A stretch of 64,000 nucleotides of DNA from Takakia lepidozioides (lineage: Eukaryota > Plantae > Bryophyta). The position numbers were made by a program, and so were the translations under genes. The notes below the pieces were generated by a model. The model saw only the letters and a program-made list of their open reading frames with translations. It had not been told where the DNA came from and made no database searches. The stretch lies in the NCBI GenBank assembly GCA_030704615.1, contig CM060733.1, positions 42,284,001-42,348,000 of the forward strand, given 5' to 3'. Shown here in pieces: positions 1 through 64,000 of this stretch. Position 1 is the stretch's first letter; every line of letters starts with the position of its first letter.

Positions 1-722
1 GCTGCCAAAGTGCAGTTCAACATGATCATGTGGGTTATTGGGCACCATAAACCCATAGTCCAGCAGAAGCATGTCGTTCCTCAATGGGCCGTAGTCCAAC
101 ACTAGCGCCTCACCTATTTGCAAGTCTTGCTCTGCCACTACCTGTGAACAATCCTCAGTATCGGTATTCATCAATGGGCAATAAGAGAAATAAGTGGTGA
201 ATCTACTGTAGTCGTGTACCTCAAATCTAAAGAAATATGTTAACATGTAGGGTTCAGGGTTTAACCAGTCTTACAAAAACATGAACCACATGAACCACAC
301 AAGAACTCCATCAATCTGTCTAACCTAATGGTGGAAGAGATGCAGGGTTATGCATTTCCCTACACCAATAACTGCAGCTGCATATCAAGTAGTGTATGTA
401 AGACCCCCGTACATGTGTCACATTACCTCCTGAAATGGGGTAAGAGAAGTGGGGGAAGCCTGCTGCACAAGCCGTGCAGTGGGAGTGAAGCTGTGGTTGC
501 ACATGTCTACCAATGGAAGAAGTGATGCACCTGCCCCTAGTTGGTGCACACGAAAGGCACGGCTGGAAACAGCACCCATGGCCCAGCCCAGTGCCCATGC
601 ATCCATCTGTTGCCCACCAAACAGATGCTCATCCTCCCCCAGTTTTCCAGCCCCAGTTTTCTAGCCACTGTTGGAATCTCTTTCCTTGCAAACTGCAGTA
701 AAAAGTGACAGCTCTTCTTCAC
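1..722 (-). pseudogene. SET-domain (Rubisco LSMT/SETD3-like) protein lysine methyltransferase pseudogene; two exons (427-722 and 1-141), continuing off the left edge
   Basis: Minus-strand exons with AG/GT ends read VKKSCHFLLQF...LGWAMGAVSSRAFR...LLPLVDMCNHSF and VVAEQDLQIGEALVLDYGPLRNDMLLLDYGFMVPNNPHD. These are LSMT-type SET motifs, resembling Arabidopsis At1g24610 from memory. A 14-bp tandem duplication (~637-664) causes a frameshift and the upstream exons are absent. Confidence 0.85.
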
Positions 723-749
723 CTGCAACCCACTGAGACCACTTCACAT

Positions 750-3700
750 GATTTCACGAAGGCTCAGGGGGATCAGGCGGGCAGCCTGGATTTGGCTCTG
801 GGGGGACAGGGAGTATGGGAAGTAGTGCAACCAGAGCCGGGAATACTGTGAATATCGTGGGGCCAGTAGCAGGGAGTGCTCAGGGGCCACCACTGGGTGG
901 AAGATCCACCACAAATACAATAGGTCCTCAAGGACCAGCACCAGCAAGGGGGCCAGCATCTGTCAGTGGGCAGAAGGTAGGGCCACAGATGGCGTTACAA
1001 CCAACATGGGCAAAACCACCTTTTCCAATATATTCAGGAAAAGGGGATCCTGATGTACACATTAGCCAATTTGAGCACATGTGTATTGTGAACAATGAGA
1101 ATGGCGATGATGCCAAGATGAGACTATTTCCTTGTTCACTTATCAAGAAAGCAAGTGAATGGTATGCAAGATTCCCTGATAATCATTCAGAAATAGGTTC
1201 AGGACAAGTAAAATTGAGGATGAAGTGTATGGAAGTTTACAACAGTTAAAGCAAAAGAAGCATGAAACTATTGAGGAGTATATGGAAAAAATGGAATTGA
1301 TGATGAAAAAGCTGGCTGATGTACCAGGTTTACAGAAGACTTGGTTTGTGAGTGGACTAAGACCAGAGTTGCAAAAGAAAGTGGATATGTTACAATACAG
1401 TGGAGGAGGCATTTGAAATAGCGAACATAATTGAGCAATTGGGAATGCTCAGGAGAGAGAAAAGGGATGATGAGGACTCTGAGGATGAGTCGGATGAGGA
1501 AGAAGAGCAAGAGCTGAAAAGGAAGAGTAAGAGAAAGGAGAAGTTGAAGAGGGATAACTATGAGAAAAGATTAGAAGAAATCTTGAAGAAGTATGCCACA
1601 GAGGCTGCAACACATTGGAGGAAGGGTGTTTGGTGTACAAAGTGCCAGAATGAAGGCCATACCACCACTGAATGCCACATGAAGGAGAAACATTGTACTA
1701 TCTGTAAGATGGATAACCATTCTACTGAGAATTGTTACTACAACAGAAGGACAGCTGCAAGAGAACCTAGGCAAGTAAGGGTGCATTAAGTGCAGCCCCA
1801 GCCAAGAAGAAACAGTGATCAGGACCACTATGGTAGGCCCGGTGGTTATAACAATGGTATGGAAGGGAGAGGTAATCCAAGAGGGAATTACCAAGGAAAT
1901 TCCAGGGGCAACTATCAGGGTAATCCAAGGGGGAATTACCAGCCAGGGAATCAAGATTACAGAAATAATCCTAGAGCAGACCAAGGGTGAGGACCCAATG
2001 GTGGAGAACTGTGTTACTATTGTAATCAAGCAGGACATCGCAAGGCAGCCTGTTCATTCTGGATTAGACACCAGAATGAGATGAGAGCTCCTGTGAATGA
2101 GGGCCCAGTGGTGGCAGCTCACATGGTTAGGCCATGTGTTGTACCAGAAGTAAGTACAATGATAGTAACGAGAAGCAAAGCCAAACTAATACCTCCAGTA
2201 GTTGAGGAAGATGATGATAATGAAGATGGCAGTGATGTGCCTGAAGATGATGAGGCTTGGAGAGATGAGAAGGAACTGCACAAGGAAGTGGCAGATACCA
2301 TAAAGGAAATGCAGAAGAGTACTGATATTCCTATGGAAGATTCCTCTGATTCTGAAAGAGAAGAGGAAGTGAGTGAGGATGAAGGGAAGAAAGAAGTTGC
2401 AGACATGCAGAGTAATGAAGGGACTTTGGCTGAAGTAATATGCCAGTCCAAAGCAGAGATTACCATTGGACAGCTATTGGCTGTGGCACCTTATTGTAGG
2501 CACAGGCTGTATCAAGCAATCAATCGAATTGCCCAGGAGACAGGAGACACAGACCTGAACAGCAAGGTGACCAGTTATAATGTAAAGCCGGAAGGGCGAG
2601 AAACAGTCAGGGACTTTGATGATTCTATGCTAGTAATCCAATTGAGAATTGGAAGCACAGAACTAACTGATGTACTGATAGATGGAGGCTCTGGAGTGAA
2701 TATCATGACAGACCAATTAAGGCAAAAGCTTGGTCTAATAACATGAAACCAGCCCCATTTACAGTAACAATGGCAGATCAAAGAAGTGTACAGCCATTGG
2801 GATTGATAAGAGGAGTTAAGATATAGATTCAAAAGATGATCTTTATGATCACAGTAACTGTGTTAAAAATGGATGAAGTCATGCAAGCTTACTCCTTATT
2901 GTTGGGACGTCCGTGGCTGAAACAAGCCAGGGTATTCCATGACTGGAATTCCCAGTTACTAACTGTGCATGATAAGATGCACAAGATACAAATTACCACT
3001 AAGAAATCTAGTAGATTACCTACTACGAGAAGACCTCGAGGGGTCAGGGAGTATGACTGGAGGGGAGGACTGGATGAGGAGCAGGAAGCTACCATGTTCG
3101 CACACACCCAGAGTGGGAGCAGGTTGCAGAGATGCAGCTGGAAGGCCTAAGTTGTTTAAAAGGTATCTGTTGTGGTGTAGTGACAACAACACCAATTGAA
3201 GGTGAAATAAGCAGTTACCCACCACATTTTTATGAAGAAAGAGAAGGAGAAATGGAAATCCTAGAGGAACCAGCCACTGTGAGTTTACAGAAGTGGTAAC
3301 TGGTTGGACAATCACAGCTGATGAGCATGTAAGAGAGTGAATGTGGGAACTGAAGAGGAACCGAGGTGAAGGTAGGGGCTGATTGGAGCCAGAATTCTTT
3401 GAGGAAGCTAAGAGTTTGTTCATCAAATACAGAGATGTATTTGCTTAGAGCTACGAGGATCTAAAAGGGATACCACCTGAGATCTGTCAGCATAAGATTG
3501 AACTGGAACTAGGGTCAGTACCAATCAAACAAGTAAGATACATAATGAATCCCAACTATGCACAGAAGGTTGGAGAAGAGATCAAGAAGTTGGCTGAGGC
3601 TAAGTTTATATACCCGATAGAGTATACAACTTGGTTGTCACCCATTGTGATAGTTCCCAAGAAGATGGTAAACTGAGAGTTTGTGTGAACTATAAGAAGT

Positions 3701-4523
3701 TGAATGCTTGCACGAAGAAATCATTTTCCTTTGTCATTCACAGAAGCGGTATTGGAACCTGTGGCAGGCCATGAGATGTACTCATTCATGGATGGCTTCA
3801 GTGGTTATAATCAAGTGCAAGTGGCAGAAGAAGACCAGGGAAAGACAGCTTTCATCACAGACTGGGGTGCTTATGCATACAAAGTCATGCCTTTTGGACT
3901 TTGTAATGCACCAGCAACCTTTCAGAGAGTGATAAGTGAATTTTTTCATGAGTATCTGGATGATTTCATGCAGGTGTTCTTGGATGATTTCAGTGTGTAC
4001 AGCTCTAAGAATGAGCACTTGCATAAATTGGAGTTATGTTTGGCCAGATGCAGGATGAGAGGTTTGGGCCTGAATCCAGAGAAGTATACTTTCTGTGTGA
4101 ACTCAGGGGTGCTTTTGGGACACATTGTGCGTAAGAGGGGACTTCTTGTGGATCCTAGGAAGACAGAGGCCATTAAAGCCTCTCCACCACCAGTAAATGT
4201 TAAGAGTCTAAGGAGATTCCTTGGACAAACCAGTTATTACAGAAGATTTGTCAAAAAGTATGCACAGATAGCAGCACCATTGAGCAAGCTTCTGAAGAAA
4301 GATGCAGTTTTTTGCATGGACAGCTGAATGTCAACAGGCTTTTGAGGAACTACATTGTCAGTAACAACTACACCTGTGCTGATTAACCCTCACTGGCATG
4401 TAGTATTTCATGTTCACTGTGATGCCTCAGGAGAAGCGTTGGGAGCGGTGTTAGCCCAAAATGTTACAGGAAATATAGATTCACCGGTGTACTATGCTAG
4501 CAGGTTGATGAACAGTGCTGAAA
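750..4523 (+). mobile_element. Degenerate Ty3/gypsy gag-pol fragment (gag, zinc knuckles, protease, RT, start of RNase H); no LTRs seen
   Basis: Gag YSGKGDPDVHI; CCHC knuckles CTKCQNEGHTTTEC, CTICKMDNHSTENC and CYYCNQAGHRKAAC; protease LIDGGSG; RT MDGFSGYNQ...MPFGLCNAPATFQR...FLDDF; RNase H HCDASGEALGAVL...YYASR. Stops and frameshifts throughout. Confidence 0.92.
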
Positions 4524-7500
4524 ATAGCCCAACAAATTATATTGTTGGTAGTTTCAACCTTTGGAGTTGGTAAGTGTGCTTAACCTTAGTTCTCGCTAAG
4601 TCCACCTCCAGTTCCACCTGATAGACAGCCTGTGAACAACCAGGTCAATTGCTCAGATTAACCAACTTTTTACTACTTCCATTAATACAGTAAACTAGGC
4701 AACTCTCTTCTGTCCTAAACTTCCAAGGCTGTATGTGAGCTGGAACTCCTGGGGGTTCTCTAACACTGGGATTGCCCTATCAGTGGAGTGCTCACTAGAA
4801 AAGGCTTGAAGAGTCGGACATTGAACTCTTGCAATGCTTTTGCTGTCCAATTGATGCAATCTTAAGTATTCTCTGGTGTGTGCAGTTTTTCTGGATGCAG
4901 GCATTATCTTGTGGGTGGAGTATGAAGCCGCTCCAAAACATTTACGAGGAAAATGTTCTTACAGTGGCTGTATCAACTTTTGGGATTCATTTTACTATAT
5001 TATTATCACGGTGAGTACATGCCTATTCTGACCTCTCTTGGTTAGATGGGATTGTCAATAATGGTAACAGTGCGTGTTCACTTCTGGCAATTGACAGGTC
5101 TTGATACAACTTTGAGACATGTAGAATAGACAATAGGAGAAAGCAGGTGAACACATACATCAGAATTGAAATTGGGTATGGATGGTCACCTGAGTTGTAA
5201 GGGAATGCACCAATGTGAATTGTGGAAAGACTTGGGACCGGCTCTCTATTACAGTAAAATATTCGCAGATGCGATTCTGTGTGCCGGGAAAAATTCAAGA
5301 GGGCAGGAATTTCTTTCGACTGAATTTGCTGATCTGATAATTCCATTGGTAATTCATTATTACTGTTGTCTTTGTTTGATGTTCATGTGTGGCTTCTCTA
5401 GACCTTGATAAGATGAACTGGGATGTTTTGGCAGATATGTACAGTTGGCTATGGGGACATCACACCCAAAACAGAGTTGGGAAGGCTGATCTGCATTATC
5501 ACAATCATTGCTGCACTTGTTATTCTTCCCATTCAAATTCGTTGTATCACTTATCTTGCATCTCGGAGGTGATGCTTCCAGCTACTCTTGCTCTCCTGCT
5601 TTTATTCTCCCTTTTTACCTGCTGCAAGCAAGTCCAAACCTCTACAGTGTTTTCCAAGTGTGGCCGACCAAGTATGGTTCCAAGAACACTGGGAGTTGGC
5701 CAAGATCTGTCTCCTCTTTCTGGGGTTTTCCTCTTTGTTTCTTTTTCCTCTTTGTGGTGACAGTGGAAAAACCCACAAAAAATGATCTGAACTGAAACCC
5801 TCAACACTGGAGCTTTTTGTCGTCTCTTGATTTTTTCTAAAAGATTTCTTGTTTAGTAGATGATTATTTTTATAGTAAATTATGAATTACGACCAAATAG
5901 GACACGCTGGAACTCAGGCTCTTACTAGCTCTCACCTTCCTGTTATTACAAGAGTTCTCGTCTTTCAAGGGCAAAGTGACTCCAAGGGTCATGTTTGCCA
6001 GGCCATCTCCAAGCTTAGAACCTACCTGCTCTTTTCTTTTCCTTTTCTGGGGACCAGAGATCAGTACCAAACCTTCACACTTAACATCTCAGCAAACTAA
6101 AAGCCAGAAGGGCAATATTCCTAGCCTTCCTTTTTGAGGTCAGGAACCTCCAGGATACAATCGTCCTTGAGACTATCAGCCTTCCTGCTCTCCCTCTCTC
6201 ACCCAAGGTATTTAGCTATAAAGGTAGAGATCCACTGCAGCAAATCCAATTCGAGGCAGCAATTGAAATTTTCGGCTTAATTGTTTCAGTCTCGTCCTTT
6301 AAACAGTTGGGCTTTCCGTGGATGTTACAGACTTTGTTTCTTTCGTTGATTCTTTCTCTCCAGAAGTATTTAAGACCCCTATATTACCCTTTTGGAGGGT
6401 GACAAGAATCTGGTAGTCCCAAACTGGTGATTCGTATGATGCAGAGACTTTCATGTTTTTGATGTTTACATGGTGAGAATCCCACTTAATTGTACTCTAT
6501 TTAGTCCTTGTCTGGAAAAAGTGTACCCTGTCGATGACTTGCCGTTCTTTTCCCCAAAACCGCAAGTACACAGTGGAGCAAGCCGTACGGAGGATCGTTT
6601 AGTGCTAGGAAGGTGATTGATTCACGGTACCTCATTGTGAGTGGAAGCATTTCATATCAGGCTGTGCAAGACTGGCTTGTTGAGTTCTACAACCCCACCC
6701 ACAGTGAAGGTACAACATTCTAAGCTATATTGACGGGTGCGTCTGGTAGGAATTTGTGTGCGAGTACAATCTTCATGGTAGCCTTGGTGATCCAATTTGA
6801 TGAATGGTACTTCTCATACATTGTATGCAAGTGCCTTGGAAAAAAGATAAAACTCTGTGCTCATATATTTGTTAATCGTACTGTACTGCCTAATACACCT
6901 ATGTATTAGGCAGACGTAGTGGAAGTAATGGTCACATAATGTGTACATCCACAGACCTGGAGACATACCACTGCGCATCACCATCTTAGCACCTTTCAGC
7001 CCTTCGTAAGTTGTCCATCACTTTGTTCAGAGTAACCATTCATTTAAATGGTTATGGTGATATGCAACTTGTTGAAGATCCGTAGTTTCCTTATCAAGCA
7101 AACTAATGCATCATGATGGTTAGTAATTCGATGTGGAGAGAGAATACAAAAGAGAGAAATAGGAACGAAACTTTATAGCCCCAAAGGTCCATGGGAGAAG
7201 AACAAAAGCCTAAAGAGCTTGTGGACACTAGTGTAGAACAAGAAAGTGAAATACTAGAGCTAAATCATTGCACAAAGCTTCTGTGCTGAGAGATGGAGGG
7301 ATATTGTACTCCAACAGGTGAATAGCTTTCTGCGAACTTGGACTCTGTAACACATATCTAACAAAGGCAGGGTGGTGTATGTTGGCAGGTTTGAACTAAA
7401 CCAACTAGTTGCACTCTATAATGGGCTGGTCGAGTTTATAGAAGGGTCACGGGTGCGGCAATCAGACCTAGAACGTGTGTTCGCCGCTCGAGCCTCAGCC

Positions 7501-9589
7501 TTCTTTTTGTTGGCTGACCAAGAAACTGATGTATGTTTTTCATCTTGTTTGCAATATTTTCTCCACGCTGTCCTTCAGCTTTAGAATTCGGACACTTTCT
7601 CACCATTTTTCGGAGTGGCCATTGTAGGTGGGGTTTAGGAGGCTCCTCTGATTTCTTGATTTGGCCATAGAAATGTGTAAATATTTATGTTCATATCTAA
7701 CCTGTGCATAGATTATGGCAACCTTTTTTTACAAACCTTCCCATAAGAAGAATGAATTTGGGTACAAGTTATGCCTTGGTTTGTAGATTTCTGTACGTGT
7801 GTCTGCCATAATATGTTGGATACTAACGTGGAGAGTGCCACAACATAACCGACCTCTTGTTACAGGCTCCAAAGGAGGAGGATGCCAAACAGATAGTGAG
7901 AGCATTGGCAGTTCATCGCTTCTGTGGAAACCAGGTGCGCATTATAGTCGAAGTGCTGGAGCCAGGTACACAAACTAGTGCAGTGTGGGATGAGACACAA
8001 AGTGGGGGCATTGAGGTGATCTGCCCTGCTAAAATCCACTACAAGATGCTCTCTTGCAGGTGGGTACTCTTTTGTCTGCCCACTTTTCTGCCCTGTACGG
8101 ATTCCTGTGATCTGCTTAGTACAATTTTTCTTTTTTCTTCCCCTTTATCTCTTTAGTAGGGTGGGGAAAGGGGAAACACTGTAGAGGAAATGGCAAGCAA
8201 AGAAATGCAGGCCCTGGGATGGCCAGTGGGTAAGGGAGTTTAGTTGACCCAACCATCTTCCAAGAAACAGAACGCCAACAGAGGGGAGAAGAGGTAGAAG
8301 ATACTGTTCTCGTAAGGCATTTGCCATAGCCTTGTGGCCATAGGCCCCGTCCCCAGTTTGGGCAGAAGTTGAGGTAGTAGAGAAAGAAAGTTCATAAGAT
8401 TGGTAAGAACTAATAACACAAGAGACTAGACAGCTGCTGGGAGTAAAGATTGTGACACTTACAGGGAAGGCCAGCTCATACAAAACCTGCTGCTATTGAA
8501 AAAGGAAAGGTACATGTAGGGACTAAGAAACAAGCGGCATATGGAGAAATGCCGCAATAGCATGCAACATAAATCTTCCAGCCAGATTCTCCCAGTCATG
8601 GGAGAGAAGATGCACCAGCTAAGTGGACAAACTAAGGAGAATGCATGATGTGCCCTTATTTGCCATGTTCTTGAAAGCAAGCAAACACCTCAGAAGTGTC
8701 CGCGTTTGCTCTCAGGAGAGCTTGTTGCAAGATATACCTTGCACTCAATTATGCACTACCAGATATTGCTCTCTGATCGGACACAGCATGACCTGCTCAT
8801 TTTGCATCACCAGGTGGCATCCGGCTGTTTGGATGTGCCAAAATTTGAAGATTTAGACGACCCAGTGCATGTAGAGCTTGAGGGAGTCAGTCTCCATATT
8901 TTTAACCTTGGAACAGGAACTCTCTTCACTCTCCACAGGTCTCTTATTGTCCCATTTTCTTCCCCTGCCCATCCTCATTCTCGGGTAAAATTTGAGGATG
9001 CCAATGACTTGTGAGAATCCACTGGGTAGAGCTTGAGGAAGTTGGTCCAGATTTTTAGGACTGGGAAAGAAGAGGGCTCTCTATAGGTCTCTCAATCCTG
9101 GCACTTCTTTGTTTCGCGCGCTCCTATTCACACATATTGGGGAGGCAAGATTTAAACTATGGTCAACAAGTTGGAATCCTTGTAGGATGTGTGTTGATTG
9201 ATTTTTGTAAGCACGGATTACATACAATGTATCCATCATCTTCATAAAGGCAGAGTTTAAACTTGTTTATGCCATATTGCTGGGTTTTTGGGATGGGAGG
9301 GCAGCTGCACCATCAAAGGCCTCTACACGTTCATAACTAACTTGTTCACATCAGAGATCAAGCTCATGAACTTGTCAGATCACCATTTTATCTCAGAATA
9401 CGTCTACGGTTTTGACAACGAGGTTTATCCTCTTATTTTCCCTAGTGCTTGCCATAACAAGATCTTTGAAGAGGTATTTCTCTCTCTGCCTTTTCTTTCT
9501 TCCCTCTCTCTTGATCCTTCCTTGTGCTTGCCGCAGTTGGCTACAGTTTAATCAAGTAGGATTGTACACTCTTTTCTATCTTTTTATCT

Positions 9590-10100
9590 TAGGGGACCTC
9601 TCTAATGTAACTTGGTTCTGGGCTCGGGTCTATGGCACAAGGCTACGGCAAAGAACCTCTTACGAGTCCATTCTAATGTAAGTTCTACGGAAGAGGAGAT
9701 TGTAATTGCCCGATCCTGATGACAATATTCATTTTCTGATCCATTGTCAGGGGATAAAATTACCAGAGAGTGACCCTCTTCAGGATGATTAAGAACATTG
9801 TCCCTGCTTGTATTCACCAACATTCAAAATCTTGAGGTTGAGTCTAAAGCCCTCGCCCTGTTGGGGCGTAATTGTTGGGCAGCTCAAACACAACAAGTTG
9901 ATGCTAGTGTAAAGGGCTTTCTAGAGGAAATCTGGAAAACCCGAGCTAATTGTCTCTATCAAGGTAAGTCACACTACTGGAGTGAGCCCCACACAAAGGT
10001 AGTATATGTTCCCTTTTGTTCTTCCCAAAGTGGTTGGAGGGTCTATGGCCATAAGGTTACAACAAACGACATCTTATGAGTACATTCTAATGTAAGTTCA
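9590..10100 (+). mobile_element. LINE 3'-region fragment; related copy at about 50960-51420
   Basis: Peptide KGFLEEIWKTRANCLYQGKSHYW resembles the plant LINE tail region. A similar DNA stretch occurs at ~51250, and there is an internal ~60-bp duplication (9625/10038). Confidence 0.45.
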
Positions 10101-10179
10101 AAGTTTGGTAGGCTCTCACAGTGATATTTCTTTCATGTCTTTTTTTCTACAATTACATGGGAAATGCTGGAATCATTAT

Positions 10180-10554
10180 TGAGATTGCATTATTCTACTC
10201 TCATCAAAGGTTAGAGGAAACACTCAAGCTGTGTGTGTGAGAGAGAAAAGGCAAGGAGAGACGACACGTGAAGGAAAGGAAGGAAGCCTCTCTGATATGT
10301 CATTGTATCAGAATAGATGTAGAGTGCCTTGTGTATGAAGGATTTGAGTCTTTGATCATCCCTTTGGGGGAGGTGCCATTCTTCCTTGGGAGCCCCTGTG
10401 GAAGCTTCATCACCTCCCTTGAAAAACCCTAAAAGCTTCAGGAAGCTTTTAAGACCTTTCTAAAAGCTTCTAAGCTAGAATCTTGTAAGCTCCATTGAAG
10501 CAAGCTACAACATACAGGGATGAACAAGGGCATGAGTTGCCCTGTTTCTCAACA
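10180..10554. repeat. LTR-like repeat, copy 1
   Basis: Diverged direct repeat of 15991-16277 sharing ...gaagcaagctac...gaacaagggcatgag...; both copies end in AACA. Confidence 0.6.
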
Positions 10555-11039
10555 TTTCCACGTAGGGAAGTGTCTTTGTGGTTTAGACTCATTGATTCTC
10601 TCAAATGCTCAAACTGAGATTTAGCAATAGCCTTTGTAAGAATGTGCGTTCTCATATCCTAGTTGTCCAATAGAGGATAGATGCTCCTTAATTTCCTACT
10701 TTTTTTTGACAAATTTATATGCCCCCGTGGTTTTGCGGCACAAGGCCGCATTACAAGTGGTTGTGTGTTCAAAGTCACATAGGTGTATGTCAAATGTCAC
10801 CCATCATAGCGAATCCAGCTTTAAAAATGAGTCTCGGGTCAACCGGATTTAAGGTGTTGGGTGCACAGGATTTGAGTGGTTTGGGCAACTCGGTTGCCCC
10901 GGTTACGGCCGTTAGAAGGTGTTCACCTTCCAGATGGAAGGCAATAGCTATTTGCGGTGAAGTTACGCTTGCTTCACCGGTGGTCTTCGTCCGCCTCTCC
11001 ATACATTGCGACTAGGTGTCGAGACGCCCACTTAGCCAT

Positions 11040-12560
11040 ATGTCTTTGCTGAAAAAGTGCTCATAGCCTTGACAATATAGAAACACAATTCGCATCAATT
11101 TGTGCACGGTAATATCTGTTTGGGACAATTCAAGAGGACAAAGTTCATGCAATTGTGCGCATGACAGCATCAGGAATTTAGACTATCTGGCTGTTATATG
11201 TAGCACGCTTATTCATTGTTCTACAGTCATCTTGATTGTAGAGCCAAATTTGAGCATATCCCAACTTTTATAGTATTCGTTGTAGCCATATTGCCTCTTG
11301 AGTTGCATTTATTCTACCATGTATTCTACCTCTGTTGTTGATAATGCCACTGTCGTTGTTTTTCGCTATTCGAACTTATAGATGGTATACATAGCCTGAA
11401 TACATGTACGGTGGTACACCTCATATAATCCAAATCACTTGCCCAATCGGCGTCAGTGACTCCTACAAGTAATGTAGCATTCCACTCCTTTCCATCAAAT
11501 ATAGGACTTTGACTTTTAGTGCTTTTGTTGTAACCCAGTTATTGTTTCCATTGCTACTACAATATTGAATCTCATCCTTGTAACCAAATACATTAGGCAT
11601 TTTATCAACACTCTATACGGCTCACACACAATGTCTCTATCATCATTGGTTTTTGCCTCAAGTGTTTTGGATAGTTTTAATCTATGCTCTATGGGTGTAG
11701 CAATTGTAATACAATCTTGTATATTGAAACGTCAAAAAATATCCTCCATGCATTTTTTTTGTGACAACATTGAGGTCTTTGTTTTCCAATGTGTAACAAC
11801 ATGCGTCCCCAATAAAAAAGAAGAGTCATGTCGAAGCAAGTTGTAACAATCCTTCTGCCTCTATCCCCTTTCTTGGAATTTTTATTTAACTTTAATTTTT
11901 TTGCCAAATTAGGTGTACTTTATGGTATCACTTCATAAGGAAGGAATGGCCTTCAGTTTGGAAGTTGGACATCTTCTAACTGTCGTAATTGGGACAACCT
12001 CCCCCCATGACTCAAAAGTCTTCAGGATCTCTTCTTTAAATAACCCGTTCACTGAAGACTTCTTTTTATAGTTGGGTTGGTTATAATGGGTGACATATAC
12101 ACGTGTGTGGCTTTGATCCACGACTTGAAATGTGGATTTCTCTAACCAGTGGGCCATCTGCTACCAAACAATATTAAAATTCATTGTTATTTTTCATGTC
12201 ATAATTTTTCATTCAAGAGTATCTTTGATAATATTCGTGAGCTGAAAATCTGCGTGTGCTAGGATCCTATCTGCCACCTAAAGTGTAGAATAAATGATTT
12301 TGCATATTGAACTATTTTTGACAAATATACACGTGTCCAATCTGCTCTTTTGAACCCATTTCTCTTAAAAAAAACTCATATATTGTCACATTCCGTGTTC
12401 ATGATGTTTGTTTTAGATCGTAGAGACTACTCTTGAATCTACATACAAGATGTTCTTCACCTTGTCTAACAAACTCCTCTGTTGTACATCTCATCTTGCA
12501 ATTCTCCATTGAGAAATGCAATTTTGACATCCATTTGATAGATTTATTCATATCTTCTGA
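11040..12560 (-). mobile_element. Ty1/copia RT and RNase H fragments, highly decayed and interrupted
   Basis: Minus strand reads QMDVKIAFLNGEL (~12500-12540), TDADWASDLD (~11430-11460) and TVALSTTEVEY (~11325-11357). Confidence 0.7.
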
Positions 12561-12562
12561 TG

Positions 12563-12585
12563 GGGTTTAGGGTTTAGGGTTTAGG
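12563..12585 (+). repeat. Interstitial plant telomeric repeat, about 3 x TTTAGGG
   Basis: GGGTTTAGGGTTTAGGGTTTAGG read directly. Confidence 0.85.
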
Positions 12586-13569
12586 CTGATGATCCAAGTC
12601 AAACAATTTGCTTGCACCAACACCTGACGGCGTGATGCCTCAAAAAGATGTGGTACCAATGTGGTATTAGTGGGAAAACCATTGCTCGTTCGCGCTCATT
12701 AGCATTGGGCTCCACTAACTGCTACAACTGGACATCCTACAAGAGGCCAGGTCCAATATCTCGAAAAGCATGAGATCCTAGGAAATTGAGTAGTGTAGGT
12801 AATGTTGTTTGTGGCTGACCCGCCTTGTTAATCATTGCCAAATGTGACTGATCATATGTCTCCTACACTCAGACTATTTCCATATGTCCAAAATGTAATG
12901 CACTGTGAGGTGAGCTGGCCGTCGCACCCTATCTCCTCATAGTCCATTCATTCCTTTTCAAAATATCATTTTGTCACCAATCGTGCGTTGAAACTTGTCT
13001 AGTGAACCATACGCATAATTTCTAACCTCGACCATCCATTTATTGCGTATAGGCTTTAGCCCCTTTGGCAAGTCTACTAGCTTCTATGTTTGATTTGCTT
13101 CCAATGAGCATTTTAAAAAAAAAATTATTGCCTCTTTTCAATGATTAGCTTCAGTTAGCAATGTTTTTTTTTTGGTGGATGGTTTTCAATGTAAGAGATA
13201 TTTGTTGAAGGATAATCCATCTTTGTATTCCATCCCAATTTGATGCGGGTTTGAAAAAATCTAATAGATCTACTGAGAACCCGTGTTTCCTTGTCGGATA
13301 TAGATTTAACTTGTTGCTTTCGGTGCTCTCGCTAATCCCAATCAAGATTGTATGTATTTTCTTGAAACTTATGCAACCTCTAAGACCGGCTCAACAAAAC
13401 GTTCAATCTCCTCTGTGAAACCTATTAGTATTTCTCCTATCGATAGATATATATATATAAGCTACAATCTGAATCTGGTATCATTTGCCTTCAAACATGT
13501 CCCATGACACTAATCTATCACTCATCTCTTATAGGCATTGTTTCGCCTCACTTGATGTCATGTTACTAG

Positions 13570-14290
13570 GGTAGCCTGTGCCGTTGGTCCAAGTGTCCAG
13601 TGTCATCTAAGTCTAAGTTGAATCCCTTATGTATCCAAGTGTGTCTCCTATGTCGAGGCCCAAGTGCGACCTCTAGGATAGCTTATGCCGTTGGCCTATG
13701 TGCAAAATCTAAGCCCAAGTGCAATCTCATTGGTATCCAAGTGCTTATCCCATGTAGAGGCCCAAGTGTGACCTCCAGTGTCCAATGTCATCTAAGTCCA
13801 AGCGCAATCCCCATGCATCCAGAGACCCTACAATTTAGGAGATATCCACATCATTGTTCCAACAAAATCTACTTTCTATTTTTGCAATCTCCCCTGTCGA
13901 GGCTTTATATATTGATATATCCACTTTGCTATTTTTCGTGAATTATCAACGACCAAAAGTACTTGAAATTCCAAATCTCCCACATGAAGGGCCAATCATT
14001 GCTCAAGGAGAACCCACTTTGCTATTTTTCACGAATTTCCAGCGACCAAAAGTACTTGGAATTCCACATCTCCCACACCGCAAGTCCAAAAATTATGAGA
14101 CCAAGTCGGTGGACCCCTCTTCATCGGGGGCCTTGCCAACAACACCAAGCACCAGGGCTGTCCCCCGCGGTTTGGGAGATCTCAACGACGCTACAAAACA
14201 AAACAAATGTCATCTACCTGATGGATACATGACTAGAATAGTATGTGTAGTTGGCCCAAGTGTCCAATGTCATCTAAGTCCAAGTGCATT
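13570..14290. repeat. Degenerate short tandem/dispersed repeats
   Basis: The motif ccaagtgtcca(a/g)tgtcatctaagtc recurs at about 13589, 13777 and 14256. A duplicated unit ccactttgctatttttc...gaccaaaagtacttg occurs at about 13921 and 14014. Confidence 0.55.
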
Positions 14291-14329
14291 AATATGTAGT
14301 ATAATGTATCCATCTTGTTGAAGTTTATC

Positions 14330-14803
14330 AAGCTCTAATCCATCATGATGAAATCAGATAGAGGCCACCTGAAGTTCAAATATGATTCCAGTGATACACA
14401 GTGGATTGATGTTGATACCATAATCTCAACAGTGACTATGGCATTTGAACCATCTCAAAACTTTTTAGATCCAAGTGATGTTACGGCTTTGAATGAATTT
14501 GTGGCTAATGAAAATTAAACTTTTTCTTGGGTCCGGCATTTGACTTATGTTATATGGAATGTACTTGTTTGTGTAGATGCTTTGAAATTTTACAATTATT
14601 TAAAATGACATGTTTAAAATAGGGTCTAATTAATTGTTTGCAAAAAAAATTATAAAGAAAAATAGGGTGTTAGAAAACAAAGGGTTTTACAATATTACCT
14701 AAAGATAGGGTGGAAAAATTTGCAAAATTTGAAAAATATAGTCTAGTATAAATATACATTTGTACGCACGTGATATGGAAAAAATACATATAGTGACCCC
14801 CCC
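14330..14803 (+). mobile_element. 3' end of an unclassified TIR DNA transposon (same family as 52300-53282)
   Basis: Peptide DRGHLKFKYDSSDTQWIDVDTIISTVTM is homologous to the ORF at 52533-52724. The segment ends in AGTGACCCCCCC, matching that element's TIR. Confidence 0.6.
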
Positions 14804-15356
14804 ATAGTTACAATCAATAGAGCTACCCCCAAAAATCCATAGACATTTTTGTATAGCATACTCCTCTCGCATACCACTAATGCTTTATTCATTCTTTCCT
14901 CAATTCATTTTGTTGTGACGTATATGCAATTGTGTTTTGAATGTCTATCCCTTTCTCTTTTGATTTTTATTCTTCTTCACCATTATATCTTAGTGCCTTG
15001 ATATTTCTATCATAACGAATTGTAAACCTATCTTCTTATTCCCCAAATTTCTTGGATGCTTCAAACTTTTATGCCATGAGATAAGTAACCGTCATATTTG
15101 AATCCACATCAATGAAGGTTACAACGTTTTTGATATTGGACCACACATAGACTAAATTTAGCAAAAAATAAAAATAAATGTGGACTCTAGCCTGAGCAAG
15201 TGTAACTTATGACCCCAAAGGGCTAATGCGTTTCGATCGGGTGAAGTTTAGTATCCCACTAGCTCTTGTCTCTAGCTTAAGACATCTCTATCAACTTATT
15301 GAGATGTTGTATCCTTTATCCTTATATATCGTGCTATAGGATAATGGTATCAAAAC

Positions 15357-15861
15357 TAGTGTTGGTCTCGTACGTAGGTGAAGGACGGGTATAAAGTATT
15401 GGTATATGCACTGGTATCAAATTCCAGACCAATCTGGTATCATTTGGGAGAATACTTGGTCATATACCAGACCAGGCTGGTATTAGTTTTTTCATACCAG
15501 CCACAATACTAATACTCCCCCACCGTCTTCCTCATTTACTCTGGTATGTATCCTATACTAATTTATATGTACATATGTCTACATATTTGTGTTTATGTAT
15601 ATTTATTTTCTTATTTATAATATAATTTGTATTTGTTTTCAATTGATACTTGCTACGTGATAAACTTGTAGTTCAAGATGGCTTTGGAAGGATACTAGAA
15701 TTGATATATGGTGTTGTGGTCATGATACTCATACTCATACCAGTATCTAGGAAAAATTACATCCACCATTATGTAGACCAGACTAGTATAAAAGTTTTTG
15801 TGATACATCTGGTACCAGGACCAGTCTGGTATGTCCCGAACCTGAAACCAGAACAACACTG
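15357..15861. mobile_element. hAT-type MITE
   Basis: Termini TAGTGTTG...CAACACTG, imperfect 8-bp TSD (atcaaaac/gtcagaac) and many internal tggtat/ccagac subrepeats. Confidence 0.65.
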
Positions 15862-15990
15862 GTCAGAACCTCTTGCCTTAGATGCATTGGCTTCAAGATG
15901 TGTGTCTTTGAAAGCTCTCAACCTTCTTTTGACATATTTAGTTTCTAAACTCTCTCTTTGCACAGTTAATGTCCAGGTCCCATAACCTAA

Positions 15991-16277
15991 TGAGATTGCA
16001 TGTGTCTTAGGTCTAAACTCACTAGAGGTTAGAGGAAATGCAAAGAGAGTCTTGTGTGTAAAGGGTTTGAGTCTTTAAAAAACCCTTTGGAGGAAGCTTC
16101 TTCTCTAATCCCTATGGAAGCTCAATCACCTCCTTGAGAAACCCTACAAGCTTCGAGAAGCTTCTCATCTCTTAAGAGCTTTCTAGAAGCTTCTAAGCTA
16201 GAACCTTATAAGCTCCTTTGAAGCAAGCTACATCATGCAAGGGTGAACAAGGGCATGAGCTGCCTTATCTCTAAACA
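15991..16277. repeat. LTR-like repeat, copy 2
   Basis: Homologous to 10180-10554. Confidence 0.6.
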
Positions 16278-17879
16278 ACCATTATATAGTAAGTAATGTC
16301 ACTGGGAATAACAACCTAATCAGCCTATAGACAATTATAAGAGGTTTGGATGGGTGAGTTTTGCAGGTTGCGGAGTTTGTGTTTATGACTTTCGACTGTG
16401 TCCTGTTTGCACTAGATGTCACCGTGCCTTATATCAATTTATCCTGCTGCTACTCTCAGATGTTGAAGACTATCCCCACATGTACCTAGGAACTAAATAA
16501 CGATATGTGACTGTTGCTGCCTTTGTTGACGGTTTTTCATCGGTTGAAAATGCATTGCATTGATGATAGGTGTTGCTGCATCCGAAGGGTCACATCATAC
16601 AACCCGATGACATAGGGTTTGTTATCTCAAAGGACCTTCACACGGCCTTCTCCATCTCTCAGTGTGGGGACGAAGAAACTGCAATTAAGACTATGTGAAA
16701 GATTATAGGCCAACAATGAGGAGCATCAAGCCCACTATTCAAATTCCACTGACGACGATGGGAAGCTAGAGAGTGTGAAGAATCGATGGAAGCGAACAGG
16801 AACAGTCATTGTTGGCAATTATACTAGAGAATCGATGGTTGATACGGATGAAACTATTGACAGACCTGATCCACGAACATTTCCAGTTAGCCAGAGGGAC
16901 ATTACAAGTTGGAGTCACAGCTGGGTTCAGCTATCCGTCGGGTGCTTGAGAACCATAGGAAAGAGCAGGACCATACTGGTGAACTAGACTCACTTCCACG
17001 CTCAATTAATGAACACCCTAGTTCCCATGATGTGTTGACCAGCAAGAGCAGTACTGAAGGTGCAAATGGTGCTCAAGTTTCCAAAGGACCATCATTGGAA
17101 AATGCTATAGAGAAGTTGTTGGCATGGCCACCGTTATCACACTTTGGGCAGCCACATCCGACAGCTCTGGAACGGAAAGCAGACATCATACTCCAGGATC
17201 TTCAAAATCAAACTGTTTCTGTAGTGGAGTTGAATTTGCCACATATTCTGGTTTGCTGCCAGGGTAGGTGGCCTCGACACATTTTCTACTTTCTCAGGGA
17301 GTTGCGTAAGCCCGGGTATCCACCCATTGTAATTATGCACCCAAATGAGCCAAGTGCCAAACAGTGGGGCTTGGTGGGCATCTTCCATGGTGTCTTCTTT
17401 CTCAAAGGCTCTCCGTCTACGAGCTTGATCTCATGCTTGCTGGTGTTCTTCAAGCAGGTCTCTGGCTGTGGATTGACTTACATTTTCTTGAGCCTATTTC
17501 AACCATGTCTGTCTCTGTATGTAGGTGACACCCGCGGAAATAGGCCTTGTATGCATGCTGACGTGGCGTGAGCCTGTGCTGGGCTCACGGGCTCACGCCT
17601 CCGGGCTCACGGAATAGCACCCCCCTTAGCATGTAGACCATATCTAAATCAGTCTGGGCGATTTTAACGTAGGAAAACTTCAATTCCATTCCGGCTAACT
17701 TTGAGGGTTGGGAATTTGCACTGAAACTGCTACTACACCTTGTTATCGACTGATACAAAAGCTTGTTGAAACTAGCATGCTCATTCTCCGTTTCATGGGA
17801 GGGATAAAGGTCTCACTTCGGCAATCTTTTTTGTTCTCTCTCCTGCGGAGCAAAGTCTTCTCTATGCACCCTTTTCTTC

Positions 17880-19110
17880 TATGGAATTCCTCCAAGCTAT
17901 TGAAAGGTTAAGCCCCTTGAAAGCCCTTGGCTTAGATGGTATCCTTGCCAAATTTTTCAAGGCGTTATGGCAGGACGTCAACTGAAGATGACTTCCGAGG
18001 TCGCCATGGCCAATGATGTGATTCTTAAGGATATTTTACCCTCATAAATTTCACAAGTCTAATTATTCTCATGTACTAGAAGGGAGACAGGAACCTTATT
18101 ACTGACTACAAGCCCATAACCTTGCTTTCCTCTGTGTATAAGATTATTTCTAAAGCTCTAGCTAGTAGGCTTCAGCCCTTTCTTCATATTAAGATTGTTC
18201 GCCCTGAACAGTCTAGAACCTTACAAAACCGCTAGATTTTGGACAATGTTCTTCTAGCTAATGAGGCTCTACATCAAAGCCTTCATCGCTAGCCTCTGGC
18301 AATGTTAATATTGCTTGACTTCGAGAAAGCGTTCGATAATGTCGATTGGGCCTTCCTATTTGGTGCTCTGGTAAGAGTTGGTCTCAATGGAACGTTTCTG
18401 GCTTTGGTCAAAATCCTTCTTCTTTCAGCAACAAGCAGGGTCACTGTAAATGGAGCCATGTCTTCTTCTTTCCCGCTACACTGCTCTGTCAGACAGGGGC
18501 GCCCCCTAGCCCCTTTTATGTTTATTATCGCCGCCGATGGTCTTGGTCATTTGCTAGATTCCGTCAGTAATGTAAGGGGGCTTGCTATCTCTAGATCCAT
18601 GCCATCCTCTTTCTCCATCAAAGCTTCTCTCTATGCTGACAATACTGTTCTCTTGATTGTCAATAGCTCGACTCTTAATCATGTCACCAATGCTTTGGGT
18701 GTACTCTCCTCCTTCTGCGAGGCCTCTGGTCTATCAATCAATTGGGGGAAATTTGCTGGTATCTTTTCTCGTCTAAAGCATCCTGACAAAGCTTCCCACT
18801 GAGATCCCTGGGGGAATGAGTTAGGGCTCATATGGCTCAAAGATGGTCAGGCTCATGTCATGTTGGGACAGCCTATCGGTCATGATGTCACGGATCAACA
18901 ACGTTGTACTGCCCCTGTTAAGGAAACTTGCTTTTTGGAGCACTGTCCATCTGTCTAGATATTACTAGGAAAGCCTTAACCATTAATCAGGTTTTACACA
19001 CATCTACGTGGTTCATTGCTTCGGCCTGGTCTCCCGGCTCACTCATCATTAACCAAATCAAAGTTCTTGTTTGAAATTATCTTTGGGGTGCTTCCCCTGC
19101 TGCTTCCTAA
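17880..19110 (+). mobile_element. L1/Tx1-like LINE reverse transcriptase fragment, degenerate
   Basis: KALGLDGI...YKPITLLSSVYKIISKALASRL, LDFEKAFD, VRQGRPLAP, LYADNT; many stops. Confidence 0.88.
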
Positions 19111-20159
19111 TCGACGTGGCTGTAGCTTCGGAGTGCTAGATTTCCAAGGTCGTTTCCTCTAACTCGGTGTAAATCTAGGATGGTCTAGGATATCTGAAAT
19201 TCAGACTCAAGTTTGTCTCTATAGAACTCCAGGTAGGTATAGAGGGTAGTCTTATACAAAAAAATCAACTACTCGAGGTAGACTTTCCCACACAGTGCTC
19301 ACCCGAGCGCTAGTCCCGAACTGATGTCGTTGGTGGTGCAGGTTTGATGAATTCCGCTCACGGAACTGATATGAGTTGCTATAGTACGGACGACCGATCA
19401 GATTGTAGAGAGGGTATGTACACGAACAACTCAAAGGGAGTCTAGACAATAAGAGGCTTCTCTAATTCAATCATGCACGTCTCGGTGTACCACACTACTC
19501 ACTTCAACCAATACGGCACCTTGATCCCAAAGACTTGCGGCTGTAATATTTTATCCAAATTAGTTCGCTATACACCTTTATTCTTCACTACAACATCTAG
19601 CATACACTAAAACGAAGAAAGAAAGAGAGCGAAGAGGGAGAGAGGGAGCGAGAGAAATAAAAACTAGATTGTCCATGTTCTCCCTCTCACCGGCTGATTT
19701 ATAGCAGCCCGTCGCCCTCCATCCGTCACTTGTTTTGACGGTTATCATTCATCTTTTTCTCAAAATAATAATAAATCACCACTGGTGCATTTAAGCACCG
19801 ACACCTAGTTAAAGTTTTTAATTAAATTTTCCTAGAGTGTTCATTAATATAATAGATAATCTTTTTATTTTAATCCGTTAGATCTGTCTCCTCCATTTGG
19901 ATGGACTAGATCAAGCCACATGTTTATCATCTATCTGTTGTCATTGTCATCCATTTTATTTTTTTGTCATCCAGCCGGTAATCTCTCATCCATCCGTTGA
20001 TTTCATCCGTCTGTAACTTTCATCCTTCCATAATTTTCATTCATCTTCCATCCTGGGACTTTACCAACTTAAGTTGGTACATGACCAACTTACATTGATA
20101 CATGAGCCGTTTTAAGTCCTCATGAATGTTGCTTCTCATCCATGTTATTCATCCGTTTG

Positions 20160-21624
20160 GGAAGTGGGATAATTGGACGGATCTTCTGAGTTTGCCTACA
20201 ACATCACTATACATTCTTCGACCAAACAAACTCCATTTTTCTCCAATTATGGTCATCATCCTCGAGCAAACCCTTTCCATATGAAGACTGTTGGAAGCCC
20301 TGCTGCAGAAAACCTTATTACTCAATTTGCTACGATTCACAAAGAGCTTACATTCCACCTCGCAGAAGCTCAAAAACAATACAAGGAGTATGCAGATCAA
20401 CATCGCCAACTCCAACCCCAGTTCAAGGTCGGAGATCGTGTGTGGCTTCTTCGACGGAACATACAAACCTCGCGACCATCAATGAAGTTGGATTATCAAC
20501 ACCTGGGTCCATTCAAAATTATTCGACAAATAAATCCAGTCAGTTTTCGGCTTGAACTCCCACGAAGTATGCGCATCCATCCAGTCTTTCATGTTTCATT
20601 ATTGGAGTTGTATCATCCATCGAATATTCCAAGAAGAGTTTCCGTACCACCTCCACCAATTGAAGTCAATCAGAATATCGAGTATGGAGTCGACGAAGTC
20701 ATAGAGTCTCGCATCAAGTATAAATATCTTGAGTATTTCGTACATTGGAAATGTTACGACATCAACGAACCAATGTGGGAACCTTCATCCAACCTTGCCA
20801 ATGAACTGACAAAATCCAAGAGTTTCATCAACGATATCCAGCTAAACCCCGAGCTACACGTCAATAAGACGTCATAACGATGATGTCAGCTAAGTTAGCT
20901 TCAAGGTGAAGACTCAACATTCAGTGTATCTGATACACACTAAGGAGGGAGGTTCTCCAACTCTAAAAAGTCTAAGATTTTACCGCTTCTCGAAGAACTC
21001 GGCGCTAGAGGACGGTGATGTCACGGACATAACCCAAAAGAACTTACCAAGAGTAAATACCAGAAGTTATCAAATTACCATGTTATAAAAAATTACCGTG
21101 ATCTACCATGATCTACCATGATTTATCATAAATTACCAATAGTTATCGAGAATTTACCAAATTACCGAGAGTAACTTAGGAAACTGCATATGAAGCTTCA
21201 TTTTTAGGAAACTTCTCCGTCAAGATATTTCCTTTGTTTAAGGAAACTTTTCCATCAAGATACCTAACTTCTCCATCAAGAAACCTCCTTTGAAAAAGCC
21301 TCTTAGGAACCTCCTAGTAGCCAATATATATAAGAGGCAAGATTGGACACTCTTCAGTCTCGCCAACACAAGTTCAAGCTACTCTTGTTCCCAGTCCCAG
21401 TATTCCAGTCCAGTTTCCAGTATCTGGTACCCCAGTCCAGTTTCCAATATTTTAGTATTCGAGTCAAGTTCCAGTATCTTGTACTCTTGTCTATTGTTAT
21501 AAAGATCATCTTGATTCATGTTTATCCACCAGGCATTCGGTGACGCCGACCTTGATTTTTTGTCTAGTCTTGTACCTATAGTCTGATCTCTTGTTTGTGT
21601 TCAGTCATGTTCTTGTCCTTGACA
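20160..21624 (+). mobile_element. Chromovirus (Ty3/gypsy) 3' end: integrase C-terminus, chromodomain, PPT and 3' LTR
   Basis: EFAYN...TPFF, GPF, IHPVFHVSLL and chromodomain EYGVDEVIESR...EYFVHWK...WEP. A purine tract precedes the LTR. Confidence 0.9.
21019..21624 (+). repeat. Chromovirus LTR (TGTCACGGAC...TCCTTGACA)
   Basis: Inverted TGTCA/TGACA ends and an internal TATATATAA. Homologous to 36415-36799 and 41976-42411. Confidence 0.88.
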
Positions 21625-21991
21625 CCGATATTTTTCCTCCCATGACTTGCTAAATAGGTCACATTCCTCGATACATTTCCGCGACACCTTTTTTTTTGTC
21701 ACACACGTGCAAAAGTGCAGATAGAATCCACCGGACGGGTTTAGTTCCACGGTGGTGCACGGAAATGGGTGTGAATGGATGTGGTCAAACCCATTTCTGG
21801 ATGACATCATGTAACGGGAATGGGTTTACATGGAAGGTAACCCTAATTAAAGTCCCAAGACCCTAAGCGGAAAACGCGGAGCACTTATATTGCTCGTCCA
21901 TCTGTATCATGTATTTTCTACTTGTCTCAACATTTGGTTCTTGGCAAAAATATTCATCACTAAACTTGTTGGACCAAACATTACAAGTGTG

Positions 21992-24900
21992 ATGGCTGTC
22001 CTTATCACTCTAGAGGTCCTGGGCAAACTCGGGATAGCGAGGCCCGAAGAAGGTCTTCATAGTCTTAGCGAGTTCCTTGAGAACAAGATGACCCGCATTT
22101 TACTTCCTCATAGAAGAGAACACTCGCTTCTCGAGAAAGTATGTTTGAAGCACTTCCTAGCTGCAGTTCTGGAAGTCTGGAAGCAGACCCGGTTGTTTGT
22201 CGGGGATCAGAGGCTTGGCATGTCCACTACCACCGCTGCTTCTAACGGAGTGGAAAGACGAGGACGCGATAGGTTGGAAGGACACAAGGGCACTTGTGTG
22301 ACTAGTAGGGACGTGATCTTATGGACTGCGATGATTGCCGGACTAGCACGGCAAGGGCGTGGTGAAGACGCATTTGAGCTGTTTCAACAGATGCAAAAGG
22401 AAGGCGTGATGCCAAACGAGATAACCTTCTTGAGCATTCTCAAGGCCCTTGTGGGTCCGGGAGTTCTGGAAGAGGGCAAGCAGGTCCATGCCCACATCAT
22501 CAAAGCTGGATTTGAGTCAGATGTCCGAGTGGGGACTGCCCTCCTCAGCATGTATTGCAAGTGCGGGAGTATGGTGGATGCGAGCCATGTGTTTAGCAAA
22601 ATGCGTCAGCGAGATGTGATCTCATGGAATGCGATGATTGCAGGATCTGCTCAGTATGGTCATGCTGAGCAGGCATTCGATCTCTTTTGGCAAATGCAAA
22701 GAGAAGGCATGATGGCAGACAAGGTCACTTTCATTAGTATACTCAATGCATGTGCCAACACAGCAGCTCTGGAGCAGGGGAGAGGGCTTCATCTGGATAT
22801 CATCAAAGCCGGATTTGTGTCAAGCGTCCGAGTGGGGACTGCACTTGTCAGCATGTATTGCAAGTGCGGGAGTGTGGCGGATGCGCGCAGGGTGTTCGAC
22901 AAAATGCCTAAACGAAATGTTGTTTCATGGAATGCGATGATCACGGGTTTAGCCCAGCAAGGGCATGTTGTAGAGGCGCTGGAAGTCTTTAAGAAAATGA
23001 TAGCAGAAGGCGTCAAACCTGATAAGGTCACGTTCATTAGCATCCTCAATACATGCACCAGCCCAGCAGCTCTTGAAGTGGGCAAGCAGCTCCATGCAGG
23101 TGTCATTAAATCCGGATTCAATTCAGATATGCAAGTGGGGAATTCGCTTGTGAGCATGTATTGTAAGTGTGAGAGTGTGATGGATGCGCTTCGAGTGTTT
23201 AACAGAATGCCCAAGCGAAACGTGATCTCATGGAATGTAATGATTGCAGCATGTGCTGAGCATGGTCATGTTGAGGATTCTTTTGGTCTCTTTTGGCAAA
23301 TGCAAAGAGAAGGCGTGATGGCAGACAAAGTCACTTTTGTTAGCGTTCTCAATGCATGCGCCAGCCCTATAGCTCTGGAACGGGGTAAACGGCTCCATAC
23401 AGGCATCATCGAAGCTGGTTTTGACTCAGATATTCGGGTGGCGACTTCACTTGTTAATATGTATTGTAAGTGTGGGAGTGTAGTGGATGGACGCTGTGTG
23501 TTTAACAAAATGCCCACGAGAGATGTAATCTCATGGAATGCAATGATATCAGGATCAACACAGCAAGGGTATAGTGCAGAGGCCTTGGAAGTGTTTGGCC
23601 AAATGCAACGAGAAGAAGACGTCAAGCCAGACAAAGTCACATTCATTAGCATCCTCCATACATGTAGCAGCCCAGCAGCTCTGGAACAGGGCAAGCGGCT
23701 CCATGCAGCCATTGTTAAATCAGGATTTGAGTCAGATATTCAAGTTGGGAATTCGCTTGTCAGTATGTATTGCAAGTGTGGGAGTATGATGGATGCACAA
23801 AGAGTGTTCTTTAAAATGCCTGAACAGAATGTGGTCTCCTGGACTGCGATGATTGCAGGATTAACTCAGCATGGTCATTGTGCAGAGGCATTGGAAGTCT
23901 TTTGGCAAATGCAAAGAGAAGGCGTGGAGGGAGACAAGGTCACTTTCATAAGCATCCTCACTGCATGTACCAGCCTAGCTGCCCTGGAGGAGGGCAAGCG
24001 AGTGCATGCCTACTTCCTGCGATCTGGATTGGAGTCAGATGTTCGGGTGGGAAATGTACTTGTTGATATGTATTCCAAGTGTGGAAGTGTTGGAGATGCA
24101 CGGCAAGTGTTTGACACTATTATTAATCGAGATGTCATCTCATGGAATGTGATGATTGGTGGATATGCCCAGCATGGGCATGGTAAGGAGGCTGTCCAAA
24201 CCTTCGACCAAATGCAATGGGAAGGAGTGCATCCAGACAATGTCACATTTATTGGTGTTCTATCTGCATGCAGCCATATGGGCCTAGTGGATGAAGGCTA
24301 TCATCTCTTCCATTCCATGAGTCGAGATTATGGCATCACACCAACAGAACAACACTATGGCTGCATGGTTGACCTTCTTGGCCGTGCAGGGCATTTGGAT
24401 GAGGCAGAGGAGTTTATTCACGGCATGCCATTTGAACCAGGTGCTGCTGTATGGGGGGCCTTGCTTGGCGCCTGCAGAATTTATGGCAATGTGGAGCTGG
24501 CTGAACGGGCTGCAGACTGTGCTCTCAAGTGGCAACCACAAAACGCTGCCGTGTATGTGCTGCTGTCAAACATCTATGCTGTGGCTGGTAGGTGGGATAA
24601 TGTAGCAAACATAAGAAAAATAATGAAGGACAGAGGGGTCAGAAAAGAGCCAGGGTGCAGCTGGATTCAGGTCAACAACAGGGTGCATACTTTCACTGTA
24701 GAAGATAGATCACACCCACAAGCAGGGGAAATCCATGCAGAGTTAGAGAGATTGACTAGGCAGATAAAGGAGGTGGGATATGTGCCAGACACACGGTTTG
24801 TGATGCATGATGTCGAGCAGCAGCAGAAGGAACAGGTCCTTTGCCACCACAGTGAAAAGTTGGCCATTGCTTTCGGCCTAATTAGCACACCCCCTGGGAC

Positions 24901-25057
24901 ACCTATCCATATATTTAAGAACCTTCGGGTCTGCGGTGATTGCCACAGTGCCACCAAGTTTATCTCCAAGATTGTTGGACGAGAAATTGTTGCAAGGGAC
25001 ACCAACCGCTTTCATCACTTCAAGAATGGTGCATGTTCTTGTGGGGACTATTGGTGA
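21992..25057 (+). CDS. PLS-class PPR protein with E1/E2 and DYW cytidine deaminase domain (organellar C-to-U RNA editing factor); intact and intronless
   Basis: Uninterrupted ORF with six P-L-S triplets plus P2-L2-S2, PG box KEPGCSWI, HHSEKLA, CGDCH and terminal CSCGDYW. The start is uncertain (ATG at 21992 or 22220). Confidence 0.95.
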   Translation: MAVLITLEVLGKLGIARPEEGLHSLSEFLENKMTRILLPHRREHSLLEKVCLKHFLAAVLEVWKQTRLFVGDQRLGMSTTTAASNGVERRGRDRLEGHKGTCVTSRDVILWTAMIAGLARQGRGEDAFELFQQMQKEGVMPNEITFLSILKALVGPGVLEEGKQVHAHIIKAGFESDVRVGTALLSMYCKCGSMVDASHVFSKMRQRDVISWNAMIAGSAQYGHAEQAFDLFWQMQREGMMADKVTFISILNACANTAALEQGRGLHLDIIKAGFVSSVRVGTALVSMYCKCGSVADARRVFDKMPKRNVVSWNAMITGLAQQGHVVEALEVFKKMIAEGVKPDKVTFISILNTCTSPAALEVGKQLHAGVIKSGFNSDMQVGNSLVSMYCKCESVMDALRVFNRMPKRNVISWNVMIAACAEHGHVEDSFGLFWQMQREGVMADKVTFVSVLNACASPIALERGKRLHTGIIEAGFDSDIRVATSLVNMYCKCGSVVDGRCVFNKMPTRDVISWNAMISGSTQQGYSAEALEVFGQMQREEDVKPDKVTFISILHTCSSPAALEQGKRLHAAIVKSGFESDIQVGNSLVSMYCKCGSMMDAQRVFFKMPEQNVVSWTAMIAGLTQHGHCAEALEVFWQMQREGVEGDKVTFISILTACTSLAALEEGKRVHAYFLRSGLESDVRVGNVLVDMYSKCGSVGDARQVFDTIINRDVISWNVMIGGYAQHGHGKEAVQTFDQMQWEGVHPDNVTFIGVLSACSHMGLVDEGYHLFHSMSRDYGITPTEQHYGCMVDLLGRAGHLDEAEEFIHGMPFEPGAAVWGALLGACRIYGNVELAERAADCALKWQPQNAAVYVLLSNIYAVAGRWDNVANIRKIMKDRGVRKEPGCSWIQVNNRVHTFTVEDRSHPQAGEIHAELERLTRQIKEVGYVPDTRFVMHDVEQQQKEQVLCHHSEKLAIAFGLISTPPGTPIHIFKNLRVCGDCHSATKFISKIVGREIVARDTNRFHHFKNGACSCGDYW

Positions 25058-25699
25058 TGATAGTGGAACGAACTACAACCGGATTTGAGGTCTTGGGATG
25101 ATAGAGTCCAAGCTCATTGGAGTCTCTCTTCCCAGTGTCACTCCTACGGGAGTGATGGATCAAGGTTTTGTCTCTCTCTTCCTCTCTTGGTGCCTGCTGC
25201 ATATACAACCACACATTGTGCAATGCATTCAGGCAATATCTTCTTTTCCCTTAGAGTGCCAACAGAGGAGATGTGTCATTTGCTATATCTGCCGCACTTC
25301 AGGCATTCTTGATTTCAGAGCCAACACCAAGTTGTAGCACTCTACATTCATTGAGTGGAAATTTCACAATTTCTCCTCAGAGGCCCCAAGTTCCAAAATG
25401 AAAGATAGATGTCTGAAAGCAGATTGTATCAGTGTTGAACCACCCCAGGAAGTGGATGCATCACGCCGTAGCAATTGTGATTCCTGGCGAGATACCCACG
25501 AGGGAATGAAACTAAAATGCATCTCAAAGATGTAAAGAAGCATTTGAAGCACATACTGGACAAGCAACATCTTGAAGGTACCTAATTGTCAACCAAAACT
25601 GAGGACACATCAAAAGAAAAGCATTGCGATGTGGTTGTTATCCAACACATACTCTGAGAGGGGTTATGTCTCTACAGCACAGATCCATGGTAATAGGTT

Positions 25700-28030
25700 G
25701 TATTCATAGGTGCTAAGGAATAATTGCTTCTGATTTTTTAATATTAAGGTCTTCAACGCGCCAATTGGCCCTGCCTGTACGCCCCATGGGGCCACGTCAT
25801 AAGTCGGGTGCCTTACCAAGGGTCCACTGGATAGTCGCTCCAGGAACCAGCCCGCTAGAGGATCCAGTGTATAAGTTAGTCCACTCTGCAAGCCCAAGGC
25901 TGGAGTGGCCTGGACGGTTCAATCAGTAGGTCCACTATGGTACACAAGAGGAGGACAGGCCCACTGTGACATAGAAGAAATAAGGACTTTCAGAAAATTT
26001 TGCCATAAAAGAATGAGTTCACAATATATCTTATAATTAACAAGTTATACCCCTGGCACCTAGTAGGGATTGATACAAGTCCTTGAAGGTTTTTTGTTTT
26101 TTTTTTCAGAGAAAAGGGGACAGAGGCCCTTTTAGTCAAATGAATTAAAAAGATGTCACATAGGTGGAAAAAATAACCACCAAGAAGGCCGTGAAGGCTT
26201 ATTGAGGGGGAAGATTCCCGTGACCCTAGCCAACTTGCTAACAAGAGAGAAGGAGGGAGTGAATAGTGGTGAAGCAGAGATTGCAAGAGAGATAAGGAGA
26301 GGTGCTATGCAAAGGTAGAAACTAAGAGTACTAAGAAAGATCTATGCAAGAGTGTAAGATACTAAGCGGTCCCGAAAAAAGGTAAGTGAGGAGAGGCAAA
26401 GCTGCATTTAGAATAACAGTCCGAAGGTCATCTGAAGATGAAGAGCGCAGCTCGGAGGTAGTGAGCCGAGAAGGTAAGGAGCTGGAGAAGAGTTGCAGTG
26501 ACATTGTCAAGACAGGTGCAGTATTCAAAACTTGAGCTGAGTTCTAAATTTGGGGCCTCGACTTTTCTTATATCTCCCGTTGAAATCTGCTTCGTCTCCA
26601 TCACCAGGGGACCTCCCATTGAGGGGGGATGGATTGATGCCAGGTAAAGCGCATGTTGGGAAGACTGGAGCTGAGCAAGTCGCCTTTGCCCCAAGACTTA
26701 ACGAAATCTTGAAGTAAGTTTCCCTCGTTCCTCCGAAGTTCTGGGAAGAGCTACACCAACAGTGTCCCATGCTTTTCGCCCCTCAGTTAACAGATCATAA
26801 TAAATATGAAACAAGATTGATATGCCCCTGGGGGGTTTTCCTCATAAACCCAATTACATTTGGCTCTCCATAGATTCCACAGAGTGTGGGCTCTAAGAGT
26901 AGCAGCCCAAACTGGGCAAGCACTCATTGGCAGACCAGGCAGGAAGTTCAAAAGCTGGAGAGATGGAGGGGAAGGAGTTGGGAATGAAGCCCAGTGAGAA
27001 TATAATGAGAGAACCAGCCTCCATATCATGCTAGATAGATTGCAGAACAACAAAGTGTTCTATGGATTCCGTTTATGCAAGGGAGTACAGGTAGGGTTAT
27101 TCTCGTGTGTTCGTTGTCTGACTGGAATGATTCTATGTGTGAGCTTCCAAAGGAAGCCTGATATCTTTGCAGGCCTATACTTTCTCCACACAGCTTTCCA
27201 AATTTTGTCCCAGATTCGTTGGACGAATTGGATGTTGGCCCACTTAGCTGACCATTTGCCTGCAAAAGAGCGGGGTAGGTTGGCAAGGGAGTACCCTTTT
27301 TTCACCGAGTATCCGAAGAATGGGGTCTTCTTCTTATCCATTCACTTCCACTCACCTGGGTCAAACTGTAGATCTTCCAAAGGACACATGAGGAACCAGG
27401 TGAAGGTTTCATGACGGGCCCATTGAGCTTCGGGGTTGGCGTTTCCTTTGCCATCAAGCACTCTTATGTGGAATAAGATTGTTTTATCCACCTCTACCAT
27501 TCCTGTATATGCAAGGTCACCTTCACAATCCGTGTGAAACCCCAGTCCAAATGCCATGGATCCATGAGTTTCTATGACAAGAATCATTGATTTGTCATTG
27601 CCCTGGATGTAAGCCATCTAGGCAGGGGCCGCCCAATTCCGACCTTCCTCACCCAGTAACGGAGTCATGTATTGTGGGATATTGGCAAGAAGAGTGCCGC
27701 AGGCCTTGGGTCTCCTTCTACCGAAGGTTCCTGATATGGCCTTTTCTATAAGGAAATTTTCTCCAGAGCGCATGGCTGCAATGTAGGTGAAACCCCGCCC
27801 CTCCCAAAATGTCCACCGGGGGGTTTGCGCGAGTAAAATACCAAGAATCAGTGTTGTAGTTCGCAAACAGGATTTGCCGAAGACATTCCTGCCGCCAAAT
27901 GAAATTGCGCGTGAGGGCTTTAATCTCCTTGAGCATAGTTGGTCTGGGTTCCAAACAATAGCGAAGAACCATAATGAGGCCTGCAGAATCTGGTTTGCGA
28001 CTAGGGCCCTCCCTACAATTGAAAGCATTT
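25700..28030 (-). mobile_element. LINE 3' portion (post-RT and zf-RVT region), degenerate
   Basis: LSIVGRALVANQILQASLWF, IWDKIWK...FLWKLTHRIIP...C and TLWNLWRAKCNWVYE. The left boundary is approximate. Confidence 0.75.
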
Positions 28031-28039
28031 AATGTTATA

Positions 28040-29283
28040 CTAGTGCTTTGCGTTGCTCCGCACTACTAGCGACGAATTCTAAGTACTACGTTCAATTTCA
28101 CAAAAAAAGGTGGGTCATCCCGATGGTGTTACATACATACATCCCGTATTTCATTGTTTTTCGCAAGAAAAGTGGTAAACATTTCAATGCCAAATGTATC
28201 AGCTGTCTCAGTGGCTTGGAGTCTGTCGTATATTTGCTTCCTTTGTTTGATGAGAGGTAGGGCCACTCGAGGATGTTGGGAGCGTCGTACGCTAAATGAA
28301 GTTTTCCAGAAATCTCATGAAGTTTTTTGGAGCAAGTTTGCCACCTCATGAGCTATAAATGATCTTGAAGAAAGAGTGAAAATTATTATCATATGCAAAA
28401 GTTAGAGGGATCCACCTGAACCTGGTAAGTAGTGAAGGGTTAACTAGATATGTACTTTTGTATTATACCAATATAATCCACTTACTTTATTGTTGGCTCC
28501 TCCCTCAAGAGGAGACCACGCATCAGCTTGAGGGAGGATCCTGATGTATCTACACCAGATAATACCTTCACTACATAATACCTACGCCAAGAACACCTAC
28601 ATTAGAAAATGCCCAAATTTAGATATATCTACATCCAAATTTGGAAGATGTGCCTCCACTAGTTAATACAATATGTGTCATCCAGATGATTTTGGGGTCA
28701 AATCCCCCTACATTTGTATAAATAAGCATTAATTACATAAAAACCATCCGTGGAACAAAAGTTATGATATATAGACTCTAGTATTGAATGATGCTTAATA
28801 ATTGGCATGGACGATGTGAGATCGAACCTTTGCATGCCCCAAGAAGTTTATTCGCTTTTGCTGAATTTCAATATTAGTTTCATGAAAAAAAAAACTAGGG
28901 CTTCACGTTGCTCTGCACTACTAGCGACGAATTCTGAGAACTATGTTGAATTTGCACAAAAAGGGGGTGGTGTTACATACATAGATCCCGGATTTCATTG
29001 TTTTTTGCAAGAAACTGCCAGATGTATCAACTGTCTCTTGAAGTCGGTGGCTTGAAGTCTATTGCATACTTGCTTCCCTTGTTTGATGAGAGGCATGGCC
29101 CACTCAAGGATGCTATACCCCAAATGAAGTTTTCCAGAAATCTCATGGAGTGTTTTGGAGCAAAGAGTGAAAATTATTGTCATATGCAAAAGTTAGTGGG
29201 ATACATCTGAACCCTGATAAGCAGTGAAGGGTTAACTGGATATGTACTTTCATATTATACCAATATAATCCACTTATTTTATT
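28040..29283 (-). mobile_element. Two tandem copies (28040-28490 and 28895-29283) of a non-autonomous Helitron-like 3' end
   Basis: Direct repeats of about 400 bp. On the minus strand each ends with a CGTCGCT...AGCAACG hairpin followed after a short spacer by CTAG. Confidence 0.55.
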
Positions 29284-30125
29284 TTACTCTACAAAATGTT
29301 TTATGCTAAATACACTAAAGAGTTATATCAAAAATTCTTACGCAGTCCAAGTGAGGCCTTGCGATGGCATGGCACTGACTTTGTCATTTGCCTCCATGAC
29401 TGGCCAGCCACAATTCTTGGTGTTCAATGTCTAGAAATTTTCAGGTTTATTATGGATGAAAGTAGATTTCACTCTTTACAAAGAGGAGCCGTTAGCGCAT
29501 AGCCATTGGTTGTGATACATGTAATTATACTACTCTATTTTTCATCGCCCATTAAAAACAGTTTAGATTATTAATTTAAAGATATAGTATAGATATATGA
29601 ATTTATTCTCCATAAAGCGGAAAAGTTTGTTAAAAAAGAGAGGAAAAAGTTCAATCCATGAGGCAGTTACACACTGAAACCTACCAACACAGTGTTGATT
29701 AGCCTCTCAGTTAGTTGACCGTTTTATCAGTTTGTATAGAATATGGGAGAAACCTATTCTCACACTTTGAGCCTCTCAAGTGAAGTCACAAATTGAAGTC
29801 TCAGGAACAACAAAACAGCATGTTAGAGCAGTGTTGCAAGATCTATATAATGTTGTTGGAGTCACACATGGAGAGAGTCAGTTGGTTCCCTTAGATGAAG
29901 CAGGCATGATATGCTAGTTGCTCATTACCATATCACAAGCCTGTGCTTGATATGCACCTAAGTAGGTCAGCAGGGTTTGTTACAGCCCAGCTAGAGTAAC
30001 CTCTCCACTGGTGGCTGCATTGTGGCTCTATACAATTACTATCTATTATGAGAATGCCACCACTAACCTTGAGAGTTGCCAATGATTCAGACTATACGCT
30101 GGCAATCAGATACTATAAGTAGCAT

Positions 30126-30430
30126 TTAACATACCCAAAAGTGTCCATCAATGCGATGATACATAGCCATGAACTCTGCAGGCACCAAGCATGGCCCTCC
30201 ACACCCCAACATCTGGTTGGATGGGCATTTTAGTGATGAGGTCCTCTGCCTCATCCAATCTACACAGCTAAAAAGGTCTACCATGCAGCCAAAATGCTCA
30301 ACTATAGGCGTGAGGCCATGAGCTTCAGTCATGGAATCAAAGTAGTGATGGCCTTCAAGACCCCCAAAGCTACATGCACACAGAAGAGATACAAAGGTGA
30401 TACTATTCTGCTCAATCTGAAGCAGCACCA
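30126..30430 (-). pseudogene. PPR L2/S2/E fragment
   Basis: SITFVSLLCACS...[26 protein letters not shown], with frameshifts. Confidence 0.85.
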
Positions 30431-30799
30431 CAAGCAACATACAAACATGTCCAAATAAAAGATGCTGAACAAACTTGTGCACAAGGCTGCCCCTCTAATC
30501 AAGGTCATTGCGAATCATTTTCACTTTCATCGTCAAGCTCTGGAGAAGATCCACCACCCACACCATAAACATGACAGCACTCTGATTTCCTTCCACTATC
30601 ACCAAAGACAGTCAAAATCCCCCCCTTCACTAACTACCTGTAGACCCCGCTACTGTTTCCTGTGGATCTATGGTACGGAAATGCCCTCAACAGTACATCA
30701 TGGCCAATATTCTCAGGAAATGGTGGACGAACTGAGTAGCTAGACAGATCAAAGAATGAAGCAAGACATCCGCGCCATTCCAACAAACAAGACAACGTT

Positions 30800-31760
30800 T
30801 CACCAGTAATCCCCACAAGAACAAACCCCATCTTTAAAGTGGTGAAAGTGGTTAGCGTCCCATACAACAATTGCTCGGCCAACAATCTTTGAGATGAACT
30901 TGGTGGAGGTGTGGCAGTCACCACACACCCGAAGATTCTTGATGAGACGGAGAGGCGTCCTAGGGGCTATGCTTATCAGCCCAAAACCAATGGCCAGCTT
31001 CACTGTGGTAGCAAAGAGAAGCTTCCTTTTGCTCCACGTAATACAAAGCGTGTGTCAGGCACATACCCTGCCTCTTTCATCTGCCCAGACAATCTTCTCA
31101 GCTTAGCATGGATTTCCTCAATTTGTCATCTACAACAAAGGTGTGCACCCTATTCCCAACCTCAATGCAGCAGCGACCTGGCTCCTCTTTAACCCCTCCG
31201 ACTTCATCATCTCACTCACCTTTGCGATTGCCATGGCTTCTGCAGGCACCAAGCAAGGCCATCCACACCACAGCATCTGGTTCCATTGGCATTTTATTAA
31301 TGAGGTCCTTTGCTTCATCCAATTGCCCGCACGTCCAGGAAGGTCCACCATGCAGCCAAAGTGCTTTACCGTCGGAGTCACACCATGATCTGGACTCAGG
31401 AATCGAAGTATCATCTTCCTTCATCCAGTAGGCCAGCATGGCTGCATGCAGAGAGAACACATAGAAAGGCGCTACTGTCTGGATTGAAGCCTTCATTTTG
31501 CATTCTTTCCAATAGTTGCAGGACCTCCCTATGACAACCATGCTGGGCATATCCTGCGATCATCACCCTCCACGACACCATACCTCGTTCAGCCATATTG
31601 TCATATACTCCCTTTGCATCCTCAATGCTGACATTTGGCATACATGTCCACCAGGGCAGTGTCCAAAATAACATCTGGTACAACTCCGGATTTGATGATG
31701 TCACCATGGACCTCTTTGCCATTTTCCAGGGCTGCCACGCATGCACAAGCACACCACAAG
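30800..31760 (-). pseudogene. PLS-DYW PPR pseudogene, 3' half
   Basis: [30 protein letters not shown]...[14 protein letters not shown]; P2/L2/S2/E motifs are split over several frames. Confidence 0.92.
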
Positions 31761-32335
31761 CACTGGGGTCAGAAAAGTATTCACTCCACAGCTTCTCCTA
31801 GTCTCTGTTACTTACAGCACGACTAGCAAAAGTTTAAACACCAATCAAGTGACTGATCGGCTGAGAAAGTGACAGAATGACATTCTGTTGCATGCAGGCT
31901 GTTGTAAAGTAGCACAGCATACCTACGGGCGCTTGCAGGGTCTACAGGCGCCAGATAGCTGGGTTCACAAACTGGAGGTGGCTGCATTGACAGTGCGAGG
32001 GAAAGCCGGAGGTGGGGAGGATACCGGAACACATGTTGACATGCCTGTGTGCTATGGTTGTTCCTCGCCACTCCCACTTCTCTCCTCAGCCAGTGAAGAT
32101 GCCTGCAGTGTTTGCTTCCAGCCAGTGTTCCAATCCTTTCTCACCATGAAAGTTCTCAGGTCCCCACTGATGGTAGGACGTGCCAGTGCTGCCTGAAGAC
32201 AATATGTTTTCTGCTCTTCACCTCTGTTCAACAACTTCCAAATCTCGAGGCTGAGCCTACCTTGATATAAACAATTAGGTGCCCATACATCAGGTATTGA
32301 CAATCTACCTTTTCTTTCTGCATCTTGAAACAAGT

Positions 32336-32630
32336 TCAGGGAAGTTCTATGCCCCACGTCCCTGCAAGCATACCCTGCAAGCATCGCGCTCCACGACACC
32401 ACATCTCGTTCGGCCATGTTGTTGAAAACTGCCTTTGCATCCTTGAACCCACATTTGGCCTACATGTCCACCAGGCAGTGTTCAGAATGACACCTGTTAC
32501 AATTCCAGTTTTGATGATGTCACCATGGACCTCTTTCCCCTTTTCCAGGACTCCCAGGCTTGCACACGCATTGCAAACACAAACTGATTCTATCAACTGT
32601 GCCGCTGCAACTGCTGCCTTCAGTTGACCA
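32336..32630 (-). pseudogene. Internally deleted PPR fragment
   Basis: NACASLGVLEKGKEVHGDIIK and AERDVVSWSAMLAGY. Its leader is duplicated at 34377-34420. Confidence 0.8.
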
Positions 32631-33069
32631 TCTTCGCCCCTTCGCACATCATTTGCTCAAATGACACCAAGATAGCGAAGACAGACAACACACTAAACCA
32701 GGGACATATACATGAAAACAGGGAACAGTGAGGGTCTGCATTGTGTCCGTCGCGCTAACTAGTCATGAATGCTCATGATGCTCAACATCTGGAAGCTGTT
32801 GAGTGTAATGTACATGATCAAAACTTAAGACAAAGAGAGCTCTACACATCTGAGATTGAAAATCTTTCTTCAGGAAGTTGCCAGGGTTTAAAGGATTACT
32901 TAGGTGCACCCTACTTTATAATTTGGCGAGCTCTTCTTGAGTCAAATCAGTGTTCCCTTCCCAAAATTGTTCTACCTCCGAAGGTCGGAAGATGATAAGT
33001 TAAGAATTGATCGGCCGGGTGAAAGAAAGAAAGAGTCTTTTGAACAAGGTGAAGTGCGTCTCGTGCGCA

Positions 33070-34420
33070 TATGGGTCTCCAAAGCCTCCATCCTGCACCC
33101 TTGCTGTGCATATCCTGCAATCATCGCACTCCACGACACCACATCTCGTTCAGCCATACTGTTGAACACTCCCTTTGCATCCTCGATGCACCCACATTTG
33201 ACATACATGTCCACCAGGGCAGTGTTCAGAATGACATCGGGTACAATTCCTTATTTGACAATGTCACCATGGACCTCTTTTCCAGGGCTGCCAGGCTTGT
33301 ACACGCATTGCAAATGCAAACAAATGTTATGTGGTTGGGCTTCACCCCTTCGCACATCATTTGCTCATAGGTCTCCAAAGCCTCTATCCCGCAGCCTTAC
33401 TGTGCATATCCTGCAATCATCGCACTCCACGACACCACATCTCATTCAGCCATATAGTCGAACACTCCCTTCATACATGTTCACAAGGGTATTGTTCAGA
33501 ATGACATTTGGTACAATTGCAGCTCTGACAATGTTGCCATGGACCTCTTTGCTCTTTTCCAGAGCTGCCAGGCTTGCATACGCTTTGCAAATGCCCACAA
33601 ATGTGATGTGGTCGGGTTTCACCCTTCCCCCATCATTTGATCATAGGTCTCCAAAGCCTCCATACCACGTCCATGTTGTGCATACCCTCCAAGCATCGCG
33701 TTCCATGACATCACATCTCATTCAGCCATAGTGTTGAGAACTCCCTTCGCATCCTTAATGCACCCACATTTGGCATACATGTCCACCAGGCAGTGTTCAG
33801 AATGACATCTGGTACAATTCCAGCTTTGATGATGTCACCATGGACCTCTTTCCCCTTTTCCAGAGCTCCCAGGCTTGCACACGCATTGCATACACAAACA
33901 AAAGTGATGTGGTTGGGCTTCACCCCTTCGTGCAGCATTTGCTCATAGGTCTCCAAAGCATTCCTACCACACCCATGCTTGGTAAATCCTGCCAACATTT
34001 TATTCCACGTAATCAAAGATCGTAGAGGCATTCTATTGAACACTTGGTGAGCATCCATGATGCTCCCATGCTTAACATACATGTTGACAAGGGTGTTGAG
34101 TAGAAAAACATTTGGCGTGAATCCACTTTGGATAATGTGAGTGTGCACCTGTTTTCCAGCTTCCAGACCTTCCATCTTGATGCACTTAAGCAAGAGACAG
34201 ACATACACATCTGAATCTGCTGAAATGCCTCTTTGGTTTAAAGTCTGTAGAGCCTCTGTCAGTCTGCATGCGGCACAAAGCATCTTCACATGCCCAAAAG
34301 TGCCAGAAGAGGCATTGTGGACTCTTTGTCTTGATCTTCTTTCAGAAACTGTGGTCATAGTTGAGGTGCCTGATTTTATCAACTGTGCCACTGCAGTTGC
34401 TGCCTTTAGTTGACCATCTA
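33070..34420 (-). pseudogene. PLS PPR pseudogene, 5' half with N-terminal leader
   Basis: VYVCLLLKCIKMEGLEAGKQVHTHII, LLNTLVNMYVKHG and repeated P-L-S motifs with frameshifts. Confidence 0.88.
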
Positions 34421-34611
34421 CTCATGCAGGTTTCTTGTAGCTATTGATCCACCGAGAATCATAGGTAATCTGGAGCTTGAAATCCAGCCCTCTTGGATGA
34501 ATCTGGACCTCGATCCATGGTCCTTCAGCTATCCCTGCCTGTGGACAGATCATGAATACATCCTTAGCCTTGCTGCTAGCAGCTGACACTGACGACGTGA
34601 AGTTCTTCCAG

Positions 34612-35910
34612 CAAACACACCAACCCTATTAATTACAATAGTTCCAATTCTGAATTGCATCTGCTTCTCTCTGTAGTCGAAAAGGCATTCACCTTTTTGT
34701 CTCCATTGTCCCACCATTGACTGGGGTCAGAAAGTGTTCATTCCAAAGCTTCTCCTCATCTCTGTTATCTATTTTTGGATACTTTCCTGCTGCCACATCG
34801 GCAGTAACTTGTCAAAGTCACAAATATCCACCCAAAAAACTAACTTACAGAATTCAATATGCATCTCAGCGCCGAGTCTGATGAGAGGGAAAAACAGGCT
34901 GAAATAGGTCAAAGAAGAAGGTGCCTCACCACATTGTCCTTGACCTTGTGTCATAACTCATAGAGAATTTGACCGACCATCAACCCAAAAAGACCTCTTG
35001 AGTGTGCTGCTTGTGTCTGTAGTCAGGTAATGTCGGATTGGTCTGTGAAAACCACCACGGTGCAGCTGAGCAGGCAGAGATTGAAATACGGCCTGCTAAC
35101 CTTGTAAACATCAGGAAGAATACCAAATCATGGTACTAACAGGAGCCAAGAGCCCACATTTGCAGGATGGACAAACTTCTTCACATCGTACATTAAGAAA
35201 AGCCACACCTTGCGATTGCAGTTGTCAACAAACACCCCAACCCCACTTATTACGTACAGAGTTCCAATTCTGAATTGCATCTGCTTCTATCTGTAGTCCA
35301 ACGGACATTCACCTTTTTGTCTCCATTGTCCCAGCTTCTCCTCATCTCTGTTATCTGTTTTTGGATACTTTCCTGCTGCCACATCGGCAGTAACTTGTCA
35401 AAGTCATTCCAAACGACCACAGATCCACCCTGCAATGAGCTAACTTACAGAATTCAATATGCATCTCAGGGCCGAGTCTGATGAGAGGGAAAAACAGGCT
35501 GAAATAGGTCGAAGAAGAAGGTGCCCTCACCACATTGTCCTTGACCTTGTGTCATGACCCATGGAGGATTTGACTGACCATCAACCCACAAGGACCTCTT
35601 ATATGTGTTGTTTGTGTCTGTAGTCAGGTAATGTCGGATTGGTCTGTGAGAACCACCACGGTGCAGCTGAGCAGGTGAAACACGGCTTGAGTCTGATGAG
35701 AAGGCAAAACAGGCTGAAATTGGTCGAAGAAGAAGGTGCCCTCACTACATTGCTTGAAACCCCTCCGCGCTCAAGGATGGCCGGTATGAGAACCACCACG
35801 GCGCAGCTGAGTAGACAGAGATTGAAACATGGCCTGAGTCTGATGAGAAGGCAAAACAGGCTGAAATAGGTCGAAGAAGAAGGTGCCCTCACCACATTGC
35901 TTGAAATCCC
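34612..35910. repeat. Local tandem duplication (about 34612-35095 vs 35229-35680) containing four copies of a ~65-bp unit
   Basis: gagtctgatgag...aaaacaggctgaaat(a/t)ggtc(g/a)aagaagaaggtgcc occurs at about 34874, 35474, 35689 and 35836. Confidence 0.85.
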
Positions 35911-36414
35911 TCCGCGCTGGCCGGTATCGTATCGTCATCCCTTCCTCGCGCTGCAAAGACATTTTCGGGCAGTCCGGGCAGGTCCGACGAAAATTGACGA
36001 CGACGAAACGTGGCGACGATGACGAGGCATTATGGCACCCTATATCTACTCTACACTACACTAAACTAGCTTCAGACCTTCGGTCGTCCTTAGAATTAGT
36101 GGAACAAAACTTATAATATATAGATGTTTGTTATTGAATGATTGGCACTGATTTGATGACCAGTATAAAGCATTGATTGTGGGTGGTAAAGATTATGGAA
36201 TCAAACCTTTGCATGCCCTAAAATTTGTTCGTTTTTACAGAAATTAGGGAAAAAAAACATAAGTACCATACAGGAAAACACAATTTGAAATTAGTGGAAC
36301 AAATATTTTAGGTCTTTCATTTTAGGTCATTTTTTTTGGGTCATTCATTTTCTGGTCTTTCATTTATGTCATATTTATTTGATTTTGCATAAATTAAAAG
36401 ACTTCTCTTTATCA

Positions 36415-39400
36415 ATGAAGCTTCTCGAGATACTTCCCTTGGCTGGGGAAGCTTCTTAGGAAACTTCCTAGTAGCCAGTATATATAGGAGGCGAGACTGA
36501 ACACTCTTCAGTCTCGCCAATATAAGTTCAAGCTACTCATGTTTCCTGTCCCAGTACTCCTGTCTAGCTTCCAGTACTCTAGTCCAGGTTTTAGTATCTG
36601 GTACTCCAGTCCAGTTTCCAACATTCTAGTATTCAAGTCGGGTTCCAGTATCTTGTACTCTTGTCTATTGTTATAAAGTTCATCTTGATTCTTCTTTACT
36701 CATCATGCATTCGGCCACGCGGACCTTGACTTCTTGTATAGTCTTGTACATCTAAGTCTGATATCTTGTTTGCGTTCAGTCATGCTCTCGTCCTTGACAG
36801 TTTGGCGAAACTAAAATTTGTTCTTTAGTTAGTTAAAATGGAAGGCACATTTACGAAAATGGTCGCCCCCTTGCAGAGTCTTCAGCTCCATATGCAAGAA
36901 CTTTATACCTCTACCGTCCAATTACATGCTGATCAGTCTCAAGAAATTGGCAATGTTCTCCACAATTTGCAACAACAAATTTCAGAGTTAAAGGAGTCGA
37001 AACATGGATCTTCAACCATACGAGTCTCTACTGCAACGGTTCATCTTCAACAGATTACAAGAGAACCCAAGGTCAGCATGCTCGAGAAATTTGATGGGAC
37101 AAGATCAAGATTTCGCGGTTTTGTTTAATAAGTATGATTGTTCCTACGACTACATCCACAATACTATCTCGATGAAGGTATTCAGGTGGGATTTGTGGGC
37201 ACCTTTCTATCAGGCACTGCCCTATCTTGGTTTGCACCGCTATTAGAAAAATTCGCATGTACTATACAATTTTGAAGCATTTATGTCCAGTTCACTGAAA
37301 CGTTTGGAAAAAATGATAGGGAGAGAGTTGCAAAGACCAATATGCGAAATCATCGATAATGAGCGCGTCCTGCTTCCGTTTATGCTGCTGAATTTCGACA
37401 ACTTGCATGCGACCTCGACTGGAATGAGAAAAGCTCATTAGTCAGTTTTGATGTGAACTAAAGGAGGATGTAAAAGATTTGTTGCTGACAATGTCAAACG
37501 TGAGTACCCTGAGCGAATTCATCACCCAAGTCGTTGCATGCGATAATTGTTTGTTCGAAAGACTTCAGGAGAAGCGATCTGGATGGTAAATGATGCACCA
37601 TGCCTCTACTATTATGACACCAAACACAACGATACATCAGACATCCGGTAGTGATCCTATGCAGATTGATGTTGTCCGATTCAAGCCATTGACGCCACAA
37701 GAAAAACAAAGACGACGCTCGGAGGGATTATGTCTCTATTGCGGAGAAGAAGATCATATAACATTAAACTGCCCCAACAAGACAAAAATTCAAGGCTTGG
37801 GGCGCAACTCAAATGTTCGATACGAGGAGGTCGGAAAACAAAGATGTCCAGTCACAGTAGGGACCATGCGGCTGGACACCACAAATTCTTCAAAAAAAAA
37901 AATCTTTTTTTACGTCCAGACCCCGCAACTTGCTTCACAGTTCCGATTAAAATCAGAGTACAAAATCAAGATATCTCTATAGAAGCACTTTTGGACTCAG
38001 GGGGCTTCAGCATGTTTTAATGACAAAAACTTTGCGAAACAACGCAATTTAACGCTCGTAAAGAAGAAATTCTCGGCCCCCGTTGAAGTCTTCGATGGAC
38101 GACCATTAGCATCAGAAATGTTGACCATGAAACTCAACCACTTGAAGTGAAGCTTAAAGATCAAGCATCACATATTGTTTTCAACATCATCCAGTCTCCA
38201 ACGAATCTTGTGATCATTGGACTTCCCTGGTTCGTATTTCACAATCCCGACATCAACTAACAATCGCGAAAAATTTCTGCAAGACAGAAATGTAGAAATA
38301 TCAAAGGTATTCAACCTCTGTTCCTTGGAGCTAAAACCTTTATGAGAGGTACCAAAAAAGATGCGACATTTGCACTTTATGCGACTTCGATCAAGACCAC
38401 AATAGACAAATATACTTCAACATTACCCACTCAATATCAAGATTTCAATGATGTCTTCGAGAAGAAAAATACAGACATATTGTCAGAACATCGACATTAT
38501 GATTGTGCAATTGAGTTACAAGAAGGAGCCCAACCACCATTCGGCCCAATCCATAACTTATCCCAGACAGAGTTGGCTGCATTACGCGAATACATTGATG
38601 AAAATTTGTTGAAGAATTTCATCCGACATACAAAATCACATGCGCCTATCTTATTTGTGAAAAAGAATGACGGATCATTATGCATGTGTGTAGACTATCG
38701 CGATCTCAACAAAGTCACAATTAATAATCGTTATCTGTTACCACTGATTTTTGGGCTTCTCGATCAGCTTGGATGAGCGAAGATGTAACTTACCAAAATT
38801 GACTTGAGATGAGCTTATAACCTTATACGGATAAAAGAAGGAGACGAATGGAAAATAGCTTTTCGAACAAGGTATGGACATTTTGAATACAGTGTTATGC
38901 CTTTCGGTCTTATAAATGCTCCAGCAATTTTCCAAGATATGATGAATGACATCTTTCGAGAATTTTTAGATGACTTTGTAATTATCTCTTTGAACAATAT
39001 TTTGATATTTTCGTAGAATGAAGAAGAACATGGCCGCCATGTACGCTTTGTCCTTGATAAATTAAGAGAAAGTGCGGTCAACCGTTGACCTGAGATGAGG
39101 CGGGGTCAACGGTAAACGCATATTTCAAATTTGGAATTTTTGAACCGCCAAAATTTTAATTTTAAAATTTGAATTTGAATTTTGAATTTTGAATCCGCAA
39201 CATTGTCAAGCAGGGTATAAGATAAGCCGTCAAAAATTCCAGTTGAAACGGATGTAAGAAAAACAAGTCAAAACGGGTGTAAAAAAAACCATGTAAAAAA
39301 AACCAGACAGACCAGACACCACGTTAAGGTGTAAATGGGTGTAAGATGGCTTTTTCGACACCACTGCCATTTTCTACAGGGGTGGCGGAATCAACACGGT

Positions 39401-42400
39401 TTACCTTGCACCCAAGGGGATGTGAGCAGGTGGCTTCTTTTACACTTGCGGGTGTGAAAAAAAGTATAAAAAATGTGTAAAAAAAACCAGTTTCTCTTGT
39501 AGTGAATAAAGTCCATAGACAAGGACGACCATGGACCTTTGGGAATGGGTAATGGTTGAAGAAGGCTGTAAGGTCGATGTCGTGATCCCTTCGCTCTAGC
39601 ACACGTATCGCACGATTTTATAAATTCTTTCACGAATTTCCACATCTGTGGCCACCAAATAGTCCCTAGATATCAATTCCATTGTTTTGTTGAAACCAAA
39701 ATGTCCTCCAGCCGGAAGATCATGACATGTTTGAAGAATTCGATGTCGTATAGATCCTGGAGGTGCATAGAAAAATCCCTTGACTTAAGTCATATTTGAA
39801 TTCGAAATCGTTTGTAACATGTGGGTGGTCTTGAGGTTGATTCAGTTGACTTCGTAATGTTTTAGCAAATTGGTCGCTCTTCAGTGCTTCCTGAATCTCC
39901 TTTATGATCTCTGTATGGTCACAGGTGGACATGGATAGCATATTCAATTGGAGATTTGTTGGTTTCAAGATGATGGATTTCTGTTAGTCGAAAGCTGTCT
40001 CCCCTTCTTTCAGCGCAAGATACGATCGTCGAGAAAGAGCATCTGGTTTCTCTTGAAGATGTCCGGGACGATAGATAATAACAAAATCAAACCTTGCTAA
40101 TGATATACCCCATCTCGCTTGATGTCGATTCAAAACACAAGCGCTCATATAAATATTCAAGGTTTTTGTGATCGGTGTAGACAGTGATATGATGTTTAGC
40201 CCCTTCTCATAAATGACGCCACTCCTCAAAAGTATCAATAATCGCCAGAAGTTTTTTGTCATGGATTTCATAATTGATTTCTGCAGCAATAATTTTCGAG
40301 AGCGAAAACCAACAGGGTGAAGTTGGCCATCCGTACCGTATTGAGATAACACAACGCCAAGTGCAAAGCCCGATGCATCTGCTTCCAAGAAGAATGGTTT
40401 GAATGGGTCGGCATGTACCAGAATTGGGACCATTGTAAATGTTTGTTTTAGTCTTTCAAATGCATGGTCAGCCTTTTCGTCCCATATAAACTCGTCTTTC
40501 CCTGTAATTCGTATCAATGGTGCAGCAATTTTGGAGTAGTCCTTGATGAAGATCCTGTAGAAATTTGCAAACCCTAGAAAACATTGTATATCTCGAACCG
40601 AAGTTGGTTTAATCCACTCGATGATGGTTTGTATTTTCTTCTGATCCATAAATACGCATTTGTCGAAAATAATGTAGTCCAAGAATTCGACCTCAGATTG
40701 ATGGAAAAGACATTTTTCCAACTTGACACATATTACTAGACAATATACACTTGAACCTAAGACCTCCTCATTATAACATCACTAAGTCACTACACACTAA
40801 CCAACACACCTATTACACATACATGCACAATACACATACATGTACAACATAAGTGATTTGATTGTATATAAACATAAGAAACTTTGCCCTACCAATGTAG
40901 CATAATCCACACTAATGTAAAATAAGCCCAGTAACCTTTTTCACACCATGTCTAGTCAACATGTCACCTCTGAGTCCCTTAATCGACGTGTACTACCAAT
41001 GTGACATAATTTACACTTGTATAAAAAAAACCCAGTAACCTTTCTCACACCATGTCTAGTCAGCATGTCACATCATAACCGAACGCGTAAACCACATTTT
41101 GGAGCAGTATCTTCGCTATACGATAAATTATCACCAAGATAATTGGACGGACCTTCTGTCATTGGCTGATTTTGCCTACAACAACACTATACATTCTTCG
41201 ACCAAGCAAACTCCATTTTTCTCCAATTATGGTCATCATCCTCGAACAAATATTTCCACGTGAAGACTGTTGGAAGCCCTGCTGCAAAAAACCTTGCTAC
41301 AATTCATAACGAGCTTATATTCCACCTAGCAGAAGCTCAAAAACAATACAAGGAGTATGTAGATCAAGATCGACAACTTCAACCCCAGTTCAAGGTCGGA
41401 GATCGTGTATGGCTTCTTCGACGGGACATACAAACCTCGTGACCATCAAGGAAGTTGGATTATCAACGTCTGGGACCATTAAAAATATTCGTCAAATAAA
41501 TCCGGTCAGTTTTCGGCTTGAACTCCCACGATGTATGCGCATCCATCCAGTCTTACTTGTCTCATTATTAGAGTTGTATCATCACTCAAGTATCCCCGGG
41601 CGAGTTTCTGTACCATCTCCTTCGTTTCAAGTCAATCAGGAAATCGAGTATGAAATCGACGAAGTCCTAGATTCTCGCATCAAGTATAAACGCCTTGAGT
41701 ATTTTGTACATTGGAAAGACTACGACATCAGCAAACGAACGTGGGAACCGTCATCCAACCTCGCCAATGCATCTGATAAAGTTCAATAGTTTCATCTACA
41801 ATATCCAGCTAAGCCTCGAACCACACGTCAATAAAACATCACAACAATGATGTCAGCCAAGTTAGCTTCAAGGTGAAGATTTCACATTCAGTGCAAGTCC
41901 AAGATTTTCTCCAACTCTAAGCAAGTCCAAGATTTTACCGCTCCTCGAGGAACTCGACGCTAAAAGAGGGGGTGATGTCACGGACATAGCCCAGAAGAAT
42001 TCACCAAGAGTAATTATCAGAAGTTACCAAGTTATTGAAAATTATTAAGATTTACCATGATTTATTATGATTTATCATGAGTTACCAAATTATCAAAAAT
42101 AACTATCAAATTACTGAGAGTGACTCGGGAAACTGCTCAGTAAGCTTCCTGGTGGAGGAAGCTTCTCAAGAGACTTCCCTTGGCTGGGGAAGCTTCTTAG
42201 GAAACTTTCTAGTAGCCAGTATATATAGGAGGCGAGACTGGACACTCTTCAGTCTCGCCAACATAAGTTCAAACTACTCTTGTTTCCAGTCCCAGTACTC
42301 CAGTCTAGCTTCCAGTACTTTAGTCCAGTTTCCAGCATTCCAGTATTCAAGTCGAGTTCCAGTATATTGTACTCTTGTCTATTTTTATAAAGATCATCTT

Positions 42401-42411
42401 GATTCTTCATT
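36415..42411 (+). mobile_element. Rearranged chromovirus: partial 5' LTR (to 36799), gag/protease/RT (+), inverted RT-RNase H-integrase block (39505-40730, -), integrase/chromodomain (+) and truncated 3' LTR (41976-42411)
   Basis: Gag EKFDGTRSRFRGF, PMQID, CLYCGEEDH; protease LLDSG; [23 protein letters not shown]; minus-strand LEADASGFALG and PWSSLSMDFI; plus-strand [13 protein letters not shown] and chromodomain. LTRs match 21019-21624. Confidence 0.92.
39073..39504 (-). mobile_element. CACTA (En/Spm) terminal fragment
   Basis: The reverse complement starts CACTACAAGAGAAACTGG at 39504 and is followed by subterminal repeats (gtgtaa). Confidence 0.7.
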
Positions 42412-44750
42412 ACCCTCGTACACTTGTACATGCCCTCACACGCTGAAGATCTCCCCCTGATCCCTGATATTCTACTCACAATCTCCAACACACTAACCCA
42501 ATCCTCTATCCACTCTCCGCACTACATTCTAGCAGGCGATTTCAACAGGGACATTGCCATCATGGGTCACACATACAACGGGATACACAAAACTCCATCC
42601 CCCGCAGACCAGGAATGAGCCAAATTTACTCAATCACACCACCTCCGTTATATACCTGCCTATCACCATTATTCCAGACAAGGTGGACTCAACTACTCAT
42701 CCTTAAGCCTTCTTGACGGCTTCTACCTCAAAACACAAAATGACATCCTAACGTACCTTAACAGTCATGTGCACATTAAACGTACATGGACATCACATCT
42801 TAATACATACCACACGATCAGACGCGCCCTCACTATTATACCTTTCACTACCCCCATACACCCGGGGAATAACTGGACATCGGATCCATGTATCACTTGC
42901 CTAAATACCCTAACAACATGTCAAACACTTATCCCTCCACCTGGGCCAATTCCCAAGATATTCCTAACTGGATAGCTGCTCTCTCCAAAGTTGGAAAAGA
43001 TGCAAAAAAAGCCGCCTACAGTATTACCAAACAAAAAGCCGCTGCCAATCACAAAATATTTGTCTCATCTTTTAACCAATTGCTACGCGACTACCCCAAA
43101 AAAACTCACAAAGCCATCTTTAACCTTGCCTTTAACCCACCCATCGATTGTCTCAAACACAGACATGGCCACCTGCTAACCAATCCAATGGACATCAACC
43201 AAGAAATATGGTCACAAACATCCTCAACCTACACACCCACAGTTACAAACTGTTTACATCCCAGTCTCCACACTGCCAATTATATGTGTAAAGCTAAACA
43301 CTACCCATGTCATGATATAGATGGTTTCTTGATTGACAACAGAGGATCCCCAACAGACCGCATTCTAGACTTATTCACAATAGATCTCTACGAATCATGT
43401 CTCAAAAAACTATCTAAATCTAAAGCCCCGGGCCCCGATCTTATACCAAATGCCATACTTCAAGCATTGGACCCTCAACTTCATCACCTCATTTTTAAAT
43501 TTTTTCCAACTATGTTACAAACTAAAACAAATTCCACACTCCTGGAAGCATAGCCGCACCATCCGCACCATTCGCACCATTTTACTCTTTAAAAAATGTG
43601 ACCCTACAGATCTCAGTAATTACAGGCCCATAGCACTGGCCAACACCATATACAAGCTATTCACCGGCACGCTCACCACAGTGTTCTCAAGCTATGGCAA
43701 ACAACACCAAATTCTCAGTGACCCCGAAGAAGGATTCCGCGCTACGCGTAGTACAACAAGACAAATACAATATGTTCTATCCGCCCTCGAAGACGCTAAA
43801 CTTACAAAGCAAGACATATATCTCTTATATATCGACTTTAAAAATGCCTTTGGCTCTTTAGATCATGCTAGGTTACTCGCTATCAGGCTTGATCTTGGGT
43901 ACCCCACTGATGTCGTCCAACTTATATACAGCACCACTGAATACTTTGGTGCCTACTATGGCTCCACCCAGCCTATCTCCATCCTTCGAGGAACCATCCA
44001 AGGAGACATATTAAGTCCTTACCTATTCATTATCTTCCTAGAACCTCTACTCCAATGGCTAGCCCATGGCAAACTTGGGTATCAATACAAAACCTCCTCA
44101 AGTGACATCTCAGCTACAGCATATGCATACAATCTCTCCATCCTGGCACACAAACCACAACACCTAAACCTACAAGTTAGCAAACTATTTAGATTCAATC
44201 TATGGTCAGGCATGGTACTGATCAGCTTACACAAATGCGCCATCACTGCCGCCACACATCACAGTCGGCTCACTAAAGCAGCTATAGCCTCACATTGCAA
44301 ACTATATGTACACTACCAAAACACACTTTTCCTCTTCTTGGGACCAGATGAGCCATACACCTACATGGGTATTCAATTAGTACCCTCCCTCACTTGGCAC
44401 ATCCAAAAAAGACTCTACATCATCCAAACTCGCTACCTAAAGTCTGGCCCTGCTCAAATCCCCAATTGTCATCCGTCCGAAACTATCTATCATTCAATCT
44501 GTACTACAAACACAAATTCAATACTCATTTCACGCCGCACCCTTCTCCCTACCAGACATCAAAAAACTTGATAAAAGCATTATTCAACTTACAAAGCGCG
44601 TATGTGGCTTACCAACTAGAACCCCCCTAATGCCCTCATGCAACTCCCAATCGACAGCTACGGAATCGGTTCTAGCCCATTAATCATATCATATGCTCGT
44701 ACATTAGGCACACAATTAAAAGAAGCACTCAACGATCATGGACGTTTATA
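42412..44750 (+). mobile_element. Non-LTR retrotransposon (APE endonuclease remnant plus RT), possibly RTE/RTEX-like
   Basis: HYILAGDFN, KAPGPDLIPN, YRPIALANTIYKLF, YIDFKNAFGSLDH and GTIQGDILSPYLF; the catalytic motif has decayed to AYAYN. Confidence 0.88.
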
Positions 44751-47700
44751 TTTGTATTTTGTGTGTTGGGACTTCATTTGGTCTCACATGCCAAGTGAGG
44801 TATCAAACCTCACTTGGGACATGGGGATGGGTTTTCCCCTTGTGAGTGTTGAGGATGGCTCATCTTCTTGTAGTTGAACCTCCATGAGCCTCTCCCACCT
44901 CCATAGCTTTAGGTATTGAGAATGAGTGTGGTGACGGCTTTGTAGGGTGGATTTCTTTAGCAAAGGTGCCCTTGGCTTGACTTAGTTTATGTGATTGAGT
45001 GGATTCATGAGTGGAGTGTTTCCATTGTGTTCACTTTCATTATCAGTACAAGAAGATGACCTTCTGTTTGTGAGTGCGGAGTGTAAGGATTAGTTTAGCA
45101 CTTGTGTTGGTATACACCAAAGAGTGAGAGAGCTAGGAAGCTTAAGTATCTCACAAGGCTTGCAAGATGTTGCAAGGAAAGGTGCTTGGTGAAGTTGCAT
45201 GCACCAAGGAATTGGAGAGCTAGGAGAATTTAGCTATTGTATCACAAGGCTTGCAAGGGTTGCAAGAAAATGTACTTGTGGTGTTACACCAAGGTGTTGG
45301 GGAGCTCAAGAAAAAACTTGTTTGCCACAAGATTTACAAGGAGTGCAAGAGGGAAGTCTTGTGTTTGTGAAAAGATGGATTCTAGGGATTGAGAATCATT
45401 TCTATGCATTATGGAGTCAGTGGTGTGTGCCATGGCTTGTGGAGAGCAACTAAATGATTGTTAATACTCGTTTCACTATCAATCTAGGGTTAAGCAAGCT
45501 CAAGTGTGGATGTTGTGGAAGAGAAGCCAATGAGCTACACAGGCTTGGGCTTGAAGACAACAAGGACAAGCACTTGGAGAGCATTAGGAAGCTCAAGAGG
45601 TTTGAAGGGGAGCATGTGAAGAAGTCTTCCAATCAAGGTGGAATAAAGCCAAGCTTAGGGCGTTGGAAGGGCTTGGAGAACAACTTGTGGAAAGTCCTTG
45701 AAGAAAAGAGATTGTGGCTCAAGGCATGCATAGCAACTTCAACCATACATTAACATGTGACAAGACAAGGAAGGGGAAGGCGAAGCTCATGTATTCATTC
45801 CCTTTTGGCTTAAGTTTTGTGGTGGATGGTTGATCAAGCAAGTGATGCTTATGTGGAGCATGCTTCCCAAGTGTGGCTTTCAATTTCAAGCTTGAGGAGA
45901 ACTAGAAGGTGAAAAGAGCAAGTTGATTCCCTTGTGTATGAGGTAATGCATGTGTGAAGCATGCTTTTGGCTTGAGCTTTGCAATTTCAAGCTTGAGATG
46001 AATGGCTCTTGAGCTAGCAAGTGAAGGGAGCTTGAATGACCAAGGCTTGAGAGGAGACAAGGCTTGGTGGCTTGCCAAAGGAGGTACAAGCTTGATTTTG
46101 AGTTCCAATGAGAAATTGAGCTTGTTGTGTGGCCAATGCATTGCTAGATGAGTTGGAGACAAACTTGAGTAGCTCAAGGGAATCAACGGAATTCGCCTTG
46201 GTACCCCATAGAATTCATGGATGCTTGAGGGGATTAAGCATAGAGCCCCAAGGAGCACAAACCCTAGTTTGGTAAGGCTAAACCTCAAGGAAATAGAGGG
46301 GGAAGTGGCTAAAGCTTAGGGGAAAATGGCTAAACCCTAAGGGGAAATGAACTACTCTATGATGGGGAAATGGCTATTCCTAAGGAGAATACAAGAGGAA
46401 TACATATAGGCCCAGGGGAATACTGGGGGAATACTATGGCATATTCTTAGGAATATTCTTAAGGAACTTGGGGAACCCATTGGGAATGCATTGGGAACAT
46501 GGTGACATAGGAAGAGTCCTTGGAGGACTGTTTGGGGTCCTTGGAGGACTGTTTGGAGTCCTTGGAGGACTGTTTGGAGGACCATTGGGAGTCCTTGGAG
46601 GAATATCTGGAAGACCATTAGGAGTCCTTGGAGGACTGTTTGGGGTCCTTGGAGGCCAATATTTGGTGAGTTTGAGGAGTCTTTGGCGACTTGCATGAGG
46701 GACTATTTGGGGTCCTCGAGGGCTAAGTTTTGGCAGGCTCTTGGGGCCTTGGTTACTGTTTTGGAGTCCCATTGTGCAAAGGATTGGGAGCCTTAATGAG
46801 ATTGTTTGAGAGACATATTCTTGAGGGCTCCTGGAGAGTTGTTTTGAGAGACCCTTGAAAGGTAGTCTTGTCTATTGTTCAAGCAAGAAAGTGTGGAGAT
46901 AGGGTAGTGGGATGAGGGCATGCTGGGATTAGGAATTGCTTTAGTCTATCTTCCCGTAGTCTTTCACCCTCTTTGTAGGCCAAAACCTTTCCGTAGGTGG
47001 AGGCAAGAGTCAGTCCGGGTTTGGGCTGAGGTGTCATTGTAGGAGCAACACTGTGGAGTGTTTTTGGTGTGGGGGAGTTGCTGTCTTGATTTTCTTGTGT
47101 TTGGATCCCCTCCACACCTGCATGCTTGAGTGCGTGTCATGTTAGCTTTGTGTAGGTGCTTGTTTTCATAGGAGGTTGGTCCGAATTTGATCACCGGTCA
47201 ATCCTAGAGCGTGCTGTCGGTGGTGAGGCTGGGGTGATGACCAGTCAGACCATCATTGTTTCTCTTATGGTGCGGCTGGGTTGATGACCATCAGACCATA
47301 GGAGTGCTTGCGGTGGATGCAAATACAAGTTTATGTTGCAAACCTAGTAGTCTAAGCCATAAGGCGCAACAGGTTCTCTACCCGGTTACCTTGTGGAAAG
47401 AGGGATTAGAGACAGATTTACAATAGGTGTGGTTGTGAGTTTTCATCACGGAGGTGCCACCAGTTGCTGAGGAGAGTGCCGGTACGAGCACCAGTGATAC
47501 TAGTGGGTATACAAGACGAGGTATGTGGTTTAGGCCACCTTCACCTTCAGTGTCTTCTGAGGAAGGTTCAAACTCAGAGTTAGAAGGATTCTCGCCGAGG
47601 GTGCAAGCCATTTCCATGCCATTGTTGTGGGATACGATGGAGGAAATATATGGAGCTATCAAGGGGCCGCGTCGGTACTCTGGAGCTATGGGCACCATCG

Positions 47701-48560
47701 AGCTTGATAATTTAATACAGGAGTTTGATAGTTGGTGTGATTGCAGCAGATGCGAAATCCACAACTGTTTACGCCTTTTATGGCGTGGAAGGGGCTATTT
47801 CAACACCTTGAGGGGCCGCCCATGGATGACTACCATGAGTTTAGGCGGGGACATGAGATGGATATTGAGGAATGGCGGGTGTATTGGTCACCTGACTATG
47901 TCTCCATCATTAGAGGCACAAGGGCAGTGGTGACATCGGCAGTGACACCGGCAGCTTCTGCAAGCAGCAGTGGGATGTCAAGTAGAACAGGAGCTGGGAA
48001 GTCCACCCAAGCTCCTACTACAGCACCAACACCCGTGCATGCCTTTAACCCAGTTGTGGAGTTCTTCGAGGAGTTAAGGAGAAACTACCAGGGGATAAGG
48101 ATGGAGAAATTGCGGAGTTTGCAAGCGTTCCAACCAAAGCCTGCCGAGAGTTTAAGGGAGGCTTACACGCGCATGAGGCGATTGATAAATATAACCCAAG
48201 GGGCTATGGAAGCTCAAGCAGTCCAATTCTGGTATGGGATATTGGACAAGGAGCTGAGGAGAAGGGTGCGGGATGCAACTCGTTTACAAGTGGCCCAACC
48301 TACCTTAGCAAACGTGTTTTTGCTGGCAGAGCGGATAGAGCTCAATATGGTGGAGGAGTGAGTGGTCACGATGGGGTTTGGTAAGGAGACACAACGAAGT
48401 GGGGCTCCTAGCCAACAACAACCACTAACCCAACGTGCTCAAGGCAACAAATAGGCTCAGGCGAAGCCCAGGGAAGGAGAGAGAGGATCTCAATTGCAGA
48501 TGTCACTTCCTTCATTCTCAGGCCAACAATAGTCGGGAGTGATATGTGTGGAGGATCCCA
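44750..48560 (+). mobile_element. Ty3/gypsy-type long LTR/leader plus gag, broken by a copia element
   Basis: A long non-coding stretch ending ...TTTCATCA (~47448) is followed by a gag-like ORF (LRSLQAFQPKPAESLREAYTRMRRL...FWYGILDKELRRRV). The left boundary is approximate. Confidence 0.7.
46500..46660. repeat. 21-bp minisatellite, about 6-7 units
   Basis: gtccttggaggactgtttgg(g/a) tandem units. Confidence 0.85.
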
Positions 48561-50418
48561 TGTTACACACCCAAAGATGCGTAAATGATCAACTGAAGGT
48601 TTCTCACCCTTCCAAACCTCTTCAGGTGTCTTTGTAGAGATTTCCTTAGTAGGAAGTCGATTCTGGAGGTATGTTGCAGTTGCCACTACTTCTGCCCAGA
48701 AACGGTGGTCCAACCTCATGTGTTGCAACATATACCTCACACTCTCAACAAGTGTTCGATTTTTTCTCTCTACAACTCCATTCTGTTCTGGCGTATATGG
48801 TGTGGTTGATTGTTTCACAATATCATTCTCCCTGCAGAACTGGTTAAAATTCTTTGTACTCACCACCACCATCACACCGAAGAGATTTGATCTTTTCTCC
48901 AGTTTGATTCTCCACCAAAGCTTTGAATGCCTTGAACCTATCAAGAACTCCAAACTTGTTTTGCATCGTGTAGAGAAATGTTTTCCTGGAAAAATCATCA
49001 ATGAAGGTCAAGAAATACTTTGCACCTCCATGAGATTCAGTTGACATAGGACCACATAGATCTGTATGAACTAGCTCAAGAACCTTATTTGTTCGAGAAC
49101 CTCTATCATTTGGAAATGGGTTGCAATGGTGTTTATCGTACACATATCCGTCACAAAAACTCAAGATCCGATCTCCTGTAAGATCCATGCCTTTAACCAG
49201 ATTGTTAGCGGACATGCATGCCAAACTTTGCATTGAGACATGTCCAAGTCTCTAATGCCAGAGGTCACTCTGCTTGAGCGTAGTAGTACACTTCGCATGT
49301 AAAGCTTGGACAACCCCCACTGGCTTGTACAATCTTGCATCTTTCACTGCCTCAGCTATTACTTCACTGTCAAACTTCACCCAACAATGATTGGTAGAAA
49401 ATTCAACCGTAAGACCTTGCTCAGTTAGCTGACTAACTGACAATAGGTTCTTTGTCAATCCAGGAACAATGAGAACTCATCCGATCTCCTTCGACACTCC
49501 AGATGATAATTGAAACATAACAATACATTTTCCATGGATATCAAGACTAGTACTGTTGTCTCCAAGATACACCTTGTGTCCCACAAAGAGTTCTTTGAAG
49601 GTTGAGAATGCTTCCTTCTAGAACGTCATGTGTTGAGATGCCCTTGAATCAATGAACCATGTATCTCTACAACTCCTTTCTTTGCAAAAAGTTGTTGCTC
49701 AAGAGTCAACCCTGCGGCTATGATCTCTCCATCTTCAAGCTGTAGTTGAACTGGTGCAACCGCTTCTCCTTATGTGATCTCCCACAGATCTTTCTCATGA
49801 AAAATGAACTCCATCTTAATCTTCCATGTATGAAAATTGTGACTATCTAACTTCTCCACTCGGGTATGATCAGCAGAAGGTGCCATGATGCTAGTTTGAT
49901 GTTTTGCCAACTATAAAACACCCTCAAACTTTCAGATCTAACTCCAAGCACTCAAGCTTTCAGATCTAAACCCCAAGCACTCAAGCCTATTGGTTGTAAA
50001 TCAAATACTCATCTCTTTCTATCTCTCAAACAGAACCTTGCTCTGATACCATGTTGGAATTTGACATAGAATATAAAAGATGAACTGATTACTGAAAACT
50101 CTTCACCCAACCATAGGACCACAACAAGTTGTGTCCACCTTCCGAGCTCTCCCTATTTATACTCAAAGTCTAATCCAGAAATAGTTGAGATAACTATAGC
50201 ATAACTCCATGCTTTTACTTAAGTTATCTCCACCTGCTATTAGATGGTACAATGACTTGAGTCAATAATAACTGAAGCTAACTTTAGCTATCTTTTAGCT
50301 AACCGAGGCTTATCTCTATTGTTAATTGTGACTTGTCAGCACTCTTATTATGGAAGCCTGACTTGTCATCACAGTGACTCTAGGTAGTAGTAACTTGGTC
50401 AGGAGTTCATTTCCAACA
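48561..50418 (-). mobile_element. Ty1/copia 5' half: LTR (50052-50418), tRNA-iMet PBS, gag, protease and integrase; 3'-truncated
   Basis: LTR TGTTGGAA...TTCCAACA; PBS TGGTATCAGAGC (50040-50051); WFIDSRASQHM, NLLSVSQL, LVHTDLCGP, YFLTFIDDFSR, TPEQNGVVERKNRTL and HLRIFGC. Confidence 0.93.
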
Positions 50419-52299
50419 GTATTGTTATCCAAAGTGCAAGCGTAACTTATGGTGTCACTTGACCCCATATGGCTACTATTGTTATCCATCCATCCATCAA
50501 AGCCCTTGCGGAGGAGGAAAGTTTATCCTCAGTTTCATATATCACAAGAGGAACCGTCACCCCAGACCGACAAACAAACCATACACACAGGCCATAGCAG
50601 GAATTGAACCCCGAACCTGCACTTATCCAAGAGATAAGAGAAATTTAGGTTTAGGAAACCAGAGACCTCGGTGGCTGTGCGCTCTCTTTCTCGGGTTAGC
50701 TTCTCTGCGGGGCTCCAAGGCGACCACATTACGAGCACAAGACTGAGGCACTGTGGAGTAATAGCTATAAGAAATTTGAACGTTAGATGGTCAATTGGAA
50801 GCAGCAGCAGCAGCAGCACGGCTGATAAAATTAGGCACTTCCACCATGGGTACCACTTCCGAACAAGGAGCAAGAGAGGGAGTCTACAAGATCTTTGGCA
50901 CTTACTGGCATGTTTGGAAAGTATGCGAGGGAGGAAAGTGATCTGTTGTTGTTCTGAATGGTGAATAGAAGAAATTTCAGTTCAGTAGTTCCTAACTATT
51001 GGTGTCTTGAGCTCTGTGGATTTTCTTAGCATAGCAATGGCACTCAACGATGGTTGTCTATACGGGCTTTCCGTCCATGCCATTGTCCCCCAAAAAAGCT
51101 AGAGAGTGACGCTTTTTATGACCATGAGGTACATAGTTGCTGCATCTTTGTTCGCCAAATTGCAATATCTTGAGGCTGAACATAAAGCCTGGGTCCTGCT
51201 GGGGTCTAATTGCTAGGAAGCTCGCACACAGCAGATTGATGTTTGCGTGAAGAGCTTGCTGGAGGAAATATGGAAAACCTGAATTAATTATTTATATGAA
51301 GGTAAGTCCCACTTTTGGACTTAAATATCAGTAGTACCAAGACTGCCCTTCCCCCCACCTATGTCACAAATTGGAAACGAGTTCAGGGTTTTATGCCTAA
51401 CTTTTGTTCGGACATTCTGCACGACTCCAACATGATTGAACTGACCCCATCATCTGACCTTAAACTCTGCTACTGGCCTGGCTAACAAGGCTTGCCTTAG
51501 TTCCTGGCCAAGGGCTCCATTTTCCTTCTTGCTCCATTCCACCAGCTCTTTTATTTCTCTTTCAGAATTCATCTTCTCAAATTGAAGCTCTGACTGCAGG
51601 TATCATTGCATTGTGTAATTATAGATTGCATCAGATTTTGCACTAGTAATGTCACCTCACTGTCAGATGAACTGTCTTTCACAGAGGGAAGTGCTATTTT
51701 GTGATGAGGTTATGGGTTAGACATACAACATGTACTTGAACTTAGAACATAAACGTTGGCTATTACAGTGCAGTATGCAGGCCAGACAACTCTTAGTTTG
51801 TTCTTTTGTAGTTTGTTGACTTGACTTGAGCTTTTTCGGTGTCTATCTTTTCTTTAGCCCCACAACTCGAGGTCGTGTGTAATTGGAATGTTTTTAGAGA
51901 GGTCTGTCGGGTAGCTCCTCACTCTGCCTATTTGTTAGGAACCCTTGCAACTATTTGTGAGGGGATGATAGAGACGCAAACGTAGTCTTCACTGATGGAC
52001 TTTGCCAATGGTGTGTTTCCTTGCAATGATGCAGGAGTATAGATGGAAGTTAAGAGCAGATGGAGCCTGGGCTGCATGTTGAAGATACAGAGAGCTCTCG
52101 CATTTCCCCATTGCTAGGGTTTGGGTTTGTTCTTCTCTTTATCTCCTGTGGTGCTGATGTGATCATTCTGTGTCATCAATGTTACCTATCCCCAGCTCGA
52201 CCAACAGACAATTGCTTTGCAATATGGTCGGTCCAGTGGCTTGAAATACTGTAAGTGCTGTGGCAAGGGAGAAATTTGCAGAGGCTGAGATTTTTTCTC

Positions 52300-53282
52300 G
52301 GGGAGGTCACTCCCTATCTAGTTTCCTAGGCACGTGAGGCAAATAGGCATTTTCTATGGGGGTATTAATTTTATTTTCTGGATTTTTGGCCACCATATTA
52401 TTACATAATTTTGTAATATGACATATTTTCTTGTAGGCTATATTATTTATATTTTATAGCAGATAACAAATATTGGACACCCTATATTAACCTGAAAAAT
52501 AAAATAAAATAAAATACGGGGTAATGAATTTTTTATTTGCTGGAAACAAATTTATCCAAAGTAGATGCATCAGCATCATTTAAAGTATAAAAGTTTTGAG
52601 CAAAATCACATCTCATAGTAACTGAACTAATAATCGAATTTATATTTATCCACTTGCTGTCAGTTACATCATATTTGAATTTCAGATGCCCTCTAGATTT
52701 TGAGAAGTAGTTGAGAAGCACCATGATTGTTGTGGCTGGTTTGTTAAGGAGATCAACTGGTTGTCGAGAGACCTCCCACCTGCTCCATATCTTTCTGCTT
52801 ATTTTTTGTATTCTGCCTATCCACCATGTCTCTCAAAACCTATGGGCCGCCATGCTTGTGTTGCCATCCTTCCCTCTCAATCTACGCTTCTCCATTGTCA
52901 CGTCCTGCAAGCTTCAAAACCTATGGGCCACAATGCTTGCACCACTGAGCGCACAACCCTTTCTTTCTGTCTGTCTAGCACAATGTCACCACGAATTGCA
53001 GCCGACAGGAGAGAGGAAGCCTAAGGTTGTTGTGCACATGCGCCTACGCCCTCTCCGCTGCGTGTCACTGATCGACACGTGTCCATTTAATTTATCTTCA
53101 TCCTATATTAGTTTTAATTTTTTTGAAGAATCCGTCTTCATTTTGGACCCTATATTAATTTAAATGTGGTGCCGCCAATATATTAGTACCCTATAAATAT
53201 ATTCTAAATTTTATTTTCTCAGAATTTTGGGCACCCTATATTTTTTTGCACGTCAAGTGGTAATATTTGGAAGTGACCCCCC
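52300..53282 (-). mobile_element. Non-autonomous TIR DNA transposon of undetermined superfamily
   Basis: TIRs GGGAGGTCACTCCC / GGAAGTGACCCCCC, AT-rich subterminal repeats and a residual ORF end SRGHLKFKYDVTDSKWI. Confidence 0.65.
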
Positions 53283-53626
53283 TTTGGATTTCTTCTTTCT
53301 ATGGAAGATGAAAGGATGTGTCATGTACCATGCTGGAACTGAAACTGTTTCTCAGAACAAATGACATTGCTCCAAGAGTCTAGGTGTTTATCCTCATGGC
53401 ATTTTGTAGGACATTAGAGAACCAATATTTGTGCAGAGGTGAAGGGAAGTTAGAGTAACCGTTTGATTGCTTTTGCAAGAGATGGTGCTCGATGGCGGTG
53501 GCAAGGGATTCCCATTTCTCTCCAAACTGGTGTACCGAAGATGGAGGGTTGGCTGCCTCATCAGAATTCAGAAGAAAACTCGCCATGTCTGTCTGATTCG
53601 AGTTATGCCAGGAGCTCCTGAGCTTT

Positions 53627-54830
53627 TGGCGGTCGTGATTTTGATGTCATCAAACATGGAACCATAGTTCCGTAACCAGGACCGGAGGCTCTTTTCGGAG
53701 CCTACCCAGATGCCAAAGCCGTTGTCGATATAGCGCTTAAGATAAAGCAACTCTCGCTCCGATGGGCACACGTACTCCATGTACATCTCCAATCGACAAA
53801 GGAACAAACAAGCATAAACAACTGCAAAGTTGCTCCCCATCGCCGTCCCGCGAATTTGGTGCCAAAAACTATCATTGAACTCAAGGTAATGGTGTCTCAA
53901 GACTAATCCAGCGAGGGTCAGGATCAAGTCTTCTTTGTGTTTGGTGAAATTACCTCCAATAGCACATTCAAGCTCATACAAGCCAAGCTCGGTGATGATG
54001 CTGGGATACAGAGATTCCACGTCAAACGTAAAAAGAAGAGCATGCGAGGGGACCTCGAGTTGGGAAACCTCTCGAAAAAGCGTGAGAGAATCAACCAAAT
54101 GAGTGGGTTCCTTGAGAAGTACTGGAAGGAGTTGGTGATGGAGCCAAATTGAAGCATGCTCGAAGATGTAATTGTTGTAGGAACAAATGGGTCTTCCAGC
54201 AAGCACGGGTTTGTGTGGAATGAAGTATAAATCACAAGCTTGAAAGTCCATGGATGACCGAGGGCGTTGGCGGATGTAATTCCATTCTTTGGTGGAGATC
54301 GCAAACCTGTAGATTGGATGACAAGATAGCACTTCCAACCTCGACCAAAGTTCTTCCCACGATACGGAATCCACGGGACGATAAACTTCGGTGTCTGAGA
54401 GTTGCCGCATCGCCTCTTGCATGTACCAAGACTTGTCCATAAGCACAAGACCAAGATTTTTGTCGGCCGGCTTGATAACAAGGTCCGGATCCGACCTCAA
54501 TCTTTTGAGAGCAAGTCTCAAGTGTCTCGGCAGACAAGGTCGTGCATTCCGGGCGATTTGATCCAAACGGCTAGACAAAAGATCATTACCTTCTCGAATG
54601 ATGGCCTCGAGCGGTTGAGATTCCACTGGCGGATTGAATGATGGATTCGGAACGCGCCAAAGAGGAACCTCCTCGTTGTCTTTGCCGGAGAAGAACGTTT
54701 GCAACCTCAAGCTTCGAGCAAAATTGTTGAATTCGGTGATGATTGAAGATCGGGAAGGGGGAAGAGGACCAAGAATGTAATTGAGACCAAGGCCTAGGAG
54801 TTGTCGCTCCGTAAAGGAGAGAACCCTCTT
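53627..54830 (-). CDS. PLE reverse transcriptase, N-terminal and core part (inverted segment, 5'-truncated)
   Basis: Open frame from KRVLSFTERQLLGLGLNY through RT motifs to YIDNGFGIW...KITTA. Confidence 0.85.
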
Positions 54831-55492
54831 GCTATATCGACGACGACTTTGGCATCTGGGTAGGCTCCGAAAAAAGCCTCCAGTCCTGGTTACGGAACTA
54901 CGGTTCCATGTTTGATGGCATCAAAATCACGACCGCCATAAGCCCGACGTCCGCCGACATCTTGGATATCACATTCTTCAAAGGAGACGATTTCATCCAA
55001 ACTCGACGGCTCTCTATTAGATGTCATCAAAAAGCCCAGAACAAGTATCAATACTTGCCTTGGTCCTCGTGGCATCCACATCACCAAAAGAAAGATTTCG
55101 TCATCGACGAGCTCCAACGGTACGTAATACGAGAAAGCACCATCCAAGGGTTCAACCATTTGCGACTTTTGTTTTACAAACGTCTTCAAGCCCGAGGTTA
55201 TCCGGCGGCGTTCATCCGGAGTTGTTTTACCAAGATCTCCTACGACCTCAGATCCGTTCTACTCGACCAACAGACGCAACGCGTAGTTGAGGGTAAACGG
55301 GCCCCCCTTGTTCTTAAGCTCGACTACTCTTCGTACACTCGAGCTTTAAACTTGGGGGCCACCCTAAACCCTAGACTCTACGAGTTGCTTCAGCAAGTCC
55401 TGGAGCTTCGGTTTCTTCCTCGAGCAATGATTTGTTGGAGGAATCCGCGAAAGCTGAGTTCATTCTTAGTTAAATCTAGAATGATAGGATGA
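54831..55492 (+). CDS. PLE reverse transcriptase, C-terminal part (YIDD to thumb)
   Basis: YIDDDFGIWVGSEK...DILDITFF...KYQYLPWSSWHPHHQKK...NPRKLSSFLVKSRMIG followed by a stop. Confidence 0.85.
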
Positions 55493-55664
55493 TTTTGTAG
55501 TGCAAATGTCCCTAGCATTATTAATTTTGCCTCTTTGATAGCCTTAGTATTGATGTTAAAGTCAAAGGGTTCCAACAATTAATTTGGACCATTGACTAAT
55601 TAATGCAGTCTTGACTTGGAGGCTAAATTAGTGCTTTAGTGGCATTATTATTGCCTTGGGAATT

Positions 55665-55710
55665 ATCCCATATCGTTTGCACATAGTGAAGGTGCTTTTC
55701 TAGTATATAA
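55665..55710 (+). promoter_or_regulatory. Putative plant snRNA-type promoter (USE plus TATA)
   Basis: ATCCCATATCG (10/11 match to RTCCCACATCG) at 55665-55675 and TATATAA at 55704-55710, 28 bp apart. Confidence 0.45.
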
Positions 55711-55742
55711 GGATAGGCTTGGCTCTTAGGACTTCATCTCTT

Positions 55743-55798
55743 GGTGTTCCAGTGATGAGCTTGAGCAATCAAGCGAAACTTGTTTGGAATAAAACACC
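55743..55798 (+). ncRNA. Minimal type I hammerhead ribozyme-like motif (C3>G variant)
   Basis: GGTG-TTCCA-GTGATGA-GCTTGA(GCAA)TCAAGC-GAAAC-TT-GTT-TGGAA-TAAAA-CACC. Stems I and II pair and stem III is minimal, as in PLE-associated hammerheads. Confidence 0.6.
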
Positions 55799-56369
55799 TT
55801 AACTCTATTTGTGTCTCCACACTTAGAGAAGTTGAGAGTCTAGTCCTTGCCCGCCCGGGCAACTTGGATCGAAGGTCGAAGGGGTGCTCGGTTCCAAGGG
55901 GAATCCCAACCCTTGGATACTTCCGAGGCTTTTTTTCTTTCCAAAGCATGGGCGTATATAGCCTTCCGTTTTACGAACCTCTTTTTGAAGGTGGGGCATA
56001 TAAGTTTTCCAACTAGGGGTTGAGACTTGACCCTATGTTTGTGAGTGCCTTGAGCGCATGCTTGCCCATAGTGAGCAAGATTTTTGTCGCTAAACAAGGA
56101 GGAGCAAACATAAAAAAGCTTACGGTTGGAGCGAAAGTGCCTCATTCTTCAATTAGAGAACCTTATCTCGTGAGGGCGGGAGTCCTTGCATAAGACATAA
56201 TAGTCTTATAACATCCCTTTAGGCACGATAGGCGCACTTTGTATGCATTTGTCTTGGTTTTCGTTGCATTTGTATTTGGGTCCGAACCGGCCCCCCTTAA
56301 AATTTACTGTCTTTTTCCAGTATTTTTTCTACTTTTTGTTACCTTTGCAAGCCTTTGTTGACCACCTTG

Positions 56370-56389
56370 AACCCTAAACCCTAAACCCT
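56370..56389 (+). repeat. Telomeric repeat (CCCTAAA), about 3 units, at the PLE 3' end
   Basis: AACCCTAAACCCTAAACCCT read directly. Confidence 0.85.
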
Positions 56390-56644
56390 GGGACCTGCAA
56401 TTTGATGGGGTCATAGCCACTCCACTTTTGATTTGGAAATGGTGGGTCTTGGGACAAGCAAAATTGGATAAAGCTAGGTTTTAATTTGGTCAAACCAATT
56501 TTTTTCTCACTTTTTCTTTGGGCCCTGATATTTGAGGTCTGGGCCAATGGTATAATCTCACAATTGCCACGGTGCAAAGCCCCTACCCTCCCAGGTGTGC
56601 TGGGTAGCATTGTCGGTGGCTCCAAAGAAACAATCCATGGATCG

Positions 56645-57727
56645 AAGATTCTCTTTTTACGCTTAGCATCGAAGCGAGCCTTCCTTCGCCGTTGCAACTG
56701 CCTCAATGTGCTGAGCTGCTGCTTGTCGGATTTCATCTAGTCCTTCCAACATCTCGAGTCGTTCCTTTAATGACTCTGATTGTCACCAATCGTTCGGTAA
56801 TGGCCAATCGTAGAGATGGGATTTCTGTCTCGATTGGCATGATGAACTCTAACCCATAAACCAATGAAAAGGGGGTATGTCGAGTAGTTACCTTATGGGT
56901 TGTGTGAAATGCCCACACGGCCGAAATTAACTTGGTGTCCCAATCCCTTTTGTGCTCCCTGATTGTCTTGGAGAGAATGTTGCACAGGGTTTGGTTGGCG
57001 CGCTCCACCTGCCCACTCGTTTGTGGATGATAAAGGGTGGCATTGTGATGCTTGATGGAGAATGCCACCATCATTTCCTCGATGATGTCGTTGATGAAGT
57101 GAGATCCTCTGTCACTCACTATCTCTTTTGGGCATCCGAATCGGGAAATGATATATTTATAAATGAAAGAGGCGGTTACCTTTGCGTTGGCTCTCTTAAC
57201 CGCTTTGGCTTCTGCCCACTTGGTCAGATACTTAGTGGCTATAATGATGTAGCGATTTTGTCGACTCGATGCAGGGTGCACTTCCCCTACATAGTCGATC
57301 CCCCACTTCTCAAACGGAGCAAGGGGGAGAGTGGGACTAACGGCATTCCGAGCCTGTTATTTCGCTTGGCGTACCTTTGACAAGAGTCGCATTTTCGCAC
57401 ATGCATGTGCGCATCTTTGAACATGGAGGGCCAGTAGTATCCTACCCTCAAAGCCTTTTGCACTGTGAGCCGCCCTGCAAAGCGTCCTCCGCACATGCTA
57501 TCATGGGCTGACTCTAAAATCTGGGGAACCTCCTCCGGGGTGATGCATCGGCTCAAGAGTCTATCCAATCCCCTTCTATAAAATTGCCCTCCCACAAGAG
57601 CAAACTTCATGTTGCGCAGTCGAAGCCTTCGTCGCGCATGTCGATCCAATCCCGGGGGAAATTCCAGGGTGCTTAAATAATGAGCTAAGTGTTCATGGAC
57701 TCGGCTCATTTTTGGTATGTCATGCAT
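56645..57727 (-). mobile_element. Ty3/gypsy integrase fragment
   Basis: HDSMCGG...GYYWPSM...CDSCQR, YLTKWAEAKA, IVSDRGSHF, YHPQTSGQVERAN and TPFSLVYG. Confidence 0.92.
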
Positions 57728-59019
57728 AAATGAGCTAGGCCCATTGCTATATGGTTGGAATCTCTGGATGATTTTTGGTAGGTTTCTAGGGGCAATTTAC
57801 TGCAGCTGGGTACCAAAAATTGGTAAAAAGTCAAAAAAAGGGCTTGGGAACTTAAAGGTTAAATAAGGTAGAGGTATTTAATTCAGACCTAAAATCTTTC
57901 ACGATGAGTACAAATTAATTTTGAAAATGTCCACCACCTTGACATAAAAACTTGCGTCGGTTCTAAGTCACCTAACAAAAAACTTCGAAACCTTATGATT
58001 TTTGAATCCACGCATTCTTTGCTGCATTGGAATCCACTTTAATTTGCTAACAAAAATATACAAAAACTTGACCATTCTAATAGTAGTAACTATGCCGAGT
58101 GATTAATATATCACTTATTTTGGTACGATCACCTTACTTTTGACAACAGCAAAAAAATTAGGTTTCACTTCAATCACAAAATCGGAAACTATGCTCAATT
58201 TTCGAACGATTTCCATTGTGGAATACCTCACGGACGAGAGACAGAGCATGATATTGCATATGAGGACTCCTGCCTAAGTCAGCACAGCCGCTCTCCGCCT
58301 TTGACTGGTCCGCTTGCGCTTCCCGAACAACGATCGAAACGAAAGCCACGATCAAGATCCGCATCCTCCTCCTCCATGGCCCTATGCACGGACAGCTAGG
58401 GTTGCAAGAACCCCTATGCAATCGGAGACGGGGAATTGAGCAATAAATGCTTGGAGAGGAAATGTTGGGGTGACAGAAACGAAATACATGAAAATGTGGC
58501 GTGTGATTGCAGTGGAGAATCAAAACAAAAACAAATGAAAAACAGGAGAGGAACGCAAAGATTGCAAGGTGGTATGGAATTGGAAAGAAGAGCACCGACT
58601 AAAAACCTTGAAGCGGAGTTTCCCTTGCAACGCAGAGACAGACACTCTCCAGTCAGCAAGTGGAGGGCCCGTTTCCTGACATGCACGAGGTGGCGGTGCC
58701 CCGTTATGAGATCTGCGATTTGCCGGTTTAGCTGGGCTCTAAGAAAATTGAAGGGCAGCCTGCCCCTGCATGCAGCCCGGCTCCAAAATGTAAAAATCAC
58801 CCAGCTATTTGTGCAACTTTGTAGGTCACTATATATCAATGTCTTACATTAAATTTTTTGACTTGTACATTACTAGTGCATAGTGACACAAGTAAGGTGA
58901 ACTCTAAATAATGGTTTTCATCTTTTACTCCCTTTGTTCCGAAATAAAAAGCACTTTTGATTTCTTCATGTATTTGTACCTCTTCATATATTTGTATTCT
59001 TCACGTATTTGTATTTATT

Positions 59020-59270
59020 CTTTTATTTTATTTTATTTTATTGTTTTTTCTTAAAAAAAGGGGAACACCTGGGGAGCGACAGCTCACAAATCAGGCCCCT
59101 TAACAGTGAGAGGAGAAAATAACCTCTTTCACAGTAACCCGCGCCGCGAGGCATAGGAACGGGACCAGGAACCGGGGAGAAGAGTATGCCACACCCGTCA
59201 GTAGCAAGATTCGACCCCAGAATCGCCTCGGTCGCACTTAGTGCTCTTAGCCAACTGAGCTACCGACTGT
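59020..59270 (-). mobile_element. tRNA-derived SINE
   Basis: Minus strand has A box TAGCTCAGTTGG and B box GGTCGAATC, then ~140 bp of unique body, a T-run and an (AATAA)n tail. Confidence 0.7.
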
Positions 59271-59912
59271 TGGTTTTTAATTTCCGAATGGTAAATCACA
59301 AAAAATCAAAAGTGATCACGGAAATCACTGCAGAGAAGCCGTCGTCAACACACACAAGGAATCTGATACTCAGAGTGCCTGCACATCTTCCAATGATATG
59401 AAAAACTCTGGTCTACAACTCCTAGTAGAAGTCTATCTTAACGCTATTTGGTTCACTTGACTCACCGCCAAGTGTAGCCAAAACACAACTTCAAGAATAT
59501 TCACACCTAATCTCAATTCTCAATGGCACCTGATGCCCAGTGCACTACAACACACAACCGCGCCTTGGTGTTGAACCAATTGACCTGCCGACTCCCCTGG
59601 AAACAAAATTATTCTGGAATATCCTGCAAACTTGTCACACCATCGTATCAGTGTAACACAAAGCTGATGAACTCATTGATTGGTTCATGAAAACATACTT
59701 GTCATTAATTTGTGTCCCTTTTTCACAGGTTCTTGAAGTTGGTCCGTGGTTGAATACAGAAGCAGTCTAACTTAGTAGTATACTTCTGTAGCGTGGAAAG
59801 GTGTGACAGCAACAAGAGAATATATAGAAATGTCACCAAACACAAAAAAATAGAGCCAGTATCCCAATGAACCTTCTCAATACTCCATGAGCCATCACAA
59901 AATTTGTCCCCG

Positions 59913-62191
59913 TCACTCCTTGATAGAACGTAAGAAATCACATAACACGCGGTCAAACAAATCCTCCGCTTCTACCTGTCCAATATAGCCAATTAAACGA
60001 TTATCTTGGCATTCAGATTGGAGTTTAGCTGGCTTCTTTGCAGGATAGGCAACTACCAAGCTGATGCAACCATCTTTGCATGCGGCAAGCACCCTCGTTT
60101 TGGACTCGGAACTATTCTTGTACATCTGTTCCGGATCTGTAGTTGCCACTGCTCTAGCCCACTGCACCTCAGATCGCAGCTTCAGTTGACAGAAGACGGA
60201 ATCTTCAAATTCCCAAGTCTCACAACAAAAAGAACATCAGCTCCAGATCTGTCGTCAAAAATGAGGCATGGCGGACGAGATTTCTCTTCAGCATCAAGAA
60301 ATTTACTTACGGTGTGGATCCTATATGACTCCCTCCACACTCCTTCACCTTCACCGGTAATCGTTGGCTTGTCCCTTGCGAATTTTGGAGGCAGGGTTGC
60401 ATCCTTGAAACAGCACATATCGGCCAACAATTTTGTGCCGTCAAACAGCTTGGCCACATGAACTGTGAAAAGTTTCTCCCATGCCCTACCCATTGCACTG
60501 GGATCATCCTTGCAATCAACCATGTAGTCTTTGAGTGATTTCTCAAATGAATGGTTGTTCGTCAAGTAGTTCATGATGCTATGATGGACTGTCGGTTCGA
60601 CTATAGAGAAAGTGAATTGGGAACCTGTTGAATGGTGTAGCTGTCCAAGGCCACACTCGAGCAAAGTCATATCTCCGTCCGTTGAAACGGTATGTTCTCC
60701 CCTCCCTGCATAGGCAAAGGAGGTTCCTATTCTTTGCACCAAGGAAGCACCATTGAATGATTCTTCTTTCAGGACAAATGTGCCTTTTGCTCCACACAGA
60801 GCGCTCACAGCATAATAAATGGAAGTGCTGTCATTGGTGTCGCTTGTGATCTCCTTGAAATAGTTGTCTACTACGGTTATATCCCATCTTCCTCCAGCCT
60901 TCCTCAGAAGGCGCTCGACACAACTTACCAAACACCTTCGACGGCCTCTGAACTTTTCCAGCAGATACTGGGCATTGTCCTCCATATGATCATCCTCTAG
61001 CTTCAGGTACTCGCTGCAGAATTTCAGAACCTGACGCACATCTGTCCATGAAGAAAATGGAGCAGAAGAAAATTGAACCGGGCCACCACCCCCTTCTTTT
61101 GCAATCAGCGAACCTATGTCCGCTTCCAGCTTCAAAAAGCTGACACCTGTACCAGCAACAAATACTTTCTGCTTTGGCAACGCCGTAGATGGCCCCACTA
61201 GGGCTTTGATCAACGGAGAAAAAATGGACCTTAGCTCTTTCGTCTCGGGGGATTCATAGTCATTTACATTTTTCCTTCCCAACACCTGCGCTTCATCCAG
61301 AACTACAGTGAAAGTGCCAACCTTCCCCTCTAAATCCGTCCACAGTTTTTCTATCCTAGCATTTAGCCCCTCTGAATCTTCCAGGGAAGTAACCACGTTA
61401 AAAAGTTTCCGAGTAAGCACATCATATAGATCGTTACGATCTGCACCAAGGAAAGCACGGAATTGCACCTGGAGCATGAGCCATTGCAGAGGACTCAAAT
61501 CAGGAATTTCTTGGTGACAAAATTCCAAGATTAACAACCTTGAAAGAATGGCACACCTCATACGTTTCATCACATTCCTGTGATTCATTGCCTTATCGAC
61601 CTCTATCTCGTGAGAACTCACAGAGGCGACATCATCTGACCCACCGTTTCCTTTGGTTTTAGCTGTCCAAAAAAAACCCCACTTCTCTGCAAGCAGCTCG
61701 TAAAGAAACCGAGTTTTCCCACTCCCACTCACTCCAACAACTGGCACAACACCAGTCGAGCCATCATTCGCTCGTTCCCACAAATCACCAACATCTTCAG
61801 TCCAACGAGCAGTTAATTTATCCAGTAAAATGCTTGGATAACCACGGTGGTCAAGTGGCACACCGTTCTGTATAGACAAATTGCACCCCATCTTTTTGAA
61901 CGTGTCCAAAAACCCAGAAAATTTCAATTTCCATTCTTGCATAACCACCTTCACTGATTCTGTAAGCAAAACCCACACACTTTCCGTCACTCCTGACAGA
62001 TCCATGTATCAAAAATAAGAGCATCCTATCTTGCAAATAATTGAACAATACAAAAGATACACCAACAAAGCCTATGACCAAAGAAAATGCAAAGAGAAGG
62101 GGAACATGGAAGGGAAGGCCAAGTAACAGAGTAGCTCTACCTGAAAACCCGTTTCCAGAGGTTTTCAATCTCTTCGCAGATCTCTCTCCCC
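59913..62191 (-). pseudogene. Crinkler (CRN)-like P-loop NTPase plus PD-(D/E)xK restriction-endonuclease-fold gene with one frameshift
   Basis: Walker A GVSGSGKT and Walker B FTVVLDEAQ. C-terminus MGRAWEKL...GADVLFVVRLGNLKIP/VFCQLKLR...CISLVVAYP is restored by correcting a 1-bp deletion at ~60197. An in-phase upstream exon (62141-62191) and intron (61993-62140) are present. Confidence 0.75.
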
Positions 62192-62439
62192 CTGCAAATA
62201 TGTCAGATTTTGTCAAATTTCAAAAGATCTGCATTCATCCAAACTCTTACCATGGAATTACTGATGAAACTGCTGTTGTATGGCAGCATCCTGTAACCCT
62301 AAACCAAATCTCTCTCCCACTGCATATATGTCAGACTCCACCCATCACAGAGTATGTCCTGGCCTTGAAAGAGGCCCTCCCACACTTTACACAGTCACTT
62401 CAAGATCTCTCCTCTTGCCCATGGTGACACAAGGAGGGA

Positions 62440-62760
62440 GGTAGAAGGTGCTGTAGATTCTTGGGAGAGCTTCGCCACTTCTGCTGCTAATAGAGTCATG
62501 GAAGGAAACTAATTATCTGTGGTAGAGCAGTAAATTGGTGGACCCATGAGGTCAAGCTCAAGATTGCTGAGAGGCAGGCGCTCTATAAGGACTGCTGTAA
62601 TATCAAAGATGAAAAAATGCTCTGGTCTAGATACTACCAACTGCGTAAAGAGGTCAATCAGCTTGTAAGGGATCAGAAGAGGCTTTACTGGGAGAAGTTG
62701 TACAGTGACATAAACTTAACCCACCATGGTCGTAATGACAAAAGATTATGGTTGGCCTTA
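62440..62760 (+). mobile_element. Short LINE fragment (endonuclease-RT linker)
   Basis: NWWTHEVKLKIAERQALYK...YYQLRKEVNQLVRDQKRLYWE. Confidence 0.6.
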
Positions 62761-64000
62761 CAGCCAATCATCATAACACCAACAATTGCACAACCAATAC
62801 ATGTACCCTACCTGGATCTTGGCAAGAACCACAACAGTGATAGACAATGTATATAGACTGGGAAAACGTAACACACCGAAGAGAAGAACGCAGAACACTT
62901 TAAACCTGCCCTCATCTGCCGCAATCTGACCCACCTTAAGAAAATAATAGTCCTTTAGGTCTGGAAACCTTCAAGTGCAAACCCTGTTACCTGCTGGGGG
63001 TGCTACAAAAGAATAAACCACAAGTATCAACCAACAAAACGACTTGGAATAAAAATAGAAGAGGGTGTAAGGACAGCAATCACTGTACTATTGATAACAT
63101 ACCAGCAGCTTCAGAGGGTTCAAAGCAAAAAACATAACGAAAAAAAAACAAACCATAAACGCTACCAAGAAGCTGCTTGTAATGCTAAAAATATGCAAAT
63201 ATCTCAAGATACTAGATTCAGTTTGAAATACCCTGTCCTAACAAACAACCGTGTCTTTCAAAGGACCCCCCTCATATTTTACTTGTTAACATGGATCTAT
63301 CGAATGAATAAACTGCATGTATCAACCGTACACAGGATCACACACGGGATTGGGAGAAGCTGTTGAAACCCTGAGTGCACAACGCAGCCAAGAAACCAAA
63401 AAAATTGCAAACACTTGACTCCAAGCTACGCATTGAACGAATCATTGAACAAATCAGCAACTGCAGCAGGTTCAACAATCAACTGCCCAATTGTCTTGCG
63501 AGAATTCAAATGTGCCTGCCCATCATCAGAATTGCAGACATAAAAACAAACGGGCTCAGACTGCCCTAGGCAACCCATCGACATTCACCAGACTCTCTCC
63601 ATGACGCACTATCTGACACCCTAGCTAATGGGTGAACTCTGTCACAGAAGGTTCTGCAGCCAAGGTGGTTTTGGTTAACTCACATAAGTCACCAACAACC
63701 ACATTCTGTCATCGACCAATTAACAGCTCAAAACATGCGCACAAATTCGGCTAGAGCTTTCTATCTTCTGAAGATGGTACTCAAGAAATCGTAAAGGTTT
63801 GAACAACACTACTGATTCGCAGGTCACATGCATCAAAGTACTGAAGAGAGAACAGAAACTCATTCTTCACACATTGGTAGCAAACCCTACAAACTTACAC
63901 TCACCAGACTCCCTCCTTGACGCACTATCTGACACCCTGAACCATCAACCATGGTTTCCATAACCAACAATCCCACAAAGAAAGTAGCCTGCGAAGACAG

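Follow-up and report, generated by a model that had tools for sequence, protein, structure and literature searches.

An endonuclease-deficient Penelope-like element copy with an inverted 5' part at an internal site of the Takakia lepidozioides genome

A reverse transcriptase gene split between two strands

The Penelope-like element (PLE) copy at positions 53627-56389 of the analysed window, a 64-kb stretch of the Takakia lepidozioides genome, is not collinear: its front half is flipped relative to the back half. The minus strand, read from 54836 down to ~53622, encodes the reverse transcriptase (RT) motifs IKPADK, FDVESLYPSI and GTAMGS and one YID(N) copy, whereas a second YIDD, the SWHP thumb and the stop codon are on the plus strand (54831-55492), where the copy, tail included, spans 54831-56389. 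The original prediction described a simple collinear, truncated copy with all motifs on one strand and its 5' end at 53627. Instead, the RT is divided between the strands and its 5' part is inverted compared with the canonical contigs of the family, which were assembled from public runs and contain a collinear unit of ~4 kb; position 53627 is the outer (3'-side) end of the inverted segment. The predicted 5' truncation is genuine, in that the canonical contigs run on past 54836. The coding part of the copy consists of the following features:

53619..54836, minus strand: inverted 5' segment of the PLE RT, delimited by translation and alignment to relatives of 580-630 aa
53622..53734, minus strand: arm 1 of the duplicated overlap, 113 nt, 94% complementary to arm 2
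54831..54836, no strand assigned: inversion junction GCTATA, a 6-nt microhomology with no filler bases
54831..54943, plus strand: arm 2 of the duplicated overlap, 113 nt
54831..55492, plus strand: direct 3' segment of the RT ORF, delimited by translation and alignment to relatives
55361..55373, plus strand: telomere-like stretch ACCCTAAACCCTA within the RT ORF, translated as TLNP

The inverted segment includes ~405 codons without interruption of the reading frame and encodes, from N to C terminus, the N-terminal motif YSKRVLSFTERQLLGLGL, IKPADKNLG, FDVESLYPSI, GTAMGS, YIDNGFGIW and ..DIKITTA. It is truncated on its 5' side at 54836 and ends on the other side at an internal RT position (~53619-53622). 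The canonical contigs match it over 53683-54836 and continue beyond 54836 with a different sequence; they are collinear where the window is inverted (joint 53683/54883). The direct segment encodes YIDDDFGIW, then the thumb YLPWSSWHPHHQK and finally ..CWRNPRKLSSFLVKSRMIG at the C terminus; its stop codon is at 55490-55492. Translation and alignment thus recover LSFTERQLLGLGL, PADKNLG, FDVESLYPSI, GTAMGS, YIDD and SWHP. The copy is ~3% diverged from the canonical contig, mostly by C-to-T changes, and by tblastn and blastn the RT, tail and flanks each match the window only once. As predicted, the site is interstitial: a gypsy integrase remnant lies on one side and other repeats beyond, and there is no telomeric array in the 64-kb window.

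Relatives, telomeric end and ribozyme-like motif of the element

The two RT pieces were used as separate queries. They matched proteins of 580-630 aa from Selaginella, Cryptomeria and Ginkgo (E ~1e-86 to 1e-103) as well as unnamed Logan/ENA proteins (E down to 1e-121), and full-length relatives in the same size range are also present in Closterium. One window piece is 46% identical to Selaginella XP_024523476.1. The matched relatives carry the precomputed Pfam families DUF8422, HTH_animal and RVT_1. Local Pfam and NCBIfam scans of the two pieces gave no match, and the full-length relatives produced a weak RVT_1 match at most in local Pfam, so that the family assignment relies on the homologues and their precomputed domains. 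The family profile retrieved Tribolium TERT from the PDB (E 7.5e-4), alongside other RTs; the atlas neighbours were rotifer and nematode HTH_animal RTs, with a GIY-YIG+RVT cluster as a weaker lead (score 0.86). In a quick tree of unlabelled relatives, the window RT falls in a land-plant clade with Selaginella as the earliest branch, and the relatives form one streptophyte clade, which would fit vertical inheritance.

All aligned relatives stop where the window ORF does, just after CWRNPRxLxSxLV, in agreement with the prediction of an RT that ends at 55492 with no C-terminal GIY-YIG domain. Pfam identified no GIY-YIG in the RT pieces of the ORF, in the ORFs of the tail or in the ORF1s of the relatives, and nothing at all in the ORFs of the 3' tail (55493..56369). 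An N-terminal GIY-YIG had been left possible. In the full-length relatives, the RT ORF begins only ~20-50 aa before the N-terminal motif at which the window copy is cut, and this, together with the Pfam-negative ORF1s, argues, on the evidence of the relatives' proteins, against such a domain in the ~1.1-kb 5' region of the window family. No GIY-YIG-bearing relative appeared among the best 120 matches of a profile protein search, which thus gave no link of this family to endonuclease-positive PLEs.

The RT gene is followed by ~880 nt of non-coding sequence and a CCCTAAA end, close to the ~0.9 kb anticipated:

55493..56369, plus strand: 3' untranslated tail, covered by X5 record 20 and X6 records 26 and 27
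55743..55800, plus strand: type I hammerhead-like motif, the only such motif on either strand of the 64 kb
56370..56389, plus strand: 3' terminal reverse-complement telomeric tract AACCCTAAACCCTAAACCCT, 20 nt

The terminal tract comprises two full CCCTAAA units plus CCCT, and its exact 18-mer is expected 0.00 times in shuffled sequences. A 4053-nt circularly permuted contig and others cover 55313-56379, after which the next unit starts; both the tail and its telomeric end are thus part of the element. Indeed, 55493-56379 is present in other copies and ends inside the repeat, as the original prediction proposed to check. Behind 56379, the canonical contigs show a loose end that corresponds to the next unit (TTTTTTCCATGGCG..); another loose end precedes 56391, where the flanking repeat of the window copy starts. 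The window tract is 10 nt longer than the canonical unit border, and the window tail lacks at least 252 bp that canonical copies contain at ~55972-55975, a gap marked by a loose end at 55972. In the read sets, the element has a high copy number and its assembly is collapsed into short contigs; judging by the contigs, the ~4-kb units are probably tandem. Each unit of the family consists of an upstream ORF1, a ~600-aa RT without GIY-YIG and a ~1.1-kb tail with the hammerhead motif. Comparable borders occur in the relatives: CCCTAAA tracts lie just before the ORF1 start in L001 and L003, and the unit of the Selaginella homologue (L005) is bracketed by sense-strand CCCTAAA arrays. The telomere-like stretch inside the RT ORF corresponds to CCCTAAA in L002-L004 and to two units in L005 (7616-7631).

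The hammerhead-like motif, located 0.6 kb from the telomeric tract, has a helix I GGUGUUCCA with UGGAA..ACACC, the core gUGAUGA and a 6-bp helix II, followed by CGAAAC-UUGU-U. It is decayed, with C3 replaced by G and a helix III word, ACUUGU, that is no longer palindromic. Such motifs were found by permissive searches and a hand-made pattern only, and no ribozyme reached the Rfam gathering thresholds in the window or in L001-L003. In the permissive search, the window motif matched HH9 with only 12 bits; L001 has an intact core at the same place (Hammerhead_1, 19.2 bits, E 0.056, below the gathering score), L002 likewise has an intact core there, and Selaginella has a canonical hammerhead near the RT homologue.

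Taken together, these observations support the assignment of the element to endonuclease-deficient PLEs with a unit that ends in reverse-complement plant telomeric repeats. By shared traits it would be of the Athena/Coprina type, in Coprina or in another endonuclease-minus lineage.

The inversion and its probable origin

The inverted and direct segments overlap by 113 nt of the same element sequence. The two arms differ at 7 of the 113 sites, and six of these differences are transitions; this is what two copies each ~3% decayed would show, the same value as for the rest of the element compared with the canonical contig. Canonical homology of the inverted segment ends at 54836 (X5 record 20, X6 record 24) and arm homology of the direct segment begins at 54831, so that both segments have GCTATA at their inner ends, a stretch over which two cDNAs would have complementary 3' ends. 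At the outer edge of the inverted segment, a paralogous flank contig (X6 record 22) overlaps by up to 9 nt, a left-junction microhomology that comes from one 172-nt contig at ~93% identity. No direct repeat indicative of a target-site duplication was seen by eye in the flanks. The window contains none of the strings that form loose ends in the reads, and this precluded reconstruction of an empty site. The paralogous flank sequences do not join each other, which makes a target deletion indistinguishable from an unrelated later rearrangement.

In an element so highly repeated and so prone to collapse in read sets, an inversion could be created by the assembly itself, and no bridging record over the window's own junctions was found among the pieces listed. 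We nevertheless consider an artefact highly improbable, because the arms differ from one another at the seven sites and neither is identical to the canonical sequence, the two segments meet seamlessly at a microhomology, and lower-copy flanks adjoin the copy on both sides.

The locus thus displays, in one copy, the features of 5' inversion: an inverted 5' part, adjacent breakpoints with a 113-nt duplication and junction microhomology. We infer that it is probably an old, 5'-truncated, dead copy of an endonuclease-deficient PLE that was made at a double-strand break by an event resembling twin priming. The process would have begun with a chromosomal break inside or beside a Ty3/gypsy element. 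With the short CCCTAAA tract at the unit end able to anneal to G-rich 3' ends, the right-hand 3' end would have primed at the telomeric tail of the RNA, and synthesis would have proceeded back as far as the YIDD region. The left-hand 3' end would have annealed over a few bases to an internal RNA site lying 113 nt farther towards the 3' side, and its cDNA would have extended towards the RNA 5' end. Joining of the two cDNA ends at the 6-nt microhomology would yield a 5'-truncated copy with an inverted 5' part, as in L1 twin priming, which would afterwards have decayed by ~3%, mostly through C-to-T changes. This mechanism is drawn from a single copy, and recurrence is not implied. An origin by fold-back (snap-back) cDNA was rejected: the inverted part lies mostly 5' of the direct part rather than representing the same region.

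PLEs are known for complex tandem and inverted insertions of undefined mechanism (PMC8557442), and a different route specific to PLEs could thus lead to the structure observed here. Inverted, 5'-truncated copies beside PLE units are described as common in the same source, and the locus might accordingly reflect two separate head-to-head insertions, with the 3' part of the inverted copy subsequently lost by deletion. We regard this as unlikely: the usual inverted PLE partner has the element 3' end outermost, whereas ~53622 is internal to the RT; an outer edge only 113 nt from the direct start in a 4-kb unit would arise with a chance of ~5% if the insertions were independent; and the divergence of the arms fits one age.

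The age of the arms also bears on a second scenario, in which a collinear 5'-truncated copy was rearranged later by break repair or replication template switching (microhomology-mediated inverted duplication). The 6-nt microhomology at 54831-54836 and the short duplicated overlap are typical of replication-based inverted duplications as well. Such a history would, however, require two extra breakpoints within the element, one of them exactly at the 5' truncation point, and the flanking DNA is neither inverted nor duplicated along with the segment. Moreover, the arm divergence of ~6% is twice the copy's own decay, which dates the inversion to about the time of insertion. We find a later rearrangement improbable on these grounds.

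A telomere-primed insertion at a break or interstitial telomeric seed had been predicted; the unit does end in telomeric repeats, and no telomeric seed is present in the flank beyond 56390. It is possible, if somewhat doubtful, that such a seed at the break, added by telomerase or consisting of interstitial TTTAGGG, paired with the RNA tail and primed reverse transcription. The 20-nt tract exceeds the canonical border (56379) by 10 nt, Selaginella units lie between long telomeric arrays, and a second short telomeric patch occurs at 12563-12585 of the window. Conversely, the flanking repeat starts at 56391 with nothing telomeric past the tract, and a source copy with a longer tail would explain the extra 10 nt equally well. 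The seed version is compatible with the twin-priming-like origin that we favour and differs from it solely in what served as the right-hand primer, which might have been a telomerase-healed end.

Relation to known elements and implications

The closest parallel is provided by the endonuclease-deficient PLEs of Selaginella moellendorffii (Gladyshev and Arkhipova 2007, as cited in PMC4209133, PMC8557442 and PMC12477314). The CCCTAAA-bracketed unit and the hammerhead that we observe in Selaginella match that account in the form in which PMC4209133 and PMC12477314 cite it. The window family shares with these elements a ~600-aa RT with the same end point and no GIY-YIG, an upstream ORF1, sense-strand CCCTAAA at the borders of the unit and, in its non-coding part, a type I hammerhead-like motif. 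It differs in representing another family in another host and in having only 1-3 repeats at the unit borders, in contrast to the Selaginella arrays. Unlike the Selaginella units, the window copy is solitary, inverted and at an internal site, with the hammerhead-like motif 0.6 kb off the tract.

Athena/Terminons of bdelloid rotifers and Coprina of fungi and protists are endonuclease-minus PLE clades in which the reverse-complement telomeric repeats of the RNA are considered to anneal to G-rich overhangs and hammerheads lie nearby (PMC8557442, PMC12477314). The window element likewise combines the lack of an endonuclease with telomeric repeats and a hammerhead-like motif; in Athena and Coprina, however, the repeats are described as directly adjoining the ribozyme, and those elements are mostly terminal whereas the window copy is interstitial. 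The green lineage also harbors Chlamys PLE-X, endonuclease-minus offshoots of N-terminal-endonuclease PLEs in Selaginella and Chara; the Selaginella PLE-X target 28S rDNA, and Chlamys RTs have a CxC motif, as well as an insertion (IFD) that separates RT motifs A and B (PMC8557442). The window element resembles these as an endonuclease-less PLE of the green lineage; as judged by eye against the published description, it seems to differ in an A-to-B spacing of ~55 aa and in the lack of CxC in the short N-termini of its relatives.

The structural parallel to the inversion lies outside the PLEs, in the twin priming that Ostertag and Kazazian reportedly described in 2001 for 5' inversions of LINE-1 insertions. 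There, too, a direct 3' part is joined to an inverted 5' part, with a short duplication at adjacent breakpoints and junction microhomology. L1 itself nicks the target in a staggered fashion, and its insertions are flanked by target-site duplications; the window element has no endonuclease and no duplication was seen. Without an endonuclease, an already existing break would have to supply both primers from its ends.

The kind of family and the logic of the telomere tail have been known from a spike moss since 2007; only the inversion is new, and it is found in one copy. Endonuclease-minus PLEs have been called rare in plants, with Selaginella as the example (PMC12477314). The present locus and its relatives in conifers, Ginkgo and a charophyte alga add to the evidence for a lineage that is widespread among streptophytes.

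The inverted structure hints at how endonuclease-less elements enter internal sites. Endonuclease-minus PLEs are the closest retroelement relatives of telomerase, and we tentatively suggest that those with telomeric tails might patch internal double-strand breaks by using both broken ends as primers, of which one would anneal to the telomeric tail and its counterpart to an internal position in the same RNA. If this is true, a 5'-inverted copy would mark, as a diagnostic scar, an ancient break that was repaired by a relative of telomerase, and if inverted copies recur in the genome, they would constitute the first signature of the twin-priming type described for PLEs.

Reverse transcriptase segments on both strands

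Translation of the element region shows reverse transcriptase (RT) coding sequence on both strands. The original prediction listed Penelope-like element (PLE) RT motifs in an element beginning at 53627; the motifs of the list are real but are distributed over both strands, and 53627 corresponds to the outer end of an inverted piece rather than to the start of the element.

Features of the element and its downstream flank
54836 down to ~53622, minus strand: inverted RT segment, frame open for ~405 codons
54831 to the stop at 55490-55492, plus strand: direct RT segment (translation)
53622-53734 versus 54831-54943, opposite strands: inverted-repeat arms, 113 nt, 94% complementary
After the stop at 55490-55492, plus strand: non-coding tail of ~880 nt, ending in AACCCTAAACCCTAAACCCT at 56370-56389
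56736-57727, minus strand: remnant of a Ty3/gypsy-type integrase (Integrase_H2C2 and rve), just past the PLE

The minus-strand segment encodes YSKRVLSFTERQLLGLGL, IKPADKNLG, FDVESLYPSI, GTAMGS, YIDNGFGIW and ..DIKITTA, and the plus-strand segment encodes YIDDDFGIW, ..DGIKITTA.., YLPWSSWHPHHQK and ..CWRNPRKLSSFLVKSRMIG. In element coordinates, the direct segment begins at the YIDD codons, and the end of the inverted segment lies 113 nt to the 3' side of that start; from there, the inverted segment extends in the 5' direction of the RNA and breaks off inside the N-terminal motif. The arms differ at 7 sites, 6 of which are transitions, and GCTATA is common to the inner ends of the inverted (54836) and direct (54831) segments. 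The two segments were searched separately.

Contigs from four public sequencing runs were aligned to 52300-57700, and their summed depth rises about tenfold at ~53600. X5 record 20, a contig of 4053 nt assembled from a plant metagenome run, aligns to the window as four blocks: 53683-54836 lies on one strand, and 54883-55311, 55313-55975 and 55972-56379 lie on the other. The RT is collinear in this contig, so the inversion is special to the window copy. The first and last bases of the contig adjoin in the element, which is the form expected of a tandem or repeat-flanked unit in such assemblies. Other contigs join or leave the RT at 53797/55019, 53865 and 55089, and one of these joints would omit ~250 nt of RT (element coordinates); they may reflect variants with deletions, further truncated copies or a gap resembling an intron.

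Telomeric end and insertion site

The tail and the telomeric end are part of the element. X5 record 20 and an independent contig, X6 record 27, track the window exactly to 56379, inside the telomeric tract, and continue into TTTTTTCCATGGCG.., the start of the next unit; the predicted ~0.9 kb of non-coding sequence followed by telomeric repeats is thus found in other copies as well. At least 252 bp present in canonical (collinear) 3' tails at ~55972-55975 are missing from the window copy, and its telomeric tract exceeds the usual unit border by 10 nt. A source RNA with a longer tail would explain the extra 10 nt, as would a few repeats added by telomerase to a broken end, as originally suggested. 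Shuffled sequence is expected to contain no exact 18-mer of the tract, and the tract is the sole tandem telomeric repeat in the window, save one short tract at 12563-12585. The latter consists of ~3.3 TTTAGGG units on the plus strand with CTGATG on both sides and resembles a short patch of telomeric repeat bounded by a 6-bp target duplication; no RT sequence connected to it is present in the window.

A different high-copy repeat runs from 56391 onward (with loose ends before 56391), followed by the integrase remnant, and a gypsy LTR element seems to enclose the PLE or to border it with a broken end. The site is internal, as predicted, because the same chromosome piece continues for at least 17.6 Mb further on. 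The ~250 bp directly after the telomeric end (56391-56640) reach a summed contig depth as high as that of the PLE, have boundaries of their own (loose ends at 56391, 56574 and 56636-56638) and overlap a reading frame running on from the gypsy integrase. Further downstream, a 607-aa ORF (60185-62005, minus strand) shows weak matches to AAA ATPases.

Origin of the inverted copy

The window copy probably arose by a twin-priming-like event. In L1 copies made by twin priming, the 3' part is direct and the 5' part inverted, the breakpoints lie next to each other with a short stretch duplicated, and the junction shows microhomology. The window copy shows the same topology, including the 113-nt duplication and the GCTATA microhomology, through which antisense cDNAs ending at 54836 and 54831 would have complementary 3' ends. 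Since the element lacks an endonuclease, the two ends of a double-strand break appear to be the simplest source of two primers, and both would prime reverse transcription of the element RNA. At the left edge, a paralogous-flank contig tracks the window to 53627, and element homology is traceable to 53619-53622, so that, judging from this one contig, up to 9 nt could have paired the primer with the RNA. No direct repeat between the flanks was seen by eye.

Two independent head-to-head insertions are improbable: the loss of the inverted copy's 3' end would have had to stop, by chance, 113 nt away from where the other copy begins. The whole copy is ~3% diverged from the canonical contig, mostly with T/A in the window where the reads have C/G, and, compared with this value, the 7-site difference makes the arms about as old as the insertion. 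A later microhomology-mediated rearrangement, which would have to confine its breakpoints to the element and match the age of the insertion, is equally doubtful. An assembly error is unlikely given that the arms have diverged from each other, even though the pieces listed include no bridging read. Twin priming, then, is the reading we favor.

An endonuclease-deficient plant lineage

The minus-strand RT piece matches 104 proteins, nearly all of 540-690 aa, including uncharacterised proteins of Cryptomeria japonica, Selaginella moellendorffii and Ginkgo (44-46% identity, E 1e-86 to 1e-103) and unnamed assembly proteins with up to 63% identity. Precomputed Pfam assignments for the relatives comprise DUF8422, HTH_animal and, in some cases, RVT_1. 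When aligned, the full-length relatives all terminate within a few residues of the window stop, just after CWRNPRxLxSxLV, and none has a further domain beyond this motif. This shared stop point upholds the predicted lack of a C-terminal endonuclease, and Pfam detected no GIY-YIG in the window-tail ORFs or in the upstream ORFs of the relatives (ORF1; 434 aa in L003). The window copy is cut at a motif that, in full-length relatives, is preceded by only ~20-50 aa of the RT ORF.

A profile built from 29 relatives matches reverse transcriptases in PDB, among them Tribolium TERT (E 7.5e-4). Beyond the family itself, the closest Atlas clusters that bear a name consist of rotifer and nematode HTH_animal reverse transcriptases; a 1005-aa GIY-YIG+RVT_1 cluster is a weaker lead. 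In a quick tree of unlabelled relatives, with SH-aLRT support only, the window RT piece falls inside a well-supported land-plant group with Selaginella as the earliest branch, the gymnosperm sequences together and Closterium outside. RT motifs A and B are ~55 aa apart and no CxC motif is visible; both observations, made by eye, argue against the Chlamys/Naiad type, a distinction drawn by comparison with its description (PMC8557442).

The plant-lineage loci L001-L004 assemble as circularly permuted ~3.9-kb contigs; L002, L003 and L004 represent the same unit, comprising ORF1, RT and a 0.7-kb tail, in different rotations. AAACCCTAAACC lies immediately upstream of the ORF1 start in L002-L004, and CCCTAAACCCTAAA occupies the equivalent place in L001. 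The Cryptomeria contig encoding P0005 carries tandem RT genes, one per 4.33 kb, beside a gene resembling those of caulimoviruses (Pfam MP and RT_RNaseH). Arrays of head-to-tail units seem to be a general feature of the plant lineage. At the Selaginella locus, arrays of CCCTAAA on the sense strand bracket a homologous RT, and a canonical hammerhead is present upstream. Telomere-associated, endonuclease-deficient PLEs and ribozymes have been published for Selaginella (PMC4209133, PMC12477314, PMC8557442), and the Selaginella locus agrees with those descriptions.

In the 64-kb window, a permissive hammerhead pattern requiring a helix II of 4 bp or more has a single match over both strands, at 55743-55800, which is predicted to fold into helix I, a 6-bp helix II and an open core. 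The motif is damaged, with GUGAUGA in place of the expected core CUGAUGA and ACUUGU as the helix III word; at the equivalent place, the cores of L001 and L002 are intact and the helix III word is the palindrome ACUAGU, and Selaginella has ACCGGU. All Rfam scores are under the gathering thresholds, so we regard this as a resemblance backed by cross-family conservation rather than a demonstrated ribozyme.

A telomere-like stretch, ACCCTAAACCCTA (coding for TLNP), lies inside the RT ORF at 55361-55373, ~120 nt before the stop. Such a stretch also occurs within the RT of L002 (2125), L003 (3093), L004 (2048) and the Selaginella locus L005 (7616-7631); it is kept in several plant families, with two full telomeric units in Selaginella, and could be a second pairing site for G-rich ends.

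In Selaginella, this kind of PLE has reportedly been known since 2007. The three papers retrieved by a full-text literature search for 'twin priming' and 'Penelope' appear, judged by titles and abstracts, not to deal with PLE inversion. The Takakia locus contributes a lone copy at an internal site that carries a twin-priming-like inversion.

Follow-up and report, generated by a model that had tools for sequence, protein, structure and literature searches.

Positions 55665-55936 of the window, by which we mean the whole 64-kb stretch of Takakia lepidozioides DNA analyzed here, lie in the tail of an endonuclease-less (EN-less) Penelope-like element (PLE). The features of the element are listed in Table 1. 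Its reverse transcriptase (RT) gene is present as two halves on opposite strands, linked by a 113-nt inverted overlap (53622-53734 and 54831-54943, 94% complementary). The split across 53568-54943 looks like an inversion or fold-back at insertion, and inverted, 5'-truncated copies are a known habit of PLEs (PMC8557442). A BLAST search of 53400-56500 against the whole window returned this overlap only and no further copies. In an alignment, the C-terminus of the RT, ...CWRNPRKLSSFLVKSRMIG*, agreed with the ends of the RTs of its relatives, and the catalytic YIDD was changed to YIDN (KRYIDD in all relatives versus KRYIDN here). The RT had 95 homologues with 46-66% identity, many from metagenome or Logan contigs and including uncharacterized proteins of Cryptomeria, Selaginella, and Ginkgo. 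A Pfam search found no endonuclease domain on it.

Table 1. Features of the Penelope-like element in the window.
Feature	Position	Strand	Basis or remark
Inverted 5' half of the PLE RT gene, N-terminal motifs to RT5	53568-54830	-	ORF list, homologues, alignment; 5'-truncated
3' half of the PLE RT gene, RT6-7/thumb, no GIY-YIG endonuclease	54831-55492	+	natural family stop codon at 55492
USE-like box ATCCCATATCG	55665-55675	+	one mismatch to plant USE consensus RTCCCACATCG
TATA box TATATAA	55704-55710	+	48 nt before hammerhead core
Predicted transcription start zone, TCA at 55734-55736	55731-55739	+	from distance to TATA box, ~32 nt
Type I hammerhead, decayed copy	55743-55798	+	core GTGATGAG, helix II 55759-55774, GAAAC 55775-55779
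Hairpin TTGCCC-gccc-GGGCAA	55847-55862	+	in sequence and predicted fold
Nested hairpin, stem CTCGG-TCCAAGGG / CCCTTGGA-CCGAG, 9-nt loop GAATCCCAA	55887-55927	+	compensatory changes
T7 run	55930-55936	+	not a conserved feature
Telomere-complement tail AACCCTAAACCCTAAACCCT, 3' end of PLE	56370-56389	+	complement of plant telomere repeat

Since the RT reaches its natural stop codon without a GIY-YIG domain and the element ends in a CCCTAAA tail, we classify it as an EN-less, telomere-type PLE. Elements of this type have been reported from Selaginella, from rotifers, and from fungi (PMC4209133, PMC6431247, PMC8557442). The name PLE-X, in use for Selaginella families with a CxC motif that target 28S (PMC8557442), is not adopted for the present element. 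A hammerhead followed by reverse-complement telomere repeats is the described 3' end of EN-less PLEs (PMC6431247, PMC8557442). The same order was found in the window and in three relatives (L007, L011, and L054). The tail of the window copy holds only 2.7 repeats, after which LTR-retrotransposon DNA begins. A Ty3/gypsy-type integrase core fragment (rve, E 7e-7, 56733-57281, minus strand), unrelated to the PLE, lies directly past the tail, and the PLE is thus now amid other transposon DNA. A separate observation concerns the C-terminal RT motif TLNP, which is encoded by telomere-complement codons (CCCTAAACCCTA) about 130 nt upstream of the stop codon in the window (55362-55373), in L003, and in the Selaginella element L084 (7616-7629). 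In L001, TLNP is retained and its codons differ. These codons could be an internal telomere-pairing site, or a coincidence through shared ancestry.

The tail was compared among ten divergent lineages of the RT family (the window, L001, L007, L008, L011, L021, L028, L031, L054, and L082), with Selaginella L084 in addition. The leader, which follows the hammerhead, could be aligned with that of the window in one relative only, L001. The earlier note on this DNA had reported a USE-like ATCCCATATCG, a TATATAA 28 bp further on, a T7 run, and two hairpins, and all of these were found at the positions it gave. It had also mentioned a hammerhead-like fold, which we regard as a true homologue of the intact hammerheads of the relatives. 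The predicted cut in the window lies between 55784 and 55785. Nine relatives carry CTGANGAG...CGAAAC-NN-GTT/TGG, with the cut at the slash, or in a fuller form CCA-CUGANGAG-helix II-CGAAAC-NN-GUU/UGG. CUGANGA was present in all nine relatives having the motif, and L082 has a separate core defect, CAAAAC. Helix II varies in sequence yet stays complementary (GCUUGA/UCAAGC versus GCUCC/GGAGC, GCC/GGC, and others), and so does distal helix I (GGUG/CACC versus CAUG/CAUG, GAAGCUA/UAGCUUC, and AGUA/UACU). Double changes were found in 4 of the 11 predicted hammerhead pairs, and helix I has open ends. Every relative has a six-letter palindrome at helix III, a stem of 2 bp (ACUAGU, ACAUGU, or ACCGGU); the window has ACUUGU in its place. 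A palindromic helix III is the feature behind the dimer model proposed for PLE hammerheads (PMC4209133).

When the window copy was held against the catalytic core pattern, CUGANGA...GAAA with a UH cleavage site, it failed at one position: its core reads GUGAUGA, with G at 55752 in place of the invariant C3, while GAAA and GUU are intact. Established mutagenesis leads one to expect that a C3-to-G change abolishes hammerhead cleavage. Because of this change, the YIDD-to-YIDN change in the RT, and the inversion that splits the gene, we consider the window copy to be a dead fossil with no present function. Rfam did not match the hammerhead of the window, nor those of the nine relatives with intact cores. 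Its silence is therefore not evidence against a hammerhead; Rfam models miss this type with a short helix III. In a metagenome scan, a strict hammerhead pattern found 0 loci and a relaxed pattern found 70, mostly of other PLE clades. A relaxed pattern also picked out core-like repeats at 34878-35872 of the window, which were rejected as hammerheads for having no helix II or helix I pairing. They are four copies of a 33-nt motif with CTGATGAG...GAAA, a repeat and not a ribozyme.

We then consider the TATA box in relation to the hammerhead. A TATA[AT][AGT] motif was found 32-62 nt before C3 in eight of the ten lineages, against 0.89 expected from shuffles of the local sequence (P about 1e-7). 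The flanks of the box are otherwise unalignable, and the lineages share 40-66% protein identity. Selaginella L084 has TATAAGTA at -58 from its C3, and the canonical box is missing in L001 and L021 (TACTTAA and CATAAAAG). A CA dinucleotide lies 29-32 nt past the box in the window (55735-55736) and likewise in L007, L011, L021, and L054. If it were the start, transcription would begin 7-16 nt upstream of helix I. The cassette stands 212-616 nt past the RT stop codon in every lineage with both on one contig, and telomere repeats follow the hammerhead at +160 in L007, +172 in L054, and +352 in L011. Where units stand in tandem, as in L007, L008, and L011, 185-450 nt lie between the predicted cut and the start of the following ORF1. 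In L007, a two-repeat CCCTAAA tail plus 11 nt is all that separates the leader from the ATG, so that no other promoter fits there. From the conserved distance to the hammerhead and the place before the next ORF1 in arrays, the TATA box is likely to be a real promoter belonging to the PLE.

TATA-like boxes (TACTTAAAGGG, TATAAATAGGGG, and TATATAA) were also seen 39-55 nt upstream of the hammerhead core in other, probably non-plant PLE families, at 18 of 44 distinct loci (L015, L020, L026, L029, L041, L048, L060, L066, and L068 among them). Coupling of promoter and ribozyme may thus be general in PLEs. These boxes, together with the fixed distance to the hammerhead among lineages so diverged and the lack of room for another promoter in L007, argue against a reading in which the USE-like box, the TATA box, and the T7 run are chance or relic motifs in a 3' UTR and transcription comes from elsewhere. 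That reading draws on the deadness of the window copy and on a USE-like box that by itself is at chance level in the window. It also draws on the only PLE promoter dissected by experiment, that of Penelope, which is described as internal and TATA-less, with an intron in the 5' UTR (PMC2377424). We judge it unlikely.

The TATAWAR motif might instead act in RNA, as a plant near-upstream polyadenylation element that ends the RT mRNA ahead of the hammerhead or as a stem-loop bound by the RT. A position about 210 nt past the stop codon is where a poly(A) signal might naturally lie, and the box is flanked by inverted repeats in L007, L054, L011, and L008. However, its letters fit the TBP consensus TATA(A/T)A(A/T)(A/G) and not AAUAAA, genomic copies finish in telomere repeats and not in poly(A), and conservation as part of the element extends downstream to the hammerhead and leader. 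An action in RNA therefore seems to us highly improbable. The inverted repeats themselves are short and lie upstream of the hammerhead in the same four lineages (at 2800-2860 in L007), as in CCTCC-TATAAAAA-GAGGAG and CTCC-CTATAAGA-GGAG.

The USE-like box was examined in the same lineages. Matches with at most one mismatch numbered 2 in the window against 1.24 expected. Within the zone from -125 to -50, such a box was found in two of the ten lineages, the window and L021, against 0.009 expected; with the window left out, as it had been picked for the motif, the count is one of nine (P about 0.01). L021 has two copies of ATCCCACATTG, with one mismatch each, 22-23 and 4 bp from its TATA-like box. 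L008 has GTCCCATAATC at -87 from C3, a distance identical to that in the window, with a gap of 28-29 bp to the TATA box. Nothing comparable was found in the other seven lineages. The box is thus no constant part of the cassette, yet it is probably not pure chance, and it may boost the promoter in some lineages. The promoter that the earlier note had placed in the 3' region of the PLE was in this way upheld in part. The TATA box ahead of the hammerhead recurs in eight of ten lineages, while the USE is confined to the window, L021, and L008.

The same note had proposed a separate gene at this place, namely a type-3 (USE+TATA) Pol III gene in the PLE tail whose structured RNA of about 200 nt would end at the T7 run and be the partner of the TERT-related RT. 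Plant U6, U3, MRP, and TR genes use USE+TATA promoters (PMC8287931, PMC6765143), and the window resembles them in having a one-mismatch USE-like 11-mer ahead of a conserved TATA box. The boxes of L021, one of them at a Pol III-type spacing, and of L008 also speak for such a promoter. In Arabidopsis, the USE and TATA boxes are 23-24 bp apart in Pol III genes and 32-34 bp apart in Pol II genes (PMC8287931). The 28 bp of the window falls outside both classes, which are those of Arabidopsis and may not be those of the host. With a USE in 3 of 10 lineages, no conserved terminator, and no match to an Rfam small RNA, the stretch further differs from plant type-3 genes.

The leader bears on this reading as well. 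The 206 nt at 55731-55936 folded better than all 200 shuffles (z = -2.9), which agrees with the structured stretch that had been described and would suit a Pol III gene. The hairpin at 55847-55862 was not recognizably kept in L001. In the nested hairpin at 55887-55927, 13 of 13 pairs were paired in both the window and L001, and 6 of these had changed on both sides between the two sequences, against 27-65% paired in sliding controls. From these compensatory changes in a comparison of two sequences, we take this hairpin to be real and conserved. At the place aligned to the T7 run, L001 reads GGCCCCTTATTAGG, so the run is not kept although the hairpin just upstream of it is. No T4 run lies between the predicted start and T7 in the window, which favors a Pol III gene; a T4-free 195 nt would arise by chance about one time in three, as estimated from base composition. 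More T5-T6 runs stand ahead of the telomere tail of the window, at about 55982, 56081, 56312, 56323, and 56333.

In eight relatives (L001, L008, L011, L021, L028, L031, L054, and L082), a T5-T6 run was observed 6-64 nt past the hammerhead cut, and it is absent in the window copy. Such runs within 70 nt of the cut in eight of ten lineages exceed the 3.5 expected from composition (P about 0.0015); the leaders around them are rich in T and CT, some with (CT)n tracts. A short Pol III product would be compatible with this enrichment, but the runs are not about 145 nt past the cut, where the T7 run is. A Pol III transcript would never reach the tail because of the T5-T6 runs before it, and its RNA would be without CCCTAAA, the sole part whose use to the RT is obvious. 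The recognizable end of the unit is the telomere-complement tail, about 440 nt beyond the end near 55935 that had been proposed.

A telomerase-like RNA partner had been suggested too. The search for a template asked for a CCCTAAA permutation extended by 1 nt or more, no further than about 200 nt past the USE, and matches to TR covariance models were sought as well. A plant telomerase RNA was rejected, since no template lies near the USE. The first CCCTAAA past it is about 700 nt away, at 56372, and there was no Rfam match at E up to 10. Rfam gave no relevant match for the window at the gathering threshold or for 55000-56600 at E up to 10. A known snRNA or snoRNA was rejected likewise. The lone weak match, ceN111-like at 55481-55545 (E 0.06), is well below gathering and was taken as chance. 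With the spacing fitting neither class, the USE missing in most lineages, the T7 run out of place in L001, and no telomerase-RNA template or Rfam match, a separate Pol III gene ending at T7 appears very unlikely.

At slightly better than even, we favor the reading that the stretch is the element's own 3'-terminal module of promoter, ribozyme, leader, and telomere tail, and not a separate gene. Its order is the RT stop codon, the TATA box, the hammerhead, the leader with its hairpin, and the CCCTAAA tail. In this module, a spacer of about 210 nt, which holds the USE-like box in this copy, would lead to the TATA box; transcription would start about 30 nt past the box, just upstream of the hammerhead that lies a few bases on, and two to three CCCTAAA repeats would close the unit. 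The ribozyme would cleave off the first ~50 bases, cap included, and leave an RNA that takes in the leader and the telomere-complement tail. Where units are arrayed head to tail, the cut RNA would continue into the next unit, through its ORF1 and RT. The tail would pair with the G-rich telomere overhang and so prime reverse transcription, as has been proposed for Athena/Terminons (PMC6431247). Since the RNA has to pass many T-runs, Pol II is the most likely polymerase. If the downstream hammerhead cuts too, a read-through RNA would lose its tail, which would count against the model.

The module would then act as a pseudo-LTR or as a HeT-A-like device that promotes its neighbor. The cassette alone, from the cut site to the tail, could be a minimal non-coding retrotransposable unit. 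This comes close to the built-in non-autonomous unit suggested earlier, with other borders. Three contigs from different sequencing runs (L008, L009, and L010) are rotations of one ~3.9 kb unit of ORF1, RT, and cassette, which suggests either perfect tandem arrays or a circular form. In Selaginella L084 (GL377752.1; 603-2709 and 7743-10071), a TATA-hammerhead module stands ahead of a 1.96-kb block with telomere repeats at its end. A second 1.96-kb leader block, 98% identical, lies 3' of the RT gene and is not preceded by a hammerhead, so the promoter-hammerhead layout is not universal.

Several known systems share parts of this layout. Like Athena/Terminons of rotifers, Coprina of fungi, and the Selaginella elements, the element has a TERT-related RT without GIY-YIG and a 3'-terminal hammerhead followed by reverse-complement telomere repeats; the head-to-tail arrays and the two-ORF layout of the relatives are also shared with them (PMC6431247, PMC8557442, PMC4209133). 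In Terminons, the repeats come directly after the hammerhead, whereas here a gap of 160-590 nt holds the conserved hairpin. The plant hammerheads compared here resemble animal min-HHRs in their palindromic helix III of 2 bp, whereas those of Selaginella PLEs, which lie in pLTRs (PMC4209133), have been described as canonical. In Penelope and Chlamys, the transcription start lies within the pLTR, and in Penelope and Chlamys-3_cRei an upstream partial copy drives the downstream copy (PMC8557442). The predicted start here would resemble that of Penelope (D. virilis) and Chlamys-3_cRei in its place in the terminal part bearing the hammerhead region. Unlike the Penelope promoter, the window has a canonical TATA box, and as the Penelope promoter is reported to be TATA-less and internal, the analogy is positional only.

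The promoter of the Drosophila element HeT-A was reportedly described by Danilevskaya et al. in 1997 as lying at the 3' end and "promoting in tandem", driving the next element in a head-to-tail array. The PLE here would be like HeT-A in attaching to telomeres and in having a 3'-end promoter aimed at the next unit of the array. HeT-A differs from it in belonging to the non-LTR (LINE-type) elements, in having a poly(A) tail, and in lacking a ribozyme. In L1Tc (Pr77) and R2, a promoter or co-transcript is followed directly by an HDV-like ribozyme whose self-cleavage defines where the element RNA begins. Plant LTR retrozymes have a 5' module of promoter plus ribozyme (PMC9695139). These elements differ from the PLE in the class of ribozyme (HDV-like) or of element (LTR retrozyme), and none ends in telomere repeats. 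No description of a TATA box, with or without a USE, ~47 nt upstream of the ribozyme was found in the literature searched. The TATA-to-hammerhead coupling with an occasional USE-like box is thus a modest addition, the element itself being of a known kind.

Among retroelements, EN-less PLEs are most closely related to telomerase, and to our knowledge, the making and trimming of their RNA are not known experimentally. A further proposal, which we consider unlikely, is that the EN-less PLEs of land plants use a SNAPc-dependent USE+TATA promoter to launch a template RNA that is trimmed by the ribozyme and tailed with telomere repeats. If true, the promoter class would be shared with plant telomerase RNA, so that a TERT-related retroelement and telomerase would be directly parallel in their regulation, and the RT would have as its dedicated template a short transcript of snRNA type, made by Pol III or Pol II. 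As the local copy is a fossil, the wider value of these observations is in the comparison across lineages. A TATA box set so that transcription would begin at the hammerhead gives a concrete, testable picture of how the RNA of EN-less PLEs is made. A promoter in the 3' tail, an uncapped 5' end set by the ribozyme, and priming by the tail on chromosome ends would together explain the tandem arrays of these elements.
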